Assembly (NCBI GenBank): GCA_035543335.1
Contig: DASZZH010000026.1
Location: 15,508 to 79,507, forward strand
From: Burkholderiales bacterium
GTDB lineage: Bacteria; Pseudomonadota; Gammaproteobacteria; Burkholderiales; JAHFRG01
Direction: 5' to 3'
Length of the DNA: 64,000 nucleotides
In this document: piece by piece, positions 1-64,000 of the stretch
Position numbering within the stretch: position 1 is the stretch's first letter
Layout: every line of letters starts with the position of its first letter
Notes under the pieces: model-generated
Told to the model about the DNA's origin: nothing
Seen by the model: only the letters and a program-made list of their open reading frames with translations
Database searches by the model: none
Made by a program: the position numbers and the translations under genes

Positions 1-2
1 GA

Positions 3-392
3 GTGGAAATCCAGTCACTCACCCTCAACGGCTTCCCCGCCGCCGCGGCGACGCTTTCCAGCCAGGACAAGCCGGTCAGGGTCACGGTCATTTATTTCAA
101 TAACCACGCCTTCCTGATTGTCGGCGGCGCGGCTTCCAAATCCGCCTTCGAGCGTTATCAGGAAAACTTCAACGCCACCGCCTCAAGCTTTCACGCCATC
201 ACCGATGCCGAGCGCAGGCTCGCCAAGCCGCTCAAAATCAAAATCATCAGCGCCGGAGACGGGCTCACTTATGCGGGGCTTGCAAAAAATTCGCCGCTGG
301 GAAAAAACGCCGAAAACCATCTGCGCCTGCTTAATGCACAATACCCTTCCGGGGAACCGCTGCGCGGCCAGGCTCTGAAAATCGTAGAATGA
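3..392 (+). CDS. 3' fragment of a gene entering from the left edge; C-terminal domain resembling COG4784-type putative M48 Zn-protease
   Basis: The frame is open from the window edge to TGA at 390-392 and has no start in the window. Similarity is recalled from the tails of betaproteobacterial periplasmic M48-family proteins. Confidence 0.4.
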   Translation: MEIQSLTLNGFPAAAATLSSQDKPVRVTVIYFNNHAFLIVGGAASKSAFERYQENFNATASSFHAITDAERRLAKPLKIKIISAGDGLTYAGLAKNSPLGKNAENHLRLLNAQYPSGEPLRGQALKIVE

Positions 393-422
393 CGGCGTAA
401 CGCGCTCACACTAAGGAACGAC

Positions 423-1313
423 ATGCTGGCGCAAAGCGAGATTATTGAAGTGCTGAATAACCGCGAATGGCGCTTTACGCTCGCGGGCGATGCCGCGATG
501 CAAACTGCCCGGGCGGTTGAAGCAGGCAAAGTGCTGTTTTCCCCCAGGCTGGCTTTTACTCTTGAACAAAACGAACGGCGCTTTCTTTCGCCCGCTTGCT
601 CGGACGGCAAAGCCAAGAACATCAGCTACGATTGCCGCAACCACACAATGCAAGGCACGGGCCTGGCGGGCAATGACCGCGCAGAGCTCGCCGCGATGAT
701 TGGGCGCTTTGCCAAGCAAGCGCGCATGCTCATCGAATCCCTGCTGCCGGGTTATTCGGCGCGTCTCGAGCAAGCGCTCGCCAGCTACCGGCCGATGCAG
801 GTGGAGAGCCGCACGCTTTCCCGGCGCAAGGACGATTCGCGGCTGCATGTGGACGCCTTTGCTTCGCGTCCCAACCGGGGCAAAAGAATTCTACGGGTGT
901 TCACCAACATCAACCCCGACGGCGAACCGCGGGTATGGAACATCGGCGAACCGTTCGAGCGTTTCGCGCCAAAGTATGTGCCGCAGATTTCACTGCCCCT
1001 GCCCGGCTCCGCCTGGCTCCTGGAGCATCTTCACCTCACCAAGGGCCGGCGCAGCCCCTACGATCACGTCATGCTGCAACTGCACGACCGGGCGAAACTC
1101 GACGAGTGCTACCAGCAAAACGCGGACAAGCTCACGTTCAGCTTCCCGCCGGGCTCGAGCTGGGTGATGTTCAGCGACCGGGTGCTGCACGCGGCGCTTT
1201 CCGGCCAGTATTTGCTGGAGCAAACTTTTTATCTGCCGGTCGCCGCGATGCAGGATGACGGCCGCTCGCCGCTGCATATCCTCGAGCGCCTCTACCACCG
1301 GGAATTGGCCTGA
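423..1313 (+). CDS. kdoO: Kdo hydroxylase (KdoO-like Fe(II)/2-oxoglutarate dioxygenase)
   Basis: 296 aa, with RLHVDAF...RILRVFTNINPDGEPRVW and a VLHAA tail typical of the Kdo hydroxylase family. Its stop overlaps the next gene's ATG. Confidence 0.7.
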   Translation: MLAQSEIIEVLNNREWRFTLAGDAAMQTARAVEAGKVLFSPRLAFTLEQNERRFLSPACSDGKAKNISYDCRNHTMQGTGLAGNDRAELAAMIGRFAKQARMLIESLLPGYSARLEQALASYRPMQVESRTLSRRKDDSRLHVDAFASRPNRGKRILRVFTNINPDGEPRVWNIGEPFERFAPKYVPQISLPLPGSAWLLEHLHLTKGRRSPYDHVMLQLHDRAKLDECYQQNADKLTFSFPPGSSWVMFSDRVLHAALSGQYLLEQTFYLPVAAMQDDGRSPLHILERLYHRELA

Positions 1314-2989
1314 TGATGTATTTTTCCGACAATCTTTTTCAAACGGAACGCGCTCCCGCGATAAAGCTCTCGCATATCACCGCCACCTGCCTGCTTTGCC
1401 TGGCCTGGATTCTTCCCGGATTGATCGGCCATGAGCCGTGGAAGCCCGACGAGGCGCACAGCTTTGGGCTGGTGTTTCACATCCTTAATCACGGCGATTG
1501 GGTGGTGCCCACATTGGCTGGCGAGCCTTACATGGAAAAACCACCGTTTTTTTATTTGAGCGCCGCTTTCTTCGGCCGGCTTTTCTCCCCGTTTTTGCCG
1601 CTGCACGATGCAGTGCGGCTCGCCAGCGGTTTTTACATGGCGGCGACGCTCGTTTGCATCGGTCTCGCCGCGCGCGCGCTCTATGGGCGCGGCCAAGGCA
1701 CGATGAGCGCGTTGCTTTTGCTGGGCTGTCTGGGTCTGCTGGTGCGTGCGCACCAGCTCGTTTCCGATATTGGCCTGCTCGCCGGTTTTGCGCTCTGCCT
1801 CTACGGCCTGGCCTTAAATCGCGAACGCCCGCTGCGGGCGGGGTTGATTACCGGAACCGGCGTGGGTCTCGGCTTCATGTGCCGCGGAACGCTTGCGCCG
1901 ATGGTGATGGCGCTCACTTGCCTGCTGTTGCCGCTGCTGTTTCGTGAATGGCGCGACCGCCGTTATGCCTTGACCATTTTCATCACGGCAATTGCAAGCG
2001 CGCCGTGGCTGATTATCTGGCCTTATGCCCTCTACCAGCGCTCTCCGGAGCTTTACCACCAGTGGCTGTGGGTTCAGGACTTGGGACGCCTAATTGGTCT
2101 GGCTCCGACCGGTAAGGAAGCTTCGGCTTGGTATTTTCTGAAAACCCTGCCGTGGTTTGCCTGGCCAGCGCTGCCGCTCGCACTGTGGGCCTTGTGGCAC
2201 AGGCGGCGCAAAATTTTTAACCATGCGGAAATTCAATTGCCGCTGGTGCTGTTGGTCGTGCTGTATGCCGCGCTAAGCCTCGATACCGACACTCACGATC
2301 TGGATGCGCTGCCACTGCTTTTGCCGATTGTGCTGCTCGCCACGCCCGCACTGGGAACTCTGCAGCGCAGCGCGGCCAACGCGCTCGACTGGTTCGGCAT
2401 CATGACTTTCGGCTTGCTCACGCTCGGTTTATGGCTGGGCTGGCTGGCGTTGATGACAGGTTCCCCCGCCGGCATCGCCATCCGGCTTAACGAGTATCTG
2501 CCGGGATACAACCTGCCGTTTAATCTTTTCCATTTTTTAATCGCGGTTGCGTTTACCCTTGGATGGCTGGCGTTGATCAGCCGCATCGGGCGCTCCAACC
2601 GCCGCGCTGTCATCAACTGGGCCGGCGGCATCACCATGGTGTGGATGCTGGCGATGACCTTGTGGCTACCCTGGCTGGATGTAAGCAAGAACTACCGCTG
2701 GATGATGGCTTCGCTGCAGCAGTCGCTGCCGGCGAAATTCCTGTGCATATCCAGCCGCGGATTGGGTGAGCCGCAGCGTTCCATGCTTGAGTATTACACC
2801 GGCATCCTTACCCAGCGCATGGAACTTTCCGGTACCGCCGACTGCGACTTGCTGTTGATTCAAAGCAGATCGCAAGAGACTCCCTCGGTCAGTCCGGGTT
2901 GGGAAAAAATCTGGGAAGGCAGCCGTCCTGGTGACCACAACGAGCGTTACCGCCTCTACCAGAGGCAGGAGCGCATTAACCTGCCCTAA
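1313..2989 (+). CDS. GT-C fold glycosyltransferase family 39 (ArnT/PMT-like) membrane protein
   Basis: 558 aa and polytopic. The N-terminal GHEPWKPDEAHSFG...MEKPPFFY motif is typical of ArnT-like undecaprenyl-phosphate-sugar transferases. Confidence 0.75.
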   Translation: MMYFSDNLFQTERAPAIKLSHITATCLLCLAWILPGLIGHEPWKPDEAHSFGLVFHILNHGDWVVPTLAGEPYMEKPPFFYLSAAFFGRLFSPFLPLHDAVRLASGFYMAATLVCIGLAARALYGRGQGTMSALLLLGCLGLLVRAHQLVSDIGLLAGFALCLYGLALNRERPLRAGLITGTGVGLGFMCRGTLAPMVMALTCLLLPLLFREWRDRRYALTIFITAIASAPWLIIWPYALYQRSPELYHQWLWVQDLGRLIGLAPTGKEASAWYFLKTLPWFAWPALPLALWALWHRRRKIFNHAEIQLPLVLLVVLYAALSLDTDTHDLDALPLLLPIVLLATPALGTLQRSAANALDWFGIMTFGLLTLGLWLGWLALMTGSPAGIAIRLNEYLPGYNLPFNLFHFLIAVAFTLGWLALISRIGRSNRRAVINWAGGITMVWMLAMTLWLPWLDVSKNYRWMMASLQQSLPAKFLCISSRGLGEPQRSMLEYYTGILTQRMELSGTADCDLLLIQSRSQETPSVSPGWEKIWEGSRPGDHNERYRLYQRQERINLP

Positions 2990-3110
2990 GGCTGATGGCA
3001 AAGCGCCTCGACAGGTGCAAGTTGTCAGGGTAAACTGGCATTGTGCGGCGCATCATTTTTTTTAATTAATGTGAGATATTGTTTTTAAATAAATTTTAAT
3101 GGGTGATGGG

Positions 3111-4298
3111 ATGAGCAATTCGCGTGAAGTGGTGGTGTTGAGCGGCGTGCGTACGGCAATCGGTGATTATGGCGGCAGTCTCAAGGATTTTGCGCCCAGC
3201 GAACTGGCAGCGCGAGTGGTGAAGGAAGCGGTAAGCCGCGCCAAGGTTGACCCCAAGGAAGTCGGCCATTGCGTATTCGGCAATGTAATTCACAGCGAAG
3301 CAAAAGATATGTATCTCGCGCGCGTTGCCTGCATCAAGGGCGGGCTGCCGCAGGAAACCCCGGCTCTCACCTTAAACCGCCTGTGCGGCAGCGGCCTGCA
3401 GGCGATTGTCAGCGCTTCACAGCATATTCTGCTCGGCGACATCGACACGGCGGTTGCGGGCGGCGTCGAAAGCATGAGCCGCGGCGGCTATCTGCTGCCC
3501 AACATGCGCTGGGGCCAGCGCATGAACGACGGCGGCGTGGTGGACATGATGGTGGGCGCGCTCACCGACCCGTTCGACACCATTCACATGGGCATCACCG
3601 CCGAAAACGTCGCGGCGCGCTGCAAACTTTCGCGTGAAGAACAGGATGCGTTCGCAGTGGAAAGCCACAAGCGTGCAGCAGCCGCGCGCGCCAAAGGCTA
3701 TTTCAAGGACCAAATCCTGCCCATCGAAATCAAATCCAAAAAAGGTCCGATCTTTTTCGTCAGCGACGAGCATATCCGTGAAGATGCGAGCGTTGAAGGT
3801 ATGGCCAAACTCAGAGCAGCGTTCCAGAAAGACGGCACGGTGACCGCGGGCAACGCCTCCGGCATCAACGACGCCGCCGCAGCGGTGGTGTTGATGGAAA
3901 GAAAGGCCGCGGAGAAAAAAGGCCTGAAGCCGATGCTGCGGCTCCTAGCTTACGCGCATTCCGGCGTGGACCCGAAAATCATGGGCATCGGCCCGGTGCC
4001 AGCGGTAAAGAAAGTGCTGGAAAAATCCGGGCTCAAGCTCGAGCAGATGGACGTGATCGAATCCAATGAAGCGTTTGCCGCGCAGGCGATGGGAGTTTCC
4101 AAGGAACTCGGCATGCACCCGCAGAAAGTAAACCCCAATGGCGGCGCGATTGCCCTCGGACATCCGATTGGCGCGACCGGCTGCATTCTCACCATCAAGG
4201 CCATGTACGAGCTGCACCGCACCAGCGGGCGTTACGGCCTGGTGACCATGTGCATCGGCGGCGGCCAGGGCATCGCCGCGGTATACGAGCGAATATAA
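3111..4298 (+). CDS. acetyl-CoA C-acetyltransferase (thiolase II)
   Basis: Thiolase signatures are present: NRLCGSGLQA, the active-site Cys, GNASGINDAAAA and CIGGGQG. The start was placed at MSNSREVVVLSG, although the ORF opens at 3099. Confidence 0.9.
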   Translation: MSNSREVVVLSGVRTAIGDYGGSLKDFAPSELAARVVKEAVSRAKVDPKEVGHCVFGNVIHSEAKDMYLARVACIKGGLPQETPALTLNRLCGSGLQAIVSASQHILLGDIDTAVAGGVESMSRGGYLLPNMRWGQRMNDGGVVDMMVGALTDPFDTIHMGITAENVAARCKLSREEQDAFAVESHKRAAAARAKGYFKDQILPIEIKSKKGPIFFVSDEHIREDASVEGMAKLRAAFQKDGTVTAGNASGINDAAAAVVLMERKAAEKKGLKPMLRLLAYAHSGVDPKIMGIGPVPAVKKVLEKSGLKLEQMDVIESNEAFAAQAMGVSKELGMHPQKVNPNGGAIALGHPIGATGCILTIKAMYELHRTSGRYGLVTMCIGGGQGIAAVYERI

Positions 4299-4487
4299 AA
4301 AAAGAGTTTGCGAAAAACCATGGGGCGCGCAAGCGTTCTGATGATGTCAACGCCGGGCACCCGTTCGGCCTTGCCTACGCCGCCGCGCAAATAAAAAAGG
4401 CTTGGAGGAAGCCCATCAATCTCTGGTTAAACTTGATAGCCGTCTGGCGGAAGAATTCTTGAAGCAAACAAACGAAGTGATTGCTCA

Positions 4488-5227
4488 CTAAACTACCTGA
4501 CCGGCCCTAAGCTGCTTTAGCTCTTCCAGACAGAAATGGGTAAAGCAAAGGCCAATGTAAATCGGCGAAAGCAGATTTACCACCGGCACAAACTGGGTTA
4601 GTCCCAATATCGCCCCTAGAACATAAAGCCGGCCACTGGAGCGTTCCAGAATCTGCTCGAATTCATCGCGGCTTGCGTGTTCGGCAAGCGCATCGTAGCG
4701 GAACAGCCGCTGGTTTAAATACGCTGCGAGCAGGATCGGCAGCACCACTGCCGGTAAACCGAAAACCCACAGCGGCAAGGTCACCAGCCACAGCACTACA
4801 AACACCACCACCGCCACCAGCGCATTCCATAATACTGCCCATCGCCGTCCCGCCTGCCTTCCTTTCCAGCTCGGGAAAGTCGTGTGCCGTCACATGCTTC
4901 ACCATGATGGGCATGGCGATGACTGAAGGCCACCAGCAGCGCGGTAATCAGAATGCAAGGAAAGAGCAGCAGCAAAGCCAAAATCACCGCCAGATAGGCA
5001 GCGAGTCCGTGGATTTCGAAACGCAGCAGGAAACTATCCACTGAAGTTGAGGCGAGAAATGCGCTCGCGCTGTTGACCCAGTCGTGCCAGAACCAGAAGA
5101 CGAGCCCGCCCCAGATGACCAAGGCCAAAAGTACCGGCCATAACACCAGCGCCAGCATCTTGGGGTGTAACAGGCTGGCCAGAGCATTTGCCAGCGCTCT
5201 GAACACATTTTCAAAGTTATAACTCAT
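4488..5227 (-). pseudogene. EI24/CysZ-like membrane protein gene split over three frames (two frameshifts)
   Basis: The N-terminal part is in frame with 5227. The conserved AMPIMVKHV...GGTAMGSI segment is in the frame of ORF 4663..4914. The C-terminal WNALVAVVVFVVLWLVTLPLW... part is in the frame of ORF 4488..4817. The junctions fall near 4925-4930 and 4827-4832. Confidence 0.65.
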
Positions 5228-5299
5228 TGATAAATATTGATATATACATTAAAACCACCATTATTTATGATGCACAGCAAAATTTTTTTAAATAAAGTG

Positions 5300-5327
5300 T
5301 TGACACATTCAATTAAATCAGTACAAT
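5300..5327 (+). promoter_or_regulatory. sigma70-type promoter upstream of the phasin gene
   Basis: TTGACA (5300-5305), a 16-nt spacer and TACAAT (5322-5327) lie in an AT-rich region. TGCAGTGCA follows at 5338-5346. Confidence 0.5.
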
Positions 5328-5408
5328 GGTTAATTATTGCAGTGCAGCATTAGCCATACGGAGGTGCCATTGCAAAAGCTTTGAAACTTTATACTTTAGG
5401 AGAAATTC

Positions 5409-5948
5409 ATGTTTAACGTACCTGAGCAATTCGTTGCGGCCAAGAAGGCCAACCTGGAAACCGCAGTTGGTTTGACCACCGTTGCGCTGGAAGGCGCCGG
5501 GCACCTGATCGACCTGCAGCTTACCACCGCCAAAGCCGCGCTGGCCGAAGGCACCAAGTACGCCAAGGCGCTGCTGGACGCCAAAGATGCGCAGGAAGTA
5601 ATTGCCCTGCAGTCCACGGTTGTTGAACCCGGCTTTGAAAAAGCGCTGGCCTACTCGCGCAGCGTCTATGAAGTAGCGAGCCAAACCCAGGCTGAAATCA
5701 CCAAGCTGGTGGAAGCACGCGTCGCCGATTTCAACAAGATCGTCGTTGCTGCTCTGGACAAGGCTGTGAAAACCGCCCCCGCCGGTTCCGATGTCGCGGT
5801 TGCCGCGGTGAAATCCGCGATGGCCGCCGCCAACTCCGCTTATGACACTATTTCCAAGGCTGCCAAGCAAGTTGCGGAACTGACCGAAGCCAGCGTTGCT
5901 GCTGCCACGACGCAAGCAGTGAATGCCAGCAAAAAGAAAGCGGCTTAA
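5409..5948 (+). CDS. phaP: phasin family PHA-granule protein
   Basis: 179 aa and Ala-rich helical. The N-terminus (FNVPEQF...AKKANLE) is phasin-like. A strong SD (AGGAGA) precedes the gene and a terminator follows it. Confidence 0.85.
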   Translation: MFNVPEQFVAAKKANLETAVGLTTVALEGAGHLIDLQLTTAKAALAEGTKYAKALLDAKDAQEVIALQSTVVEPGFEKALAYSRSVYEVASQTQAEITKLVEARVADFNKIVVAALDKAVKTAPAGSDVAVAAVKSAMAAANSAYDTISKAAKQVAELTEASVAAATTQAVNASKKKAA

Positions 5949-5988
5949 TTTCCGGTCCTTTTAGACAATACTTCCTTAAGCCTTCAAA

Positions 5989-6019
5989 CCCCCGGCAATA
6001 CCGGGGGTTTTTTATTTTT
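5989..6019 (+). terminator. rho-independent terminator after phasin
   Basis: A CCCCCGG-caata-CCGGGGG stem-loop is followed by TTTTTTATTTTT. Confidence 0.8.
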
Positions 6020-6115
6020 GCGCATCAGCCTGTTGGGTAAAACATCCAAAGCACGTAAAATGACGCGGTAACCGGTTTCATCCGGAGCACTCATTTTCTT
6101 ACCGGCGCCAATAAC

Positions 6116-7780
6116 ATGCCCGCGCTCACCCGATCTCCCGCCTGGAAAGCCCTGAAAGCGCATCATAAGACCCTCGCCAAACGGCACCTGCGTGAATTGT
6201 TTGCCGCAGACCCGCGCCGTTTCGACCAATTTTCGCTGCAATTTAATGACATTCTGCTCGACTATTCGAAAAACCGCATCAACAAAGAAACGCTGCGCCT
6301 GCTCATCGCGCTAGCCAAGCAGGCTGAACTCAAGCGCTGGATCAAAAAAATACTAAGCGGGGAAAAAATCAACAACACCGAAAACCGCGCCGCGCTGCAC
6401 ATGGCGCTGCGCAATCGATCAGGGCGCGACATCCAGGTGGACGGCCGTGACCTCATGCCGCAAGTGGAAAAGAGCCTCGAACACATGCGCCGCTTTTCCG
6501 ACGCGGTGCGCAGCGGCACCACTAGGGGACACACCCACAAAGCTTTTACCGACGTAGTAAATCTCGGCATCGGCGGCTCGCACCTCGGTCCGCTGATGGT
6601 GACGAAAGCGCTCAAGCCCTATGCCAGCCCGCATTTGCGCCTGCACTTCGTCTCGAACGTGGATGGCAGCGATCTTGCCGATGCACTGCGCGGGCTTAAC
6701 CCGGAAACCACGCTGTTCCTGGTTGTCTCCAAAACCTTCACCACTGCAGAGACGCTCGCCAATGCGCGCTCCGCGCGCAAGTGGCTGCTTGACAAGCTCC
6801 CTGAAGAAGCCGTCACCAAGCATTTCGCCGCTGTTTCCGCCAACCCGGATGCAGCGAAAGAATTCGGCATTCTGGCAAATCACGTTTTCGAATTCTGGGA
6901 CTGGGTGGGCGGCCGCTATTCGCTGTGGTCCGCGGTCGGGCTTTCCATCGCCATCAGCATCGGCATGGACAATTTCAGCGAACTCCTCGGTGGCGCGTAT
7001 CAGATGGATGAGCATTTCATCGATGCGCCGTTGGAGAAAAACATGCCGGTAATACTCGGCCTGCTTTCCATCTGGTACACTAATTTCTTCGGTGCCGAAA
7101 CCCATGCGGTGCTGCCTTACGACCAGCTTTTGCGCTACCTGCCGGCTTATTTGCAGCAACTGGAAATGGAAAGCAACGGCAAGCGCGTGACCCGCGACGG
7201 CGAGGCCGTAAACTATGCCACCGCGCCGATCATCTGGGGAGAGGCCGGCACCAATGGCCAGCACTCCTTCTACCAGCTTATCGCTCAGGGCACGCGCTTC
7301 GTGCCGATGGACTTTCTCGCCGCGTGCGAGGCGCAGCACACGTTTGCCGAACATCATGCGCTGTTACTCGCGAACTTTTTTGCGCAGAGCGAAGGGTTGA
7401 TGCAAGGACAAACGGAAAGCGAAGTGGATGGCGAACCCGCACGGCATAAAGCGTTCCCCGGCAATCAGCCCAGTAACTCGATTCTGTTCAGGAAACTCGA
7501 TCCGAAAACCCTGGGCGCGCTGATTGCGCTCTACGAGCACAAGGTATTTGTCGAAAGCGTAATCTGGAACGTGAACCCCTTCGACCAGTGGGGGGTGGAG
7601 CTGGGGAAGACGCTGGCGAAAAAAATCCTCCGCGAGCTTTTTATGAGCGGCAAAACCGATTCGCACGACTCTTCGACCAACGGGCTTATCAACTACTTTA
7701 AAGAGGCCACTAAGTCCTCACCCCCGCCCTCTCCCCGTGAACGCGGCGGGAAGGTCAGGGTGAGGGGAAATAAGCAATAG
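6116..7780 (+). CDS. pgi: glucose-6-phosphate isomerase with a repeat-derived C-terminal extension
   Basis: 554 aa with typical PGI blocks ([38 protein letters not shown]). The last ~20 codons read into a REP-like element. Confidence 0.95.
7709..7767. repeat. REP-like hairpin (CCTCACCC...GGGTGAGG) at the pgi 3' end
   Basis: It has inverted arms at 7716-7723 and 7757-7764. The CCCTCTCCCCG core is related to copies at 48548-48620 and 52963-52990. Confidence 0.6.
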
Positions 7781-7804
7781 GAGATTGATTCAAAGGAGGA
7801 CATC

Positions 7805-8011
7805 ATGAACGAAGAAGTTTTTAACCTAAGCATCCGCAAATTCCTGAAAACGGTCGGCGTCCGCTCGCAGCACGAAATCGAGCAGGCGGTCACCAAGGCG
7901 ATCACGCAGGGAAAAATCTCCGGCAAGGAAAGCTTTCCGGCCAGCATGAACTTGCGGATTGGCGAGCTCAAGCTTGACGTCAGGTTCGACGGCGAAATCA
8001 ATCTCAAGTAG
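7805..8011 (+). CDS. small conserved hypothetical protein (68 aa)
   Basis: A strong SD (AAAGGAGGAC) sits 5 nt upstream of the ATG, and the composition is coding-like. I do not recognise a function. Confidence 0.5.
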   Translation: MNEEVFNLSIRKFLKTVGVRSQHEIEQAVTKAITQGKISGKESFPASMNLRIGELKLDVRFDGEINLK

Positions 8012-8027
8012 TTGGTGGAAAACCGCC

Positions 8028-8861
8028 CTAGCCGCGCGGCGGGATTCCACTCAGCATGGCCGCGATTTGACGCTGGAACAAGCTCATGCCTTGCCCGGCG
8101 TAGTGCACCGCAAGCGCGAGATTGAGCGCCGGGGTCAATTCCTGTCGCAACACCGCGAGTTCTTGAGGATTGCCTGTTGCAATCCGCGCCGGCACGTTCG
8201 CATCGTTCAAAAATTCCAAGGCGAGCCCCTGCGCGCCGCCGTAAAGCGAACCGCTACCCTGCCAGATTTGCGCCATCGCCTGTAAATCAACGCTGATTGC
8301 TTCGTTTTTTTTCAGCGTCGCAAGGCCGCTGGTCCAAGTTTGCGCCATTCCCACCTGCATCAGGTTTTGCATCTGCCTCACGAAATAACCCGAACCACTG
8401 GGACCGCAGTGCAGCCAGCGCCCGCGGGCAATTGCTTCAAGTTCAGGCTTGATTTGTTCTATTGCTTGCGCTTCGCCGCCCAGCGTCAGCGCATAACCGT
8501 GCTCTTCATTGCCGCCTGCCATTCCCGCATCGACGAGAAATATCCCCTTCCCGGCAAGCATCCGAGCCCGGTCTTGAGCCGCCCGGTAATGCGCGGGTCC
8601 ACAGTCTACTATGATATCGCCCGAGCCAAGCAGAGGCTGAAGCAGCGCAAGGGTAAGCCGGGAATCCACGACTGGCGCGAGCCAAATCGTTCGCGGCATT
8701 GCGACCGCTTGCATGAGCTCAGGCAAAGTCGCAAAGGTTTTAATGCCGGGTTCAAAATGGGCGCCCGCATCCCAGGCCGCCACGGCAAGGCTGGCCGAGC
8801 GCAGGCGGCTCACCATGCCTTGCGCTTCTCCGCCCAGGCCAATCACTGCGTTTTCCGGCAC
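8028..8861 (-). CDS. 6-phosphogluconate dehydrogenase-like NAD(P)-binding protein (divergent short Gnd/YqeC-type)
   Basis: 277 aa. It has an N-terminal GLGGEA Rossmann loop, GDIIVDCG and FLVDAGMAGG blocks, and a C-terminal IWQGSG segment, all collinear with short 6PGDH-like proteins. Confidence 0.55.
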   Translation of the reverse strand: MPENAVIGLGGEAQGMVSRLRSASLAVAAWDAGAHFEPGIKTFATLPELMQAVAMPRTIWLAPVVDSRLTLALLQPLLGSGDIIVDCGPAHYRAAQDRARMLAGKGIFLVDAGMAGGNEEHGYALTLGGEAQAIEQIKPELEAIARGRWLHCGPSGSGYFVRQMQNLMQVGMAQTWTSGLATLKKNEAISVDLQAMAQIWQGSGSLYGGAQGLALEFLNDANVPARIATGNPQELAVLRQELTPALNLALAVHYAGQGMSLFQRQIAAMLSGIPPRG

Positions 8862-8877
8862 CCCGTCCTCCTGCGAT

Positions 8878-9408
8878 TTAACTCCCCGGCGTAGTTTTGG
8901 GCTGCCTCAGAATCAGGCGGTCCTCACGCTGAGTGAATTCCAGACGCTTGAGAAAATTCATGCCAAGCAGCACAGTTTCGCCCTCCATGCCTTCTGTCGC
9001 CACGGCGCTGACGTCACGCATTTCAATCGGCCCGACACGCACACTTTGCAGCCGCGTTTCGTAGCCGATCACCCTGCCGTTGGCGGTGTTGAGTACAATG
9101 TCCTGGCCGCGCTTTAAATCAAGCCGACGCGCGAACTGCGCCGGAAGTGCGACCTGAGTTGCCCCGGTGTCGAGCAGAAAAGTAACCCGGGCACCGTTGA
9201 TTTCTCCCTCCGCCACATAGTGTCCTTCGCGATTGCGCTTCAACACCAGCTCGTCGCTTTGCTTCTGCAGCAGAACTTGTGGATTGGGATTGTACTGGCG
9301 CCGTTCCCAGCCGTTGAAATACCAAAATACCAGTCCGAAAACCAGCGTCCAGGCGATAATCAGGAATGTGATGCCGCTGCGGCGGTGCGGATTTTGATCT
9401 TGTTCCAT
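8878..9408 (-). CDS. retropepsin-like (clan AA, TIGR02281-type) aspartic protease, membrane-anchored
   Basis: 176 aa, with an N-terminal TM helix and an FLLDTGAT active-site motif. Confidence 0.8.
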   Translation of the reverse strand: MEQDQNPHRRSGITFLIIAWTLVFGLVFWYFNGWERRQYNPNPQVLLQKQSDELVLKRNREGHYVAEGEINGARVTFLLDTGATQVALPAQFARRLDLKRGQDIVLNTANGRVIGYETRLQSVRVGPIEMRDVSAVATEGMEGETVLLGMNFLKRLEFTQREDRLILRQPKTTPGS

Positions 9409-9415
9409 TTATTCT

Positions 9416-9516
9416 TACCGCAGAGGCGCAGAGATGTTTTAGCGCAAAAGTAAGGAAAAAGCTAAAGAATCCAGTCCGGCAAGACTTTTTTCCTCTGTGA
9501 CTCAGCGTCTCCGCGG
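9416..9516. repeat. REP-like imperfect hairpin (ACCGCAGAGGCGCAGAG ... CTCTGTGACTCAGCGTCTCCGCGGT)
   Basis: Inverted arms sit in the intergenic space between the protease start and the orn stop. The CTCTGTGA motif recurs in the island repeats. Confidence 0.5.
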
Positions 9517-9527
9517 TTCAATAGAGT

Positions 9528-10073
9528 TTAAAGCTTTATGAAATGCTCGCGGTAATATTTCATTTCCTCGATGGATTCGCAAATGTCCGCCAGCGCTTCG
9601 TGCTTGCCGTGCTTGGTCAAGCCTACTGCAAGCTCCGGCTTCCAGCGCTTCATCAGCTCCTTGAGTGTGCTGACGTCGAGGTTGCGATAGTGAAAATACG
9701 CTTCCAGTTGCGGCATGTACCGCGCCAGAAAGCGCCGGTCCTGACATATCGAATTGCCGCACATGGGCGAACCCTTGGCAGGCACATACTGGCTCAAAAA
9801 CGCAATCATCTGCGCTTCGACATCGGCTTCCGAAAGATTCGACGCCTTGACCTTGTCAATCAGACCGGATTTGGCATGGGTGGATTTGTTCCAGTCGTCC
9901 ATCGAGTCCAGCACTGCATCCGGCTGGCGCACCACCAGCACCGGCGCCTCCGCCACGGTGTTGAGATTGGAATCGGTGACCACCAGCGCGACCTCGAGGA
10001 CTCTGTCGATGTCCGGATTGAGCCCGCTCATTTCCAGGTCAATCCAGATGAGGTGATTGTCGTCTTGTGGCAT
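9528..10073 (-). CDS. orn: oligoribonuclease
   Basis: 181 aa with a DEDDh exonuclease pattern ([18 protein letters not shown]). Confidence 0.95.
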
Positions 10074-10219
10074 AATATGTTTCGCAACTCGAGAGTGCTT
10101 ATTGTGTCATATCCTGAGAGCTTCTAACACTAACGAGTTTGCGTTGCCGGCCATAAAGATGCGTCACACGTTTCATCAAGTTAGAGGCTCTTGACTTCCA
10201 TCACCTGAGCCGAAAAGGC

Positions 10220-11470
10220 ATGCACACTTTTACCGTCGTGTTCCTGGCTGCACTGCTTGCCACCACCGCCACCCGGCTGTGGCTGGCGTCGCGGCATATT
10301 CGTCATATCCAGGCCAACCGCGAGCGCGTGCCGGCGGAATTCGCCGCGCAAATCAACCTGCCGGCGCACCAGAAAGCGGCGGATTACAGCAGCGCCAAAG
10401 CGCGGCTGCACATGGCACACGCGGTTCTCGACGCGGTGTTGCTGCTGGTCCTCACCCTGGGCGGCGGACTGCAGGTATTGAGCGGGCTTTGGGCCAGCCT
10501 GTTCGGCGACGGACTCGTTTTCGGTATGGCGCTCATCGTGAGCGTCGCCATCATCGTCGGCGTGGTGGAAACTCCACTCAACATTTATCGCACTTTTGTA
10601 ATCGAGGCGCGCTTCGGCTTCAACCAGATGACGCCCGCACTGTTTGTAATGGATTTGCTAAAACAAGCGCTGCTCGCCGCCGCGTTCGGCATTCCGCTCT
10701 TGTTCTGCGTGCTGTGGCTGATGGCGAAAATGGGCGAGTACTGGTGGCTCTACGTATGGCTCACCTGGGTCGCCTTCAACATTCTGGTGCTGGCAATTTA
10801 TCCCAACTACATTGCCCCGCTCTTCAACAAATTCTCGCCGATGGAAGACCCGGAATTGAAAAGACGGGTCGAGCGCCTGCTGGAAAAGTGCGGCTTCAAG
10901 TCGCAGGGCCTGTTCGTGATGGACGGCTCCAAGCGCAGCAACCACGGCAACGCCTACTTCACCGGTTTCGGCACAGCCAAGCGCATCGTGTTTTTCGACA
11001 CCCTGCTCGCGCGCCTCGAGCCCCCGGAAATCGAAGCGGTGTTGGCGCACGAGCTCGGCCATTACAGGCGCCATCATGTCATCAAGCGCATGTTATGGAC
11101 GTTCGCGGTAAGCCTCGCCTTCCTGTGGCTCCTGGGCGTGCTGATGGACAAAACATGGTTTTACGCGGGGCTCAACGTTGCCACGCCTTCCACTGCCATG
11201 GCGCTCCTGCTGTTTTTTATGATTACGCCGATTTTCACCTTCCTGCTGCAGCCGCTGCTAGCCCGGTATTCGCGCCTGCACGAATTCGAGGCCGACCAAT
11301 ATGCAGTGCGGTATTCTTCCGCTCCCGTTCTGGTGCGGGCGCTGGTGAAGCTCTACAAGGACAACGCCTCCACGCTCACGCCTGATCCGCTGCATTCGGC
11401 ATTTTACGATTCGCACCCGCCTGCCGCGACCCGTATTGCAAGACTGCAGGCGGCTAGCAGCTCCGGCTAA
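10220..11470 (+). CDS. M48 family (Ste24-like) membrane metallopeptidase
   Basis: 416 aa and multi-TM, with an HELGH zinc motif (AHELGHYRRHH). Confidence 0.85.
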   Translation: MHTFTVVFLAALLATTATRLWLASRHIRHIQANRERVPAEFAAQINLPAHQKAADYSSAKARLHMAHAVLDAVLLLVLTLGGGLQVLSGLWASLFGDGLVFGMALIVSVAIIVGVVETPLNIYRTFVIEARFGFNQMTPALFVMDLLKQALLAAAFGIPLLFCVLWLMAKMGEYWWLYVWLTWVAFNILVLAIYPNYIAPLFNKFSPMEDPELKRRVERLLEKCGFKSQGLFVMDGSKRSNHGNAYFTGFGTAKRIVFFDTLLARLEPPEIEAVLAHELGHYRRHHVIKRMLWTFAVSLAFLWLLGVLMDKTWFYAGLNVATPSTAMALLLFFMITPIFTFLLQPLLARYSRLHEFEADQYAVRYSSAPVLVRALVKLYKDNASTLTPDPLHSAFYDSHPPAATRIARLQAASSSG

Positions 11471-11482
11471 GCGAATCTCGTC

Positions 11483-11785
11483 ATGAAACACGGGCTCATC
11501 CTGCTGGCACTGCTTGCGGTTTTTCCGGCCGCCGCCGACCTTTTCCCGAATGCCGATCCGAAAATCGGCAAAAGTCTCCATGAAAAATCCTGCAGCGCCT
11601 GCCATGCCGCGATGTTCGGCGGCGACGCCAAGCTTTACAACCGTTCCAACCGCATCGTCAAAACGCCGCAGCAGTTGCTCGCGCGCGTAAGTGTCTGCAA
11701 CGCCAACACCAACGCCGGGCTGTTTCCGGAAGAGGAAGAGCACATCGCGGCGTATCTTAATCAGCAATATTACAAGTTCAAGTAG
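11483..11785 (+). CDS. small secreted protein with one CxxCH haem-binding motif (putative monohaem cytochrome c)
   Basis: 100 aa, with a signal peptide (MKHGLILLALLAVFPAAA) and CSACH. Confidence 0.5.
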   Translation: MKHGLILLALLAVFPAAADLFPNADPKIGKSLHEKSCSACHAAMFGGDAKLYNRSNRIVKTPQQLLARVSVCNANTNAGLFPEEEEHIAAYLNQQYYKFK

Positions 11786-11839
11786 CTCCCCCGTTTCCCG
11801 TCTGAAGGAAGACCACCAATCGGTAGCGGCAAAAGTTCC

Positions 11840-12766
11840 TTAGCCGCCGACCCAGCTGGCAAAATTGAGCATCAAGAGCACTAGCAGCCATAGCAGCAGC
11901 GCGCGCCACACCAGGCTGATGGTGCTCTCCAAGTGCTCCACGTCGGCTTCATCGCCGACGCCCAGTTCCGGACGATGGTACAGATCGCCATACTGGTGCA
12001 GCGCCTCGCCAAGCCGCACGCCGATGGCGCCGGCGCCGCTGGCAAGGAGGATGCCGAGTTGCGGCTTGAGCCAGGTGAATGCCTGCGCGCGCCAGCAGTA
12101 CACCGCGTCTTCAAAATCGCCGACGATGGCAAAGCTCACCGCGGTGAGCCGCAGCGGCAGCCAGTCAATGAACTCAAAAGCGCGCTCGGCAAAGCGGCCG
12201 AACGTGGCGAACTCCCGGTCTTCACGACTCTCCCATTTCTGGCTGAGGCTGGCGGCGAAGCGGTACAAGACCGCTCCCAAGGGGCCTGGCAACAGCGCAA
12301 ACCAGAAAATCACGCCGAACACGTAACGATGCGAGCAGACGAGCCCCTCCTCGATCACCACCCGTACGATTTCGTTGATGGGAAACTCGGCGGCGCTGCT
12401 GCCGCGCCATTGGCCGAGCAGCTCGCGCGCCTTTTCCAAATCGCCGGCGCGCAGCGCCTGGTGAATCAGGGTAAAGGTATGGCTGAACTGGCGGAAGCCC
12501 ATGGTGAGATACAGCACCCCGATATTCCACAGCCAACCCAGAACGGGATGAATCCGTTGCAGAAAATAATAGACCACGCCAGCCGCCAATAGGGGTGGCA
12601 GCAGCGCCAGCAGCCAGGCAATCATGCCATGTTGGCTGGCGCCGGCATTGAAATGACGCTCCAGAAAATTGGCGTAGCGGGCAAACCAAGCGTAAAAGCG
12701 GTTGCGCGGACCCAGCGGACGGAATTGCTCGATTAAAAGCGCGGCAATCAGAGCAATCAGACTCAT
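11840..12766 (-). CDS. CobD/CbiB-family (AmpE-like) membrane protein
   Basis: 308 aa and polytopic. The N-terminus MSLIALIAALLIEQFRPL is typical of this family. Confidence 0.6.
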   Translation of the reverse strand: MSLIALIAALLIEQFRPLGPRNRFYAWFARYANFLERHFNAGASQHGMIAWLLALLPPLLAAGVVYYFLQRIHPVLGWLWNIGVLYLTMGFRQFSHTFTLIHQALRAGDLEKARELLGQWRGSSAAEFPINEIVRVVIEEGLVCSHRYVFGVIFWFALLPGPLGAVLYRFAASLSQKWESREDREFATFGRFAERAFEFIDWLPLRLTAVSFAIVGDFEDAVYCWRAQAFTWLKPQLGILLASGAGAIGVRLGEALHQYGDLYHRPELGVGDEADVEHLESTISLVWRALLLWLLVLLMLNFASWVGG

Positions 12767-12767
12767 T

Positions 12768-13274
12768 TCAGCCGTGCGGGTAACGGATGGCGGTGATTTC
12801 CAGCTCTAGGTCGCCCACAGGGCGCTTCCACACCACGTTATCTCCGACCCGTAAGCCTATCATCGCGTGGGCCAGCGGTGACACCCAGCTTATCCGGCCC
12901 TTGGCGGCGTCCGCCTCGTCCTCGCCGAGGATGGCAAACTCGTGCTTTTTCCCGTGCTGGTCCAGCAAGCTCACCACGGCGCCGAAATGCACCTCGTCCG
13001 CGGGCTGCGCCGCCGGGTCCACCACGATGGCGCGCTCGAGCCGCGCCTGGAAATAGCGCAAATCGCGCTCGACTTGCATAAGCTGCTGCGCCGCCAGCGA
13101 GTCCTCGCTATCCGCGGCGAGCATCGCGCGCTGTTGCAGCAATTCCTGGCAGCGCGCCTGCAACAAGGCGCGGCCTTTGGGCGTCACGTAATTCGGATGC
13201 GGGCTTTGCGGCCGTTCCGGCAACTCGTCGATTGCCGGTTTGTCATCCTGTTCCTTGACGAATGCTCGGCTCAT
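12768..13274 (-). CDS. GreA/GreB-family transcription elongation factor homolog
   Basis: The start was set at MSRAFVKEQDD (ATG 13274). It has a coiled-coil N-terminal half and a Gre-type C-terminal domain (ISWVSPLAHAMIGLRVGD). Confidence 0.7.
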   Translation of the reverse strand: MSRAFVKEQDDKPAIDELPERPQSPHPNYVTPKGRALLQARCQELLQQRAMLAADSEDSLAAQQLMQVERDLRYFQARLERAIVVDPAAQPADEVHFGAVVSLLDQHGKKHEFAILGEDEADAAKGRISWVSPLAHAMIGLRVGDNVVWKRPVGDLELEITAIRYPHG

Positions 13275-13396
13275 GGCAAGACTTCGCGTAAATGTTGAAA
13301 ATTGGGAAAAATTAGGCGCAGGCGGCCGCGCCGGTGTTCGCGGCGGCATCGGTTGAGGCGCCTAGTGGCGGTTTGTTCATCTGCGTTTGCGCTGTC

Positions 13397-13424
13397 TTGA
13401 CGCGCTACCTGTTTCCACTATAGT
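13397..13424 (+). promoter_or_regulatory. candidate sigma70 promoter
   Basis: TTGACG, a 16-nt spacer and TATAGT lie upstream of ORF 13480. Confidence 0.4.
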
Positions 13425-13479
13425 TTAGAACAATAAAACCTGTACCTGAATATACCGCAAACCAACCCGCGAAGCCATA

Positions 13480-13857
13480 ATGGGCGAAAAACCGCAAACC
13501 GTTTCGCAACAGTTCCACTCCAATCTGGTAGCCATCATCAGCCTGGTAGTGGCGCTCAGCGGCTTCCTCTACCACACCTGGCGCGGACAAGTGATTGAAG
13601 AAAATCGCAGCGTTCGCATCGCTTCATTCGAGTTGCTAAAAAACCTGGGCGAGCTGCAGCTGATGGTGGATTACGCGCATTACCAGAAAAACAAGCAGCT
13701 CGGCAACACTATCACGGGCTGGGGCAGAGTGCTGCTCATCAAGGATCTGGCCCGGGTGATTCCCGATCCCGCGACCAAGACCACTGAAGAGCTCTACCGG
13801 GTTTGGGGAGCGAAATTTGAAAAAATAGAGAGCGACGAGAAAAGCGTGAGCGGGTGA
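13480..13857 (+). CDS. hypothetical membrane-anchored protein (125 aa)
   Basis: It has one TM helix, coding-like composition and a promoter upstream. I do not recognise the family. Confidence 0.45.
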   Translation: MGEKPQTVSQQFHSNLVAIISLVVALSGFLYHTWRGQVIEENRSVRIASFELLKNLGELQLMVDYAHYQKNKQLGNTITGWGRVLLIKDLARVIPDPATKTTEELYRVWGAKFEKIESDEKSVSG

Positions 13858-13919
13858 CCCAAGCCATCACCGCCACCCGCCAGTCGGTGCTGCAGGTCTT
13901 AAGCCAGTTAAATAACTTC

Positions 13920-15083
13920 TCAGACATTGACCGCCGTCGCAGCCTCCCTCAGAAACTCCAGGATTTCCTGCTTGCGGCCCATTGCGTCCTTGTAGCCCAG
14001 ATCAATCAGCTCGCGGCAAAACGGCTTTTCGAACAGCAGATAACTCAACAGGTTCGCGCCACTGCGGCGGGTCGCGCCGACTCCATGCAGCAGGAAGCGG
14101 ATGCTGCGCGGCAACGCACGCACATGCTTCTGCGCGATGCTTTCGATCGATTCGCTCGGCGAAATCACCAGCACGTCTACGTGACGCAAAGAAAGTCCGC
14201 TTTTCTCGAGCGCATGGGAGGGAACCAGCTGGATGGTCTTGTTGATGCGCTGCAGCCGCTCCAAATCCACTTCCAGGCCATCGAGAAAAATGCTGTTCAG
14301 CGCATGGCCAGCAATTTCGGCGAGCGAAGGATAATCCCCGCCCTTGACCCGATTCGGCTGCTCGGCCTGCGTTACTCCCACCACCAGCACTCGTTCGGCG
14401 CCGAGATGCAAGGCGGGGCTGATGGGTGCGACCTGCCGCATCGAGCCGTCGCCGAAGTATTCACGGTTGATTTTCACCGCGGAAAACATGAAGGGAATCG
14501 CCGAGGATGCCAGCAGATGCTCGAGGCCGATTTGCGTGGGAATGCCCAAGCGACGCGCGCGCCGCCACGGCGACATGGTCGGCACCGCCTGGTAAAACGT
14601 CACCGACTCGCCGGATGCATAGCCTGAAGCGGTGATGCTCAAAGCGTACAGTGCGCCGCGGTCAATGCTCTCCTGGATGCCTTTGAATTCGAGTTTGTGT
14701 CTTAGCAGTTCTGCGAGCGGGCTGTTGTCGAGCAGCGAGGTCGGGTTGTGTTTGCCCAAGCCGCCTACCATCAGCGCCGCCAGCCAGCGCGCGCCGGAAT
14801 TCATTACTCCAACCGGGTCAGAACGATAGACTTGGTGCGCGTGAAAATTGCGCCAGACCGCCACCAGGCGTCCGATGCCGGCGCGGAAATTACCGGCATT
14901 GATCGCCAGCGCCGCGGCGTTGATGGCGCCGGCGGAGGAGCCGCAAATGATGGGAAAAGGATTGGCTGCGTTTTTTGGCAGCAGGTTGGAAATCGCCCTC
15001 AGCACGCCCACCTGGTAAGCGGCGCGGGCGCCGCCTCCGGTCAGAATTAGGCCCACTTTGGGCTTTGCAATCTGGGCGTCCAC
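13920..15083 (-). CDS. patatin-like phospholipase family protein
   Basis: GGGARAAYQVG oxyanion loop, GSSAG nucleophile elbow and a DGS/DGG motif are present. Confidence 0.85.
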   Translation of the reverse strand: MDAQIAKPKVGLILTGGGARAAYQVGVLRAISNLLPKNAANPFPIICGSSAGAINAAALAINAGNFRAGIGRLVAVWRNFHAHQVYRSDPVGVMNSGARWLAALMVGGLGKHNPTSLLDNSPLAELLRHKLEFKGIQESIDRGALYALSITASGYASGESVTFYQAVPTMSPWRRARRLGIPTQIGLEHLLASSAIPFMFSAVKINREYFGDGSMRQVAPISPALHLGAERVLVVGVTQAEQPNRVKGGDYPSLAEIAGHALNSIFLDGLEVDLERLQRINKTIQLVPSHALEKSGLSLRHVDVLVISPSESIESIAQKHVRALPRSIRFLLHGVGATRRSGANLLSYLLFEKPFCRELIDLGYKDAMGRKQEILEFLREAATAVNV

Positions 15084-15102
15084 CTTATCTCCCGTTACCC
15101 GT

Positions 15103-15366
15103 CTACTTCTTGACTGCGGCCGGCCCCGCTCGCGCTTTTACTAATTCCAGCGCGTCGCGCAGCGTATCCTCGCGAAGCGCGTTCAATCCTTCCGCCAACT
15201 GCTCTGCCGCCTCGTAGGTTTCCTCCGGCAGGCTCTTGCTGTCCATGTTGGCCACGAACACCGCGGCGGCGCCGGTCACCCGAAGCAGATTCTGCCGCTC
15301 ACCCATCAGCATCTCGATTTCCTGGCGCAGCATCGAGATTTCCTGGTCTTTGCGTTTAATAGGCAT
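15103..15366 (-). CDS. small hypothetical protein (87 aa)
   Basis: The start was set at MPIKRKDQEIS. The ORF sits between the NudL-like and patatin genes on the same strand. The longer ORF start at 15525 is unlikely. Confidence 0.4.
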   Translation of the reverse strand: MPIKRKDQEISMLRQEIEMLMGERQNLLRVTGAAAVFVANMDSKSLPEETYEAAEQLAEGLNALREDTLRDALELVKARAGPAAVKK

Positions 15367-15576
15367 TGTTGTCCCGCTGCTTAAGTTTCGGCTTCTATAT
15401 TGCCACAGCTTGCGAGCGCATCGCCAGTTGTTGAAAGATTTCTCGAATACCCCACCGCGCAACAATTGGTGAAAATGAAAAAGCTGCGCGTTGAAGGCGA
15501 AGTGCTGCACCAGGCCGACACGCACCAGGGATCGATGGCCACACTGACCAAGGCGTTAAAGATTCTGAGCAGCCAC

Positions 15577-16167
15577 TCAATCACGCAGCGCCTGGCAAAG
15601 ATTCAACAGTATTCCGGCGGTGGCGCCCCAGATGTAGTGCCCTGCATAGGGCATGGAGTAGTATTGCCTGGGTTCGCCTTTGTAAATCGTGCTGTGAATT
15701 TGATGATTGGCGGGATCAAGAAAAAATTCGAGTGGCACTTCGAAAACGTCCGCCACTTCAAAACTGTCAAGCCGCACCGGAAATGGCGCTTCAATCCAGC
15801 CCACCACCGGCGTGATGCGGAAACCGGTGACCACAAAGTAATCCGGCAATACGCCCAAAACATCCACTTTGTCCCGCGGCAGGCCAATTTCCTCCTCCGC
15901 CTCGCGAAGCGCCGTCTCTTTTCTGCTCACATCGGCGGATTCTACGCGGCCGCCGGGAAAACTGATTTGCCCGGCATGGTCGGCAAGATGCGTCGTGCGC
16001 CGGGTAAACAGCACGTTGAGTCCCACATCGCGCCTGATCAGCGGCACCAGCACCGCGGCCGCAATCGCCTGTTCGGGTTCGATAACAGCCTGCTCCGGCC
16101 TTCCCTGCTCTTGAGGCAGATCAAGCGCCTTGGCCAGCCGCGAGACCAGCCAATCACGATCAAGCAT
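15577..16167 (-). CDS. CoA pyrophosphatase (Nudix hydrolase, NudL-type)
   Basis: It carries a Nudix box (GGRVE...REAEEEIGL) preceded by LFTRRTTHLADHAGQISFPGG. The start was set at MLDRDW (ATG 16167). Confidence 0.8.
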   Translation of the reverse strand: MLDRDWLVSRLAKALDLPQEQGRPEQAVIEPEQAIAAAVLVPLIRRDVGLNVLFTRRTTHLADHAGQISFPGGRVESADVSRKETALREAEEEIGLPRDKVDVLGVLPDYFVVTGFRITPVVGWIEAPFPVRLDSFEVADVFEVPLEFFLDPANHQIHSTIYKGEPRQYYSMPYAGHYIWGATAGILLNLCQALRD

Positions 16168-16190
16168 CGGCTTGCTGGTGGATGAGGTCG

Positions 16191-16898
16191 TCACCAGGGA
16201 ATGGTTTTTCTGTCGCGATAAAAACCGCCGGACGCGCTGCCGTGGGGAAGCGTGGCGAGCCAGACCGCCGTGTCCGCCCCTTGTTCCGCCTCGCGTGGCG
16301 CTTTCGACCCGCCCATTTCGGTTCTGACCCAGCCCGGGCACATCGAGTTGACGAGAATATTGGTGCCTTTAAGCTCGGCGGCCAGCATGCGGGTGACCGC
16401 ATTCAAAGCGACTTTCGACAAGCGGTAAGCCGGCGTGCCGGCGCCCATCTCGCTCAATTGCCCGAGCCCGCTCGAGAGATTGACGATGCGTCCATAATTC
16501 TTCCGCCTCATCAGTGGAATCAGTGCTTGGCAGAGCAACAGCGGCCCGTAGACATTGATTTCCAGGGTTTGCCGGACGACTTTCAATTCCGCGTCCAAGA
16601 GGTTTGAGCCTTTGGGGTCAATCATGATGCCGGCGTTGTTCACTAGGATATCGGCGGCGCCGTATTTGCGCTCGAGATAATGAGTCAGGCGCCGAATGCC
16701 CGGGCCATCGGTCACCTCAAGCTGATGGAACTCGGCTTCCAGCCCCTCGCTGCGCAGTTGCGCAACCGCCATCCGGCCCTTTACTTCATCGCGGCTAGTA
16801 AGCACCACCGTGATTTCTTTCCGCGCCAGCTGGCGGCAAATTTCGAAGCCGATGCCGCGGTTGGCGCCGGTCACCACCGCAATCTTCCTGTCCATCAT
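16191..16898 (-). CDS. SDR family oxidoreductase
   Basis: TGANRGIG cofactor loop, NNAG and Y..SK catalytic motifs are present. Confidence 0.85.
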   Translation of the reverse strand: MMDRKIAVVTGANRGIGFEICRQLARKEITVVLTSRDEVKGRMAVAQLRSEGLEAEFHQLEVTDGPGIRRLTHYLERKYGAADILVNNAGIMIDPKGSNLLDAELKVVRQTLEINVYGPLLLCQALIPLMRRKNYGRIVNLSSGLGQLSEMGAGTPAYRLSKVALNAVTRMLAAELKGTNILVNSMCPGWVRTEMGGSKAPREAEQGADTAVWLATLPHGSASGGFYRDRKTIPW

Positions 16899-17070
16899 TC
16901 TCCTCCGCGCCCCGCGCCGGGAATGCGTTCAAGGCCGCATAGAACCATCACTTCTAATCATAGCGCAAAGCGTTACTTTGATAGCAGCGTGCCGCCTGCT
17001 ATATTTCCTCTTATAGAAAGGCTGCAAAGCCTTCGGAACCTTAGATTAAGTTTTCCAGGAGGAGCTCATC

Positions 17071-17712
17071 ATTGCACTCAGACTAGGCGATATCGCCCCG
17101 GATTTCACGCAGGAATCCACCGAGGGCACGGTACATTTTCACCAATGAATTGAAGGCAAATGGGCGGTGCTGTTCTCCCACCCCAGGGATTTTACTCCGG
17201 TATGCACCACCGAGCTCGGCGCCACGGCCAAAATCAAGGCCGAGTTTGAAAAACGCAACGCGAAAGTGATTGCAGTGAGTGTCGATCCGGTGGATTCGCA
17301 CCTCAAATGGATCAACGACATCAACGAAACCCAGCACACCAGGGTCAACTTCCCGATTCTCGGCGACGCCGACCGCAAGGTGTCGGACCTTTACGACATG
17401 ATTCATCCGAATGCCAACGACACGCTTACGGTGCGCTCGGTGTTCATCATCGATCCAAACAAGAAGATCCGCGCCACCATCACCTACCCGGCGAGCACCG
17501 GCCGCAATTTCGACGAAATCCTGCGGGTGATCGACTCGCTGCAGCTGACCGACAACTACAGCATGGCCACGCCGGTCAACTGGAAGAACGGCGAGGATTG
17601 CGTGATTGTGCCTTCGCTCACCGACCCGGCGGTGCTCAAGGCGAAATTTCCCAGAGGCTGGAAGGAGCTTCGCCCCTATCTGAGAATGACGCCGCAACCC
17701 AACAAGAAGTGA
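17071..17712 (+). pseudogene. 1-Cys peroxiredoxin (Prx6-type) with an in-frame TGA and no canonical start
   Basis: In-frame reading gives (I)ALRLGDIAPDFTQESTEGTVHFHQ*IEGKWAVLFSHPRDFTPVCTTELG. The TGA is at 17146-17148. AGGAGG lies 8 nt upstream of ATT at 17071. The listed ORF starts only at GTG 17167. Confidence 0.75.
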
Positions 17713-17743
17713 TCGTGGCGTATCATCGTCGTCAGGAAGCGCA

Positions 17744-18640
17744 GTGCGCTTCCTGACTTTCTTCCGTGACGGCGAGGCGCGGGTCGGCGTATTGCGCGGC
17801 GAGCGCGTGTTGGATATCACCACTCAGGCCAAGTGGTTGGGCGAACAACTGCCTGTGGACGCTTGCGACCTGGTTTCGCTGATTGCATCGGGCCAAGCCG
17901 GCCTTAACGCAGTGCGCAAATTGCTGCAAACGCCGGCAGAAGATTTGCCGCTGGCCGAACTCAAGTTGCTCGCGCCGATTCCGCGCCCGCGCAAGAACGT
18001 GTTTTGCGTGGGCTGGAATTATCTCGAGCATTACGCCGAAGGCGAAGCCATCCGCCAGAGCGGGCAGGAATTACCGGCGCACCCGGTGTTTTTCAGCAAA
18101 ACCCCGACTGCAGTGACTGGCCCTTACGAGACGATTCCATACGATGCACAAGTGTCGGCGGAAATCGATTGGGAGGTAGAGCTGGGCGTCATCGTCGGCA
18201 AAAATGGAAAAAACATTCCTGAAAGCCAGGCGTATGAATACATCTTCGGCTACACGGTGGTGAATGATATTTCGGCGCGCGACTTGCAGCGGCGCCACGG
18301 CGGACAATGGCTCAAGGGCAAAAGCCTGGACGGCGCCTGCCCGATGGGGCCGTGGATTGTGACTGCGGATGAAATCAACCCCGACAATCTGCGCGTCCTC
18401 ACCCGCGTCAACGGCATAACCAAGCAGGACTCGAATACCCGCTATTTGTATTTCAAAATCCCGCGGCTAATTTCAGAGCTTTCACTCGGCATGACGCTGG
18501 AAGCCGGCGACATTATTTCCACCGGCACGCCGCCCGGAGTGGGGTTTGCCCGCAAGCCGCCCGAGTTTTTAAAACCAGGCGACCTGCTGGAAACCGAAAT
18601 TGAGGGAATCGGGCGCTTACAAAACCGGATAGGCGGCTGA
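17744..18640 (+). CDS. fumarylacetoacetate hydrolase family protein
   Basis: 298 aa with FAH blocks (VGWNYLEH, DWEVELGVIVG, ISTGTPPGVG). It has a GTG start. Confidence 0.85.
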   Translation: MRFLTFFRDGEARVGVLRGERVLDITTQAKWLGEQLPVDACDLVSLIASGQAGLNAVRKLLQTPAEDLPLAELKLLAPIPRPRKNVFCVGWNYLEHYAEGEAIRQSGQELPAHPVFFSKTPTAVTGPYETIPYDAQVSAEIDWEVELGVIVGKNGKNIPESQAYEYIFGYTVVNDISARDLQRRHGGQWLKGKSLDGACPMGPWIVTADEINPDNLRVLTRVNGITKQDSNTRYLYFKIPRLISELSLGMTLEAGDIISTGTPPGVGFARKPPEFLKPGDLLETEIEGIGRLQNRIGG

Positions 18641-19069
18641 ACTCGCCTGCTTTCCTGAGCTTACACCCAAGAGCTTCGCGGTTTTCGCCACATCCTTTGG
18701 CTTCACCCAGAAAATCGCGCCATAGCGCCCTTCGCCCACGGTAACCGCGTCCAGCGCCGTGACGTTGATTTTGGCTGCCGCCAGCCGGTCGAGCATATCC
18801 AAAAGCGCGCCCACCCGGTCGCTGCCTTGAGTCAGGAAACCGGTTTTCTTGCTGCTTAATTTAAGCTTGGCCTTTTTCGCCGCGGCTTTGAGCGCCGCGG
18901 AATCCTCGGGAATGAAATCGATTTGCGCCCGGCCGGCGCGCGGAAAACCCGAAAAAGCCAGCAGGTTGACGTTGGCATCGCGCAGCGCCTTGAGCGCCCG
19001 CACTCCTTCGCCCGACTTGTTGGGCACGCTGGCGGTAAAGTACTCGACTTTGCGAGTGGTATCAGACAT
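18617..19069 (-). CDS. uncharacterised protein with two ACT-like repeats
   Basis: The start was set at MSDTTRKVEYF. It contains two similar ~65-aa halves. It overlaps the 3' end of the FAH gene convergently by 24 nt. Confidence 0.45.
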   Translation of the reverse strand: MSDTTRKVEYFTASVPNKSGEGVRALKALRDANVNLLAFSGFPRAGRAQIDFIPEDSAALKAAAKKAKLKLSSKKTGFLTQGSDRVGALLDMLDRLAAAKINVTALDAVTVGEGRYGAIFWVKPKDVAKTAKLLGVSSGKQASSAAYPVL

Positions 19070-19176
19070 TTGACCTCCTTCCATCTTGCGGCACAATTGC
19101 CACTACTAGTAATTTATTCTTAAGCAAGGTTTGATGCAAATAACAATCCTGGGAATGCATTTTTCGCAAGCGGGCG

Positions 19177-19605
19177 TTATTTATTATAATACTTTGATTT
19201 TTCAGCAATATTTTCCTTAAACTTGGCCGCATCGATGACGAAGCGTTCGTGGGTACCGACAGAAATGGCATCTACACCGTCATGCGCATTCACCGAAAAT
19301 GTGAGTTTCCTGCCCTCGATCTTCTTCAGCCTGATGCTCACCGTGACCGTAAATCCCGGCGGCGTAGGCGCAGTGTGGCTGAAATTCACATGCGCCCCCA
19401 GCGTCTGCTCGCGCGGCCAATCCAGATGGGGACGGAGGGCCTCGATGCAGGCCCATTCCATCAAGCCCACCATGAAGCCGGTGGCGAGCACCGACGGCAT
19501 CTCGCGGAACATCTGCGATTCCGAATAAAGATGCGGTACGGTCTTGGTTTCGGGTATCTTGAATTTGAATTCAAACGTGAGGCCGGGCTGTAAAGTTTCT
19601 TTCAT
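19177..19605 (-). CDS. hotdog-fold thioesterase family protein
   Basis: 142 aa. The pattern VLATGFMVGLMEWACIEAL...GAHVNFSHTAPTPPG is typical of FlK-like thioesterases. Confidence 0.7.
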   Translation of the reverse strand: MKETLQPGLTFEFKFKIPETKTVPHLYSESQMFREMPSVLATGFMVGLMEWACIEALRPHLDWPREQTLGAHVNFSHTAPTPPGFTVTVSIRLKKIEGRKLTFSVNAHDGVDAISVGTHERFVIDAAKFKENIAEKSKYYNK

Positions 19606-19717
19606 GGGGCTCCTTATTTGGATTTAAGCCGGGATGTTGCCGCAAAAAACCGTTTTTTTGCGCTTGGGAAGCCGCCGGGTTTACGGTAAGCTTTTCCTCC
19701 TTTATCCGAGATTGGCG

Positions 19718-20182
19718 ATGAAATTCCTAAAAGCCGTGCGCCTCGATGCTTCCGACAGCCGTGTCTATGCGCAGGAGGGCGCAGCGGAAGACGGCGAATG
19801 GCTGGTTTCCGGCGGCTACGCCGTGTGCGATCTGGCGAGCGGTACGCACTTGCGCCCCAACTGCCATTGCGATACCTCTTTCGTCGGTGTTAAAACACAT
19901 GGTCGCTGCACCCTCGCCGAAGTGGTGGAAATCGACGAGGCAACTTACCGGGAACACATCGAAACCCTGATCCGGCATTTTCTCGAAGACTTGAACGCGC
20001 CTTCGGAAGAAGCGGCGCGGAAAGTCGCGGAAGAAGAAGTAGCCTACACCGCGGATCTGTGTGAAAGCTTCAATACCGAGGTATGGATTACGGTAAAGCG
20101 CACGTCCAAGACCGACGGCGAAGGATTTGACGAACACTACCAGGTATTCAAGCGGCTGATGATAGGAGAACACAAGCTGTGA
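19718..20182 (+). CDS. conserved hypothetical protein (154 aa)
   Basis: The start was set at MKFLKAVRLDASD. Composition is coding-like. The stop overlaps the next ORF. Confidence 0.45.
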   Translation: MKFLKAVRLDASDSRVYAQEGAAEDGEWLVSGGYAVCDLASGTHLRPNCHCDTSFVGVKTHGRCTLAEVVEIDEATYREHIETLIRHFLEDLNAPSEEAARKVAEEEVAYTADLCESFNTEVWITVKRTSKTDGEGFDEHYQVFKRLMIGEHKL

Positions 20183-20223
20183 AGCAGGAGAGGCTGCGGG
20201 AAAACGTCCGCATCGCGCTCCGG

Positions 20224-21366
20224 ATGTCGGACATCCAACCCTTTCATGTGATGGAATTGCTGGCGCGGGCACGCGCACTGGAAGCTCAGGGCCGTTCCAT
20301 CGTCCACATGGAAATCGGCGAGCCGGATTTTCCTTCTCCGCAGCCGGTCATCGCCGCGGGAATGGAAGCGTTGAAGCGCGGCAACATCCATTACTCTCCG
20401 GCGCTGGGACTGCCGCAATTGCGCGAAGCCATTGCCGGTTTTTATATGCAACGCCATAGCCTGCGGGTTTCACCCTCGCGCATCGTCGTCACCCCCGGCG
20501 CATCCGGGGCGCTGTTGCTCACACTCGGCATCCTGATCAATCCCGGCGACAAGGTGTTGATGAGCGATCCGGGTTACCCCTGCAACCGGCATATCGTGCG
20601 ACTGCTGGAAGGAGTTCCCGCAGGCATAGGCACTGATGCCACAACCGGTTATCAGCTCACCCATGAACTGATTGCCCAATATTGGGACCGTGCAACAACC
20701 GCAGTCATGATTGCCTCGCCTGCCAATCCCACCGGCACGCTGGTAAGCCGCGAACAATTGCATGCCATCATGGAAAAAACGCATGCGCTCCGTGGCCGGT
20801 TGATTGTGGATGAGATTTATCACGGATTGGTTTATGAGAGTGAAACAACCACCGCCTTGTCACTATCCGATGAAGTGTTTGTCATCAACAGCTTTTCCAA
20901 ATATTTCGGCATGACCGGGTGGCGCCTGGGCTGGCTGGTGGCGCCGGAAGCCTATGTGCGTGAAGCGGACAAGCTGGCACAGAACGTTTTTCTCGCCGCG
21001 TCCACTCCGGCGCAATATGCGGCGCTGGCTGCGTTTGCGCCCGAAACCCTACGTATCCTGGAGGAGCGCCGCGCCGAATTCCGGCGCCGCCGCGATTATT
21101 TGCTGCCCGCCTTGCGCAATCTGGGTTTCGTGATTCCAGCTACAGCGCAAGGCGCTTTTTATCTCTACGCGGACTGCAGCCGCTTCAGCGCGGACAGCGA
21201 AACCTTCGCGCGCAAGCTGCTGGTACACGCGGGCGTGGCGGTTACGCCGGGAATCGATTTCGGCAGCCACCAAGCGTCGCGCCATGTGCGCTTTGCCTAC
21301 ACTACTTCACTGGAAAATCTGCGAGAGGGTGTGCGCCGTCTTGAGGCTTTCCTGCGCAAAAGCTGA
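20224..21366 (+). CDS. class I/II PLP-dependent aminotransferase
   Basis: SFSKYFGMTGWRLGW contains the PLP lysine motif. The start was set at MSDIQPF, although the ORF opens at 20179. Confidence 0.85.
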   Translation: MSDIQPFHVMELLARARALEAQGRSIVHMEIGEPDFPSPQPVIAAGMEALKRGNIHYSPALGLPQLREAIAGFYMQRHSLRVSPSRIVVTPGASGALLLTLGILINPGDKVLMSDPGYPCNRHIVRLLEGVPAGIGTDATTGYQLTHELIAQYWDRATTAVMIASPANPTGTLVSREQLHAIMEKTHALRGRLIVDEIYHGLVYESETTTALSLSDEVFVINSFSKYFGMTGWRLGWLVAPEAYVREADKLAQNVFLAASTPAQYAALAAFAPETLRILEERRAEFRRRRDYLLPALRNLGFVIPATAQGAFYLYADCSRFSADSETFARKLLVHAGVAVTPGIDFGSHQASRHVRFAYTTSLENLREGVRRLEAFLRKS

Positions 21367-21375
21367 TGCACAGTT

Positions 21376-22023
21376 TCATTTCCAGTGCGGCGGCCAGGTT
21401 TTCTGGAAATAGGGCAGCGCCTCGATGCGCTTCATCCACGCGGAAAGCTTGGGCCCGACGGCGGCACGCAGGCCCAAATCAGTTTTTTTCTTTTCCAGCC
21501 GCAGTGCCAGCGCCAGCATCGGATAAAGTCCGAAATCCGCCGCGCTGAGCTTGTCCAGCAGATATTCGCCACGCACTTGGCCCTCGAAATGCTGGAGCTC
21601 GGCTAAAAATTCCTCCCGGCTCCCGGTAATAACCTGTGCGTCCCACTCCGCTTCCGGCTTAAAAAAAATCTGCCGCAGCATTGGATCCACGGCCGTACGC
21701 AGATAATTGTCCACTTCCAGAATCAAGCGCCGCGCGCTAGCGCGCTCGGCCGGGGCTTGCGGAAATAGCGCGCCATTGCCCGACTTGGGGTATTTGTCTT
21801 CGATGTACTCCACAATCGCGGAAGATTCATAGAGTGCGAAGCCGTCATCCACCAGTACCGGTACCTTATGGCGGGGATTAAGTTTGAGGAACTCCGGCTT
21901 GTGCATATCGCCCGCCGAGAATGATATGGCTTTCATCTCGTAAGCAAGCCGCTTGTATTCAAGGGCGAGCCAGACCCGCCAAGCATAAGGCGAGCCCGAG
22001 CCGTAGTAAAAAACTATGCTCAC
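21376..22023 (-). CDS. glutathione S-transferase family protein
   Basis: 215 aa with the N-terminal thioredoxin-like GST fold (SPYAWRV, VPVLVDDG, ESSAIVEYI). Confidence 0.85.
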   Translation of the reverse strand: MSIVFYYGSGSPYAWRVWLALEYKRLAYEMKAISFSAGDMHKPEFLKLNPRHKVPVLVDDGFALYESSAIVEYIEDKYPKSGNGALFPQAPAERASARRLILEVDNYLRTAVDPMLRQIFFKPEAEWDAQVITGSREEFLAELQHFEGQVRGEYLLDKLSAADFGLYPMLALALRLEKKKTDLGLRAAVGPKLSAWMKRIEALPYFQKTWPPHWK

Positions 22024-22263
22024 GATATTATCCTCTACAGTAATGGCCGCCGCTCAACGTGGGCGGATTAACGATTCAATTAAGACTCAGTAAAACTTAA
22101 ATTATTTCATAATCTGGCCAGAATGATGAGTTTTGCGGGAGTTGATTCGGGATAATACTTGCTGTTCTCACGATACACCCAGAGCCTGGGCGATGCCAGA
22201 AGCGTCCATACCAGCACTTCGGACGCGCAACCCTGTAGGACAAACCAAGTCTATAACTTAGAT

Positions 22264-22660
22264 ATGAAACGATTTTTATTGTTCGGGCTTCTTGTCTGGG
22301 CAGGTGCTGCAGCGGCCGGGCCGGTTTATACCCGAGATGAAACGCTGGATCAAGACTTGCACGGACCACGGGTGGAATGGGCGGGAGAAATTCTTTGCTT
22401 TACATAAGTGTTTTATCGCCTGTAATCCCGGCATTTTCGAAGTGGGTACTTACGCTCCGGGGCGCGAGCTAAATGTAACAGGAAATCTCGGGGCAGCTGT
22501 CCCGCGCCGGATCGGTGGCCAGGTCTACGCTTATCCGGTGATTGCCGGCGCCTTTCTGGAACTGCTGTCACACCAATACTTGTTGCCCCGATATGACCCG
22601 TTTTGCTACCCGCCCCAGTACTACGATCCTTCGTTCTATCATCACCGTCATTACTGGTGA
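22264..22660 (+). pseudogene. possible Slp-like secreted protein interrupted by a frameshift
   Basis: A signal peptide and VEWAGEI lie in one frame, which stops at 22405-22407. The Slp-like remainder (YAPGRELNVTGNLG...GGQVYAYPVIAG) lies in the next frame. The junction is near 22388-22392. Confidence 0.35.
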
Positions 22661-22747
22661 GAGGCACGCCCGCCATCAGACTCGGCTTTGTATCGTTGAT
22701 CCCGTGCTTAGGCTTGGCGCTCTAGGGAAGTACCTTGACGCCGGGGA

Positions 22748-23443
22748 TCAGACCCGGTGGGGATCTTTCAGCATCTGCTGCAGGCGCAGTTTTTCGTTGA
22801 TGACCTTGCCCGCGTACTGACTGCTGGTGCCGTCCGTCGCGCCATTGTACATTTGCAAGCCGATAGTCAGGTCCCCGCTACGCGCAATGTATTCGCGCAG
22901 GATTTTCGCGCCCACCAGGATGTTCGTCTCAGGTTCCAGCACGGCTTTTTCGCCGCCGGAAGCCATGATTTTTTCCATGTGGTATTTCGGAATCACCTGC
23001 ATCAGGCCCTTGGCGCCCGCCACGCTTTCCGCAATGGGATTGAAGCGCGATTCCACCGCCATTACAGCGAGAATCAAAAGCGGATCGAGGCCGGTCTGCT
23101 CGCCGGCGGCATAGGCAGCACTTACCAGTTCCACGGTTGCATCCATGGACACGCGGTAGCGCTTCGATACGTATTCCGCTAGCATCATGATCCTGCCATC
23201 CAACGGAGCTTTCTGCTCGAGTACGTTTGGCTCCAGGACTTTTTCAGTCTCTTCTCTTTCCACAACCTGCGGTGGCTGGGTCGCAGCGGGAAGCACCGCC
23301 GACTCGCTTTGCAGTGTGATTTGCGAATACAGGCTTACCATGAGCGAAATCAGGCTCATGACAAACGCAGACAGCAGCAAGGTACTTCGGCTCTTGTCAG
23401 CAAGCGTCCTACCATTGCTTATTTCAAACTGAGTGTTTTCCAT
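22748..23443 (-). CDS. lytic transglycosylase (SLT domain) protein
   Basis: The motif ESRFNPIAESVAGAKGLMQV is present. The start was set at MENTQFE (ATG 23443), which has a GAGGGGG SD. Confidence 0.8.
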   Translation of the reverse strand: MENTQFEISNGRTLADKSRSTLLLSAFVMSLISLMVSLYSQITLQSESAVLPAATQPPQVVEREETEKVLEPNVLEQKAPLDGRIMMLAEYVSKRYRVSMDATVELVSAAYAAGEQTGLDPLLILAVMAVESRFNPIAESVAGAKGLMQVIPKYHMEKIMASGGEKAVLEPETNILVGAKILREYIARSGDLTIGLQMYNGATDGTSSQYAGKVINEKLRLQQMLKDPHRV

Positions 23444-24003
23444 GATTAACCCCCTCATCGTCTGCTCACGGCAAACTGCCTTAAAAAAACAGCCCATACA
23501 AGTTAATATTGCGCCGCAAAAGTAACACTATTATATTGTTTATTATAATTAAAATAAATTTTTAATTGCTTATAATCGAAGTTTGATGCTGCATCGCAAC
23601 AATAGTTCCATGGTTTCAATTTAATGCTAGAGACTTCAGGGGCGGTTATATTTAGCCACAGCCACAAAAAATACGGAAGATTTTTACATCGCCCGCTTCC
23701 ATGGGCTTTCACTTTCTCTTCATCGCTGAGGTTTTCATGTTTTACATCAATATGATATCCTCAAAACCTATTTTGCAAGTCCCGGTGATTTGACCGAAGC
23801 AAAAAAACCCTCTCACTCCGCTTATTGGGGACGAGGCGGGGTAAAAAACCGTTTTCCACGTCGCCTGAGCTGAGAATTAGTGGTAACATACCTTTCCCGC
23901 CTCCGATTAAAGAATCGGACTCGGTGAATCAATCCAGCTACGCGACTGCAGGTCGGCTTGCGCCTAACCCGGCGCATGCGGTCCGCAGTCGCGGCTGAAT
24001 GTG

Positions 24004-24348
24004 CTACACCGGCCTTGAGCCTGTCGGGGCAAAAGGCCAAGCCGAAGGCGCAGGTATTGACGTCGTCGGCCTTGGTGCCGGCGCTGGGGCGGGAGCTGTC
24101 GTGGTTACCGGCGCTGCCATCCGTGCCACCGGTTTCCTGGCCGCCGCTTTTTTCCGGGCGGGTCTTTTCTTGGCCGCCTTCTTCTTTGCCGACTTTTTTG
24201 CTGACTTCTTTTTGGCCGCTTTTCTTTTGGCAGATATCCTTGCCGCGGCCTTTCTTTTTGCCGTTTTTTTCTTCGTCGCTTTCTTTTTCTTCCTCGATGC
24301 TTTTTTCTTCTTAGCTGGTTTCTTCTGGGCTTTACGTTTCGCTGCCAT
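24004..24348 (-). CDS. histone H1-like, Lys/Ala-rich nucleoid protein
   Basis: 114 aa, with AKKK/KRKAA repeats over ~75 aa followed by a Pro/Ala/Thr tail. GGAGG lies 5 nt upstream of the ATG. Confidence 0.7.
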   Translation of the reverse strand: MAAKRKAQKKPAKKKKASRKKKKATKKKTAKRKAAARISAKRKAAKKKSAKKSAKKKAAKKRPARKKAAARKPVARMAAPVTTTAPAPAPAPRPTTSIPAPSAWPFAPTGSRPV

Positions 24349-24456
24349 TGCAACCTCCTATATGAAAATTAACAGGGTACTGCTTCCTACCACTACCACA
24401 CTCGCCGCGGTCCGAGCCACGCGCACCGGCGCATTTCACGGCCTTGCAGCAGTTCC

Positions 24457-24738
24457 TTAATGCACAACATGTCGTCTGGCCTTGCTCACCAGATCCCGGT
24501 ACAACATCTCAGGATCCAGATCAATTCCTCCTTCCCAGCATAACGCGCCCGCTTCTATGCTGACTTGCTTGAACTTCTCCACGTCTTCCCACGCCTTAAA
24601 CAGGCCCACGCCGACCAGATTGCCCAGATAAACCCGGCCTTCCAGGCCATCGTCAAAACGCAGCCACAACGTGTAATCGCTGTCTGCGCGACACACCGTA
24701 AGCCGGTGCGTTTTGTTTTTGCGCGCTCCTGCCGCCAT
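24457..24738 (-). CDS. DUF2442 domain protein
   Basis: 93 aa. The pattern YTLWLRFDDG...W.GGIDLDPEMLY is typical of DUF2442. Confidence 0.65.
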   Translation of the reverse strand: MAAGARKNKTHRLTVCRADSDYTLWLRFDDGLEGRVYLGNLVGVGLFKAWEDVEKFKQVSIEAGALCWEGGIDLDPEMLYRDLVSKARRHVVH

Positions 24739-24758
24739 GCCTGGGTGTCCTTGACCTC

Positions 24759-25907
24759 TTAATCCCAGTTCAACGCCCCGCCGGTCTGGTACTCAATGAC
24801 GCGGGTTTCAAAAAAGTTTTTCTCTTTCTTGAGGTCAATCAATTCGCTCATCCACGGGAAGGGATTGTTCGCTCCCAGGAACAGCGCATCCAGGCCGATC
24901 TGCTGGCAGCGGCGGTTGGCAATGAAGCGCAGATATTCCTTGAACATCGGCGCGTTCAGCCCCAGCACGCCGCGCGGCATGGTGTCCTCGGCGTAGCGGT
25001 ACTCGAGATCCACCGCCTTCTTCATCAGTCCCTGGATATCCTCGCGGAATTCCGGCGTCCACAAATGCGGGTTTTCCAGCTTGATCTGGTTGACAAGGTC
25101 GATGCCGAAATTGCAGTGCATGGACTCGTCGCGCAGGATGTATTGGTACTGCTCGGCCGAGCCGGTCATCTTGTTCTGCCGTCCCAGCGCCAGGATTTGT
25201 ACAAAACCCACATAGAAGAACAGCCCTTCCATGATGCAGGAAAAGACAATCAGGCTCTTCAGGAGCCCCTGGTCGTTCTCCCGCGTGCCGGTCTTGAACG
25301 AGGGATTGGTCAACGTATCGATAAACGGGATCAGGAACTCGTTCTTGTCGCGGATGCTGGAAACCTCGTGGTAGGCGTTGAAGATCTCGCCTTCGTCCAG
25401 GCCCAGGCTTTCCACGATGTATTGGTAGGCATGAGTGTGAATCGCCTCCTCGAAGGCCTGGCGCAGCAGATACTGCCGGCACTCCGGCGCCGAGATATGG
25501 CGGTAGGTGCCGAGCACGATGTTGTTCGCCGCCAACGAATCGGCGGTGACGAAGAAACCGAGATTGCGCTTGACAATGCGTCGCTCGTCTTCGGTCAAAC
25601 CATTCGGGTCCTTCCACAACGCGATGTCGCGGCTCATGTTGATTTCCTGCGGCATCCAGTGGTTGGCGCAGCCCGAGAGATATTTCTCCCAGGCCCATTT
25701 GTATTTGAACGGCACCAGCTGGTTCACGTCGGTCTGGCCATTGATGATGCGCTTGTCCTCGACACGGATGCGTCGAAAGGCCCCGGCCTCTGCGCTGGGT
25801 TCTTCCGCAGCCTGGCGCGCGAGCGCCGGCGCCGCCGGCACAAAACCGGTCATCGGTTGGAGCTTAAGCCCCGGCACCGTTCCCAAATCATCTTCAAATT
25901 GCAGCAT
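24759..25907 (-). CDS. nrdB: class Ia ribonucleotide reductase beta subunit
   Basis: 382 aa with the di-iron ligand pattern ([15 protein letters not shown]). Confidence 0.95.
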
Positions 25908-25943
25908 GCTTGCCTCCTTTATGTCGTTATAGGTGGATACTTA

Positions 25944-28790
25944 TCACTGACAAGATTCGCACTCGGAATTGTCGATCGAACACATTTTCTCGTCGGCGGC
26001 TTCCCCCACCGGCACGGCGTTCAACTGTCCGCCGCGGGCGGTGGATTTCTCCGCTGAGGTCGCCCCCAGGGTTCGCAGATAGTAGGTAGTCTTGAGACCC
26101 CGTTTCCACGCCAGCTTGTAAACTTCGTCGAGCTTCTTGCCGCTCGCTCCCGCCATGTAAATGTTGAGCGACTGCGCCTGGTCTATCCATTTCTGGCGGC
26201 GCGAGGCGGCCTCGACCAGATACAACGGATCGACTTCAAATGCCGTGGCGTAAAGACTGCGGATATCAGCGGGAATGCGGTCGATTTTGGCGAGGCCGCC
26301 GTCGAAATACTTGAGGTCGGAAATCATCACCTCGTCCCACATGCCGAGTTTTTTCAGGTCCTGCACCAGGTACTGGTTGACCACCGTGAACTCGCCGGAA
26401 AGATTCGACTTCACATACAGGTTCTGGTAGGTGGGCTCGATAGAAGCCGACACGCCGATGATGTTGGCAATGGTGGCGGTGGGCGCGATCGCCAGACAGT
26501 TGGAATTGCGCATGCCGAATTCCCTGATGCGTGCGCGCAGCACGTTCCAGTCCAGGGTCGAGGATTGATCCACCTCGACATGGCCGCCACGCTCATCGGC
26601 AAGCAATCTCAGGGTGTCCTGCGGCAGGATACCGCGATCCCACAGCGAGCCGCGGTACGAAGGGTAGCGCCCGCGCTCGGCAGCAAGCTCGGTGGACGCC
26701 CAATAGGCGCAATAGGCAACCGCCTCCATCGAACGATCGGCGAACTCAATCGCAGCCTCGGAAGCGTAAGGCACGCGCAATTCATGCAGGCAATCCTGGA
26801 AGCCCATGATACCCAACCCCACCGGCCGGTGCTTCATGTTGGAATTGCGCGCCTTGTTGACGGCGTAGAAGTTGATGTCAATCACGTTATCCAGCATACG
26901 CATGGCGGTGGCGATGGTGAGCTTGAGTTTTCCGTGATCGAGCCTGCCGTCCTGCATGTGCGCCACCAGGTTGATCGAGCCCAGATTGCACACCGCAATC
27001 TCGTCCTTGCCGGTGTTGAGCGTGATTTCGGTGCACAGGTTGGAACTGTGCACCACGCCCGCATGCTGCTGCGGCGAGCGGATGTTGCATACATCCTTGA
27101 AGGTAATCCACGGATGGCCGGTCTCAAACAGCATGGTAAGCATCTTGCGCCACAGGGAAAGCGCCGGGATTTTCTTAAAGAGCTTCAATTCGCCCCTTGC
27201 CGCCTTTTCCTCGTAGGCAAGATAGGCTTGTCCGAACGCTTTCCCGTACTTGTCATGCAGGTCCGGCACGTCGGCCGGCGAGAACAGCGTCCACTCGCCC
27301 CCTTCCATCACCCGCTTCATGAACAAATCGGGAATCCAGTTAGCGGTGTTCATGTCATGGGTACGGCGGCGGTCATCGCCGGTGTTTTTCCGCAGCTCGA
27401 GGAATTCCTCGATGTCGAGGTGCCAGGTTTCCAGATACGAGCACACCGCGCCCTTGCGTTTCCCCCCCTGATTCACCGCCACGGCGGTGTCGTTCACCAC
27501 CTTTAGGAACGGCACCACGCCCTGTGACTTGCCGTTGGTGCCCTTGATGTGCGAACCCAGCGCGCGCACCGGCGTCCAGTCGTTGCCCAGCCCCCCGGCG
27601 TATTTGGCGAGGAGCGCGTTTTCCTTGATGGCGTCGTAGATGCCCTCCAAATCGTCGCTCACCGTGGTGAGATAGCAGGAGGAAAGCTGCGGGCGCACCG
27701 TGCCGGAGTTGAACAGCGTCGGCGTCGAACTCATGAAATCGAAGTTGGAGAGCACGTTGTAAAACTCGATTGCCCGCTCTTCACGGTTGATCTCGTTCAA
27801 CGCCAGCCCCATCGCCACACGCATGAAAAACGCCTGCGGCAGCTCTATATGGCGCTCGTGCACGTGCAGGAAATAGCGGTCATACAGGGTTTGCAGGCCG
27901 AGATAGCCGAACTTAAGGTCGCGGTTCGCTTCCAGCGCTTCCGCCAGACGCCGTAGATCAAAGCGCGCCAAGCGCGGATCCAGAAGCTCGGCGTCGATGC
28001 CGTTCTGAATAAAGCACGGAAAATATTCAGCGTAAGTCGTCTGCATCCGCTCCTGGGTCACTTCCTCGCCCAGCGCCTCGAAGCAGATGGAGTGCAAAAG
28101 CAGGCGCGCGGTAACAAAGGTGTAGGCCGGGTCTTTTTCAATCAGCGAGCGCGCCGAAAGAATGGCTGACTTGCGCACTTCCGCCGCCGGCACGCCATCG
28201 TATAAGTCCTTCAGGGTGGATTTGAGAATCAACGCCGGCTCTACGGCTTCGCCCAGTCCCACACAGGCGGATTGGATGAGCGCGGCCAGCCGATCCATGT
28301 CGAGCGCGATCTTCTGGCCGTTTTCCAGAACATGGATGGTCACGGAAGGCACCGCTGCTTCCATGACCGTCTTTTGCTTGGCGCGGTTGCGCGCCCGCTC
28401 CTCGCGGTAGAGCACGTAGGAGCGCGCCACTTCGTGCTCGCCTGAACGCATCAGGGTAAGCTCCACCTGATCCTGTATGTCCTCGATATGGAAGGTGCCG
28501 CCGTGGGGCTGGCGGCGCATCAGCGCGTTCACCACGGTTTCGGTGAGCTTTACCACCATCTCACGGATGCGTGCGGACGCCGCACCCTGACCGCCATTGA
28601 CCGCAATATAGGCCTTGGTCATGGCCAGCGAAATCTTGGAAGGCTCAAATCCCACTACGCTGCCGTTGCGGCGAATCACCTTGTACTGCGCGTAACGGGG
28701 GTCCTGATTGGGAACCGGTGCGATGTCAGAAAAATTAACGCTCGACGCAGAAGCGGGAGAAGCGCTACCAGTCGCAACAACCTGCTGCAT
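25944..28790 (-). CDS. nrdA: class Ia ribonucleotide reductase alpha subunit
   Basis: 948 aa, with an ATP-cone N-terminus, the active-site NLCTEI motif and a C-terminal CESCQ. Confidence 0.95.
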   Translation of the reverse strand: MQQVVATGSASPASASSVNFSDIAPVPNQDPRYAQYKVIRRNGSVVGFEPSKISLAMTKAYIAVNGGQGAASARIREMVVKLTETVVNALMRRQPHGGTFHIEDIQDQVELTLMRSGEHEVARSYVLYREERARNRAKQKTVMEAAVPSVTIHVLENGQKIALDMDRLAALIQSACVGLGEAVEPALILKSTLKDLYDGVPAAEVRKSAILSARSLIEKDPAYTFVTARLLLHSICFEALGEEVTQERMQTTYAEYFPCFIQNGIDAELLDPRLARFDLRRLAEALEANRDLKFGYLGLQTLYDRYFLHVHERHIELPQAFFMRVAMGLALNEINREERAIEFYNVLSNFDFMSSTPTLFNSGTVRPQLSSCYLTTVSDDLEGIYDAIKENALLAKYAGGLGNDWTPVRALGSHIKGTNGKSQGVVPFLKVVNDTAVAVNQGGKRKGAVCSYLETWHLDIEEFLELRKNTGDDRRRTHDMNTANWIPDLFMKRVMEGGEWTLFSPADVPDLHDKYGKAFGQAYLAYEEKAARGELKLFKKIPALSLWRKMLTMLFETGHPWITFKDVCNIRSPQQHAGVVHSSNLCTEITLNTGKDEIAVCNLGSINLVAHMQDGRLDHGKLKLTIATAMRMLDNVIDINFYAVNKARNSNMKHRPVGLGIMGFQDCLHELRVPYASEAAIEFADRSMEAVAYCAYWASTELAAERGRYPSYRGSLWDRGILPQDTLRLLADERGGHVEVDQSSTLDWNVLRARIREFGMRNSNCLAIAPTATIANIIGVSASIEPTYQNLYVKSNLSGEFTVVNQYLVQDLKKLGMWDEVMISDLKYFDGGLAKIDRIPADIRSLYATAFEVDPLYLVEAASRRQKWIDQAQSLNIYMAGASGKKLDEVYKLAWKRGLKTTYYLRTLGATSAEKSTARGGQLNAVPVGEAADEKMCSIDNSECESCQ

Positions 28791-28853
28791 ATTGAAGTCT
28801 CCTAATGTTTTTATAATCTAGGCACTTAGGGTAACCTGGCGGCTGCCCTACAA

Positions 28854-28899
28854 ACACTATATATAGTGTCAAACGCGTTTACACCGACTAATTCTAGTA
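28854..28899 (-). promoter_or_regulatory. NrdR operator: one perfect box plus a weak second box
   Basis: ACACTATATATAGTGT (28854-28869) is a perfect 16-bp palindrome matching the NrdR-box consensus. A degenerate box at 28884-28899 has its centre 30 bp away. Confidence 0.6.
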
Positions 28900-28976
28900 G
28901 CCTAATTGGGGGAGCGCAACTACTTTTTGTGGCGAGTCCCGGTCCGAGATACTACCGGTTGTGGCAGGGAACAGAA

Positions 28977-29516
28977 CTAAACGCCGAGGGCGGCGAAATA
29001 CCGGTCCCAATCGAAAAACGGGCCTGGATCAGTCTTGCGGCCGGGAGCAATCGCCGCGTGACCGGCTATGTCTTTGACGGGATAGGCCTTTTTTAGCGCC
29101 CGGGTGAGGGAAACGAGTGCCGCATACTGAGCATCGCGAAACGGCAATAAATCGCTGCCTTCCAACTCGACGCCAATGGAAAAATCGTTGCAGCACAGCC
29201 GCCCACACCACTGCGACACCCCGGCATGCCAGGCGCGCTTCAAGCAGGGAACGAACTGCAGGATTTCCCCGTCACGGCGAATGAAAAAATGGGCGGACAC
29301 TTTAAGGTCGCAAACCGACTGAAAATAGGGATGAGCGGCCGGGTTCAGGCTGTTGGTAAAGAGCTCAATCACGCCTTGGCCGCCGAATTCATGCGGCGGC
29401 AGGCTGATGTTATGGACGACGAGAAGCTCGATCGCGCAATCCGCGGGGCGCTCGTCGCAATTGGAAGAGGCAATATAGCGCACCGCCTGCAGGATTCCCT
29501 TGTGATCGAATTGCAT
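28977..29516 (-). CDS. ampD: 1,6-anhydro-N-acetylmuramyl-L-alanine amidase
   Basis: 179 aa with amidase_2 motifs (NCDERP, VVHNISLPP, AWHAG). Confidence 0.85.
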   Translation of the reverse strand: MQFDHKGILQAVRYIASSNCDERPADCAIELLVVHNISLPPHEFGGQGVIELFTNSLNPAAHPYFQSVCDLKVSAHFFIRRDGEILQFVPCLKRAWHAGVSQWCGRLCCNDFSIGVELEGSDLLPFRDAQYAALVSLTRALKKAYPVKDIAGHAAIAPGRKTDPGPFFDWDRYFAALGV

Positions 29517-29534
29517 CAGTTGGAGGAGACCGGC

Positions 29535-30899
29535 TCAATTGATGCCGAGGCGTTCCATGCGGTAGCGCAAGGAGCGGAAAGTAATGCCCAAGAGCCTTGC
29601 TGCGGCAGTGCGGTTGAAGCGGGTTTTTCCCAAGGCTTCGAGGATGGCTTCCTTTTCCAGCCGGTCAAGGTATTCCTGCAGCGGCCATTTATCGTCGGCA
29701 ACGCTCGCGCGTTCCACCGGCTGCTGCGGAGTGAGCTGCAAGTCCTCACGTATGATTTTGGCTCCTGCGCAAAGCGCCAGCGCCCGTTCCAGGATATTTT
29801 CAAGCTCGCGGACATTGCCTGGGAAATCGTACTGGACAAGCGCTTGCAACGCGTCTTCATCGAGCTCGCTTGCGGTTGCCCCGTGCTGTTTGGCCAAGCG
29901 GGGTAAAACGGCCTTGGCAATCAAAGGAATATCCTCACGCATGTCGCGCAGCGAAGGCATCTTTAGCTCAATCACGTTAAGCCGGTAATAAAGATCCTGG
30001 CGGAATTTACCGTTTTCCACGCCATCCGCAAGGTTCTGGTGGGTAGCGCTGATGATGCGCACATCGGCGTTTTCCTCCTGGGTGGAGCCTACCTTGCGCA
30101 CTTTTTTCTCCTGGATCGCGCGCAACAGTTTGACCTGCATCAACAAGGGCAGGTCCGCTACTTCATCGAGAAACAGGGTGCCGCCGTTTGCCGCCTGGAA
30201 AAAACCGTCGCGGTCCTGCTCGGCGCCGGTAAAGGCACCTTTTTTGTAACCGAAAAACTCGCTTTCCATCAGGTTTTCAGGTATCGCGCCGCAGTTTACC
30301 GGCACGAACGGGCCGTTGCGGCGTGCGCTTTTTTGATGGATCAACCTTGCCGCAAGCTCCTTGCCGCTCCCCGATTCGCCGCTGATATAAACCGGCGCCT
30401 CGCTGCGCGAGAGTTTTTCAATCAAGCGGCGCACCTGGCTCATGGCTTCGGACTCACCCAGCAGCAGGTCTTCGCCGGATTTATCGGCGGCAGGCCGGGC
30501 GAGGCTTAATGCAGACTTCACCAGGGTGCGCAACTGTTCCAAGGAAACCGGTTTGGCAATGTAATCGAAGGCGCCGGCCTTCAAAGCGGCAACCGCGTTC
30601 TCGGCGCTGCCATGGGCGGTAATCACCGCCACCGGCAAATCGGCACAGTGCGTATCGATGTACTTGACTAGTTCCAGTCCATCGCCGTCAGGCAGACGCA
30701 TGTCGGTGAGACATAAATCATAATTCCGGGCTTGTAAAAGTTTGAGTGCGGAAGCAAGATTTTCGGCGCGCTCCACTTCCAGTCCCATGCGCAACAAAGT
30801 AAGTTCCAGCAGCTCCAGGATATCGGCCTCATCGTCCACGATGAGAACGCTGAGTCCCGTTGCTGCACCTTCAAGCTTCGACTGTTTGCGCTTGGTCAT
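29535..30899 (-). CDS. pilR: sigma54-dependent response regulator (PilR-type)
   Basis: It has a receiver domain, an AAA+ domain (GESGSGKE, GAFTGA) and a C-terminal HTH. The ATG at 30899 forms an ATGA overlap with the pilS stop. Confidence 0.8.
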   Translation of the reverse strand: MTKRKQSKLEGAATGLSVLIVDDEADILELLELTLLRMGLEVERAENLASALKLLQARNYDLCLTDMRLPDGDGLELVKYIDTHCADLPVAVITAHGSAENAVAALKAGAFDYIAKPVSLEQLRTLVKSALSLARPAADKSGEDLLLGESEAMSQVRRLIEKLSRSEAPVYISGESGSGKELAARLIHQKSARRNGPFVPVNCGAIPENLMESEFFGYKKGAFTGAEQDRDGFFQAANGGTLFLDEVADLPLLMQVKLLRAIQEKKVRKVGSTQEENADVRIISATHQNLADGVENGKFRQDLYYRLNVIELKMPSLRDMREDIPLIAKAVLPRLAKQHGATASELDEDALQALVQYDFPGNVRELENILERALALCAGAKIIREDLQLTPQQPVERASVADDKWPLQEYLDRLEKEAILEALGKTRFNRTAAARLLGITFRSLRYRMERLGIN

Positions 30900-32641
30900 G
30901 CTTTTGCCTTGCAAATTACGGTGAAATGGCCTCCGCTTGTGGCTTCCACGTAATCCAAAGTGGCACCGTTGGCATCACAGATTTCGCGCGCGATGTATAG
31001 CCCCAAGCCGGTGCCGCCCGTCGCCGTGGTAAAAAACGGCTCAAACAACTGGCTGCGTAGCGCAGGCGGGACTCCCGGCCCGTCGTCGATAATATCCAAT
31101 CTTACCGCATCCTTGCTGGTGCCGCCGCCCGCCGCCACCAGCCGAATGCTGCCCTCCCGCCGCTGGCAATGGCGCAAAGCGTTTCGGCACAGATTCCACA
31201 TCACTTGATTTAAATGACTGCGGTCAAAAAACACGCCACGTTGAGTGTGGCTCTCCAGCTTGAAAATATGGGCCGGAATCTTCTCGTTCCGGCAGAACTC
31301 TTCGACAAAGGTCCGCAGGAAATTCACCAGCTTTATATTCTCGCGCAACGCCCGGTCGCGGCGGTTGAGCTTGAGCACATCCTGCACCATGCGGTCCAAC
31401 CGTTGCGCGTTGTCGCTGATAATTTTCAGCAGGCGGGCTTGTGTTTCAGTATGCTCGGATTCTTCTTGAAGCAGCTCGGCGGCATGGCTGATCGAACTCA
31501 ATGGATTTCGGATTTCGTGCGCGATATTAGCGGTAAGCCTGCCTAAAGCAGCGAGCTTGAGCTGCTGGGCTTGCGCCTGAACCCGGCTCAAATCTTCAAG
31601 AAAAATAACAGTGCCGAGAGGATAGCTGTCGCCCACCGCCAGGAAGCGCGCTCCGATCAAGCGTGCGCGTGAAACCGCCAGCGGCTCGATCGCGGCGTTG
31701 GGCTGATTACGCCAGCGTTCGAGCTGCTGCGCCAGCGCCGGGGCGTACTCGTGCAATAGCATGCCTTTGCGCTCACGAGGTAACGTTCCCAACAGCCTTT
31801 CCGCCTGCGAATTATGTTGCCGGATCGTGCCTTTTTCATCCACCACCAGCACGCCATCCTGCATATCCTGAATCACCAGTTGATTGACTTGCGCCAAGTT
31901 GGCAAGGTCAATGCCGCGCTGCAATGCAAGCCGTTCGCTGGCCTGGGTGTATTTTGCAAGGGTGTGCGCAAGCCAGGCGGTAGCAAAGTAGCCTACGCTC
32001 AACATCCCGGCCTGGATATACTGGACCGTATCCGCCAGGTTGCGCAGCACCTGAAAGGTTTGTTCCATCAGCACAGCGATGCTTGCCAGCGCGGCATAAA
32101 ACAAGGTGAGCCGTCCGCGGCTGATCAGCCCCGCTGCGGCAAGCGAGGCCAGGGGCAATAAGCCGAGCCCACTGGTGATGCCGCCACTCGCGTCCATCAG
32201 AATGACGAGGAACACGATGTCGGCGAGAACCTGGCAGGTCAGCTGCAGGGTAAAGTAAGGGCGTTGCGCCGTGATGGTGAAGTGAAAGAACACGGCAAAA
32301 AACCCATAAACAAAACTGCCCCACAAGAAAAGCGGCCGGTCCATCGTGCCAAACAGAGACTGGCCAAAGAAGAAGGCGGTGAAAATAAACGAGCAGGCAA
32401 CCGCCAGCCGATAAAGATTGAAATAGAAGAGGGAGCGCCAGAAGGAAGCGGGTTGCTCGGATTGCTGTGCGCTCAGCACCTGCGACAACGCGGTCAGCTC
32501 CTGCCACAGCGTACGCTGAAGCCCCCTAAGGAAGGATCCAGAGCGGCCCAAAATTCCAATATCTCCACCGCCAAGATCCGCCCGGGTGGCGTCCCCGGGC
32601 TTGCTCGAGCCAGGTGTCTGCGAATCTGGAACTTGCATCAA
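30896..32641 (-). CDS. pilS: sensor histidine kinase (PilS-type)
   Basis: It has multi-TM N-terminal, PAS-like, HEIRNPL H-box and GTGLGL G-box regions. Confidence 0.7.
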   Translation of the reverse strand: MMQVPDSQTPGSSKPGDATRADLGGGDIGILGRSGSFLRGLQRTLWQELTALSQVLSAQQSEQPASFWRSLFYFNLYRLAVACSFIFTAFFFGQSLFGTMDRPLFLWGSFVYGFFAVFFHFTITAQRPYFTLQLTCQVLADIVFLVILMDASGGITSGLGLLPLASLAAAGLISRGRLTLFYAALASIAVLMEQTFQVLRNLADTVQYIQAGMLSVGYFATAWLAHTLAKYTQASERLALQRGIDLANLAQVNQLVIQDMQDGVLVVDEKGTIRQHNSQAERLLGTLPRERKGMLLHEYAPALAQQLERWRNQPNAAIEPLAVSRARLIGARFLAVGDSYPLGTVIFLEDLSRVQAQAQQLKLAALGRLTANIAHEIRNPLSSISHAAELLQEESEHTETQARLLKIISDNAQRLDRMVQDVLKLNRRDRALRENIKLVNFLRTFVEEFCRNEKIPAHIFKLESHTQRGVFFDRSHLNQVMWNLCRNALRHCQRREGSIRLVAAGGGTSKDAVRLDIIDDGPGVPPALRSQLFEPFFTTATGGTGLGLYIAREICDANGATLDYVEATSGGHFTVICKAKA

Positions 32642-32661
32642 ATCATCACCAGCGGGTCGGA

Positions 32662-32895
32662 TTATTTTTTATTCGGGTGCGCGCGCTGATGTTCTTGGGA
32701 GCAGAAATAATCACCGTGGCTGGTAAAGCTTTCGCTTTTCGGCAAGTTCACACCGCAATGCGCGCAGCGCACCATGTCTTCGCCCGTGGCGTCCCGATGC
32801 TGCTGTGACTTCAGCAGGCCTTTGCGATAACTCCTGAGAACCCAGTAAACCAGCAACGCGCCAATTATCACTAACAGCAACCTGCTCAAGCTCAT
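32662..32895 (-). CDS. PP0621-family small zinc-ribbon membrane protein
   Basis: 77 aa, with an N-terminal TM helix and CAHCG...FCSQEH. It occupies the conserved position upstream of pilSR. Confidence 0.6.
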   Translation of the reverse strand: MSLSRLLLVIIGALLVYWVLRSYRKGLLKSQQHRDATGEDMVRCAHCGVNLPKSESFTSHGDYFCSQEHQRAHPNKK

Positions 32896-32933
32896 TCTCC
32901 AGCAGAATTAACAGCGCTCCAGAAAGATAAGGT

Positions 32934-33010
32934 TGGTCGGGGTGACTGGATTCGAACCAGCGACTCCTGCGTCCCGAACGCAGTACTCTACCAGGCTGAG
33001 CTACACCCCG
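32934..33010 (-). tRNA. tRNA-Pro (anticodon CGG)
   Basis: The reverse complement reads CGGGGTGTAGCTCAGCCTGGTAGAGTACTGCGTTCGGGACGCAGGAGTCGCTGGTTCGAATCCAGTCACCCCGACCA. It folds as a cloverleaf with anticodon loop TTCGGGA and an encoded CCA. Confidence 0.95.
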
Positions 33011-33072
33011 AAGTATTGAAGCAATCCGGGATACCAACAAACCCGGTTTGAGATGGGTTCTAGATTTTAAAT

Positions 33073-34053
33073 CTAATAACTTCTGCTGACCGCAAAGTCC
33101 GCTAATTGTAGCAAAGAATCACGGTAATTTGAACGCGGCAGCATAGCGCAGGCGGCACATGCGGCTTGCGCTTCGGTCTTGGCCTGCGTCCGTGCATACT
33201 CCAGGGCACGAGTCTGGTGAATCGTGTCAAGCACCGTAGCAAATTCCTCGCGGCCGCCCTGCTCAATGGCCTTGCGGATGAGAGCCGCCTGCTCGGGGTT
33301 GCCGTATTTCATGGCGTAAATGAGGGGCAAGGTGGGTTTGCCTTCCGCCAGATCGTCGCCGATATTCTTCCCGGTCTGGCTTAGGTCACCGGAATAATCG
33401 AGCACATCATCGATGAGCTGAAACGCGATGCCCAAATGCATGCCGTAACTCGCCATCGCCTCCTCCTCGGCGCTGCCGGCATCGCCCAGTATCGCGCCAA
33501 GACGGGTGGCTGCTTCGAACAGCTTGGCGGTCTTGCAGCGTATTACTTGCAGATAGCGTTGCTCGTCGATGTTGGCGTTATGGCAGTTCAGCAACTGCAG
33601 CACTTCTCCCTCGGCAATCACGTTGGTGGCGTCCGCCAGCACCCGCATCACCCGCATGTTGTCCACTTCCACCATCATCTGGAAAGCGCGCGAGTAGACG
33701 AAATCGCCCACTAATACGCTGGCAGCGTTGCCGAACAGAGCGTTCACCGTCGGACTGCCCCGGCGGAGCGCGGAACCATCCACCACATCATCGTGCAGCA
33801 GCGTGGCGGTATGAATGAACTCCACTACCGCCGCGAGCTCGTAATGATGGTTGCCGCGATAACCGAAGGCACCGGCGGAAAGAATCACCAGCGCCGGGCG
33901 CAGGCGTTTCCCCCCGCTGTTGATGATGTACTCGGCCACCTGGCGAATCAGCGCCACATCGGAATACAGGCGCTGGCGGATGACCTGGTCCACGGCACGC
34001 ATTTCCGGCTCGATGGCGTCACGGATGGCTTCGATTGACAAGGAGGTGCCCAA
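33073..34053 (-). CDS. ispB: octaprenyl diphosphate synthase
   Basis: It carries DDVVD and DDVLD aspartate-rich motifs. Being divergent from rplU is the usual arrangement. Confidence 0.9.
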   Translation of the reverse strand: MGTSLSIEAIRDAIEPEMRAVDQVIRQRLYSDVALIRQVAEYIINSGGKRLRPALVILSAGAFGYRGNHHYELAAVVEFIHTATLLHDDVVDGSALRRGSPTVNALFGNAASVLVGDFVYSRAFQMMVEVDNMRVMRVLADATNVIAEGEVLQLLNCHNANIDEQRYLQVIRCKTAKLFEAATRLGAILGDAGSAEEEAMASYGMHLGIAFQLIDDVLDYSGDLSQTGKNIGDDLAEGKPTLPLIYAMKYGNPEQAALIRKAIEQGGREEFATVLDTIHQTRALEYARTQAKTEAQAACAACAMLPRSNYRDSLLQLADFAVSRSY

Positions 34054-34169
34054 GATAAGTAGCGTCGCAAGAATAAACTCTTAGGATAGCAGAACGCGGC
34101 ATTTTTAGGGGGCAGCGAACCCGGCCGCAACCGGGACAGAAACCCCGGATCAACGAGTCAGACTTTATT

Positions 34170-34198
34170 TTGACTGGTGAGCAGGCTTTATGTAAAAT
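34170..34198 (+). promoter_or_regulatory. candidate sigma70 promoter of rplU-rpmA
   Basis: TTGACT, a 17-nt spacer and TAAAAT. Confidence 0.5.
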
Positions 34199-34233
34199 TA
34201 CACGTTTGCAAAGAAACGGCATCTGGAGCGAAA

Positions 34234-34545
34234 ATGTACGCAGTCATCAAAACCGGAGGCAAGCAGTATCGCGTGGCTTCCGGCGAAAAACTCAAGATTG
34301 AACAAATACCCCAGGCCGTCGGCACTGAAATCGTGCTCGACCAGGTGCTGCTGGTGGCTAACGGCGACAAAATAGCCGCCGGAAACCCGCTGGTGGCGGG
34401 CGCCAAAGTCAAGGCAACCGTGGTTGCCCAAGGGCGGGGCGACAAGGTGCGGATTTTCAAAATGCGCCGTCGCAAGATGTACCGCCGGACGCAGGGCCAT
34501 CGCCAGAATTTCACTGAAATCCGTATCGATACGATTTCGGCATAA
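34234..34545 (+). CDS. rplU: 50S ribosomal protein L21
   Basis: [14 protein letters not shown], 103 aa. Confidence 0.95.
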
Positions 34546-34557
34546 GGAAAATCCAAC

Positions 34558-34815
34558 ATGGCACATAAAAAAGCGGGCGGCAGTTCCCGCAACGGCCGCG
34601 ATTCGCAGTCCAAGCGCCTCGGCGTGAAATGTTTCGGCGGCGAACGGGTGCCAGCGGGCAGCATCATCGTGCGCCAGCGCGGCACCCAGGTTCATCCTGG
34701 CGACAACGTCGGCATCGGCAAGGACCACACCCTGTTCGCCAAGGTTACGGGAAAAGTTCAATTCAAGGTCAAAGGCCCGGAGCAGCACAAAACCGTAAGC
34801 GTGATCCCGGTCTAA
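34558..34815 (+). CDS. rpmA: 50S ribosomal protein L27
   Basis: [16 protein letters not shown], 85 aa. Confidence 0.95.
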
Positions 34816-34833
34816 GGGTCGTGTCATTCCAAC

Positions 34834-34864
34834 AGCCCTATCGGACGATAGGGCTTTTTTATTT
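34834..34864 (+). terminator. rho-independent terminator/attenuator between rpmA and obg
   Basis: An AGCCCTATC-ggac-GATAGGGCT stem-loop is followed by TTTTTTATTT. Confidence 0.75.
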
Positions 34865-34882
34865 CTAGCCTTGCGGAAGTAA

Positions 34883-35941
<1,059 letters not shown>

Positions 35942-35944
35942 AGC

Positions 35945-37063
35945 ATGCGTGAAGCCTTAAAAAACGCCAAACGACTGGTGATCAAAGTCGGCAGCAGCCT
36001 GGTCACCAATGAGGGGCAAGGTTTGGATCATGCCGCGCTGGCGCGCTGGGCGGAACAGATCGCGGCATTGAAGAAACTCGGCAAGGAAGTACTGCTGGTT
36101 TCCTCCGGCGCGATTGCCGAAGGGATGCAACGGCTCGGCTGGCAAAAGCGCCCGCACAGCATGCATGAGCTGCAGGCCGCCGCCGCAGTGGGGCAGATGG
36201 GGTTGATTCAGGCCTACGAGAGCTGTTTCCGCAAATTCGGCCTGCATACCGCGCAAATTCTTCTGACCCATGAGGACCTGTCGGACCGCAAGCGCTATCT
36301 CAACGCCCGCTCCACCCTGCGCTCGCTGCTGGCGCTCAACGTCATTCCCGTCATCAATGAAAACGACACGGTGGTGACCGACGAAATCCGCTTCGGCGAC
36401 AACGACACGCTGGGCGCGCTGGTGACCAATCTCATCGAAGCTGATGCACTTATCATCCTTACCGATCAGGCGGGTCTTTACACGGCCGATCCGCGCCAGA
36501 GCCCGCGAGCAACCCTCGTCACCGAAGCACGCGCCGGCGACGAGAATCTCGAAAAAATGGCAGGAAGCAGCGGTACGCACATCGGCAGCGGCGGCATGCT
36601 TACCAAAGTGTTCGCCGCCAAACGCGCGGCGCGCAGCGGCGCGCATACCGTGATTGCTCCCGGCCGCGAAGCCAATGTGCTGCTGCGGCTCGCGCAAGGC
36701 GAAGCGCTGGGCAGCCTGCTTTTCGCCGAAACGGTGACTTTGGCTGCGCGCAAACAGTGGCTTGCCGATCATCTGCAGGTGCGCGGCAAACTCATGCTCG
36801 ATGCCGGCGCCGTGCAAGCCTTATGCGCAAGCGGTAAAAGCTTGCTGCCGATAGGCGTATACGATTTGAGCGGGGACTTCGAGCGCGGCGAGGTGGTGAC
36901 TTGCGTGGACCCGCATGGCCGGGAAATCGCGCGCGGCCTGGTCAATTACAACGCTCAAGAAACACGGCGCATCCTGCAGCTGCCCAGCCAGGAAATCGAA
37001 TCGGTGCTGGGTTATGTGGACGAGCCCGAGCTCATTCACAGGGACAACTTGGTTCTGCTCTAG
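35945..37063 (+). CDS. proB: glutamate 5-kinase
   Basis: 372 aa, with an amino-acid kinase domain and a PUA C-terminus. Confidence 0.95.
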
Positions 37064-38274
37064 ATCGTCTTGTAAACAAACTCGCGGGTCAAAGGATAAA
37101 CCAGCCTGCCATCCGCCAGCGGCCTGCCCGCCAGCAGCTGGTAAATGGAAATCCAGCCGCGCTCGAAGGCGTCCGCCGATCCCGCCATGTAAACCTGCCA
37201 GGTGCGGAAGATTTTTTCTCCGGCAATTCTCCGCGCCTGGTCCTGCTTCGCGTCCAGGCGCTCCACCCAGTGCCACAGCGTTTTCGCATAATGCGCGCGC
37301 AAATTCTCGGCATCGAGGCATTCCAGCTTCTGCTGCGCCATCGTCTCCATCACCACCGACACATGCACCAGTTCCCCGCCGGGAAACACATAGTCTTCGA
37401 TGAACTTTCCCATATCGCTGCCCAGCTCTGAGCTTTCGGGGGAGGTGAGCGTGATGCCGTGATTCATCACCAGCCCGCCGGGCTTGAGCAGGCGGTAGAT
37501 CTTGCCGAAATAAAGCGGAAGATTACGCCTGCCGACATGCTCGAACATGCCCACGCTGGCAATCTTGTCGAACGGTTCGCGCTCGTCGAGCTCGCGGTAA
37601 TCGCACAGCATCACTTGGCAGCAATCTTGCAAACCCAGTTCCTTGATTTTTTGTCCGACGTATTCGAACTGGTTACGGCTTAAGGTAATACCGGTGGCCT
37701 TGGCACGGTAGCGCTGCGCCGCCCACAGAATCAGGCCGCCCCAGCCGCAGCCGATATCGAGAAAGCACTCGTCTTGCTGCAAATCGAGCTTGCGGCAAAT
37801 CAAATCGAGCTTTTGCTCCTGAGCCAGATCGAGGCTGTCCCCGGGAGTTTTGAAGTAGGCGCAGGAATAGACGCGCCAGCGATCCAGCCATAAGGCGTAA
37901 AAATCGTTCGACACATCGTAGTGATGAGTGATTGCCCTGCGGTCGGCGCTGAGGGTATGGCGCCGCCATTTCCAAACATGGTTGATTTTTTTTCTGCCCA
38001 TCTCGGCGCCAGCATCACAAAGCCCGACGACGATTTCCATGACATCGCGCAAGTTGCCGCGGATATCGAGCTCCTGCTCCACATAGGCCTTGGCGAGCTT
38101 GCCGAGGGTGGGATTCGCCAGGGTGAGCAAGGCGCGCGGCGTGCGCAGCATTATTGTGACCTTGGGCGAACCGGCAGGAGTAATAAGCTGCTGGTCAGGA
38201 AGGCAAATGCTTAATGGCAGGTTAAGCGCGGCAATGCGCTGTTCCAGCCATTGTTTTACTCGATTTTCCAGCAT
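37060..38274 (-). CDS. cyclopropane-fatty-acyl-phospholipid synthase family SAM methyltransferase
   Basis: [14 protein letters not shown] and LDIGCGWGG motifs are present. The stop overlaps the proB stop convergently. Confidence 0.85.
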
Positions 38275-38317
38275 AGAGGCAACGCATGGGGCACGGGGGG
38301 ATGACCCAAGCTTACCA

Positions 38318-38450
38318 TCTTAAGAGCTCATTTCAAAATTAGCCGCGTATGCGTTGCTGGTCAAAACGGGATGGATGCAAGGCGCGAGGCCGCAGCCATA
38401 GCAGTGCCTGCCGTCGCATAGCGTGTTTAATTCTGAAATGAGCTCTAAGA
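38318..38450. repeat. 133-bp MITE/REP-like element with 24-nt terminal inverted repeats
   Basis: TCTTAAGAGCTCATTTCAAAATTA (38318-38341) pairs with the reverse complement of TTAATTCTGAAATGAGCTCTAAGA (38427-38450), with one indel and one mismatch. The right arm covers the last codons of the DUF3501 gene. Confidence 0.6.
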
Positions 38451-39035
38451 CAGGCGCAAATCCTTGAGGAGCGAGCCGCGCACTGCAGGATCAACGCTTT
38501 CGACGACCACTTGATAGGCAGCATGATCGATACCCATGGCCAGCCCCGCCCCGTTCTTAAGCGCCTGCGCCATTTGCGGCGTAAGTTCGAAGCGCAGAAA
38601 ATGTACTGCCGCGGTTTTTTCCCCGTCATCGCGCTCCAGGTCCTCATCGGCAATCGCATAGACGGGGACATGTCCCGCGATTTTCACCCACACTTTGCGC
38701 TCAATGCCTTTCAAGCGCGCCAGCATGTTCTTGCGCTGCTCAACATCCGGATATTCGATGAGCATGGTGGCCTTCCAGTTGCTGCCATCGGGAATCAGCG
38801 GGTTGTAGGCTTGCAACTCATCCTGTATGCCTTCTTCCTCGAAAATACGCTCCACGCGCAGCATTTCCTGGATCTGGTAACGGATGGTGAACTCGTCTTC
38901 AAAAATCAGCGTGACATGTTCGCCGAGGTGCATTTTGCGGGTTTTCTTGTGCTCCATCACCTTGGCGCGGAACTCCTGGCGCATCCTGGCGTAGGCTTCG
39001 AGCGTCATTAAACTGTCACGGGTAACCGGCATGCG
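38445..39035 (-). CDS. DUF3501 family protein
   Basis: The start was set at MPVTRDSLMTLEAYA, which has an AAGGAAA SD. It occupies the conserved position downstream of the Fe-S protein. Confidence 0.65.
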   Translation of the reverse strand, partial: RMPVTRDSLMTLEAYARMRQEFRAKVMEHKKTRKMHLGEHVTLIFEDEFTIRYQIQEMLRVERIFEEEGIQDELQAYNPLIPDGSNWKATMLIEYPDVEQRKNMLARLKGIERKVWVKIAGHVPVYAIADEDLERDDGEKTAAVHFLRFELTPQMAQALKNGAGLAMGIDHAAYQVVVESVDPAVRGSLLKDLRLS

Positions 39036-39067
39036 AATTTCCTTTCTTGTTTCCACTTTATCCATTT

Positions 39068-40423
39068 TCATAACCCATAAGCGATGCGCAATAGGGTCAA
39101 TGGATGCAGCTTCTGCGCCGCCGTGCCGCCCATGCCTTGCGCGATGTGGCGGCCGGCGATGGCGCAATCGGAGCTGATGTAATCCGGCTCGCCGCTCGCC
39201 ATCTGTTTGAATACCGGCCTGCCGATTTTCATGGAGTGGCCATAGAACTCGGTTTTGACGCCCCAGGTGCCGTCGTGGCCGGAACAGCGTTCCACGGTGT
39301 TGACCTGCGTGCCCGGGATCATTTGTAAAAGCTCGCGGGTTTTCTGCCCCACGTTCTGCACCCGCAGATGGCAGGGAATATGGTAAGAAACTTTGCCCAG
39401 CGGCTTGTTGAAATCGGTGTTGAGCAGACCATCACGCTGGCGCAGCACCAGGTATTCGAACGGATCGAACATCGCTTTGGCCACTGCTTTTACATCGGCG
39501 TCCTCGGGAAACAACAACGGCAGTTCTTGTTTGAACATTAACGTACACGACGGCACCGCGGTCAAGATGGCATAACCCTGCTTGGCCAATTTGACCAGCT
39601 GTGGGATGTTGGTGTTCTTGAGTTTTTCCACTGCGTCGAGATCGCCGAGCTCGAGCTTGGGCATGCCGCAACAGGCTTCTTTTTCCACAATCACTGCGGG
39701 AATCTCGTTGTGCTCGAGGATTTTCAGCAAATCATGGCCGATGCCGGGCTCGTTGTAGTTCAAATAACAAGTGGAAAAAATCGCCACTTTGCCAGGCGTA
39801 TTCTGGCCGTCTTTTACCGCAAAGCCGTGGTTTGCCGCGGCATTCTTGCGGAACGTGCTGCTGGTGAATTCCGGCAAATGCCGCTCCTGATGAATGCCCA
39901 ATACATGGTGCATCACCTTGCGGGCGGCGGCTGTTTTGTTCACCGCATTTACCATCTGCACCACCACCGGAATGCTGGCGAGCTTGCCCAAAGCATCGGT
40001 GCTGGAAAGCAGCTTGTCGCGGAATTTGACCTCGCCTTTCCGGTACTTCACCGCCTTGGCGCGCAGCATCAAATGCGGAAAATCCACGTTCCATGGATGC
40101 GGCGGCACGTACGGGCACTTAGTCATGAAGCACATGTCGCACAGATAGCACTGGTCGACCACGTCCCAGAATTTGTTTTTCTCCACGCCGTCGAGTTCGC
40201 CGGTGGCGCCTTCGTCAATGAGATCAAACAGACGCGGAAAGGCGTTGCACAGATTCACGCAGCGGCGACAGCCGTGGCAGATGTCGAACACCCGCCCCAG
40301 TTCCTTGAAAACGGATTCTTCTTCGTAGAAATCCGGATTGCGCCAGTCTATGGGGTGGCGCTTGGGTGCCTCGAGGCCGCCTTCGCGTGTGGTCATGTGT
40401 GCAATAAGTTTTTTAAACAACAA
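39068..40423 (-). CDS. HdrD/GlpC-like (Fe-S)-binding protein with CCG domains
   Basis: 451 aa. It has two ferredoxin-type Cys clusters (CHGCRRCVNLC, CYLCDMCFMTKCP) and C-terminal CCG-type cysteines. Confidence 0.75.
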   Translation of the reverse strand: MLFKKLIAHMTTREGGLEAPKRHPIDWRNPDFYEEESVFKELGRVFDICHGCRRCVNLCNAFPRLFDLIDEGATGELDGVEKNKFWDVVDQCYLCDMCFMTKCPYVPPHPWNVDFPHLMLRAKAVKYRKGEVKFRDKLLSSTDALGKLASIPVVVQMVNAVNKTAAARKVMHHVLGIHQERHLPEFTSSTFRKNAAANHGFAVKDGQNTPGKVAIFSTCYLNYNEPGIGHDLLKILEHNEIPAVIVEKEACCGMPKLELGDLDAVEKLKNTNIPQLVKLAKQGYAILTAVPSCTLMFKQELPLLFPEDADVKAVAKAMFDPFEYLVLRQRDGLLNTDFNKPLGKVSYHIPCHLRVQNVGQKTRELLQMIPGTQVNTVERCSGHDGTWGVKTEFYGHSMKIGRPVFKQMASGEPDYISSDCAIAGRHIAQGMGGTAAQKLHPLTLLRIAYGL

Positions 40424-40450
40424 GGCGCGAGGGTTTGGCCCTCACGCCTT
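40422..40450. repeat. hairpin AAGGCGCGAGGG-tttgg-CCCTCACGCCTT between rubrerythrin and the Fe-S gene
   Basis: It is an inverted repeat with one mismatch. It shares the CAAGGCGCGAGG core with the elements at 38374-38395 and 48660-48681. Confidence 0.55.
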
Positions 40451-40465
40451 GCGCCTTGGTGAGGC

Positions 40466-40885
40466 TTAATCAGCCAGTTGGTCGAGGGCTTTTTGGAAAC
40501 GGTTGGCGTGCGAGCGCTCGGCTTTGGTCAGCGTTTCAAACCAATCGGCGATTTCGTCGAAACCCTCCTGGCGGGCGATTTTCGCCATGCCCGGATACAT
40601 GTCGGTGTATTCGTGGGTCTCGCCATGGATCGCGGATTTCAGGTTTTGACGCGTCGGGCCGAAAGGTTGATCGGTCGCCGGGTCGCCGCAAGCTTCCAGG
40701 TACTCGAGATGGCCGTGGGCATGGCCGGTTTCGCCTTCAGCAGTGGAACGAAACACCGCCGAGACGTCGTTTTGCCCCTCTACGTCCGCTTTCGCCGCGA
40801 AGTAGAGGTAACGGCGGTTTGCCATGGATTCACCGGCAAACGCCGCTTTCAAGCTTTCATGGGTTTTAGATCCTTTGAGCTGCAT
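40466..40885 (-). CDS. rubrerythrin-family di-iron protein without a rubredoxin domain
   Basis: 139 aa, with ExxH pairs (EGETGH, HGETHE) in a four-helix ferritin-like pattern. Confidence 0.9.
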
Positions 40886-40958
40886 CTATGTCTCCTATAA
40901 ATTGCTGATATAAACGTGTTTCTATAGCGAAGCGGGGGTTTTAAACAAATAAAACAGT

Positions 40959-41013
40959 TTAGACTAAATCTAATCTATGAACCAAGTATAATCAACGCTT
41001 AAACCCATGTCAA
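40959..41013 (-). promoter_or_regulatory. promoter plus 7-1-7 palindrome (Fur/PerR-type operator candidate) upstream of rubrerythrin
   Basis: On the minus strand: TTGACA (41013-41008), a 17-nt spacer, TATACT (40990-40985), then TTAGATT-T-AGTCTAA (40973-40959). Confidence 0.45.
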
Positions 41014-41033
41014 TTCAATCCTCAGGCAAGAAA

Positions 41034-41618
41034 TCAGCGGCTTAACACTGCCTCGATTTCGGCAAAGGTGCGGGCGACTTCGGTAGTCTGAATGGTGACG
41101 CCCAATTGCCGCGCGATTTGGGTGGCGGAAAAGATGCCACGTATCTTGCGCGCCGCATTATCCACCACCACGGCATGCTGCCTGCCGCTTTTTTTGAGCA
41201 TCGCTACCACGTGTCCGACCTTGGCGTGCACCACGTCGTCCAGGTTCAGCGCTTCCAGTTGGTGTCGCGGTGTCATGATGTCCTGCACCAGCACCTCGTG
41301 GCGCCTGACGCCGCTTTCCTGCATGAACTGCATCAGTTTCTCGCCGAGAATGTCGTTGGCGGTGATAATGCCGGCGACCTCGCCGGCGCGGCCCAGCACC
41401 AGCAGCAAGCGCACTCCCTGCTCGATCATGGTCTGGTTGGCGGTGTCAATGGAGGCGGAGGGTTCAATGGTCGCGGCGGACACCTGCTTGAGGTCGGTCA
41501 TGCACTCGGCCGCCCGGTCGTCCAGATTCACCCGCTGCGGCAGCGTCTGCGAGGGTTGGTGGAAAGTGGTTCCCGCGGGCAAGGGATAAAGCGGAAGCGC
41601 GGCGTAATCTCTGAACAT
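41034..41618 (-). CDS. CBS domain pair protein
   Basis: 194 aa with tandem CBS motifs. Confidence 0.7.
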   Translation of the reverse strand: MFRDYAALPLYPLPAGTTFHQPSQTLPQRVNLDDRAAECMTDLKQVSAATIEPSASIDTANQTMIEQGVRLLLVLGRAGEVAGIITANDILGEKLMQFMQESGVRRHEVLVQDIMTPRHQLEALNLDDVVHAKVGHVVAMLKKSGRQHAVVVDNAARKIRGIFSATQIARQLGVTIQTTEVARTFAEIEAVLSR

Positions 41619-41717
41619 GGTTGACCCCCCCGTTTCCTTATAGTTATAGCATCAGCCGAAAACGAGGGACAAAAAAAGGAAACGGTCCATCTGAATTAGA
41701 TTCCTTCTGCGCTGAAG

Positions 41718-42236
41718 CTAGCGCTCGACCGCTTGCGGCCTTTTCCCGCCCGCGGGACCCGTAGCGAAACGGATAAACCGTGAAAGCTCGGAGAGCGCCT
41801 GGTGGTAGACTTCGCGCTTGAATTCAATAACCGCATCCAGCGGCACCCAATAATTCTGCCAGCACCAGGCATCGAATTCGGGGTGTTCGGATGCACGCAG
41901 CTTGACGTCGGTATCGCGCCCGACCAGTCTGAGCAGATACCAAATTTGCTTCTGCCCTTTGTACGAGCCGCGCCATTCGCGCCTGACCCATTGGTACGGC
42001 ACCTGGTAACGCAGCCAGTCGCGAGTGCGCCCGATGATTTTCACGTGCTCCGGGCTTAAGCCCACCTCTTCCATGAGCTCACGGTACATCGCTTGCTCGG
42101 GGGTTTCCCCAGGCTTAATACCGCCCTGTGGAAACTGCCAAGAATGTTCTTTTACGCGCTTGCCCCAAAAAACCTCGTTCTTGTAGTTCAGAATAATGAT
42201 GCCGACATTGGGGCGATATCCATCTCGATCAATCAT
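41718..42236 (-). CDS. rppH: RNA pyrophosphohydrolase
   Basis: [15 protein letters not shown] and the Nudix box [23 protein letters not shown] are present. The ORF opens five codons earlier, at 42251. Confidence 0.9.
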
Positions 42237-42441
42237 GTCAACCACCGTCATTTCTCAAATTGGTCTAATTTTTCCATATTTCCCATAAGAATGAAAGACG
42301 CCGGGCCCTTTGAAACCGCTATTTGTGCAACGGTTCCAGGCTGCACGATACCCGCCCTGTGCCTTAGACATAGCAAAAATCTGACAGCGGCAGCTTGCAA
42401 AATGTAAAATACGGAAATTTTGAATTGGGGCCTGAACGTTC

Positions 42442-44154
42442 GTGCGCGTCTCGCAATTTTTTCTGTCCACGCTGAAAGAAGCGCCTGCCGAGGCGGAGCT
42501 TGCCAGCCACCGCTTGATGTTGCGCGCCGGACTGATCAAGCGCCTGACCGGCGGCATTTACACCTGGATGCCGCTGGGCTTGCGCGTGCTGCGCAAGGTG
42601 GAAGCCATCGTGCGCGAGGAAATGGACAAAAGCGGCGCCATCGAATTGCTGATGCCCGCGGTGCAGCCGGCCGAGCTGTGGCAGGAATCAAAGCGCTGGG
42701 AGCAATACGGACCGGAGCTCTTGCGCATCAAGGACCGCCACCAGCGCGATTTCTGCTTCGGCCCCACGCACGAGGAAGTTATCACCGACATCGTACGGCG
42801 CGAAATCCGAAGCTACCGGCAGCTTCCCCTCAACCTCTACCAAATCCAGACCAAGTTCCGCGACGAAATCCGTCCGCGTTTCGGCGTGATGCGCGCGCGC
42901 GAGTTTGTGATGAAGGACGCCTACTCGTTCCACGCCGACAAGGCGAGCCTGGATCAAACTTACCAGCTCATGTACCACACTTACTCACGGATTTTCACCA
43001 GGCTGGGTTTGAGGTTCCGCGCGGTGGCGGCGGATACCGGAACGATTGGCGGTACCAGCTCACATGAATTTCACGTGCTTGCGGATTCGGGCGAGGATGC
43101 GATTGCGTTCTGCCCGGATTCCGATTACGCCGCAAACGTGGAGTATGCCGAAGCTCTACCCCCTGCCACACCGCGTGCCCCGGGAACCCAAAAACTACAA
43201 AAAGTAGCCACACCCGGGAAAAAAACTGTCGAAGAAGTTAGTGAATTCCTCAAAGTTTCTCCACAAAAAATCATTAAATCAATTATGGTGATGACGAAAA
43301 ATAATGGAGCCTATCTTTTGCTTTTACGAGGGGATCACGCGCTTAATGAGGCAAAAGCATTAAAAATACCGGCCTTGGCAGATGGGTCCCGCCTGGCCTC
43401 GGAAGAAGAAATACAGAGCAACATGCATTGCAGGTCAGGATACATAGGTCCCGCAAATACTCACGTGCCTGCACTCTTAGATCGGGGTGTTGCTTCAATG
43501 AGTGATTTTATTTGTGGAGCAAACGAAGACGGTTGTCACTTCATTGGTGCCAACTTTGACCGCGACGTTTCATATGCTAAAGACGCAATTTTCGATCTCC
43601 GCAATGTGGTCGCCAGCGACCCCAGCCCCGACGGCAAAGGTGCGCTTGAGATTTGCCGCGGCATCGAGGTCGGCCACATTTTTCAGCTCCGCACCAAATA
43701 TTCCGAGGCAATGGGCGCAACCTATCTTGACGAGAGCGGCAAGACCCGAACGATGGAAATGGGTTGCTACGGCATCGGTGTCTCGCGCCTTGTCGGCGCG
43801 GCGATCGAGCAGAACCACGATGAACGCGGCATCATTTTCTCGGGCCCAATGGCGCCCTTCCATCTCGCCATCGTGCCGATTGGCAAAAGCACCGAAGTGC
43901 GAGCCCAAGCGGAAAAACTTCACGCTGAGCTCTCGGCAAACGGCATCGAGGTGCTGCTCGACGACCGCGACGAGCGCGCGGGAGTGATGTTCACCGACAT
44001 GGAGCTCATCGGCATCCCGCACCGCCTGGTGATCGGCGAGCGCGGGCTCAAGCAAGGCCAGGTCGAGTATCAGGGTCGCCGCGACAAGGAACCGCAGCCG
44101 ATCCCTCTCCGGGATTGTGCGGAGTTTATTAAAAACAGATTATGCGCAAGCTGA
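42442..44154 (+). CDS. proS: proline--tRNA ligase
   Basis: 570 aa, with class II motifs, an INS editing domain and a GTG start. Confidence 0.95.
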
Positions 44155-45215
44155 TCGGTTGTTGGCTGCTGCTGTTCAGCCCGCTCGCTTTCGCGGGCGC
44201 GCAAATCTACGAACCGCTTTCCGCCAGCGTACGCGCAGTGATGCAAAAAGCGGTAAGCGACAAGGCAAGCCCCCGGCTCGCTTTCGGCTCAGAAGCCGAA
44301 GCCAAGGCCTGGCTGGATGAAATGTCGCGGCGTCTCGGCGACCGCATTCCCGACGCCAAAACGCGCAAGGATTTTCTTACCACCGTGCATTACGAAGCAA
44401 CCCGCGCCGGGCTCGACCCACAACTGGTCCTGGGCTTGATCCAGGTGGAAAGCCGCTTCAGGAAATACGCCGTGTCCAAAGCCGGCGCGCGCGGCTACAT
44501 GCAGGTAATGCCGTTCTGGGTCAAGGAGATCGGCGCCAGGGAGCACAATCTGTTTCACCTGCGTACAAACTTACGCTACGGCTGCACCATCTTGCGCTAT
44601 TACCTCGATAAGGAAAACGGCGACCTGTTCCGCGCTCTGGGACGCTACAACGGCAGCCTGGGGCAATCGAATTATCCGAACCGGGTGGTGCGGACCTGGA
44701 TCAACCAGTGGAAATATCCATTACGGGGAAAGCCCAGCCGCGTCCAAGCGGACCAGCGGGTTCCCTTCCATTCGGTCCAAAAAGACTTTCTCTCCCCGAC
44801 CGCCTTTCTTGAACCCCATGAACTGTTCCACGCTCTCGCGGGTGACCGCGCCGACATGCCGCATCACCATTTTGCCATGAGGGCTGAAAATGAAGGTGGT
44901 GGGCAGGCCGTTCACCCTGCCGATTTGCGCGGCGATTTCGTCATTGCCGAGCACCATCGGATAGGACATGAACAGGTTGTCGGCAAACTCGATGACCACC
45001 TTCGGGTCCTTGTATTCCATGGCGATGCCGATTACTTCGACCTCTTTGCGGTGCGCTTCATACAGCGACACCAGGCCGGGAATTTCCTCGAGACACGGCG
45101 GGCACCAGGTCGCCCAGAAATTCACCAGCACCCATTTCCCCTGATAATCGCTGAGGCGGTGAGTTTTACCTTTGGTGTCAGTCAAAACAAAGCCCTCCGC
45201 CTGGACCGCGTATGA
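44142..45215 (+). CDS. lytic transglycosylase (SLT domain) whose ORF runs on ~165 codons antisense to tlpA
   Basis: It has a signal peptide and the motif [23 protein letters not shown]. Family-like sequence ends near ...RTWINQWKY (~44720). No stop occurs in frame until 45213-45215. Confidence 0.7.
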
Positions 45216-45254
45216 CAGCAACATCAATCCAATAACGAAAATTAAGCGGGTCAT
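44721..45254 (-). CDS. TlpA-family thiol:disulfide oxidoreductase
   Basis: It has a signal anchor and the motif WATWCPPC. The start was set at MTRLIFVIG (ATG 45254). Confidence 0.8.
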   Translation of the reverse strand: MTRLIFVIGLMLLSYAVQAEGFVLTDTKGKTHRLSDYQGKWVLVNFWATWCPPCLEEIPGLVSLYEAHRKEVEVIGIAMEYKDPKVVIEFADNLFMSYPMVLGNDEIAAQIGRVNGLPTTFIFSPHGKMVMRHVGAVTRESVEQFMGFKKGGRGEKVFLDRMEGNPLVRLDAAGLSP

Positions 45255-45520
45255 GTCAAAATCCGGCTTGGCTGACGATGAAACAAAGACTGATGGGGCC
45301 TGCGGGAAGTTCCCGGATAGCAGGCTTTGCAACAAGCGGGCGGAAATGCTCTGTCCTATTACATTTTCGGGGCCGACACGCCTATCGGCGCCATGCAAAT
45401 CATACTAAAATGAAGGAAAAATGCCGAAACCAGCCGCCCATAAAACGGCCCGCCTGTATTTTGCCTCCAGCGCCCGGGGCATTTAAGCTTAGAGATACTG
45501 TCAACTTAAGATAATAACCT

Positions 45521-47089
45521 ATGCCACTCAAAATCAGTTTGCCCCAGTCGGGTGAAAGCCTTAAGCTCAAGGCGGAAACGCGCCCCAAACAGGTAAAAAC
45601 CTGGCTGGAAGCTTTGCCTCTTGCCAGTATCATGGAAGCGGCGCACAGCGTTTCCGACGCGCTGAATTCGCTGAACCGTGTGCCGGTCAAGGACCACTTG
45701 CGGCTCAAGCTGCTCGAGCTCTACACGCCGGCGATTGACAATCTGGTGCAGGAACTCCGGCCCAAATACGCCCTGGCGGGCTTGCCGCTGCCGGAAAAGA
45801 GCCGCCAGGCGGCAACTCTGGCGCGCACCCTGTTCACCGAGCTGGCGTATGGCTACAAAATGGTTCTGCTCGAGCGCCTGGACAAGCGCCTGAGCTTCCG
45901 CGGTACCCACCTGCACTTGATCATCCAGCGCACGGTTGCCGCTTTAAGCAAGGTCTTGTGCGTTTTTTACAATACCTATTCACCGACTCCGGAAGGCATC
46001 TGGTCGGAAATCCACCAGCTGGCCCAGTTCGCCCTGCAGCGCAATCTGCATGACCAGCCGGTGGACGGCGGCAAGCACAGCATCAGCAGCACTTACAAGC
46101 AAACCCTGTTCCTGGCGCTCGCCAATCCCTACCGGCTGATGCAGGGCGAAGCCGGCCGGGTTAACGATTACCTCGCCACCCACAGCAACCAGGCGAAGCT
46201 TTTCCCCTTGCAGCCGACCCAAGGCAGCTCCGGTTTATTTCTCATCAATCTGGAAAGCGACGGCCCGCCCAAATCCGCCGATCAGGAGGGCAATATTGAT
46301 CCGCGCAACCACATCCTGCTCGGCACCGACGCGCTGGTCTCCACGTTGCACGAGCAAATCGCCAAACTCGAATCAGGCCGGCCGCCGAAGCAGCTTAATC
46401 TGCCGGATTACGCCAAGGACGCGGCGTATCTCAATCTGATGCGGAGGCTGCTCAAGGACTGGACGGCAATGCCGCGGCGCAGGTTCAAGCGCATGGCCAA
46501 CAACGATACTATAGAAATCTGCGTCGGCCTGCGCGCCACCTGCCATTTCCTTGCCGAGACCGGCACGGAAGGAGAGTCTCTGGATTTTATCGGCAACCGA
46601 CCCGCCAAAACCGCTTCAGCCAAGATAGCCGAAGGCCAATTCCCGGTAAGCCAATGGACGGTCACCAACGTAAGCGTCAGCGGGCTGAGATTGAAGCGCC
46701 TCTCAGGCGATAACGTGCAAATCCGCGTTGGCGATGTCATCGGCATGCGCGTGCAGGGCGGCCAGCAGTGGAACATCGGCGTGGTGCGTTGGGTAATCAG
46801 CGACGAACCCGAGAACTTCGAGCTGGGGGTGCAAATGCTGGCGCCGTCAGCCACGGCGGTTACCATCAAGCCGGTGGTCTCCGGTCCCAGGGAGACCTTT
46901 CGGGCTGCGCTGCTGCTGCCGGAGATCCGCCAGTTGCAGCAGCCGGCCACCATCATCGCTTCGTCTGCCACTTTCCGCAGCAAACTGGAATATCTGCTTT
47001 ATGAGAACGGCATGGTCAGCAACGTGCGCGGCATGCGCCTGGTCGAACAAACGGCGAGTTTCGATCAGTTCCAGTACAGCGTTGAATAA
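45521..47089 (+). CDS. PilZ domain-containing protein with a large uncharacterised N-terminal region
   Basis: 522 aa. RRRFKR (RxxxR) and NVSVSG ([DN]xSxxG) motifs lie in the C-terminal third. Confidence 0.6.
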   Translation: MPLKISLPQSGESLKLKAETRPKQVKTWLEALPLASIMEAAHSVSDALNSLNRVPVKDHLRLKLLELYTPAIDNLVQELRPKYALAGLPLPEKSRQAATLARTLFTELAYGYKMVLLERLDKRLSFRGTHLHLIIQRTVAALSKVLCVFYNTYSPTPEGIWSEIHQLAQFALQRNLHDQPVDGGKHSISSTYKQTLFLALANPYRLMQGEAGRVNDYLATHSNQAKLFPLQPTQGSSGLFLINLESDGPPKSADQEGNIDPRNHILLGTDALVSTLHEQIAKLESGRPPKQLNLPDYAKDAAYLNLMRRLLKDWTAMPRRRFKRMANNDTIEICVGLRATCHFLAETGTEGESLDFIGNRPAKTASAKIAEGQFPVSQWTVTNVSVSGLRLKRLSGDNVQIRVGDVIGMRVQGGQQWNIGVVRWVISDEPENFELGVQMLAPSATAVTIKPVVSGPRETFRAALLLPEIRQLQQPATIIASSATFRSKLEYLLYENGMVSNVRGMRLVEQTASFDQFQYSVE

Positions 47090-47091
47090 AT

Positions 47092-48327
47092 TCAAACTGC
47101 AGGCGTCTGTCCGTTTGGGTTCCGGCTGAACAGAGTTTTCAGCGGTGTTTTCATCTCTCCCTGCTCAAACAGGTTGTGCAAAAAAGCATCGGGCAGGCCG
47201 CTGTCCAGCGCGGGATGGGCGCGCTCCGGATTAAACACGAACAAGCGGTAGACGTCGCCAACGGTAAGCGTTTCGGGGTCGCGCGCTAAAACCCAGCCTT
47301 CGCCTGCCGCCTTGCGCACCCAGCTGGCACTGTTAAGCCGCTGCAGTACTTCTTCCAGCTCTTCAACCCCCAGTTGTAATTGCTTGCGCAATTTCGGCAG
47401 GCTCGTCACTTCGCCGGTTTTAAGCGAGTGATGCAGCACCTGCAATACCCGCAACGCGTAGTAAAACTGGTACCCGGGCACCCGTTCCTGGATGGTGGTT
47501 TCCCCGCGCCAGCTCGTTAGCGCCGCGGCAATCACTGCCCCCAACAGAACCACCAGCCAGGAGAGATAAATCCACAGCAAGAAAATCGGGATGCTGGCAA
47601 AAGTGCCGTATACCAGCTTATAGGTCGGTACATGCGCGATATAGAACGCAAAACCACGCTTCATGAATTCAAACGCCACTGCCGAAGCGATTGCACCGGT
47701 GAACGCATGTGAAACGGGGACATACCGATAAGGTACGGTCACAAACAGCAGCGCAAATGCGATTGCGGAGAGTAGCACCGGCGTAACATTGAGCAGGAAC
47801 ACGCCCAGTTCGGGCAGCATGTGCCTGGTCAAACCCAGGGAAGCGCTGAGAAGCCAGGAGGTAAGCGACAAGCTTGCGCCTATCAATAAAGGCCCTACCG
47901 TCAGCACCGCCCAATAAATCAACAAGCGATTGATGAGCGGCCGCAGGCGGGTAACGTGCCAGATGGTGTTTAGCGCGCGGTCTATGGTAAGCATCAGCAT
48001 CAGGGCCGTCACTACCAGGAACACAATCCCCACGGTAGTAAGGCGCGCGGCATGCTCGGTGAATTGCTTCAAGTAAACACTGATGACCTTGCCCGCCGCC
48101 TGCGGCACCAGATTGTTCCAAATGAAAGCCTTGAGCTCGGCGGAAAATTCCGAAAACACCGGGAACGTTGCCAATACCGCGAGCGAGACGGTAATCAGCG
48201 GCACCAGCGCGAGCAAGGTGGTGAAGGTGAGGCTTCCTGCCACCTGCAGGCAGCGGTCTTGCCTAAACCGCTTCAGGACAAAGCGCAAATAGCTGGCGCC
48301 GGAGTAGACTCTTCTGGGCATGAACAA
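47092..48327 (-). CDS. YihY/BrkB family inner membrane protein
   Basis: 411 aa. The N-terminus FRQDRCLQVAGSLTFTTLLALVPL is typical of YihY. Confidence 0.85.
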   Translation of the reverse strand: MFMPRRVYSGASYLRFVLKRFRQDRCLQVAGSLTFTTLLALVPLITVSLAVLATFPVFSEFSAELKAFIWNNLVPQAAGKVISVYLKQFTEHAARLTTVGIVFLVVTALMLMLTIDRALNTIWHVTRLRPLINRLLIYWAVLTVGPLLIGASLSLTSWLLSASLGLTRHMLPELGVFLLNVTPVLLSAIAFALLFVTVPYRYVPVSHAFTGAIASAVAFEFMKRGFAFYIAHVPTYKLVYGTFASIPIFLLWIYLSWLVVLLGAVIAAALTSWRGETTIQERVPGYQFYYALRVLQVLHHSLKTGEVTSLPKLRKQLQLGVEELEEVLQRLNSASWVRKAAGEGWVLARDPETLTVGDVYRLFVFNPERAHPALDSGLPDAFLHNLFEQGEMKTPLKTLFSRNPNGQTPAV

Positions 48328-48376
48328 GGATGGTTGTTCGGGTACTATATAATACCGGCGATTCAGCCAAAAAACT

Positions 48377-49333
<957 letters not shown>

Positions 49334-49370
49334 GCTACCGGGCAGGCAGCGCAGGCCGAAAGCAACCTGC

Positions 49371-50066
49371 ATGAGCGTTGCAGTTGAAGCCCGCCGGCTG
49401 CTGCGCAAGAGTCGTCACGGCGTGCTCACCACGCTTTCAAAAAAATTGAAAGGTCACCCTTTCGGCTCCGTTGTTCCTTATCTCCTCGACCACCAAGGAC
49501 GGCCGCTGATTCTCATCAGCACTCTGGCGGAACACACCAAAAACATTGATCACGACGGCCGGGTGAGTCTCTTGGTGCACGAACCCGGCGCCAATGTGCA
49601 GGCGGAAGCGCGGGCTACTTTAATCGGTGATTGCGCCCGGGTTGCCGATCAGGAAGCGGCAAAGCCGCGTTATTTGCGTTATTTTCCAAATGCCGAAAGC
49701 TATTTTGCCACCCATGATTTCTTTTTTTACGGTATCGAGCCGAAAACCGTGCGCTACATCGGCGGCTTCGGTGAGATTCACTGGATTTCCAAGGAAAGCT
49801 TTGCGCCGCCTGCGAATCAGCTTGAAGCGCAGGAGGAGGCGATTATCGTGCACATGAACCAGGATCATGCGCAAAATTTGCGCGGCTATTGCCGCCACTA
49901 TCAAGGCAAGAAAGCAAAGAATGCCGAAATGGTGGGAATAGACTGCGACGGGTTTGATGTCCGCGCCGATGGAGAATTATTACGCTTTGATTTCGATAAT
50001 CCCGTACTCGACGCCATGCAGGCGCGGGAAGCGCTGGTCAGGATGGCCAAGAAAAGTAAAACCTGA
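49371..50066 (+). CDS. HugZ-family / PNPOx-like FMN-binding protein with a DUF2470-type C-terminus
   Basis: 231 aa with the motif GVLTTLSKKLKGHPFGSVVPY. Confidence 0.65.
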   Translation: MSVAVEARRLLRKSRHGVLTTLSKKLKGHPFGSVVPYLLDHQGRPLILISTLAEHTKNIDHDGRVSLLVHEPGANVQAEARATLIGDCARVADQEAAKPRYLRYFPNAESYFATHDFFFYGIEPKTVRYIGGFGEIHWISKESFAPPANQLEAQEEAIIVHMNQDHAQNLRGYCRHYQGKKAKNAEMVGIDCDGFDVRADGELLRFDFDNPVLDAMQAREALVRMAKKSKT

Positions 50067-50174
50067 ACATGGCGGTACTGAGATAACACGATGTACAGCG
50101 GCGTGTTGCGACGGAAACTAACGTGCTAAGTGAGCAGCGCTCGGCTGTTTGCGCGTCCGCTCGGGATTGAGGGG

Positions 50175-50966
50175 TTAGCTGGCATTGTTGCCCCGTTTGT
50201 TCGCCAGCTGCTTACGCCACTGGTTCCCGAGTCCGTCATGCAAAGAAGACAGGCGCGGACCCAGTGCCCTAAGCAAAGCGACTGCATCTGTACAAGTTGG
50301 AAATCCGACCGCAGGATAAAACAACTTGGCATCACCAGTGTCAGTCTGCCGCTTAGGCGCAAGTTGATACTTGGAAAATACCCCTGGCACTTCGTCCTCA
50401 AATGCGCTAAGGCAAACAACAATTGCGACGCGCGAAAACACGCCAGCCACAGATATCGCATTGTGAATGTTTAGCGAATCAATCCCAAGCGAGCCCTCTG
50501 AGAAGTCAGGATCGCGCGTCTCCGCCAGAGAGATCGCGAGAGTGAGCTGGCCCCGAATGTCGTCAATGGGTCGAAGTATCCGTTCGCGGAGGGTGTATTT
50601 GACTGTGTATACATGGCGAGGGTGCGTAAAGACCCACCAGAGGCCTTCAAATTTCCACATCCAGCGCACGACTAGCTCGGCTTCGTTGTCCGAAAGACCT
50701 TTTCGGGCTTCGATGTCGTCAAAGACTCTAGACATTGGTGATTCGATCTCGCGACCGAAATCAGAATTGCAGCGCTCGCAAAGTGGGAGGGTAGCGTTCA
50801 AGGCGGATACTCCATCCCTTCCACCCCAAGAGATTCCGTCGCGGACGGTTCCCGTTCTCTCCACCAGCCAGACGGGAAAGAAATGTTCTTTGTTCATCTT
50901 GCGGCCCGATTCGCCGCAAGCTGCGCACACTTGCTTAAAAAGTTTCCCAGCGCCGGGCGCGACCAT
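50175..50966 (-). CDS. HNH-like (HNH_5-type CxxC...EH...CxxCN) protein with an uncharacterised C-terminal domain
   Basis: 263 aa with CAACG...NKEHFFPVWL...CERCNSDFG. Codon usage is atypical for the window. Confidence 0.5.
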   Translation of the reverse strand: MVAPGAGKLFKQVCAACGESGRKMNKEHFFPVWLVERTGTVRDGISWGGRDGVSALNATLPLCERCNSDFGREIESPMSRVFDDIEARKGLSDNEAELVVRWMWKFEGLWWVFTHPRHVYTVKYTLRERILRPIDDIRGQLTLAISLAETRDPDFSEGSLGIDSLNIHNAISVAGVFSRVAIVVCLSAFEDEVPGVFSKYQLAPKRQTDTGDAKLFYPAVGFPTCTDAVALLRALGPRLSSLHDGLGNQWRKQLANKRGNNAS

Positions 50967-51047
50967 GGACGCCAGCTAACGAGCAAGCTCACCGGCGCGC
51001 CGCTTGCGGCGCGTCGCTCTGCAAGCCGTTGTTACGTTGCGCATGTG

Positions 51048-51983
51048 TCAGCTCTTGAACTCGTCAAAGAACCGATGATCGATCTCGAACGTAGTGCGGG
51101 AAGCAAGCCCAAGTTCGAGTTTTTCTAGCAATGAGACGAGTGCCTGGCCGTCCACAAGTTCTATTGGTGGTACACCGTCACGTACGGCCTCAGCTTGAGC
51201 CTCAGTAGAAAACGTACCTGTGGTTAGTACCAGCCCCTTATCCGCGCGGCCCATCATGGCACCGCGAAAATTCCTGACTTCCGGTGACCCAACAGCCCCA
51301 CGATAGCGCTTGCACTGGAAAAGAACCTTGAAGCTGACAAACGTACTGACTTGAAGAATTCCGATGCCGTCAATTCCGCCGTCTCCAGATCGACCTGTTA
51401 CTTTCACCTGCTGAAATCCGGACTCTCGAAGCAAGCGCTGACAGAGCCTTTCGAATCCCGCCGGTGGCAACGACTGCATGATGTCAAGCACTCGCTCTCG
51501 GTAGGAGCGGTCAATCTCTTCGGGCGCGGGCCGTGATGATTCCTGTTGGACGACCTTTTCAAGTTGGTCGTCGGTCAGTGGACGGGCCTTCGCAACTGAA
51601 GCATTTTCGGTGCTAGAGCGCCGAATGATCTCGGCAATCTGTTCGTCGGACAGTGTTCCCGCGGCGCGTCCTTGCTCCGTCAGCGACCAGACGCTCCTCG
51701 TAGACGAATCAAGGAATCCAGTCCGCACGAGGTAAAAACGCACCCAAGCGACGTCATTCTCAAACTGTGAATTCCCGCTTGGATTTTCCTTATCCCTATC
51801 CGTTTGAGAAATGTCGAGATGCTCCGCTATCCAGTCGCAAACCTCACCGGGCCTTGCGGACCCACCAAGAGCCCGAAGCGCATCCAGTACAGGATTGAAA
51901 TACTTCGCAAAGCGCGTCCGTGTTGAGCGCGTAGTTAGAACGCGATCAGTGGCTTGTAGGGTCTGTCGGCGGATTAAGGGCAT
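51048..51983 (-). CDS. Mrr-type restriction endonuclease (Mrr_N winged helix plus Mrr_cat)
   Basis: The N-terminal FNPVLDALRALGGSARPGEV...VWSLTEQG is wHTH-like. The C-terminal GDGGIDGIG...FQCKRY...GLVLTTGTFS is a PD-(D/E)xK core. ATG 51983 overlaps the upstream ORF by 38 nt. Confidence 0.8.
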   Translation of the reverse strand: MPLIRRQTLQATDRVLTTRSTRTRFAKYFNPVLDALRALGGSARPGEVCDWIAEHLDISQTDRDKENPSGNSQFENDVAWVRFYLVRTGFLDSSTRSVWSLTEQGRAAGTLSDEQIAEIIRRSSTENASVAKARPLTDDQLEKVVQQESSRPAPEEIDRSYRERVLDIMQSLPPAGFERLCQRLLRESGFQQVKVTGRSGDGGIDGIGILQVSTFVSFKVLFQCKRYRGAVGSPEVRNFRGAMMGRADKGLVLTTGTFSTEAQAEAVRDGVPPIELVDGQALVSLLEKLELGLASRTTFEIDHRFFDEFKS

Positions 51984-52470
51984 CCCAGAGCACATCTGCG
52001 TTTCGTTTGAGGGCCTCAGTCGACGTTCCATACTTCGGCAGTAGAGCGTCGAGGAGTTTGCATATGGCAAGATCTCTTTTTCGGACATTGTTCCGGATCG
52101 CGCGCAGCTCTTCGATCACCTCTAGCCGTCCTTTCGGATCCGTAAACCGTGGAGTGTTCTTAGTCATGTATCCATGGATGACGGCGTTTCGTTGATCCAC
52201 GCCCTCGCGCAGGAAGGATTCGAAATCGCTCGGGAACTCGATCTGCCCCTTTAGGGCTGCGACGAGCCCGCCGAGCGTTTTCTCGGAATGAAAATCCCAG
52301 GAGGCCTGGAACGCCTGACCAGCAGAGGGTAGACGTTGCTCTGACATAAGGGCCAGAAGCAGACAAAGGCTGTTCTCGAATAACTGACAGATGTAGACCG
52401 TGGCTCCGAACTCCAGCATCACCGGGTCGAGTGTTTCGCGAACGTGGCTGCGCGCATCCGTCATGGGCAT
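51946..52470 (-). CDS. hypothetical all-helical protein with an Rx4H (HEPN-type) motif
   Basis: 174 aa. The motif DQRNAVIHGY lies in the middle of predicted helices. It is the first gene of the co-directional cluster. Confidence 0.45.
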   Translation of the reverse strand: MPMTDARSHVRETLDPVMLEFGATVYICQLFENSLCLLLALMSEQRLPSAGQAFQASWDFHSEKTLGGLVAALKGQIEFPSDFESFLREGVDQRNAVIHGYMTKNTPRFTDPKGRLEVIEELRAIRNNVRKRDLAICKLLDALLPKYGTSTEALKRNADVLWDALNPPTDPTSH

Positions 52471-52493
52471 CTTCGCGTTCTAACTAGTTATTG

Positions 52494-52932
52494 ACACCTA
52501 AAAAGGTGTAATTAATTGCGCCAAATTCAGCATGATTTTGTCATCCTACACCAGAATCAGGATGTCATGAGAGACCCGTTTTGGCTTGAGAAATATTCCA
52601 CTCTGTGAGCCGCCAGGCGACGAGGACAAATCGGGGGAATTCGAGCGAGCACTGTCTGAGCACGTGGCCGCGAAGCGAATCGTGCGAGTTGCGCAGCGCC
52701 CGATTTGGCTGAGGCGCGCAAGGAACCCGCAGGACGGCGAACCGGGGTCGCCTTTTCTTTGGTTAATTTCTTTTGGCGACGCAAAAGAAAGTAACCAGCC
52801 GCCGGGCTGCCCCCGGCGAATTTGGGGGTTCCCCTCACTCCCTTCGGCAAGCCTGTCCTGAGCGTTCGCGCTCATCGACTCGCTCCCTTCGACAAGCTCA
52901 GGGCGAACGGTCGAAGGACTCAGGACAGGCTC
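52494..52932. repeat. composite repeat, copy A (modules 1-4)
   Basis: It is collinear with copy C at 54294-54960. Module 1 is 52494-52570, module 2 is 52598-52750, the hairpin module GGTTAATTTCTTTTGG/CAAAAGAAAGTAACC follows, and the GCCTGTCCTGAG...CTCAGGACAGGC hairpin closes the unit. Confidence 0.75.
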
Positions 52933-53036
52933 TCCACCCTCTCCCGCAAGGGGAAAAGGTTTAATACGGAGAAACAAAAAGTCCGAGTCCGGGGCGCGTA
53001 GCTCGCACGAAACTGAGCGCGAAGTTGGGCATCTGG

Positions 53037-53315
53037 TCACGCCGCAAGCTTCGTCACGCGGAGTTGCTTGCGTCGCTGTTCCGCATGCCACAGGTCATAC
53101 TGCGTCTGCTGATTTAGCCAGCTCTCAGCAGAGGTGTCAAAAGCGATCGAGAGGCGCACAGCCATCTCCGGACTAATGCCGGCACGGCCGTTCAAGATGG
53201 CAGAGAGAGTCTTGCGGCTGACGCCAAGGCCCTTCGCCGCTTCAGTCACCGAAAGGCCGAGCGGCTCCAGGCAAAGAGACTTAATGATTTCTCCGGGATG
53301 GGGCGGATTGTGCAT
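53037..53315 (-). CDS. higA: HigA-family antitoxin (XRE HTH)
   Basis: 92 aa with [11 protein letters not shown]...[23 protein letters not shown]. The true ATG is at 53315. Confidence 0.85.
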
Positions 53316-53331
53316 ACGCACGGCAATTCCT

Positions 53332-53614
53332 CTAATGGTAATCCTCGTAATCGACTTGATCCGCATCTTTTCCGACAAAGGTAAAAGTCACTCGCCAATT
53401 TCCGCTGACCTTTACGGCCCATGTGCCCTTGCGCTCGCCTTTTTACCGGTGAAGAGCAAGGCCGGGAAGGCCCATATCCTCTGGCGCCGTCGCGGCACTC
53501 AGGCGGCCAAGAATGAGTCGCAGACGTTCAGCGTGTGGAGGCTGGATGCCGGATTTGGAGCCGGTCTCGAAGAACCTGACCAAACCCTTGTGCTTGAATC
53601 CTGTTGCGGATCAC
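53332..53614 (-). pseudogene. higB: HigB/RelE-type toxin gene inactivated by an N-terminal frameshift and an in-frame TAA
   Basis: The minus-strand reading gives GTG-ATC-CGC-AAC-AGG-A then FKHKGLVRFFETGSKSGIQPPHAERLRLILGRL...[28 protein letters not shown]...VDYEDYH. The TAA is at 53443-53445. Confidence 0.75.
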
Positions 53615-53624
53615 ACCGACTAGT

Positions 53625-53648
53625 GTAACCGATGTAGTTACGGGTTAC
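53625..53648 (-). promoter_or_regulatory. palindromic operator candidate upstream of higB
   Basis: GTAACC (53625-53630) and GGTTAC (53643-53648) form an inverted repeat just upstream of the higB start. Confidence 0.4.
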
Positions 53649-53716
53649 AAGGTACCCAACTAGATAGTGTACTGAATTGCGACTCGGGGAACATTCTTCA
53701 CGACAGCACTTTAATA

Positions 53717-53868
53717 CCCTCTGTGAGCCGCCAAGCGGCGAGGACAAATCGGGGGAAGTGAAGCGAGCACTGTTTGAGCACGTGGCCGCGAAGCGGATCG
53801 TGCGAGTTGCGCAGCGCCCGATTTGGCCGAGGCGCGCAGGGAACCCGCAGGGCGGCGAGGCGGGGCGG
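53717..53868. repeat. composite repeat, partial copy B (module 2 only)
   Basis: CCCTCTGTGAGCCGCCAAGCGGCGAGGACAAATCGGGGGAA...GAACCCGCAGGGCGGCGA aligns with 52598-52750. It is flanked by TTGCGACTCGGGG (53677) and TTAGGCGACTCG (53889). Confidence 0.65.
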
Positions 53869-53915
53869 CTGTTGGCTCCAGCGCGGTGTTAGGCGACTCG
53901 TGGATTGCACTTCTT

Positions 53916-54257
53916 CTATTGTTTATCGAGATGGAGCCTATGCAAAATACGGTGGGCGAACGGCGCTACCAATACGGACGCCACAGCAATGAAAGCTAAG
54001 CCTGAAAATAGAGCGTAAAAGGAAGCGAAGAGCTTCGCCATTGGTTTGTGAAGAGGATCCACTGGTCCCATCCCGCTCAGAATCATCGAAGCATTCAGTA
54101 ACGCATCCAGCCATGGCAACTCTGCAAAGTAGTGGTAACCGACAACTCCAATCCCCAAACCAAAGCCCAGGACAAAAAGGGCAAGTATCACATGACGCGC
54201 AACGCGCCTTGCAAAGGTAGCACGGCTCAGGAGATGCTGCGTCCGATGTTCGTACAT
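53916..54257 (-). CDS. small two-TM membrane protein with a re-entrant-loop-like middle segment
   Basis: 113 aa. It has TM1 (VILALFVLGFGLGIGVVGY), the segment WLDALLNASMILSGMGPVDP, and TM2 (LFSGLAFIAVASVLVAPF). It is bracketed by a perfect 12-nt inverted repeat. Confidence 0.5.
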   Translation of the reverse strand: MYEHRTQHLLSRATFARRVARHVILALFVLGFGLGIGVVGYHYFAELPWLDALLNASMILSGMGPVDPLHKPMAKLFASFYALFSGLAFIAVASVLVAPFAHRILHRLHLDKQ

Positions 54258-54293
54258 GACCCGAGTCGCCTAATTAGATATAGACACCCGAAA

Positions 54294-54960
54294 AGGTGTA
54301 ATTAATTGCGCCAAATTCAGCACGATTTTGTCATCCTACACCAGAATCAAGATGTCATATGAGAACCCTTTTGGCTTGTGAAATATTCCCCTCTGTGAGC
54401 CGCCAAGTGACGAGGACAAAGCGGGGGAATTGGAGCGAGCACTGTCTGAGCGCGTAACGCGCGAGTTGCGCAGGGTCCGATTTGGCTGAGAAGCGCGGTG
54501 TGCCACGGCTCACGGTAGGCGAAGTCTTGTTGAAAGAAGGCGAGTTCGCCGCAAATAACACTGTCACTTCCGTGGCACTTGCCACTGCTCCCGCACCCCA
54601 GGCTTCGCCGACCGTGTCACAGTGGCTATCCCTTAGGGGCGGCGAGCCGAGATCGCCTTTTCTTTGGTAATTTTCTTTTGGCCGCGCAAGAGAAAGTAAC
54701 CAGCCGCCGGTGCGCCTCGGATCACGGTGAGCGCAGCTTTGTGCGGAGACGAGGAGCAGGGCTGAAAGAAACACTGTTAGCCGAGGCTTATGCGGCCGCT
54801 CCCGCACCCCAAGCTTCGCTGACCATGTCGCGGCCGCCCACCTATGAATTTGGGTTTTCCCCTCACTCCTTCGACAAGCCTGTCCTGAGCGTTCGCGCTC
54901 ATCGACTCGCTCCCTTCGACGGGCTCAGGGCGAACGGTCGCTAGGACTCAGTACAGGCTC
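54294..54960. repeat. composite repeat, copy C (modules 1-4 plus internal insertions)
   Basis: Its start is offset exactly 1800 bp from copy A. It contains two extra copies of CTCCCGCACCCCA(G/A)GCTTCGC and ends 15 nt before the leuA stop. Confidence 0.75.
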
Positions 54961-54975
54961 TACCGGCCAGCCAAA

Positions 54976-56520
54976 TCAAACCGTCATTGCCTGCGGGTTG
55001 ATTCTCTCCAGTTTGCTGTGCAATTTATTGAGCGCGCTCAGATAAGCTTTCACCGAAGCGACCACGATATCGGTATCCGCGCCCAGGCCATTGACAATGC
55101 GCCCGCCCTTGGAGAGCCGCACCGTCACCTCGCCCTGCGACTCGGTGCCGGTAGTGATGTTGTTGACTGAAAAAAGCTGCAGCTCGGTGCCGCTTTTGGC
55201 GATGCTTTCGATCGCCTTGAACGAAGCATCCACCGGACCACTGCCGTGCGATTCGGCGCGCCGCTCCTTGCCTGCTTCGGTGATCACCACGCTGGCATAA
55301 GGCTGTTTGCCGGTTTCCGAATGCGCTTTGAGCGACACCAGCTTGAAATGCTCCTGCACATGCGCCGCCGCCTCTTGGGAAACCAGCGCCTGCAAATCCT
55401 CGTCGAAGATTTCATGCTTCTTGTCAGCAAGCTCCTTGAAGCGCACAAACGCGGCGTTCACCGCGTCCTCGGATTCAAGCTCGATGCCGAGTTCGTGCAA
55501 GCGGTTCTTGAACGCACTGCGCCCGGAATGCTTGCCCAAAACCAGTTTGTTGGCGCCCCAGCCCACATCCTCGGCGCGCATGATTTCGTAGGTCTCGCGG
55601 CTCTTCAGCACCCCGTCCTGATGGATGCCGGATTCATGCGCAAACGCGTTGGCGCCGACTATGGCTTTATTGGGCTGCACGGTGAAACCGGTGATGCCCG
55701 CCACCAGGCGGCTCGCCGGAACAATCTGGGTGGTGTCGATGCGCGTATCGCACGGGAAAATATCCTGGCGGGTGCGCACCGTCATGACGATTTCCTCCAG
55801 CGCGGCGTTGCCGGCGCGCTCGCCCAGGCCGTTGATGGTGCACTCCACCTGACGCGCCCCTTGCAATACCGCGGCCAGCGAATTGGCGACCGCGAGCCCA
55901 AGGTCGTTGTGGCAGTGCACCGAAAAAACCACCTTGTCGGAATTGGGTACGCGCTCGCGCAATTGCTTGATGAGGTTCCCGAACTGCTGCGGCACGTTGT
56001 AGCCCACCGTGTCGGGAATGTTGAGCGTGGTGGCGCCGGCTTCTATGACCGCCTCCAGCACGCGGCAAAGATAATCCACTTCCGAACGCCCGGCGTCTTC
56101 CGGCGAAAATTCCACATTATCGGTGTACTGGCGCGCCCATTTAACCGCTTTCACCGCCTGCTCCAGCACTTGGTCCGGCGTCATGCGCAATTTTTTCTGC
56201 ATGTGAATCGGCGAAGTGGCGATGAAGGTGTGAACGCGCGGACTTGCCGCGCCCTTGAGCGCCTCGCCGGCACGCGCAATATCGCTTTCGATGGCGCGCG
56301 CCAGGCCGCACACCGTGCTGTCCTTGATGGTGTTGGCGACCGCCCGCACCGACTCGAAGTCGCCGTTGCTCGCCGCCGGGAACCCGGCTTCAATCACATC
56401 CACGCGCATGCGCTCGAGCTGCCGCGCAATGCGCACCTTCTCCTCGCGTGTCATCGAGGCGCCGGGGCTTTGCTCGCCGTCGCGCAAAGTGGTGTCAAAA
56501 ACAATCAATCGTTCTTTCAT
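54976..56520 (-). CDS. leuA: 2-isopropylmalate synthase
   Basis: 514 aa with [13 protein letters not shown] and [12 protein letters not shown] motifs. Confidence 0.95.
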
Positions 56521-56609
56521 GTCCGTCTCCGAATGCTGGAAATTGCGATGCAGGAACCGCTTTCAAGCGTTCCCGGGAATTCATAACTAAATGATGGAAA
56601 AGAGTGTGT

Positions 56610-56731
56610 TTAGCGCGCGAGGCGCAGCAGCAGACCTGCCAGCAGAATGCCGGCAAGGCGGGAAACTAAGCTAATGCTGCAAATGGAACTCATGGTGCAG
56701 GAAATATAATGCCTTTTGGGCGAATATGCAA
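56610..56731 (-). promoter_or_regulatory. candidate promoter plus Leu-rich 27-codon leader ORF upstream of leuA
   Basis: On the minus strand: TTGCAT (56731-56726), a 17-nt spacer, TATATT (56708-56703), then ATG at 56693 encoding MSSICSISLVSRLAGILLAGLLLRLAR and stopping at 56612-56610. Confidence 0.35.
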
Positions 56732-56766
56732 GAAGCGGGCTTAATGGGTGACGGGTCAGTTAGAAG

Positions 56767-56831
56767 CCGTTCGTGGTGAGCCTGTCGAACCATGAACGGC
56801 CGTTCCCCTTCGACAAGCTCAGGACGAACGG
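56767..56831. repeat. REP hairpin of the TTCGACAAGCTCAGGRCGAACGG family
   Basis: CCGTTCGTGGTGAGCCTGTCGAA (56767-56789) pairs with TTCGACAAGCTCAGGACGAACGG (56809-56831). The same core occurs at 52890-52920 and 54905-54940. Confidence 0.7.
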
Positions 56832-56861
56832 CCTATTCTGACCCAATTGACCGACTACACC

Positions 56862-57659
56862 TTAATGGGGCAGTGATTTATCCCCGGAGGAAGCGCTGGC
56901 AACAGGTTTGTTCTTTCTCAGTTCCCAGAACCACATAACATAGCCGGACAGCGCGTAGCCGACGAAACCACTGAAGAGCACGATGGGCGGATCCACGGAA
57001 ATCAGCACGAACGACATCACCAGGAACAGCATGAACACGAACGGCACGCTGCGGCGCAAATTGATGTCCCTGAAACTGTAATAGCGGATGTTGCTCACCA
57101 TGGAGAGGCCCGCGAACACCGTCACCCCCCAGGCCAGCCAGCGCACGTCGCCCCCTTTTACCTGATAATCGTTCATCACCCACACCAAGCCCGCAATCAG
57201 CGCCGCCGCCGCCGGACTGGGCAGTCCCTGAAAGAAACGTTTGTCCGCCACTTCAAGATTCGTATTGAAGCGCGCCAGCCTGAGCGCCGCTCCCGCGCAG
57301 TAAATGAAAGCGGCGATCCAGCCGAGTCTGCCCATGCCCTGCAGCGCCCAGACGTAAGACACCAGGGCCGGGGCCGCACCGAACGAGACCATGTCGGAGA
57401 GGCTGTCGTACTCGGCGCCAAACGCGCTCTGGGTGTGGGTGAGCCGCGCCACCCTGCCATCCAGCCCGTCAAGCACCATCGCCACAAAAATACCGATGGC
57501 GGAATACTCGAAGCGGCCGTTCATCGCCTGCACGATGGAATAAAAACCCGCAAACAAGGCCGCGGTGGTAAAGAGGTTCGGCAGCAAATAAATGCCGCGC
57601 CTGGGAAGCTTTCCTCTCAGCAGCCACTTGTTCGGTCGTTCCGGATCGTACATTTCCAC
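56862..57659 (-). CDS. pssA: CDP-diacylglycerol--serine O-phosphatidyltransferase
   Basis: 265 aa with the CDP-alcohol transferase motif DGLDGRVAR...GAEYDSLSD. Confidence 0.9.
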   Translation of the reverse strand: MEMYDPERPNKWLLRGKLPRRGIYLLPNLFTTAALFAGFYSIVQAMNGRFEYSAIGIFVAMVLDGLDGRVARLTHTQSAFGAEYDSLSDMVSFGAAPALVSYVWALQGMGRLGWIAAFIYCAGAALRLARFNTNLEVADKRFFQGLPSPAAAALIAGLVWVMNDYQVKGGDVRWLAWGVTVFAGLSMVSNIRYYSFRDINLRRSVPFVFMLFLVMSFVLISVDPPIVLFSGFVGYALSGYVMWFWELRKNKPVASASSGDKSLPH

Positions 57660-57675
57660 GGCTTACCTCTTCGGG

Positions 57676-58323
57676 CTATCTCTTCGGCAATTCCGCCAGC
57701 ACCGTTTCCGCTGCGTACACTTTCTCGCCAATGCCGGCTCTCACCGTGGCATCCAGCGGCAGATACACGTCCACCCTCGAGCCAAAGCGGATGAAGCCGT
57801 AGCGCTGGCCGCGCACCAGCGCATCGCCGCTTTTGACGTAACAGAGTATGCGCCTGGCAATCAATCCTGCAACCTGCACGCAGGTCACGTCAAAACCGTT
57901 TACCGTTTTAAGCCACAGTGCCTTGCGCTCATTATCCACCGATGCCTTTGAGAGCGCCGCGTTGATGAACTTGCCGGTATGATGCCAATCCTTTTCCACC
58001 ACCCCGTCTACCGGGCTGCGGTTGGAATGCGCGTTGAACACATTCATGAACACGCTGACCTTGAGCGCGTCACGCTGCAAATAAGGATCCTGGCAGCGCT
58101 CCACTGCGACGATGCGGCCGTCCGCCGGCGATACTACAGTATAGCCGTCGCCGGGGACATTGCGCGGCGGATCGCGGAAAAATTGCAGGATGAAAAGACT
58201 CGCGAGCCAGAACGGCGCCGACCACAACCAGCCGGCAAACAGAACGACCAACACGGAAACAATCACTGATGCCGCCAGAAAAGGCCAGCCTTCGCGGGCG
58301 ATGAGGGGATGGGGGTAATCCAT
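57676..58323 (-). CDS. psd: phosphatidylserine decarboxylase family protein (short, archaeal-type)
   Basis: The start was set at [15 protein letters not shown] (ATG 58323), and a GSR processing-type motif lies near the C-terminus. The longer ORF start lies inside a repeat. Confidence 0.85.
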
Positions 58324-58329
58324 AGGCGA

Positions 58330-58422
58330 GTTCAGTGTTGAGTGTTGAGTGTTGAGTGTTGAGTGCAAAACCAACGTCAGCTCCATTATTTCACTCTCAA
58401 CTCCAAACCCCGAACACTCAAC
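58330..58422. repeat. heptamer-tandem hairpin, copy 1
   Basis: The left arm is five tandem heptamers, GTTCAGT then 4x GTTGAGT (58330-58364). The right arm, CACTCTCAACTCCAAACCCCGAACACTCAAC (58392-58422), is complementary. Confidence 0.75.
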
Positions 58423-58428
58423 TTTCAA

Positions 58429-59951
<1,523 letters not shown>

Positions 59952-59963
59952 TTTCAGCTAAGC

Positions 59964-60038
59964 GTTAAGTGTCAGGCGTTCGGCGTTGAGTGTGATGCGC
60001 GTCAGATGGGTTTCACTCAACCCCCAACACTCAACACC
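59964..60038. repeat. heptamer-type hairpin, copy 2
   Basis: GTTAAGTGTCAGGCGTTCGGCGTTGAGTGTG (59964-59994) faces CACTCAACCCCCAACACTCAACACC (60014-60038), between ilvI and ilvH. Confidence 0.65.
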
Positions 60039-60048
60039 AAACTGCGTT

Positions 60049-61755
60049 TTAAAGGTCTTCCGCCAGGATCATTTCGGAAATGCCCTTGCCGGCGGCCACC
60101 ATCGGGTAGACATTTTCCGACTGGTCGGTGATGAAATCCATGAACACCAGGTCATCCTTGCGCCTGAACGCTTCCTTGAGCGCCGGCTCGACATCGGAAG
60201 GCTTCTCGATTTTCATGCCGACATGGCCGTAGCTCTCGGCGAGCTTTACAAAATCAGGAAGCGCATCCATGTAGGATTCCGAGTAGCGGTTGCCGTGGAA
60301 AAACTGCTGCCATTGCCGCACCATGCCCATGTAGCGGTTATTGACGTTCACGACTTTGATCGGGAGCCGGTACTGCTTGCAGGTGGAAAGCTCCTGGATG
60401 CACATCTGGATGCTGGCTTCTCCGGTGACGCACGCCACCGTCGCTCCGGCATTGGCAAGCTGCGCGCCCATCGCCGCGGGCAGGCCGAAACCCATGGTGC
60501 CCAGCCCGCCGGAATTGATCCAGCGCTTGGGCTTGTCGAACTTGTAAAACTGCGCGGCCCACATCTGGTGCTGGCCGACGTCCGAAGTCACAAACGCCTC
60601 TCCCTTGGTAACTTCATAAAGTTTTTCCAGCACGAACTGTGGCTTGATGATGGCGCTGGCGCGGTCGTATTTCAGGCAGTCCCTGGATTTCCACTGCTGG
60701 ATCTGCGCCCACCAGGCCTTGATCGCCGCGGCATCCGGCCGCTCTTTCGAGGTTTCGAGCAGCTTGGTCATTTCCTCGAGCACGTCTTTGACGTTGCCGA
60801 CGATCGGCACGTCCACTTTCACGCGCTTGGAAATCGAGGAAGGATCGATGTCGATGTGGACAATTCGGCGGTTGGGATCGTAGAAATGCTTGGGGTTGCC
60901 GATCACGCGGTCGTCGAAGCGCGCGCCGATCGCGAGCAGCACGTCGCAATGCTGCATCGCCATGTTGGCCTCATAGGTACCGTGCATGCCCAGCATGCCG
61001 ACAAACAGCGGGTCGGTCGCCGGATAACCGCCCAAGCCCATCAGCGTATTAGTGCAGGGGAACCCGAGCAGGCGCACCAGGCGCGTCAATTCCTTGGCGG
61101 CATCGTTGAGAATCACCCCGCCGCCGGTATAGATCATCGGGCGCTTGGCTTCCATCAGCAGCTGCACCGCTTTCTTGATCTGCCCGGAATGCCCCTTGGT
61201 CACCGGTTTGTAGGAGCGCATGCTGACGGTTTCCGGGTACTCAAACTCACATTTGTGCTGCGTCACATCCTTCGGGATATCCACCAGCACCGGGCCGGGG
61301 CGACCGGTGGTGGCGAGGTAAAATGCCTTTTTGATGGTGACGGCCAGGTTTTTCACGTCCTTCACCAGGAAATTGTGCTTGACGCAGGGACGGGTGATGC
61401 CCACAGTGTCGCATTCCTGGAATGCGTCGAGCCCGATGGCGTGAGTCGGCACCTGGCCGGTGATAATGATCAGGGGGATCGAATCCATGTAGGCGGTGGC
61501 AATGCCGGTCACCGCATTGGTCACGCCGGGACCGGACGTGACGAGACACACCCCGATTTTATTGGAGGAACGGGAATAGCCGTCGGCGGCATGCACCGCA
61601 CCCTGCTCATGCCGCACCAGGATATGCTTGACCTTGTCCTGCTTGAAGAGCTCGTCGTATATAAACAGCACCGCGCCGCCGGGGTAGCCGAAAATATGCT
61701 CGATCTTTTCTTCCTGCAGGCAACGCACTACAATCTCTGCGCCCGTCAGTTCCAT
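60049..61755 (-). CDS. ilvI: acetolactate synthase large subunit (biosynthetic)
   Basis: 568 aa with a ThDP motif (GGLGTMGFGLPAAMG). Confidence 0.95.
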   Translation of the reverse strand: MELTGAEIVVRCLQEEKIEHIFGYPGGAVLFIYDELFKQDKVKHILVRHEQGAVHAADGYSRSSNKIGVCLVTSGPGVTNAVTGIATAYMDSIPLIIITGQVPTHAIGLDAFQECDTVGITRPCVKHNFLVKDVKNLAVTIKKAFYLATTGRPGPVLVDIPKDVTQHKCEFEYPETVSMRSYKPVTKGHSGQIKKAVQLLMEAKRPMIYTGGGVILNDAAKELTRLVRLLGFPCTNTLMGLGGYPATDPLFVGMLGMHGTYEANMAMQHCDVLLAIGARFDDRVIGNPKHFYDPNRRIVHIDIDPSSISKRVKVDVPIVGNVKDVLEEMTKLLETSKERPDAAAIKAWWAQIQQWKSRDCLKYDRASAIIKPQFVLEKLYEVTKGEAFVTSDVGQHQMWAAQFYKFDKPKRWINSGGLGTMGFGLPAAMGAQLANAGATVACVTGEASIQMCIQELSTCKQYRLPIKVVNVNNRYMGMVRQWQQFFHGNRYSESYMDALPDFVKLAESYGHVGMKIEKPSDVEPALKEAFRRKDDLVFMDFITDQSENVYPMVAAGKGISEMILAEDL

Positions 61756-61892
61756 CGCCTTAAGCCGCTAAATAACTTGAAGAATCTTAAACACTACCGT
61801 GTAGCCGATTTTTGGTCAAGTGCAAAATGCCCGCGACGGCGCGATTGGCGCACTGCAGGCTGCGCTCACCTCTTCTCGCAAGGTTGAATTAA

Positions 61893-62459
61893 CTGGCTAC
61901 CTATCAGGAACTCTCCGATTTTCTGGCGGAAGTGGAACGCCGCGCTTTCAAGCAGGCGCTGTTCGCGGTGCGCGACGAAGAAGCCGCGCTCGACATTGTC
62001 CAGGACTCGATGCTGAAGCTTGCGGAAAAATACGCCGGCAAGCCGCCGGCGGAATTGCCGATGTTGTTCCAGCGCATCCTGCAAAACACCATCCGCGACT
62101 ACTACCGCCGGCAAAAAGTCCGGAATCTCTGGACCACCCTGGTATCCGCCCTCACTCCGGGCGATGCGGACGAGGAGCACGATCCCCTCGAAACCCTGCG
62201 CCCGGCTGACAGTTCGAACGAGGGGAGAGGCCCCTTGGAACGGCTTGAACAGGGGCAAACCGTTGCTATTATTGAACAAGCGCTGGAGACTCTGCCAGCG
62301 CGTCAACGCCAGGCGTTTCTCCTGCGTTATTGGGAAGATATGGATGTCGCCGAGACTGCCGCCGTCATGGGTTGTTCGGAAGGCAGCGTTAAAACGCATT
62401 GTTCCAGGGCCACCCACACCCTGGCCGCAATCTTGAAGCAACGAGGAGTGGAATTATGA
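61893..62459 (+). CDS. ECF-type sigma-70 family sigma factor
   Basis: It has region 2 (DIVQDSMLKL, FQRILQNTIRDYYR) and a region 4 HTH. The conserved N-terminal ELSDFLAEVE lies upstream of the first canonical start (GTG 61932) and follows CTG 61893 directly after a TAA. Confidence 0.75.
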   Translation: MATYQELSDFLAEVERRAFKQALFAVRDEEAALDIVQDSMLKLAEKYAGKPPAELPMLFQRILQNTIRDYYRRQKVRNLWTTLVSALTPGDADEEHDPLETLRPADSSNEGRGPLERLEQGQTVAIIEQALETLPARQRQAFLLRYWEDMDVAETAAVMGCSEGSVKTHCSRATHTLAAILKQRGVEL

Positions 62460-62815
62460 ACGAACAAGAATTGGGCAGCCAAATCGCCCGCCATCTGGAG
62501 CGCGGGGTGGACCAACTCAAGCCGGGCATGCTCTACCGCTTACAGTCTGCACGCCGCAACGCACTGGAAAAATACCATCCCAAAGCCTCGGGCTGGGCGT
62601 GGGGCGGTTCTGTTTCCTGGTCTGGCTCGATGCTGAGCGTGAAGTTTCTGCTGCCGCTCGCGGTGCTGTTGGCCGGCCTGGGCGGAGCAATTTACTGGCA
62701 AAATCTGCAGCAAAGCAGCGATTTTGCGGAAATCGACTTGCATCTGCTGACCGACGACCTACCAATCAACGCTTATCTCGACAAGGACTTTGAGGCATGG
62801 CTAAATCGCTCTTAA
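62456..62815 (+). CDS. DUF3619 family protein
   Basis: 119 aa. It shows an ATGA overlap with the sigma stop and occupies the conserved position after this sigma factor. Confidence 0.7.
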   Translation: MNEQELGSQIARHLERGVDQLKPGMLYRLQSARRNALEKYHPKASGWAWGGSVSWSGSMLSVKFLLPLAVLLAGLGGAIYWQNLQQSSDFAEIDLHLLTDDLPINAYLDKDFEAWLNRS

Positions 62816-63234
62816 CAGTGATACTGCTATGCTTCTTCTCCACCGCTTTTGCCGCGCCCGCTGGCACCAAAGCACCCGCCTGGACGGAGCTCACGCCCCA
62901 GCAAAAGCAGATTCTTGCCCCGCTCGAACCGGAGTGGAACAATATGGAACCGCAGCGGCGCAAGAAATGGATTGGAATCGCCGAGCGCTACCCGAAAATG
63001 ACCCCGGAACAGCAGCAGCGGCTGCAGCTGCGCATGCGCGAATGGGCGAAACTCACGCCGCAGGAACGTCAGCAGGCGCGCGAGAAATTCAAGAACATGA
63101 AGCAGCTACCCCCGGAAAAGCGGCAGGAAATCAAGAAAAAATGGCACCAATACCAGGAAGAGCGTAATCGCCAAACAGCGCCTCAAGCGCCTGCCGACAC
63201 ACCTGCCCCTTTTGCCCCCCAGCCTGCGCGTTAA
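62797..63234 (+). CDS. DUF3106 domain protein
   Basis: It has a signal peptide and repeated W...LTPEQ(Q/R) motifs. Confidence 0.7.
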   Translation: MAKSLLTVILLCFFSTAFAAPAGTKAPAWTELTPQQKQILAPLEPEWNNMEPQRRKKWIGIAERYPKMTPEQQQRLQLRMREWAKLTPQERQQAREKFKNMKQLPPEKRQEIKKKWHQYQEERNRQTAPQAPADTPAPFAPQPAR

Positions 63235-63247
63235 GTCGGGCTTTCCT

Positions 63248-63664
63248 TTGCCGGATACTTTCCCTGCCGCCAGCCTGCGCCGCCGCCTGGCCAGCCTCTT
63301 CTATGAAGCGTTGCTCCTGGCTGCGGTGCTGTGGGCGGCGGGCGCCCTGTTCACCCTGATCGTGCCTGACGCAACCCCCTTTTTGCCGCAAGCGCTGCTG
63401 CGAGCTTTTTTGCTGGCAGTGGCTTTCGCTTATTTCGCCTGGTGCTGGACGCGCGGGGGGCAAACACTGGCGATGAAAATCTGGCGCATCCGGGTATTGA
63501 GCGCAAGCGGCCTGCCGCTTACACTGAGGCAAGCATTACTGCGCTTTGTGCTGGCGGTTTTGGGAATCGGCCTGGCGGGATGTGGATTGCTCTGAGCTTG
63601 GTTCGACCGCGACCGCCAGTTTCTGCACGACCGGCTGGCGGGAACAAGAATAGTTAAGAGTTAA
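63248..63664 (+). pseudogene. RDD family membrane protein with an in-frame TGA
   Basis: The ORF stops at TGA 63593-63595. The same frame continues AWFDRDRQFLHDRLAGTRIVKS, which is the conserved RDD-family C-terminus, to TAA 63662-63664. The suggested start is TTG 63248. Confidence 0.7.
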
Positions 63665-63753
63665 GAGTTGAGAGTTGAGAGCAAACCCAACATCCAGGCT
63701 TCGCCTTAACTGTTCACTGTTCACTCTTCACTGTTTGCTTTTCACTCTTCACC
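63653..63753. repeat. heptamer-tandem hairpin, copy 3
   Basis: 2x GTTAAGA and 2x GTTGAGA (63653-63681) face CTTAACT, 2x GTTCACT and CTTCACT (63705-63733), plus TTCACTCTTCACC (63741-63753). Confidence 0.65.
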
Positions 63754-64000
63754 GCCTTTCGACCCACCACAGCATCGCCATCCCGCCCGCGAGAAACAGC
63801 AGCGTCGGGGCCATTGCCGAAACGAACGGCGGCCAGTCATTCAACAAACCCAGGTGAGCGAACAGCTTGTTCAAAAAATGAAAGCCCAGGCCGAGCATGA
63901 TGCCGGCGAAAATCCTGGCGCTGATGCCGCCGGTGCGCCGCTGGTACTGGGCAAACGGCAGCGCCAGCACCATCATCACTAGCGCCGCCAGCGGGTAAGT
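63749..64000 (-). CDS. lptG: LPS export ABC permease LptG, 3' part (start lies beyond the right edge)
   Basis: The C-terminal sequence ...FAQYQRRTGGISARIFAGIMLGLGFHFLNKLF...LWWVERR is typical of LptG. Confidence 0.8.
   Translation of the reverse strand, partial: TYPLAALVMMVLALPFAQYQRRTGGISARIFAGIMLGLGFHFLNKLFAHLGLLNDWPPFVSAMAPTLLFLAGGMAMLWWVERR

What the first reader, a model, noticed from the sequence alone, without database searches (positions are those of the whole stretch)
50175..52470. Co-directional nuclease cluster: Rx4H (HEPN-like) protein overlapping an Mrr-type endonuclease, followed by an HNH-like protein
Three minus-strand genes sit together with codon usage visibly different from the flanks: CTT, TCT, AGA and GGA codons are common here, whereas the flanks are dominated by CTG, GCC and CGC. 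The first gene is a 174-aa helical protein whose only recognisable feature is DQRNAVIHGY, an R-x4-H motif with N after R, as in HEPN RNases. Its last 38 nt overlap the ATG of a 311-aa protein that has an Mrr_N-like winged helix and an Mrr_cat PD-(D/E)xK core, which suggests translational coupling. After 81 nt and a GC-rich hairpin comes a 263-aa protein with a CxxC...EH...CxxCN HNH_5-type head and an unassigned ~170-aa tail. I do not recognise this combination of a putative RNase, a modification-dependent DNase and a third nuclease-like protein as a named defence system. It is the best candidate in the window for an undescribed anti-phage module.
Basis: partly seen in the sequence, partly recalled or inferred. 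Interest (0 to 1): 0.7.

Follow-up and report, generated by a model that had tools for sequence, protein, structure and literature searches.

The report
Three unrelated nuclease genes, one islet
The three neighbouring genes are real and nuclease-like: a small HEPN-like protein, an ordinary Mrr restriction enzyme and an HNH-like zinc-finger protein. Their relatives elsewhere almost never sit together, so this looks like a small patch of separately acquired defence-type genes rather than a new three-part anti-phage system.

Summary
All three minus-strand ORFs, the 38-nt overlap, the 81-nt spacer, the motifs and the atypical codon usage are present as described.

Domain calls:
- B is a canonical Mrr_N + Mrr_cat type IV restriction enzyme.
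- A has an invariant R-N-x3-H motif. It belongs to a large unannotated family of ~170-aa all-helical proteins, some of which give sub-threshold HepT-like or DUF4145 matches centred on the motif. No fold search confirmed HEPN.
- C has a conserved CxxC…EH…CxxCN head that scores below the Pfam HNH_5 cut-off, plus a tail with no detectable fold match.

The system-level claim fails.
- Of 57 loci carrying A homologues, 47 have at least 500 bp downstream. Only a 96%-identical relative has Mrr next door.
- In that relative the two genes are separated by a hairpin and Mrr has its own ribosome-binding site. The overlap here therefore looks like a local ~96-nt deletion.
- None of the 57 loci carries C.
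- The five distinct loci with C homologues carry neither A nor Mrr.
- No gene recurs next to A or C.

The best reading is a horizontally acquired defence islet at about 50.1–54.9 kb. It holds independent single-gene modules, REP-like repeats and a decayed higBA. Interest is modest, and lies in two unannotated candidate single-gene nuclease families.

The parts
51946..52470 (-). Gene A: 174-aa (172 aa from the second ATG) all-helical HEPN-like protein with invariant R94-N95-x3-H99 and conserved E32. It belongs to a large unannotated family of solitary ~170-aa proteins.
   Evidence: ORF. Alignments A1 and A3. 1565 representative clusters at E<=1e-3. AF2 pLDDT 86, seven helices. Sub-threshold HepT-like/DUF4145 hits at the motif. 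No Pfam, NCBIfam or PADLOC hit for the protein itself.
51048..51983 (-). Gene B: Mrr-type type IV restriction endonuclease (Mrr_N winged helix + Mrr_cat PD-(D/E)xK, GIDG...FQCKRY). The ORF stays open up to 52088. The 311-aa start at 51983 lies inside gene A.
   Evidence: Pfam Mrr_N 1.3e-20 and Mrr_cat 5e-32. PADLOC mREase_IV 3.4e-27 and PDC-S02 6.5e-28. No canonical start codon between 51983 and the Mrr_N domain (sequence).
50175..50966 (-). Gene C: 263-aa protein with a zinc-ribbon beta-beta-alpha-Me (HNH_5-like) head (C14xxC17, E27H28, C63xxC66N67) and a conserved ~170-aa alpha/beta tail with no detectable fold match.
   Evidence: ORF. HNH_5 2.4e-4, below cut-off, matched by 10 of 23 family members. 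Invariant residues in A2. AF2 pLDDT 90. No Foldseek PDB match. The NCBI call (P0021) starts at M24.
50996..51013 (-). GC-rich hairpin (CGCGCCG-CAAG-CGGCGCG) in the 81-nt B-C spacer, with no T tract after it.
   Evidence: strand folding (z = -0.2, not unusual). Not called by the terminator scan.
52480..52913 (.). Composite REP/MITE-like repeat directly upstream of gene A. Further copies lie at 54270-54940 and 53712-53865. Its last ~110 nt also precede the 113-aa membrane ORF.
   Evidence: the repeat finder; alignment; 27-mer search; also present upstream of A in L049.
53037..53378 (-). Islet context: intact HigA antitoxin gene. The HigB toxin gene upstream of it (about 53379-53600) is a pseudogene.
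   Evidence: TIGR02607 6.8e-33. Frame translation shows a missing start and an in-frame stop in HigB.
53916..54257 (-). Islet context: 113-aa small membrane ORF that shares its upstream sequence with gene A.
   Evidence: ORF; weak Ion_trans_2 hit at 0.045; repeats.

Best explanation
Window 50.1-54.9 kb is a small horizontally acquired variable or defence islet between a HugZ/PNPOx-like gene and leuA. It holds three independent single-gene nuclease-type modules that ended up side by side, and they do not form a three-component machine.

- B is an ordinary Mrr-family type IV (modification-dependent) restriction endonuclease acting on DNA. The domains are shown; the activity is inferred from the family.
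- A is a member of a large, unannotated family of solitary ~170-aa helical proteins. Their invariant R-N-x3-H motif and upstream glutamate match the HEPN RNase signature. A most likely acts as a dimeric metal-independent RNase of the abortive-infection or toxin type (inferred).
- C is a solitary zinc-ribbon HNH-type (beta-beta-alpha-metal) nuclease. Its conserved C-terminal domain probably provides target recognition or regulation (inferred).

The 38-nt A/B overlap is a lineage-specific result of a ~96-nt deletion that removed an inter-cistronic hairpin and Mrr's own RBS and start codon. The three genes may be co-transcribed here, but that is local history and not a conserved design.
For: Co-occurrence:
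- tblastn with B and C against all loci that carry A homologues gave Mrr only in L049, the 97%-identical relative, and gave C nowhere. That is 57 loci, 47 of them with at least 500 bp downstream.
- Clustering all neighbouring ORFs found no recurrent partner beyond duplicate contigs.
- Contexts of A vary. They include a RadC/HATPase/SLFN_AlbA_2 island, housekeeping genes, IS-rich plasmid regions, HicAB plus an IS element, an AAA_15/21 ATPase, hsdM-hsdS and a Ymh protein.
- C homologues are solitary. Their upstream small ORFs are unrelated to each other.

Junction:
- L049 has A, then a GC hairpin, then AGGA and ATG(MPVSRSRFAKYF...). This ~96-nt segment is absent from the window.
- Nucleotide identity is 96% across A. 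Over the 47 nt of Mrr that can be compared it drops to about 83%, and every difference is synonymous.

Domains.

Foreign composition. Repeats and the decayed higBA.
Against: - A-then-Mrr adjacency is kept in the one close relative available (L049), so a local functional link between A and Mrr cannot be excluded.
- One other A homologue sits 117 nt upstream of a type I R-M operon (L022), which hints at a loose affinity for restriction systems.
- Most homologue contigs are short metagenomic pieces, and tblastn with B would miss unrelated restriction enzymes.
- The HEPN assignment rests on a motif and on sub-threshold profile hits. Foldseek against PDB and BFVD found nothing significant.
- No defence phenotype is known for A or C.
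Confidence: 0.7

Rival explanations
1. A and Mrr form a two-gene functional pair of the PrrC/EcoprrI kind. The HEPN-like RNase is held latent by, or guards, the restriction enzyme, and fires when a phage inhibits Mrr. C is a bystander.
For: - A and Mrr are adjacent and co-directional both here and in the 96%-identical L049.
- Another A homologue lies directly upstream of hsdM-hsdS.
- At least 16 HEPN clades are reported as linked to R-M systems, with PrrC as the paradigm (PMC3710099).
Against: - 46 of 47 informative A loci lack Mrr.
- The overlap is not conserved; L049 has a hairpin and a separate RBS between the genes.
- A and Mrr differ in divergence between the two lineages (96% against about 83% nucleotide identity), which suggests separate histories.
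Confidence: 0.12
2. One reading: A, B and C are one integrated three-gene anti-phage system combining an RNase with two DNases.
For: The genes are co-directional and tightly packed, share atypical codon usage and have no obvious terminator between them.
Against: - No locus other than this window holds any two of the three families together, apart from A+Mrr in one near-identical relative.
- C homologues sit alone among housekeeping genes or IS elements.
- PADLOC has no multi-gene model that matches.
Confidence: 0.04
3. A is not a nuclease. It would be a helical regulatory, immunity or adaptor protein whose RNxxxH motif serves binding rather than catalysis, as in non-catalytic HEPN-like domains.
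For: - No profile hit reaches a curated threshold.
- No HEPN structure was retrieved by Foldseek or by a PDB profile search.
- A solitary constitutive RNase with no antitoxin partner would be expected to be toxic, and no partner was found.
Against: - R, N and H are invariant or nearly so across a family with about 21% mean column identity. That is the pattern expected of catalytic residues.
- 20 of 25 weak Pfam hits across members fall in HEPN-clan families and align at the motif.
Confidence: 0.15
4. C is a selfish, homing-type HNH element rather than a defence gene.
For: It occurs as a solitary gene dropped into unrelated intergenic contexts and next to IS elements on plasmids. It also has a weak match to a phage protein family, phrog_10503.
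Against: No intron, intein or repeat boundaries are seen around it. The large, well-conserved C-terminal domain carries many invariant charged residues, which is atypical of minimal homing HNH enzymes. It also lies within a defence-type islet here.
Confidence: 0.15

Closest known systems
Mrr / type IV methyl-directed restriction endonucleases (Pfam Mrr_N + Mrr_cat; PADLOC mREase_IV)
   Same: Gene B has both domains well above Pfam thresholds, the D...QxK core (GIDG...FQCKRY), and no methyltransferase partner among the ORFs of 46-57 kb.
   Different: It carries a 23-residue Arg/Thr-rich N-terminal extension because its start codon now lies inside gene A. The close relative L049 has a normal start (MPVSRSRFAKYF...).
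HepT (DUF86) toxins of HEPN/MNT toxin-antitoxin systems, e.g. Shewanella SO_3166 (PDB 5YEP)
   Same: A is a small all-helical protein with an R-N-x3-H-x-Y motif (RNAVIHGY, against GLRNIAVHDY in 5YEP). 15 of 89 family members give weak HepT-like Pfam hits aligned at the motif.
   Different: There is no MNT nucleotidyltransferase neighbour here or in any homologue locus. A is ~40 residues longer, with three helices after the motif. No hit reaches the gathering score.
DUF4145 and other HEPN families linked or fused to restriction enzymes; the PrrC-EcoprrI paradigm (Anantharaman et al. 2013, PMC3710099)
   Same: A putative HEPN gene lies next to a restriction endonuclease. Two family members weakly hit DUF4145. 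One homologue lies upstream of hsdM-hsdS.
   Different: The linkage is not conserved for this family (1 of 47 loci). There is no fusion, and no ABC-ATPase or anticodon-nuclease domain as in PrrC/RloC.
Single-gene HEPN defences (ApeA, AbiD/F/J/U2/V, HEC-08 of Payne et al. 2024, bioRxiv 10.1101/2024.01.29.577857)
   Same: It is a solitary gene, lies in defence-island or mobile contexts, and has an Rx4-6H motif.
   Different: A has no extra sensor or N-terminal domain, has no detectable sequence relation to those families, and has not been tested.
HNH_5 (PF14279) zinc-ribbon HNH endonucleases
   Same: C has CxxC...EH...CxxCN with invariant E27, H28, C63, C66 and N67, and a predicted beta-beta-alpha element.
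   Different: It scores below the gathering cut-off (21.4 against 27.5 bits). It has a longer insert between EH and CxxCN, and a ~170-aa conserved C-terminal domain with no Pfam, PADLOC, NCBIfam or Foldseek-PDB match.

Membership tests
HEPN superfamily (gene A) | Rx4-6H motif with a polar residue (N/D/H) after R | tested here: met
   R94, N95 and H99 are invariant in 21 close homologues. N95 and H99 are invariant and R94 is at least 90% conserved in 89 diverse members.
HEPN superfamily (gene A) | Second conserved acidic residue upstream of the motif (typically Ex3[KR]) | tested here: inconclusive
   E32 in helix 1 is at least 90% conserved, but it is not followed by K/R at +4 (ENSLC).
HEPN superfamily (gene A) | All-alpha four-helix core recognisable by profile or fold comparison | tested here: inconclusive
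HEPN superfamily (gene A) | Metal-independent RNase activity | not testable with these tools
   Needs biochemistry.
HepT/MNT type II/VII toxin-antitoxin | Adjacent MNT nucleotidyltransferase antitoxin gene | tested here: not met
   The window has a repeat element upstream and Mrr downstream. Neighbour clustering over 44 loci found no recurrent partner, and the neighbours scanned against Pfam showed no NTP-transferase.
Mrr type IV restriction endonuclease (gene B) | Mrr_N winged helix plus Mrr_cat PD-(D/E)xK domain above curated thresholds | tested here: met
   73.8 bits against 29.5, and 110.9 bits against 21. PADLOC mREase_IV 3.4e-27 over residues 59-342.
Mrr type IV restriction endonuclease (gene B) | Stand-alone, with no cognate methyltransferase | tested here: met
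   No methyltransferase-like ORF lies among the ORFs of 46-57 kb.
Mrr type IV restriction endonuclease (gene B) | Cleavage depends on modified DNA | not testable with these tools
   Needs experiment.
HNH_5 / His-Me finger nucleases (gene C) | Pfam HNH_5 match at the gathering score | tested here: not met
   21.4 bits against a 27.5-bit cut-off, E=2.4e-4, covering only profile positions 22-55. 10 of 23 family members match weakly.
HNH_5 / His-Me finger nucleases (gene C) | Conserved CxxC...(D/E)H...CxxCN residues on a beta-beta-alpha element | tested here: met
   E27, H28, C63, C66 and N67 are invariant, and the first CxxC is present in all full-length homologues. AF2 predicts strands 24-28, 45-53 and 59-63 followed by helix 64-86.
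Conserved multi-gene defence system (A+B+C or A+B) | Recurrent co-occurrence of the component genes across diverse genomes | tested here: not met
   Of 57 A loci, Mrr appears only in the 97%-identical L049 and C appears in none. The five distinct C loci carry neither A nor Mrr.
Known defence systems in PADLOC-DB v2 | Match to a system model | tested here: not met
   A and C gave no hit at E<=1. B matched only the single-gene models mREase_IV and PDC-S02.

The most novel reading that the evidence does not exclude
Gene A would represent a large, unnamed HEPN-like family (about 1,500 clusters at 50% identity) of minimal, partner-less RNases. They would act as stand-alone abortive-infection effectors, or as 'guards' that lodge next to whichever restriction system is present (Mrr here, type I in L022). 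Gene C would be a second new single-gene defence nuclease with a novel sensor domain.
Probability: 0.2. Interest if true: 0.55.

Novelty: new member of a known kind. Interest (0 to 1): 0.3.

Why it matters
If tested, A and C could add two compact single-gene entries to the catalogue of defence or toxin nucleases, and would give names to two currently unannotated families. A would also raise a question: how is a ~170-aa HEPN protein with no antitoxin or sensor domain kept harmless? As a 'system', though, the cluster shows only the familiar clustering of independent defence genes in islands. It should not be entered in defence-system databases as a three-gene module.

Tried and rejected
- **Profile search of the A family against PDB sequences.** No HEPN hit at E<=10.
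- **hhalign of the A family against single HEPN (PF05168) and Ymh proteins found in related loci.** Not significant. The Ymh alignment did pair the two RNxxxH motifs.
- **A consensus DUF86 sequence typed from memory.** It was used only to pull out PDB HepT chains for motif comparison and is not counted as evidence of homology.
- **A third database search using the A3 profile.** It returned only unannotated proteins.
- **Scan of viral contigs for A.** Nothing found.
- **Exact lookup of the source contig through P0021.** Not on record.
- **A conserved small partner gene upstream of C.** The 148-aa and 138-aa ORFs are unrelated.
- **The B-C hairpin as a terminator or regulatory element.** It folds no better than shuffled sequence and has no T tract.
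- **Rfam scan of the islet.** No match.
- **Sigma-70 promoter scan.** No site found.
- **The ~96-nt L049 segment as a repeat element.** It does not occur elsewhere in the window or in the other loci.
Full report
**1. What is in the sequence**

- A is 51946-52470, 174 aa, and contains DQRNAVIHGY.
- B is an ORF open from 52088 to 51048. Its ATG at 51983 gives the 311-aa product and a 38-nt overlap with A.
- C is 50175-50966, 263 aa, with C14xxC17, E27-H28 and C63xxC66-N67.
- The B-C spacer is 81 nt. It contains a 7-bp GC stem with a CAAG loop at about 50996-51013.

The spacer folds no better than shuffled sequence (z = -0.2), has no T run, and was not called by the terminator scan.

The codon-usage remark is quantitatively right.
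- GC3 is 0.64, 0.55 and 0.57 for A, B and C. The other long ORFs of the window average 0.697 +/- 0.061.
- The four named 'rare' codons occur at 63-87 per 1000, against 32 +/- 18.
- The same atypical composition extends to about 54.9 kb.

An exact-identity hit for C (P0021, 'MAG TPA: Burkholderiales bacterium, VHE58_07045') places the window in a Burkholderiales metagenome-assembled genome.

**2. The three proteins**

*B is a standard Mrr-family type IV restriction endonuclease.* Mrr_N scores 1.3e-20 and Mrr_cat 5e-32, both far above the Pfam cut-offs. PADLOC gives mREase_IV at 3.4e-27 over nearly the full length. The GIDG...FQCKRY core is intact (sequence). No methyltransferase lies among the ORFs of 46-57 kb.

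*A has no hit of its own in Pfam, NCBIfam or PADLOC*, but it is a real conserved protein.
- There are 20 close homologues of 172-178 aa. L38, G67, G90, R94, N95, H99, R115, E121, D133 and Y147 are invariant.
- An exhaustive profile search found 1565 representative clusters at E<=1e-3, almost all 155-185 aa long.
- Across 89 diverse members (mean column identity 21%), the motif a-x-x-R-N-x-h-h-H-x-[YF] is the dominant conserved feature. N95 and H99 are invariant. R94, E32, Q29, G22 and G67 are at least 90% conserved.
- This matches the HEPN signature described by Anantharaman et al.: Rx4-6H, a polar N/D/H after R, and an upstream acidic residue (PMC3710099).

Scanning all 89 members against Pfam gave 25 weak hits (E<0.01).
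- Twenty of these are to HEPN-clan families: HepT-like 15, DUF4145 2, HEPN_Apea 2 and RiboL-PSP 1.
- The HepT-like and DUF4145 hits I inspected align the motif region of the proteins to the motif region of the profiles.
- None reaches a gathering score.

I therefore call A 'HEPN-like, probably a HepT/DUF4145-related RNase'. This is supported by the motif and by repeated weak profile evidence. It is not confirmed at fold level.

*C belongs to a family of at least 48 proteins of about 237-286 aa*.
- E27, H28, P31, W33, L34, C63, C66 and N67 are invariant, along with many C-terminal residues: E75, E97, R101, W102, W104, K105, Y120, R138, D163, K214 and H243.
- The first CxxC is present in every full-length homologue. 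The 263-aa start is therefore better than the NCBI call, which begins at M24.
- HNH_5 is matched below threshold by 10 of 23 members.
- The AF2 model (pLDDT 90) has a beta-beta-alpha element at the head and an alpha/beta tail.
- Foldseek against PDB finds nothing. PADLOC and NCBIfam find nothing.

**3. Do the genes belong together?**

I collected loci encoding A homologues from several sources: exact-protein lookups, GTDB genomes, JGI metagenomes and plasmids.
- tblastn with B and C against all of them found Mrr only in L049 and found C nowhere. That is 57 loci, 47 with at least 500 bp and 36 with at least 1 kb downstream of A.
- Clustering all ORFs within 2.5 kb of A across the first 44 loci found no neighbour shared between different contexts.

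The contexts of A are heterogeneous:
- a RadC / HATPase_c_3 / SLFN_AlbA_2 / SMC-like island with a resolvase;
- housekeeping genes;
- transposase-rich plasmid regions;
- HicAB plus an IS element;
- a 4-nt overlap with an unknown 146-aa gene, followed by an AAA_15/21 ATPase;
- a Ymh (HEPN) protein;
- a TrfA replicon;
- in L022, a position 117 nt upstream of hsdM-hsdS and a NucS_C-like gene.

C homologues sit alone between housekeeping genes, or next to IS elements on chromosomes and conjugative plasmids. The small ORFs upstream of two of them are unrelated to each other.

**4. The A/Mrr junction**

L049 is a 1.5-kb contig that is 96% identical in nucleotide sequence across A and its upstream repeat. 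It also has Mrr after A, but the junction differs.
- After the shared sequence ...TRSTRTR, L049 carries about 96 extra nucleotides.
- These consist of a strong GC hairpin, an AGGA, and an ATG that opens MPVSRSRFAKYFNPVLDAL.... That is a normal Mrr N-terminus, since the Mrr_N profile starts at FAKYF.
- In L049, A and Mrr are therefore separate cistrons about 110 nt apart.
- In the window this segment is missing. No canonical start codon remains between 51983 and the Mrr_N domain, so the ORF must start at an ATG inside A.
- Past the junction, the 47 comparable nucleotides are only about 83% identical. All differences are synonymous, against 96% identity in A, which points to different histories for the two genes.

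The overlap is best explained as a local deletion, not as designed translational coupling.

**5. The surroundings**

Directly upstream of A lies a composite REP/MITE-like repeat at 52480-52913. It recurs at 54270-54940 and, in part, at 53712-53865.
- Its terminal ~110 nt precede both A and a 113-aa membrane ORF at 53916-54257.
- A 68-nt piece of it recurs in Muproteobacteria loci.
- Between the copies lie an intact higA (TIGR02607 6.8e-33) and a higB remnant that lacks a start codon and has an in-frame stop.
- There is no Rfam match.

Together with the composition, this marks 50.1-54.9 kb as an acquired, decaying variable islet between a HugZ/PNPOx-like gene and leuA.

**6. Most likely mechanism**

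Each gene most likely acts alone.
- Mrr cleaves modified incoming DNA (inferred from the family).
- A probably dimerises to form a composite Rx4H RNase site and acts as an abortive-infection or toxin-type RNase. How it is kept inactive is unknown (inferred).
- C probably nicks or cuts DNA with a zinc-stabilised His-Me finger, with E27/H28 as the base and N67 as the metal ligand. Its conserved tail would supply recognition or regulation (inferred).

The genes may be co-transcribed here, but this is local history. I put this reading at about 0.7.

A PrrC/EcoprrI-style A-Mrr pair remains possible, at about 0.12. It is supported by L049, L022 and the literature theme, and opposed by 46 of 47 loci. 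The integrated three-gene system is unlikely, at about 0.04.

**7. Comparison with what is known, and novelty**

HEPN genes next to or fused with restriction endonucleases, including REase-fold and HNH DNases, were catalogued in 2013. At least 16 HEPN clades show R-M linkage (PMC3710099). Single-gene HEPN defences such as HEC-08 have since been shown experimentally (bioRxiv 10.1101/2024.01.29.577857).

The combination seen here is therefore not a new kind of system. What is new is modest: two sizeable families (A and C) with no Pfam, NCBIfam or PADLOC model. Both are plausible single-gene nuclease effectors found in mobile and defence-island contexts.

Novelty is 'new member of a known kind', and interest is about 0.3.

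Noticed in passing
window 52480-52913, 53712-53865, 54270-54940: A composite REP/MITE-like repeat occurs in three copies. Its last ~110 nt sit directly upstream of both gene A and the 113-aa membrane ORF (53916-54257), so the two genes share a near-identical 5' region. A 27-mer from this region occurs only at those two places in the window. A 68-nt piece (52750-52817) is 90% identical in Muproteobacteria loci L016/L041/L042. There is no Rfam or sigma-70 promoter match.
   Followed up: partly
window 53037-53600 (-): higA is intact (TIGR02607 6.8e-33). The higB toxin gene upstream of it is a pseudogene: it has no start codon and an in-frame TAA (...PGLALHR*KGERKG...). It abuts a repeat copy.
   Followed up: yes
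window 50898-50966 (-): The public annotation of gene C (P0021, 240 aa, VHE58_07045) starts at M24. This cuts off the first CxxC, which is conserved in all full-length homologues, so the 263-aa start fits the family better.
   Followed up: yes
L049 1356-1470, compared with window about 51905-51915: The 96%-identical relative carries about 96 extra nt between A and Mrr: a GC hairpin, AGGA, and an ATG that gives a canonical Mrr N-terminus. The window lacks this segment, which forces Mrr to start inside gene A. Past the junction, nucleotide identity drops to about 83%, and all differences are synonymous.
   Followed up: yes
L022 2082-7326: An A homologue (50% identity) lies 117 nt upstream of, and co-directional with, hsdM, hsdS and a NucS_C-like REase-fold gene. 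This is the only other restriction-system context found for the family.
   Followed up: partly
L023 887-1864; L025 4336-5214: In these loci the gene immediately downstream of the A homologue encodes a Hypoth_Ymh (HEPN-clan) protein, giving two putative HEPN genes side by side.
   Followed up: no
L058-L061 (e.g. L058 349-2848): A distant A-family member (P0220, 161 aa) overlaps an unknown 146-aa gene by 4 nt. An AAA_15/AAA_21 ATPase and a large serine recombinase follow. This may be a different, genuinely operonic arrangement for this branch of the family.
   Followed up: no
window 52007-52088 (-): The Mrr reading frame stays open for 35 codons upstream of the ATG at 51983, with three further in-frame ATGs inside gene A. 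None of the candidate starts has a convincing Shine-Dalgarno sequence.
   Followed up: partly
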